Positions 1 to 17,752 of a DNA stretch of 17,752 bases are shown piece after piece; the stretch's first letter is position 1; each line of letters opens with the position of its first letter. Both the position numbers and the translations under genes were made by a program. The notes under the pieces were generated by a model, which did not search any database, was not told the DNA's origin, and saw only the letters and a list, made by a program, of their open reading frames with translations. Source of the DNA: a virus; IMG/VR virus record IMGVR_UViG_3300032668_001907. One strand, 5' to 3'.

Positions 1-264
1 GGAGTTCAGCTTGCAACCGAGGATGTCAGCCTTCGACTTTGCTTCCTCGATCGTCAAGTAGACGCCGATGTTGCGGTCCGTGCGCCACGGACGGTGACCC
101 CACAGCTGGTACTGCGGTGACATCTGCGGAGGTGACCACATCTCGACGAAGCAATAGTCGATCTCACCGTTCGAACGTGCTGAACTCACCGCAGTCCATC
201 CTCCGAACAGGATGAGCATGATGATGAGCAACAATACTGTGATTCCAAACATTTTTTCGAGCAT
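1..264 (-). CDS. Hypothetical membrane-anchored protein. Partial: the 3' end runs off the window. N-terminus MLEKMFGITVLLLIIMLILFGGWTAVSSARSNGEIDYCFVEMWSPPQ...
   Basis: Open minus-strand frame from ATG near 264 to the window edge with no stops. It has an N-terminal hydrophobic helix and AAGGAA 13 nt upstream. Its start lies immediately downstream of the stop of the 283..468 ORF. It is absent from the ORF track only because it is truncated. Confidence 0.45.
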   Translation of the reverse strand, partial: MLEKMFGITVLLLIIMLILFGGWTAVSSARSNGEIDYCFVEMWSPPQMSPQYQLWGHRPWRTDRNIGVYLTIEEAKSKADILGCKLNS

Positions 265-282
265 GTTTTCCACGTTTTCCTT

Positions 283-468
283 TCAGTTCACGTCCATCTT
301 CGTCGCAGGAAATACAATTTCAGCAGGGTCTGCGTCCTTGATGTCGACCACAAGGATCGTCTCCTTGTGCACTGGGAAGGGCGTACCAAACCTCGTCAAA
401 AATGTCGACGTCCTTTCAAACCCCATCAGCATCAGGTGCAAGGACATCCAGTCAATGAAGCGCCTCAT
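283..468 (-). CDS. Hypothetical protein (61 aa)
   Basis: ATG-initiated ORF in the track, in the same orientation as the downstream minus gene. The competing plus ORF 212..472 is low-complexity S/T/F-rich. Confidence 0.3.
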   Translation of the reverse strand: MRRFIDWMSLHLMLMGFERTSTFLTRFGTPFPVHKETILVVDIKDADPAEIVFPATKMDVN

Positions 469-508
469 GTGAGGATTCTACCACCGTCGCTGTCCTATTT
501 ACACTGCA

Positions 509-601
509 ATGAGTTCTGATCTGAGGTTCGTGACAACGTTGTTCATGATGCTCACAATCGTCCTCGTCGCAGGGTATGTCTTCGCGCGGGTCTTCAATTG
601 A
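509..601 (+). CDS. Possible 30-aa hydrophobic peptide (MSSDLRFVTTLFMMLTIVLVAGYVFARVFN)
   Basis: Short ATG..TGA ORF encoding a single predicted TM helix inside the low-GC island. No clear SD. Confidence 0.2.
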   Translation: MSSDLRFVTTLFMMLTIVLVAGYVFARVFN

Positions 602-633
602 AAAACGCGTGACTACTTATTGTTGAGTTTCAA

Positions 634-1134
634 ATGTCAAACTTGTACGCAGGCGCTCTTGAAATTTCAGGAGCAGCAACGTTAGGTTCTCTTAACGTCA
701 TCGGTTCAACATCAAACGCTGGAAAGATGTTCGTGTCCGGAAACTTTTCAGCAGGTCAGAATTTGGGCTCTCCAAATGTTTTCACTGCAATCAATCAATG
801 GCTAACATCTTCATGGAAATCGAGCGTTACGACTAGTGGCAGTACGTCTATGCAGATCAATGCTCCTGGCTCGTATTTACACATTACGAATATGTCATTT
901 TCTGGTTCTGCAGGCGTCTACACGTTTGCAAAATTTGAAAACGGATATCCTGATCCAGATTGCATGGTTCAAACGACAATTGCGAACGGTCAACCTTTTC
1001 CTGTGAACGTTACGTTGTCAGACGTTGATATGTACAATACAAGTGACGTCGTTGACATTCGTGTAAAGAGCAACAACGCCGGTGCAAATTTTCAATTGAA
1101 CTTTGGTAACTTCATGATGCTCAAGGTGTTCTGA
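634..1134 (+). CDS. Hypothetical Ser/Gly/Asn/Thr-rich protein (166 aa), possibly a beta-rich surface or fibre-like protein
   Basis: Complete ORF with markedly lower GC than its neighbours. It has repeated G-S-x-N / N-F-x motifs and no recognisable catalytic motif. Confidence 0.5.
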   Translation: MSNLYAGALEISGAATLGSLNVIGSTSNAGKMFVSGNFSAGQNLGSPNVFTAINQWLTSSWKSSVTTSGSTSMQINAPGSYLHITNMSFSGSAGVYTFAKFENGYPDPDCMVQTTIANGQPFPVNVTLSDVDMYNTSDVVDIRVKSNNAGANFQLNFGNFMMLKVF

Positions 1135-1152
1135 GCTTTCATACTTATCAGA

Positions 1153-2031
1153 ATGAGGGTCAGGCTTTCAGAACTGCGTGTCGCGATACTCGATGTCCTC
1201 CTCGAAGCGATCGACCTTGACAGGCTAGCGAAACGGGGCCTTCGCGGGCGCACGCTGATGAGGTTGGGTTCACAGAATTGGGACGCTGACGAGACAGAAG
1301 AAGATGACTATGGCCTCAATGTCCCTGAAGAGGGAGACGATGAGCTCGTTCTCGTTGACAATAAAGGCGTCGTGGTCGCTAGCGTTTCAATCGAGGGAGA
1401 CAGTGACGGCGAATGGAAGGACATTGCATCGTTGTACGCACACACGCCCGCTGATGCTGTGACGATCATGATGGCAGCGCTTGGGTACTGGAGGGCGATC
1501 AACCCATCACAGAACGTGTCACCTGCAGCGCAGTCAGTGATCAAGCGCTATTATGATCAGTACAAGGACGATCCCACACGCATCATGCAGCAATCGAGCT
1601 CAACGCGTTGGCAACCATGGCTCACTGCAATCTATCTCGCTCCTTCGAACATGCCTGAGCCGAACGTCAAGACTCCTCGCAACATAGAACAGTTGCGATC
1701 CCTCCAAAGACAGTCAACCATTGGCTTCGGTCAGATATACAGAGACAAAACAAAGACACGAAAGCATGACCTCGAGCTCCTGTGCAAGCTGCACAACTGG
1801 ACAGAGGTCGTTGACCTGATCCATGATGCTGCTCGTGATGAGGACCCCGACTCACCCCTCGTGTGGAAGATCAGAAAGTGGGCGCATGATGATCCCGCTG
1901 GTTTGAAGCAGGTCATCGACAAGGTCCTGATGATGCCTGACTTCATGCGTTACGAGGTCAAGGAAGCGTTCAAGAAGTGGAACATCCCGCTCGGTGCGTT
2001 GAAGCCGTTACATGGTGAACCCGACCTGTGA
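1153..2031 (+). CDS. Hypothetical acidic protein (292 aa)
   Basis: Long ORF with protein-like composition. Its N-terminus MRVRLSELRVAILDVLLEA is paralogous to the N-terminus of the next ORF. Confidence 0.6.
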   Translation: MRVRLSELRVAILDVLLEAIDLDRLAKRGLRGRTLMRLGSQNWDADETEEDDYGLNVPEEGDDELVLVDNKGVVVASVSIEGDSDGEWKDIASLYAHTPADAVTIMMAALGYWRAINPSQNVSPAAQSVIKRYYDQYKDDPTRIMQQSSSTRWQPWLTAIYLAPSNMPEPNVKTPRNIEQLRSLQRQSTIGFGQIYRDKTKTRKHDLELLCKLHNWTEVVDLIHDAARDEDPDSPLVWKIRKWAHDDPAGLKQVIDKVLMMPDFMRYEVKEAFKKWNIPLGALKPLHGEPDL

Positions 2032-2052
2032 CGTGACAGTATAGTTACAAGC

Positions 2053-2382
2053 ATGAGAATCCGCATGGGCACGCTGCGACGCATCATCCACGAGGCGTTG
2101 CTCGATGAGGAAGCGGCGAACCACGCATGGCCCGGACAGCCTCAGGCGAAGAACGTGTTGTCGCCTGACATCAATAGCAGAGAACAACTCGGCGCGATCT
2201 CAGCGAAAGCGATCGATACTGTAAATGACGAAGATGGACTTCCTGAACATCTTCGTGAACCACAAGTAAAACCTAGCGACTGCTGGGGCCCAGTTCCCCC
2301 AGATTCGGACCCGGTTCATGTCAGCGCCGATCCATTTTCGAGGGACTACTCGCCCCTACCCACCGGGAACATCAAGAGATAG
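2053..2382 (+). CDS. Hypothetical protein (109 aa). Its N-terminal about 20 aa are paralogous to the 1153..2031 product.
   Basis: ORF starting MRIRMGTLRRIIHEALLDEE, compared with MRVRLSELRVAILDVLLEA upstream. The DNA similarity is visible over the first about 60 nt. Confidence 0.5.
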   Translation: MRIRMGTLRRIIHEALLDEEAANHAWPGQPQAKNVLSPDINSREQLGAISAKAIDTVNDEDGLPEHLREPQVKPSDCWGPVPPDSDPVHVSADPFSRDYSPLPTGNIKR

Positions 2383-2441
2383 ATCAATAGTACTACTTGT
2401 CTACGTACAATTTCAATTGTCGATCAATTACGATTAATCGT
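2383..2441. terminator. AT-rich convergent intergenic region with short palindromes (CAATTG, CGATTAATCG). Probable bidirectional transcription end zone.
   Basis: It lies between the plus gene ending at 2382 and the minus gene ending at 2442. AT-rich with palindromes, but no strong GC stem followed by a T-tract. Confidence 0.25.
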
Positions 2442-2705
2442 TTAAGCGCTGAGTTCCTCGAAGTCTGCGTCCCATGACGCGACCCATCCGTAAGTGTCAT
2501 TAGCAAGGACGAACAGGAAGTGCCCTGATCCTGTGTCTACCTCATCGTGCCGCGCCAGGAAGAGCGCGAGGCACCTTTTCCTGACCTCGAGGCCGGCTAG
2601 TGCGTACGCCTGATCGGAGTTGCTAATCCGTTTAGGCGCCCTTCGCATGATGATCGACCCTGAACCATCCTTCGGTCCCATGATGAGCAGATCACCCGTC
2701 AGCAT
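2442..2705 (-). CDS. Hypothetical protein (about 87 aa from ATG; the track lists a TTG start at 2711)
   Basis: Minus-strand ORF consistent with the leftward operon polarity. It contains a DTGSG tract, but the context does not fit a retropepsin fold. Confidence 0.35.
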   Translation of the reverse strand: MLTGDLLIMGPKDGSGSIIMRRAPKRISNSDQAYALAGLEVRKRCLALFLARHDEVDTGSGHFLFVLANDTYGWVASWDADFEELSA

Positions 2706-2822
2706 CGTCAACCATGCGTCTCAGTTGCTCGGCGAGCGTTCGCTTGATGACACACGTTTTCTCTCCCACGTGCAGGATGACGTAGTCACGTTCAGTCGAA
2801 CGGAAGAACGCATTTGCTTTTG

Positions 2823-3026
2823 TCACTGCTTCGACTGACCAGTCTTCTTCGCCACACACACCATTCTCGGTATTTCTGAGAACGTCAGATCATGCACTCT
2901 GTGCCATTCAGACACGATGCCACACTTACGACAAGTATCATCCTGTTCGAGGAGCTTAACAATACTGTCGCCTCTCGTGCTGTATTCGTCTAGTTTATGC
3001 ATGTTCACTTTCGTATGTAGTGCCAT
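2823..3026 (-). CDS. Hypothetical small protein (67 aa)
   Basis: ORF in the track. It overlaps the 3' end of the metalloprotease gene by 22 nt in another frame. Confidence 0.3.
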   Translation of the reverse strand: MALHTKVNMHKLDEYSTRGDSIVKLLEQDDTCRKCGIVSEWHRVHDLTFSEIPRMVCVAKKTGQSKQ

Positions 3027-3556
3027 CGATCTGTGTCAAAACGCGTGGGTCGACGTGCTGCACAACCGATGTCCTTGCACATGAGCGTCCCGTCGCAGGA
3101 GTGTTCGAGTCCCATGGCATGCCCAATTTCATGAGCGAATGTGATGACCATCTGGTCAGGCGTGTAGTCCTCATTCGCGTAGATGAACTGCCGGACAGTG
3201 ACGTCAGCGTGGCCCGTGAAATCGTTCCACACCGTCTTCCCCAGAGGTGAGAACTCCCCGCCTGGGTGGATGCAGATCTCCCTAGGCTCGTAGGTGCACT
3301 GCGTGATCCTCACCTCGTCGAACGGCTTGTCGTAAGGCAGTGCCTTCTCCCAATCAGAGATTGCCTCCTCTATCAGTGCGATGTCAGTGCTCGAGAATGC
3401 AGGGTCGATGTCTACGTTGTAGGAGCTCGGCGGCTTGTCGACTGGCTTCATCCCCTCGACGAGGCACACGGCGCCGCCGCAGCTCGCGAGCACCGCGACA
3501 GTCATGAGCGCCAGCGTCACCCTGCTCGGTGATTCACAACGTTCCCTTCTTTTCAT
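3005..3556 (-). CDS. Secreted lipoprotein zinc metalloprotease of the metzincin type (HEIGHAMGLEH motif with a Met-turn; snapalysin- or matrixin-like small protease)
   Basis: The N-terminus MKRRER-hydrophobic-LASC-GG has a bacterial lipobox (L-A-S-C). HExxHxxGxxH followed by ...GTLMC (a Met 7 residues after the third His) is the metzincin signature. Confidence 0.8.
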   Translation of the reverse strand: MKRRERCESPSRVTLALMTVAVLASCGGAVCLVEGMKPVDKPPSSYNVDIDPAFSSTDIALIEEAISDWEKALPYDKPFDEVRITQCTYEPREICIHPGGEFSPLGKTVWNDFTGHADVTVRQFIYANEDYTPDQMVITFAHEIGHAMGLEHSCDGTLMCKDIGCAARRPTRFDTDRWHYIRK

Positions 3557-4221
3557 TCACATGCACCCACGTCCAATGTATTGGATGGCCTAATACGTTG
3601 GTCTAAAGAGTTATCTTGGGCCAACGTGGGAGCCGTGGTGGCCAATTTAGAGGCCTTATGGGCTGCCCAATAAGCTTTGACACCTTCACTGATATTCTTA
3701 CGTGATTCTAGCGATCTTTTTTGTCCACGTAACGTTTTGCTGAGATTTGCTTTTTCTACGTCTGAAAGACGTCGCTTTGATGCAGCAATCGAAAGTCGTT
3801 GACGCGTTATTTCACTACGTTTTTCTCCCTTACATTTTCTTTGCGCATCAGCCATTCGTTTTCTTGTGAATTCAGAAGGAGGTTCGCGTCTCCGTCGTTT
3901 TTCGCTCATTTTGAGTTTAGATTCAGGACTAGCGTTTAATACGCCTTCGCCTCCATCAGTCAAATTCGATCCCCAGTGACCCTCAAGACCATGGTGAGTT
4001 TTCAACAGTGCAATCAATTCGACTTCACGGTCAAGTGCCCATCGTTCAACGAGCGTCTCAAAAACGATGATGCGTTTCTTGTGGCCGTGTTTTGCAACAA
4101 TATTCTTCCAAATCACGTTACGAGGTTTGACATTTTTCAGACGTCGCTTGTTGCCCTTTCCAACATAGAAAGGTCGATCATCACTTGTGATATCAATGTA
4201 AGTGTAATAACGTTTGAACAT
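3553..4221 (-). CDS. Free-standing GIY-YIG homing endonuclease with NUMOD3-type repeats (I-TevI/Seg-like)
   Basis: The N-terminus from the ATG at 4221 reads MFKRYYTYIDITSDDRPFYVGKG...R...E...N.TDGGEG, i.e. GIY...YVG plus the conserved R/E/N. The C-terminal half has repeated S-PE/-K--K-L-S-A--KR motifs. It is translationally coupled (TGATG overlap) to the upstream gene. GC is lower than the surroundings. Confidence 0.85.
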   Translation of the reverse strand: MFKRYYTYIDITSDDRPFYVGKGNKRRLKNVKPRNVIWKNIVAKHGHKKRIIVFETLVERWALDREVELIALLKTHHGLEGHWGSNLTDGGEGVLNASPESKLKMSEKRRRREPPSEFTRKRMADAQRKCKGEKRSEITRQRLSIAASKRRLSDVEKANLSKTLRGQKRSLESRKNISEGVKAYWAAHKASKLATTAPTLAQDNSLDQRIRPSNTLDVGACE

Positions 4222-4631
4222 CACGTTTCTTCCATTCCCTTCTCTGCCATGATCTCCTTGAGAAGGTTTCCCAACTCGACGTATTTTGAACCGAGAGTCA
4301 CGATGTCGACCTTGCTGAGTCGCTTCACGTCGTAGGAACATACGTACTTGGGACGCTTTGTGCCGAGACCAAAGAAGTCGAACACAGGTTGCAGTTGAAC
4401 GTATCCCTCCTTCTCGCGAAGTTGGACGCGCTTGCCGTTGAAGTCGCGATAGATACGTACACTCCTCCTGTACCTGCGACCTGCTACTACCTTGACGTAC
4501 TCTTCCTCGGGTTTGACAGGGACGGGCGCATGCTCACGCACGATCCTGTAGATCTCACCGCCCCAGCTCGCAGCTCTGACACAGACGAAGTCACCCTCAG
4601 CTAGGTTGTATTCAGCGAGCGTGCGTGTCAT
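4221..4631 (-). CDS. Hypothetical protein (136 aa)
   Basis: ATG ORF whose stop overlaps the HEG start. It lies in the same leftward operon. Confidence 0.5.
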   Translation of the reverse strand: MTRTLAEYNLAEGDFVCVRAASWGGEIYRIVREHAPVPVKPEEEYVKVVAGRRYRRSVRIYRDFNGKRVQLREKEGYVQLQPVFDFFGLGTKRPKYVCSYDVKRLSKVDIVTLGSKYVELGNLLKEIMAEKGMEET

Positions 4632-5265
4632 TCTCTTCCTCGATGATGTGTGACCATTTCTTCATGAGCTCAGTTCCCACCGCCTTTTCCATCAACAACT
4701 TGCTTTCTGCGCTGATCCCGACGGGCGTGGATCGCTTGCCAAATGCAGATCGTAGCCAAGATCGAAAAGATGACAGCCTCGATTGCGTGCGTGTGATCAA
4801 CCATCTGATGCCCTTCCATATCATCTTAACCCATGCAGGCCCGGAATTGCATCTCCTGTCGAGCCATGTTTCCATGCCCGGGTACTTGTAGTCAAGGTAG
4901 AAGATTCCTCCGACAGGTATCGTCATGGGTTGGATTGAAACGAGTTGTGGAGCACGTAGTAGTGGGAACGTACTCCTGACGAGAGGAAGCGCGAATTGCC
5001 CGAAGCCAGTGAAGTGCTTCGGTTCCTTACTCCACAACACGGTGATCTGCCTTACAACATTACTTTCGTACTCCACGGCAATGACGATGCCGAGGGAGCT
5101 GCGGTCGCCAGTGTGGGCAATCGTCCCCGCGTGGTACACCCAGTCACCGGGCGTGAGCGTGTTTCCTGCGTCCTTCGGATCGAAGTGACAGATGCAGGAT
5201 GGATGATCGTACCTGGTGAAAGGCGTTTCTACGTCAGGCCTCGTGTACGTCTTGAGCGAGCTCAC
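4612..5265 (-). CDS. Hypothetical protein (217 aa), member A of the small beta-barrel paralogue family. Motif: TPGDWV...GIVIAVEYESNVVRQITVLWS.
   Basis: A GTG start overlaps the upstream stop (GTGA). Its N-terminus MSSLKTYT matches paralogue D (SQLKTYT). It shares the family motif. Confidence 0.6.
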   Translation of the reverse strand: MSSLKTYTRPDVETPFTRYDHPSCICHFDPKDAGNTLTPGDWVYHAGTIAHTGDRSSLGIVIAVEYESNVVRQITVLWSKEPKHFTGFGQFALPLVRSTFPLLRAPQLVSIQPMTIPVGGIFYLDYKYPGMETWLDRRCNSGPAWVKMIWKGIRWLITRTQSRLSSFRSWLRSAFGKRSTPVGISAESKLLMEKAVGTELMKKWSHIIEEENDTHAR

Positions 5266-5568
5266 TTTTTCTTCTCTTCTGGGATGTCAAGTACGTTGAT
5301 TGTCCCGTAGAAATCCTTCCTAATCTTGGATTTCTCGTAGCGAGGAAGGATCCCTTTCCTCATTGTGAAGACGTTCGGATCGAACCACAACGCTAGCTTT
5401 GGGACAGTCGACCACAACACGCTGATGTTTGTGGCATCCAAAGACGTGACAATGCCGAACGCTTCCTCATCCTGACTGTGTATGACAAGCGCGCCTGGAA
5501 CGAGCGGCTTACCATCCACCACGATGAGAGGATGTGAGTCTGTTTCGTAGATGCGTAGCTCACCCATC
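5262..5568 (-). CDS. Hypothetical protein (about 101 aa from ATG), family member B (VPGALV...GIVTSLDATNISVLWS)
   Basis: ATG at about 5568 preceded by GGAG. The track extends it to a TTG at 5588. It overlaps the upstream gene's stop by a few nt. Confidence 0.55.
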
Positions 5569-5865
5569 CTTTTTCTCCACGATCGCAAGCAGGTCTTTCA
5601 TGATGTCTGCGTCGATCTGTTCTCGGATCTGCTCTGCTGCATTTGCGTTGACCCTCACGAGCAATTCAACGGGTATCGTCCACATGACATTTGCGGTCTC
5701 TGACTCAAGATCAGATGAGATGACGATGCCGTAAGAATCTGTCTCGCCCTTGTCCCGTTGAGACGTACCGAAGAACACCATGTCTCCCGGGAGAGGTACG
5801 TAGTCCTTTGTGAAGGGCTCGTACGCTTCCTGAAGAAACCTGAACTCTTCGGTGGTGAACTTCAT
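5560..5865 (-). CDS. Hypothetical protein (about 101 aa), family member C (LPGDMV...GIVISSDLESETANVMWT)
   Basis: The ATG at about 5865 forms an ATGA overlap with the stop of the upstream gene. The track ORF 5560..5925 includes an out-of-context N-terminal extension. Confidence 0.55.
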   Translation of the reverse strand: MKFTTEEFRFLQEAYEPFTKDYVPLPGDMVFFGTSQRDKGETDSYGIVISSDLESETANVMWTIPVELLVRVNANAAEQIREQIDADIMKDLLAIVEKKDG

Positions 5866-6176
5866 GTTTTCTTTTCGATGCTGGAGTCGAGCGCTGCCTC
5901 GAGATCTTTCGACGAAAGATTCCAACCAGAAGCAGACCTGAAGTCCTCCGCTGACTCAACTGTCCACGTAGCATCAAGCTTCCGTGACGTTGAGTTGATG
6001 CTCCACAGGACAGTGATCTGATACTCATCGTTCCTGTCAATTGCGATGACTAGTCCTTGGACGTTGTCGTACCGGTGCTTGACGGCATCGCCAGGCTTTG
6101 CGTCGAGGGCGATGACAGACGCTTCGTCGGTCACTTCATCGAACTTGAACCCGGTGTACGTTTTGAGTTGACTCAC
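5862..6176 (-). CDS. Hypothetical protein (about 104 aa), family member D (KPGDAV...GLVIAIDRNDEYQITVLWS)
   Basis: The GTG at about 6176 forms a GTGA overlap with the upstream stop and is preceded by AGGGGGA. Its N-terminus (M)SQLKTYT matches paralogue A. The track ORF to 6308 (GTG) is probably over-extended. Confidence 0.55.
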   Translation of the reverse strand: MSQLKTYTGFKFDEVTDEASVIALDAKPGDAVKHRYDNVQGLVIAIDRNDEYQITVLWSINSTSRKLDATWTVESAEDFRSASGWNLSSKDLEAALDSSIEKKT

Positions 6177-6493
6177 TCCATCCCCCTGCGCTTTGCTTCT
6201 TCGAGTATGACATTGTCGAGCCTCGTCCTCATCGTTGCTAGCTCCAGGAGCGTGACGTGGTGCCATCCTGACGGCGTCATTGTCTGCGTACGACACATCA
6301 CAGGCCACATGAAACCGACAGTGTCAATGACCGGGTCAAATGTGAAGTGATGCGTGTGCCTTAGGTCCCGGCGCGTCGATGCTTCGATGTGCGTTAGCCT
6401 GTAGATCTGACCGGTGTGATCACGATCGTACAGTTCATTCAGGAAGAACTCCCTGCCGTCGTACTCCCCACTCAGAAGGCTTTCTTCATCCAT
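6173..6493 (-). CDS. Hypothetical protein (106 aa), the first gene downstream of MVP
   Basis: ATG with GAGGT 9 nt upstream. Same strand and operon as MVP. Confidence 0.55.
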   Translation of the reverse strand: MDEESLLSGEYDGREFFLNELYDRDHTGQIYRLTHIEASTRRDLRHTHHFTFDPVIDTVGFMWPVMCRTQTMTPSGWHHVTLLELATMRTRLDNVILEEAKRRGME

Positions 6494-6520
6494 CTGTGAT
6501 ACCTCAGTTCATCATACGGC

Positions 6521-6555
6521 ATCGGGCCGCGAAGGACATGCCCCCGCGGCCCGAT
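6521..6555 (-). terminator. Perfect GC-rich hairpin (11-bp stem ATCGGGCCGCG/CGCGGCCCGAT, 13-nt loop) immediately 3' of the MVP gene. Putative partial terminator or attenuator.
   Basis: The inverted repeat is seen directly, and it sits 23 nt after the MVP stop. There is no strong U-tract on the minus transcript, so it is probably leaky or a processing/stability element. Confidence 0.45.
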
Positions 6556-6577
6556 GACTTTCATCGTGGCGTGTCGA

Positions 6578-17752: not shown

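Follow-up and report, generated by a model that had tools for sequence, protein, structure and literature searches.

Among T4-like phages, T4 gp24 and other capsid paralogues are additional genes that arose from the major capsid gene, gp24 being a complete HK97-fold protein. Homing endonucleases have left other genes of these phages in pieces, as in the split nrdA of Aeh1 and gp39/gp60 of T4, where the pieces sum to the whole protein and reassemble. The source that mentions T4 gene 60 also describes Gol, a stretch of 29 residues that lies within the first quarter of gp23 and is the best conserved part of that protein; in T4 this stretch binds domains II/III of EF-Tu as a free peptide (PMC3014915). 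This contact belongs to the Gol/EF-Tu/Lit system of gol-lit exclusion. Eukaryotic vault cargo, namely vPARP, with its INT domain, and TEP1, represents a further point of comparison, as do the MVP homologues described in two gut phages (Santos et al., bioRxiv 10.1101/2023.11.10.566534). Like the gene discussed below, these phage homologues have shoulder and repeat domains and lie outside structural modules; a term search of that text returned no passage on MVP-neighbouring small proteins or capsid fragments.

The window, by which is meant the whole stretch of 17,752 nucleotides analysed here (virus record IMGVR_UViG_3300032668_001907), contains an MVP-like gene followed by an array of small genes, g1 and A to E. 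The products of A–D are chimeric mini-proteins, each composed of a carrier domain, predicted to be beta-rich, and a peptide copied from one conserved segment of a gp23-type major capsid protein (MCP). Whereas T4 gp24 retains the entire fold, A–D possess single short segments only. No description of a carrier domain joined to a single capsid motif was found in the literature, nor any mention by term search in one comparative jumbo-phage paper, and database labels for A–D-type proteins, if any, read as Gp23 fragments.

Organization of the gene array

The MVP-like gene, g1 and A–D are all encoded on the minus strand, and 84 nt separate the MVP stop codon from g1. The array and the gene that follows it are arranged as below.

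6173..6493, minus strand: g1, 106 aa, without a Pfam match; g1/E family, outside the A–D family
5862..6176, minus strand: A, whole gene, GTG start, 104 aa
5560..5865, minus strand: B, whole gene, 101 aa
5262..5567, minus strand: C, whole gene, 101 aa
4612..5265, minus strand: D, whole gene, GTG start, 217 aa
4221..4631, minus strand: E, 136 aa, g1/E family, located 3' of D in every lineage examined
3553..4221, minus strand: GIY-YIG endonuclease gene, overlapping E by 1 nt

The first-pass annotation had described five small same-strand genes with overlapping stop and start codons (GTGA/ATGA), and this layout is confirmed: the junctions are GTGA at g1/A and C/D, ATGA at A/B, and an 8-nt overlap, ATGGGTGA, at B/C. 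D and E overlap by a further 20 nt. Gene lengths are identical in JGI gene calls from independent contigs. Because the stop and start codons overlap, translational coupling among the array genes is plausible. Recoding or read-through of the stop codons was rejected, as the stops are all TGA, yet successive genes lie in different frames.

The carrier domain

A–D have an N-terminal domain of about 55–80 aa in common, with the pattern MSQLKTY...PGDxV...GIVI...VLWS.

6000..6176, minus strand: A carrier domain, residues 1–59, MSQLKTYT...PGDAV...GLVIAID...ITVLWS (alignment A2, BLASTP)
5677..5865, minus strand: B carrier domain, residues 1–63 (alignment A2; BLASTP B–D 4e-5)
5409..5567, minus strand: C carrier domain, residues 1–53 (alignment A2, BLASTP)
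5029..5265, minus strand: D carrier domain, residues 1–79 (AF2 model; alignment A4 of 52 D-family proteins)

In the multiple alignment of these domains (A2), the residues D, P, G, V, G, V, V and W are invariant. Pairwise BLASTP connects A–C (6e-5), A–D (9e-5), B–D (4e-5), C–D (5e-5) and B–C (4e-3), and gave no significant match for the A–B pair alone. The alignment and these pairs bear out the earlier proposal of four paralogues with a common motif, and the LKTYT N-terminus that had been noticed in two of them is that of A and D, as S(Q/S)LKTYT. An AF2 model of D built from the 52-sequence alignment has six strands in residues 1–78, with block-mean pLDDT of 73–92, while a model from the single sequence was uninformative (pLDDT 38). 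The beta-rich half of the initial small-barrel proposal is therefore retained as a prediction for this domain; as a picture of A–D as plain small barrels it was incomplete, given that their C-terminal halves are gp23-type capsid fragments.

The g1 product forms a family with E and not with A–D, as seen when 14 g1/E-type proteins of six loci are aligned. Comparison of the carrier-domain and g1/E families by hhalign gave only E 0.013, confined to the PGD...G motif, and for this reason the two are kept separate. An exhaustive search with a four-sequence domain profile also returned large PGDxV...G.V repeat proteins, which were discarded as spurious upon sequence inspection; the remaining matches were A–D of the window itself and P0018.

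Capsid-derived C-terminal tails

In every unit, a tail of approximately 35–55 aa begins directly after VLWS, and the tails of A–D correspond to different conserved segments of the T4 gp23-type MCP.

5862..5999, minus strand: A tail, INSTSRKLDATWTVESAEDF..., corresponding to the capsid strand that precedes the spine helix (Mel-JY01 MCP 304–339), plus stop
5560..5676, minus strand: B tail, ...AAEQIREQIDADIMKDLLAIVEKK, a weak match to the capsid spine helix (MCP about 340–360), plus stop
5262..5408, minus strand: C tail, ...FDPNVFTMRKGILPRYEKSKIRKDFYGTINV, matching the gp23-type MCP C-terminus (Mel-JY01 MCP 504–536), plus stop
4867..5028, minus strand: D tail, FALPLVRSTFPLLRAPQLVSIQPMTIPVGGIFYLDYKY, corresponding to the best-conserved N-terminal gp23 motif (T4 gp23 96–135, Gol region)
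4612..4866, minus strand: D C-terminal W/R-rich helical extension, CNSGP...MIWKGIRWL...SSFRSWLRSAFGKR, plus stop

Several independent methods support the capsid origin of the tails, namely Pfam, PHROG, tblastn with the MCP of Microcystis phage Mel-JY01, custom MCP HMMs, hhalign and profile searches of the PDB. The 36-kb contig does not include the MCP gene of this phage, and comparison of the tails was limited to similar MCPs encoded on other contigs. Motifs of the PF07068 family are present in D, C and A, with MCP HMM E-values of 3.6e-15, 1.7e-5 and 0.012, respectively. The C tail, which covers the C-terminal strands of the MCP, is additionally matched by tblastn (1.5e-6) and hhalign (probability 96.5%, E 7e-10). 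The A tail corresponds to the RKLKAxW strand, and its homology is of moderate strength, with Pfam Gp23 at E 3e-4, the PHROG major head protein at E 0.003, custom MCP HMMs at E 0.007–0.012 and an A-type profile at E 0.0026 by hhalign. The B tail matches the MCP at E 0.013 only (hhalign) and is kept in the B-type orthologues of lineages L017 and L025; its assignment to the spine helix is suggestive, not established.

The D tail is recognized by Pfam Gp23 (1e-6), and the D-family profile aligns to T4 gp23 96–135 in the PDB profile search, which makes it homologous to the Gol region. The Gol residues, which we take to be gp23 93–122, overlap this match. In T4 the motif resides within the full capsid protein, whereas in D it is part of a separate, selected gene product and is mounted on a carrier domain. 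The AF2 model leaves the D tail without secondary structure (block-mean pLDDT 50–65), between the confident carrier domain and the confident helices of the extension at residues 131–140, 144–175 and 186–216 (block-mean pLDDT 81–95 over 131–170). This extension is kept in L025, L027 and many D-family members. Across D tails dN is 0.3–0.55 with dS saturated, and about half of the identical residues differ in codon; because dS is saturated and the same residues are reached through different codons, the constraint acts on the peptide and not on the DNA, and comparison of the sequences indicates that the D tail is under purifying selection at the protein level.

A complete HK97-type fold of about 450–540 aa, with its E-loop, P-domain and A-domain, is not encoded by any of these genes; proteins of 101–217 aa contain single segments of about 23–50 aa. 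Together the fragments cover approximately 150–200 of about 540 residues and are not collinear. The array resembles the T4-like genes in pieces in that a T4-type gene appears as several small neighbouring ORFs where GIY-YIG genes are plentiful, but the pieces in A–D do not add up to a whole protein, are each fused to a paralogous extra domain, and have tail-like MCPs elsewhere that are intact and lack the carrier. The capsid-fragment tails changed the view of what A–D likely are.

Conservation across jumbo phages

At least five diverged lineages of ~340-kb jumbo phages carry the array, which is conserved and under selection in this clade. Orthologous arrays were found in five other diverged lineages (L017, L025/L026, L027, L028 and L029), and for that reason the array is beyond chance. 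Its ORFs remain intact and coupled across lineages that are only 35–60% identical, and conservation of the tails equals or exceeds that of the domains. Domain and tail occur together in more than 50 D-type proteins of about 105–232 aa, and D-profile matches exceed 100. Unit order and number differ by lineage, from A-B-C-D in the window to B-A-C-G-D in L017. The A-type domain of L017 is frameshifted in three separate assemblies, so not every unit is indispensable.

In other phages (P0247, P0260, P0239, P0262 and P0236), the gp23 N-motif is located on unrelated carriers, and it behaves as a portable module. MCPs that match the tails closely carry an ordinary propeptide and lack the carrier domain, and the idea that the carrier is the MCP's own N-terminal propeptide was rejected on this basis. 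A search of IMG/VR with the D-family alignment gave matches almost solely over the capsid-like portion of the query, the pattern that ordinary MCP genes would produce; a scan of IMG/VR with MVP alone gave no match.

Proposed function of the array proteins

The best explanation, to which we assign a probability of roughly 0.4, is that A–D act as soluble mimics of linear motifs of the capsid protein. The proteins would probably be made early, from host-type promoters recognized as consensus motifs, within a block rich in genes for translation and folding: IF-1 (E 1.5e-22), the L7/L12 C-terminal domain, MetAP and Cpn60.

9277..9304, minus strand: promoter-like site upstream of MVP, extended -10 (TGTATAAT); consensus scan and direct reading, a consensus match only

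The T4 late-promoter motif, TATAAATA, occurs nowhere in the window. The carrier domain would keep an otherwise unfolded capsid peptide soluble and present it to the factors that normally recognize the motif while capsid protein is still nascent or unassembled. In the case of D, EF-Tu would be the likeliest partner: D probably binds it, by analogy with T4, and might serve there as a translation modulator or as a competitor in Lit-like surveillance. The phages with the array come from bog-lake metagenomes, in contrast to T4. D–EF-Tu binding is proposed by analogy only, and this analogy covers D without giving a partner for A–C. Candidate partners of the latter are the phage chaperonin, assembly partners or host capsid sensors.

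A more far-reaching version, doubtful and again drawn by analogy, is that the jumbo phages of this clade turned linear motifs of their own capsid into stand-alone effectors, with D binding EF-Tu to retune or protect translation and A–C engaging the chaperonin or host capsid sensors, perhaps inside an MVP shell or next to one. If true, the Gol–EF-Tu contact would be a general, selected function and not an oddity of T4 and e14. The most conserved stretch of gp23 appears here as a portable module under its own selection, which provides a handle on the old question of why this stretch is so conserved, and on whether capsid–EF-Tu binding is general in T4-like phages.

Alternatively, the peptides may dock on the phage's own or a rival capsid protein, complementing its strands or helices, so that A–D would be assembly chaperones, timers, minor head proteins or dominant-negative poisons. 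The tails are exactly conserved core segments of the HK97-type fold, the phage chaperonin gene is syntenic, and many units have an S-x-E after the domain, which resembles the prohead-protease cleavage motif of phiKZ-like phages. Such a role is nevertheless unlikely: the genes reside in a small non-structural block with a sigma-70-like promoter (by consensus) and not in a head module, and the fragments belong to the strands that build the fold itself, unlike known docking arms. The N-motif has been fused repeatedly, without the other segments, to unrelated carriers, and this is a better fit to an autonomous motif.

Displayed capsid motifs might instead be immune decoys that occupy host sensors, such as Lit-like proteases and CapRel-like or STAND proteins, without activating them. 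Bacterial sensors of capsid proteins are known (e.g. PMC9712102), the motifs in question are the most conserved of the capsid protein and hence the most worth sensing, and the promoter is of an early type by consensus match. Known sensors, however, mostly read the folded capsid protein, and a peptide of the Gol type should activate Lit rather than block it. With no homology to defence or anti-defence proteins found in searches that did not extend to the PADLOC library, decoys are decidedly unlikely.

The neighbouring MVP-like gene

The gene upstream of the array encodes MVP repeat and shoulder domains, with all Pfam scores above cut-off; it has more than 2500 homologues, the top ones 60–82% identical.

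6578..9262, minus strand: MVP-like gene, 894 aa (Pfam MVP_shoulder 5e-25, Vault_3 3e-8, Vault 1e-6)
6520..6556, minus strand: GC-rich hairpin in the MVP–g1 gap, 12 perfect pairs, extendable to 16, no U-tract

The first-pass annotation had placed the array directly 3' of MVP, in tight coupling with it, and had proposed vault partners or cargo. In such a case the carrier domain would attach to the MVP shell, bringing the proteins, and perhaps capsid protein bound to them, into a vault-like particle. The two are indeed neighbours on the same strand, and they share a conserved genomic block in the window and in the related jumbo phages L025/L026, L027 and L028. Several D-family and MVP matches come from contigs of the same size, and no U-tract terminator was found between MVP and the array. 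The linkage is nonetheless loose. The 84-nt gap holds a hairpin whose position directly after the MVP stop is kept in five of the five lineages examined, strong hairpins of differing sequence occupying it in L024, L025, L027 and L028. Relatives carry MetAP, Band_7 plus AAA, or an endonuclease-like ORF and other genes between MVP and the array. The association is also not obligate, as MVP occurs without the array in the distant huge phages LR756500/LR756501, and L029 has the array without MVP within 7.4 kb upstream. Although small proteins encoded beside an MVP homologue recall eukaryotic vault cargo, Pfam and PHROG detected no homology of g1 or A–E to vault-associated domains, no structural match was found, and cargo status would leave the capsid-fragment tails unexplained. 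Recruitment to a vault is therefore very unlikely, and A–D are neighbours of MVP but not demonstrable vault parts, which corrects an attractive but unsupported account of phage or bacterial vault cargo. What emerges is a context for phage MVP genes, comprising a predicted promoter of their own, a conserved downstream hairpin and a translation and folding neighbourhood.

Mimicry of capsid motifs by A–D does not account for the conserved proximity of the array to MVP.

That the array is functionless debris of a duplicated capsid gene chopped up by insertions of small mobile ORFs and by homing endonucleases would suit the three GIY-YIG endonuclease genes in the 17.7-kb window, the variable unit order and the L017 frameshift, but is highly improbable given coupled ORFs kept intact across such divergence, D-tail dN far below saturated dS, tails at least as conserved as domains, the many D-profile matches, and fragments that are neither collinear nor sum to the capsid protein. 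Inteins or split inteins were rejected as well, as there is no Hint/intein Pfam match, the domain ends in VLW-S/T, and the capsid pieces are neither complete nor in sequence. An intron-split capsid gene was likewise rejected, with no further capsid pieces in the window or the 36-kb contig and no Rfam intron.

One further member of the carrier-domain family lies by itself in the window and was recognized by the domain HMM (E 0.0035, among 372 six-frame ORFs).

10543..10803, minus strand: F, lone carrier-domain family member, PGDIV...GMIIALDDTGMTYVLWS, without a capsid-like tail

Organization of the array

The genes of the studied region form one co-directional series on the minus strand.

Genes of the MVP-array region (coordinates, strand, description)
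9262..6578, minus, MVP-like (major vault protein) gene, 894 aa; Pfam MVP_shoulder 5e-25, Vault_3, Vault
6493..6173, minus, g1, 106 aa, preceded by an 84-nt gap
6176..5862, minus, A, 104 aa, GTG start
5865..5560, minus, B, 101 aa
5567..5262, minus, C, 101 aa
5265..4612, minus, D, 217 aa, GTG start
4631..4221, minus, E, 136 aa
4221..3553, minus, GIY-YIG/NUMOD3 homing endonuclease, 222 aa; PHROG 314, E 3.5e-11
3556..3005, minus, small metzincin-like protease, 183 aa; HEIGHAMGLEH; Reprolysin_5 6e-7

As the first-pass annotation had proposed, the genes from g1 to D overlap, with the junctions GTGA, ATGA, ATGGGTGA and GTGA. Since the stop codons are TGA throughout and each downstream gene lies in a different frame, the arrangement points to coupling, and stop-codon read-through is ruled out. 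No U-tract consensus terminator was found on the minus strand in the 2900-9600 region scanned, small genes included, and co-transcription from g1 through E and beyond is thus plausible. The gene calls of the array match JGI calls on independent contigs; the window is contained in a 36-kb Logan contig and several JGI contigs from the same phage. Also borne out was the proposed paralogy of A to D, which have a common N-terminal domain (alignment A2; pairwise BLASTP 4e-5 to 4e-3, the A-B pair alone not being significant). g1 and E constitute a second, separate family.

Many more small ORFs with PGDxV...G.V-type motifs lie on the minus strand at 10065-13523 (10543-10803, 10800-11021, 11018-11287, 12293-12925 and 12967-13284), and VLDSxTMRTGWIY is common to the ORFs at 12967-13284 and 13320-13523. 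Small beta-domain families seem to be expanded in this phage. The 17.7-kb window holds three GIY-YIG/NUMOD3 endonuclease genes, the other two being on the plus strand at 9427-10053 (PHROG 314, E 2e-29) and 15313-16008 (PHROG 314, E 3e-33). A tRNA-Thr gene (anticodon TGT; 15224-15297, minus; ARAGORN and Rfam, 72 bits) adjoins a homing-endonuclease gene. The metzincin-like gene, which shares 4 nt with the endonuclease gene, is retained behind the array on further contigs of this phage; the N-terminus of its product resembles a lipoprotein signal (VLASCGG).

Capsid-derived tails

The N-terminal part shared by A to D, predicted to be beta-rich and here termed the carrier domain, ends at VLWS. Pfam Gp23 (T4 major capsid protein) matched D at 1e-6 and, more weakly, A at 3e-4, and PHROGs agreed. 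The 542-aa major capsid protein (MCP) of Microcystis phage Mel-JY01 gave three tblastn matches to the window, all within A, C and D and directly following VLWS: the D tail corresponds to MCP 75-122 (1e-10), that of C to 504-536 (1.5e-6) and that of A to 304-339 (0.08). An MCP HMM built from five sequences placed the same proteins at the top of 372 six-frame ORFs (D 3.6e-15, C 1.7e-5, A 0.012). In profile-profile comparison with unit alignments drawn from several lineages, the C-type tail matched capsid with a probability of 96.5% (E 7e-10) and the A-type tail with E 0.0026; the B-type tail matched weakly (E 0.013), at the spine helix after A's segment. A PDB profile search aligned the D-family tail with T4 gp23 96-135. 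Judged from these matches, each of A to D, in the case of B less securely, is thus a carrier domain joined to a single conserved capsid segment. All fragments combined cover only about one-third of a capsid protein, and no further capsid pieces were found in the window or its 36-kb parent contig.

The capsid proteins most like the tails (P0230, P0234, P0241 and others) begin with an ordinary propeptide rather than with the carrier domain, so D is ruled out as a mere truncated capsid gene; in D, the carrier stands in place of the capsid propeptide. In the AF2 model of D (mean pLDDT 76; 52-sequence input alignment), six strands are predicted within residues 1-78 (block-mean pLDDT 73-92), no secondary structure in the capsid-like tail at 80-130 (50-65), and long helices in the W/R-rich C-terminus (81-95 across 131-170).

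Conservation and plasticity

An exhaustive profile search returned one outside relative, P0018, a single ORF fusing A-type and C-type units. The contig that encodes it, L017, has an array orthologous to that of the window, with the genes arranged as g1'-B'-A'-C'-G'-D'-E'-E', where G' is an additional unit with MCP 483-514. More arrays lie on contigs L025/L026, L027, L028 (a 341-kb scaffold) and L029, and the D-family profile retrieved 107 proteins, over 50 of which (about 105-232 aa) have both domain and tail. The array is plastic, with unit order varying by lineage, and the L017 A-type carrier domain is broken by a 1-nt frameshift present in all three contigs recovered (ENA, Logan, JGI). This frameshift lies at 680-720, at GAT GCA TGG, with no obvious slippery site; the A-type N-half is joined to the B-type ORF, and the remainder restarts from an internal ATG. 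In L017 a homologous endonuclease follows the array on the opposite strand.

Across lineages, conservation of the tails matches or exceeds that of the domains (for D, 58-61% versus 46-48%). The D tail has a dN of 0.3-0.55 against saturated dS, and about half of its identical residues use different codons; the constraint therefore acts on the peptide.

The MVP-array block also encodes IF-1/eIF-1A (1.5e-22), an L7/L12 C-terminal domain (1e-8), methionine aminopeptidase (MetAP; 2e-51), Cpn60, an AAA ATPase and a Metallophos phosphoesterase, its translation and folding genes lying at L020 1-9000, L024 3060-3449, L025 10608-11348 and L028 14392-20516.

In other short phage proteins the gp23 N-terminal motif is joined to carriers of unrelated kinds: in P0247 to a different SH3-like domain, in P0260 to a region that is propeptide-like plus SH3-like, with a W/R-rich tail, in P0239 to a hydrophobic N-terminus, in P0262 to a zinc ribbon and in P0236 to a weak IF2_N-like segment (E 9e-4, below cut-off). 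The motif behaves as a transferable module.

Possible functions

To our knowledge, EF-Tu binding is the sole activity known for this stretch of T4 gp23 as an isolated peptide, the Gol peptide, which we take to be gp23 residues 93-122. Gol binds domains II/III of EF-Tu and is described as the best-conserved stretch of gp23; it has also been proposed that gp23 interacts with EF-Tu in general (PMC3014915). The reading we favour, at a probability of roughly 40%, is that A to D would be soluble mimics of capsid motifs, with D probably binding EF-Tu through its Gol-like tail and A to C displaying other capsid motifs to binding partners. It is preferred because D keeps the Gol-equivalent stretch under selection outside the capsid fold, because AF2 models that stretch as disordered, because fusions of the gp23 N-terminal motif recur independently on other carriers, and because the block has IF-1, an L7/L12 C-terminal domain homologue, MetAP and a chaperonin. 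A role as capsid-assembly accessories is unlikely, if still worth considering, and one as immune decoys somewhat less probable.

Lower again stands the first-pass view of A to D as vault cargo, tightly coupled to MVP and made in fixed stoichiometry with it. A conserved block of MVP, array, Metallophos, IF-1 and Cpn60 is common to the clade of ~340-kb jumbo phages, as such a role might suggest, but other genes separate MVP from the array in relatives (MetAP and T4_Y16D in L025, Band_7 plus AAA in L027, several ORFs in L028). Moreover, L029 has the array with no MVP within 7.4 kb upstream, while in two huge phages, LR756500 and LR756501, MVP is present and the array absent. An extended -10 promoter-like site of its own precedes MVP, and the MVP stop is directly followed by a strong GC-rich hairpin in all five lineages examined (window 6520-6556, minus; L024, L025, L027, L028). 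These observations speak against tight coupling, and fixed stoichiometry is not plausible. The hairpin keeps its position, differs in sequence per lineage and lacks a clear U-tract; even so, it resembles a terminator or processing element, and stabilisation of the mRNA is a further possible role.

That A to D are debris is very improbable, since tail conservation and the peptide-level constraint speak against it, the latter excluding pure debris for D; pure debris is also unlikely for C.

Literature searches on capsid-fragment chimeras and MVP-neighbouring small proteins found no description, and as far as can be told the array architecture is undescribed.

MVP and its neighbours

MVP homologues are abundant (over 2500 at E < 1e-20), and phage MVP is already reported. 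In L027 (5102-8456) a 646-aa SPFH/Band_7 protein (1.8e-25) and an AAA ATPase are encoded directly behind MVP; this pairing may be meaningful, because MVP and SPFH proteins both build large cage-like assemblies. A separate conserved ~100-aa protein (...PGDVV...LVLSR..G.PGE...SRHG...), absent from the window, is encoded immediately behind MVP in L025 (9763-10095) and L028 (6979-7290) and behind Band_7 plus AAA in L027 (8498-8785). By position it is the better candidate MVP partner, should any small protein be one. The contigs L017, L018 and L019, assembled independently from the L017-type phage, all end just upstream of g1', a sign that a variable or repeated element may lie between MVP and array. 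In L024, from the same sample, an endonuclease-like ORF after MVP forms the contig end.
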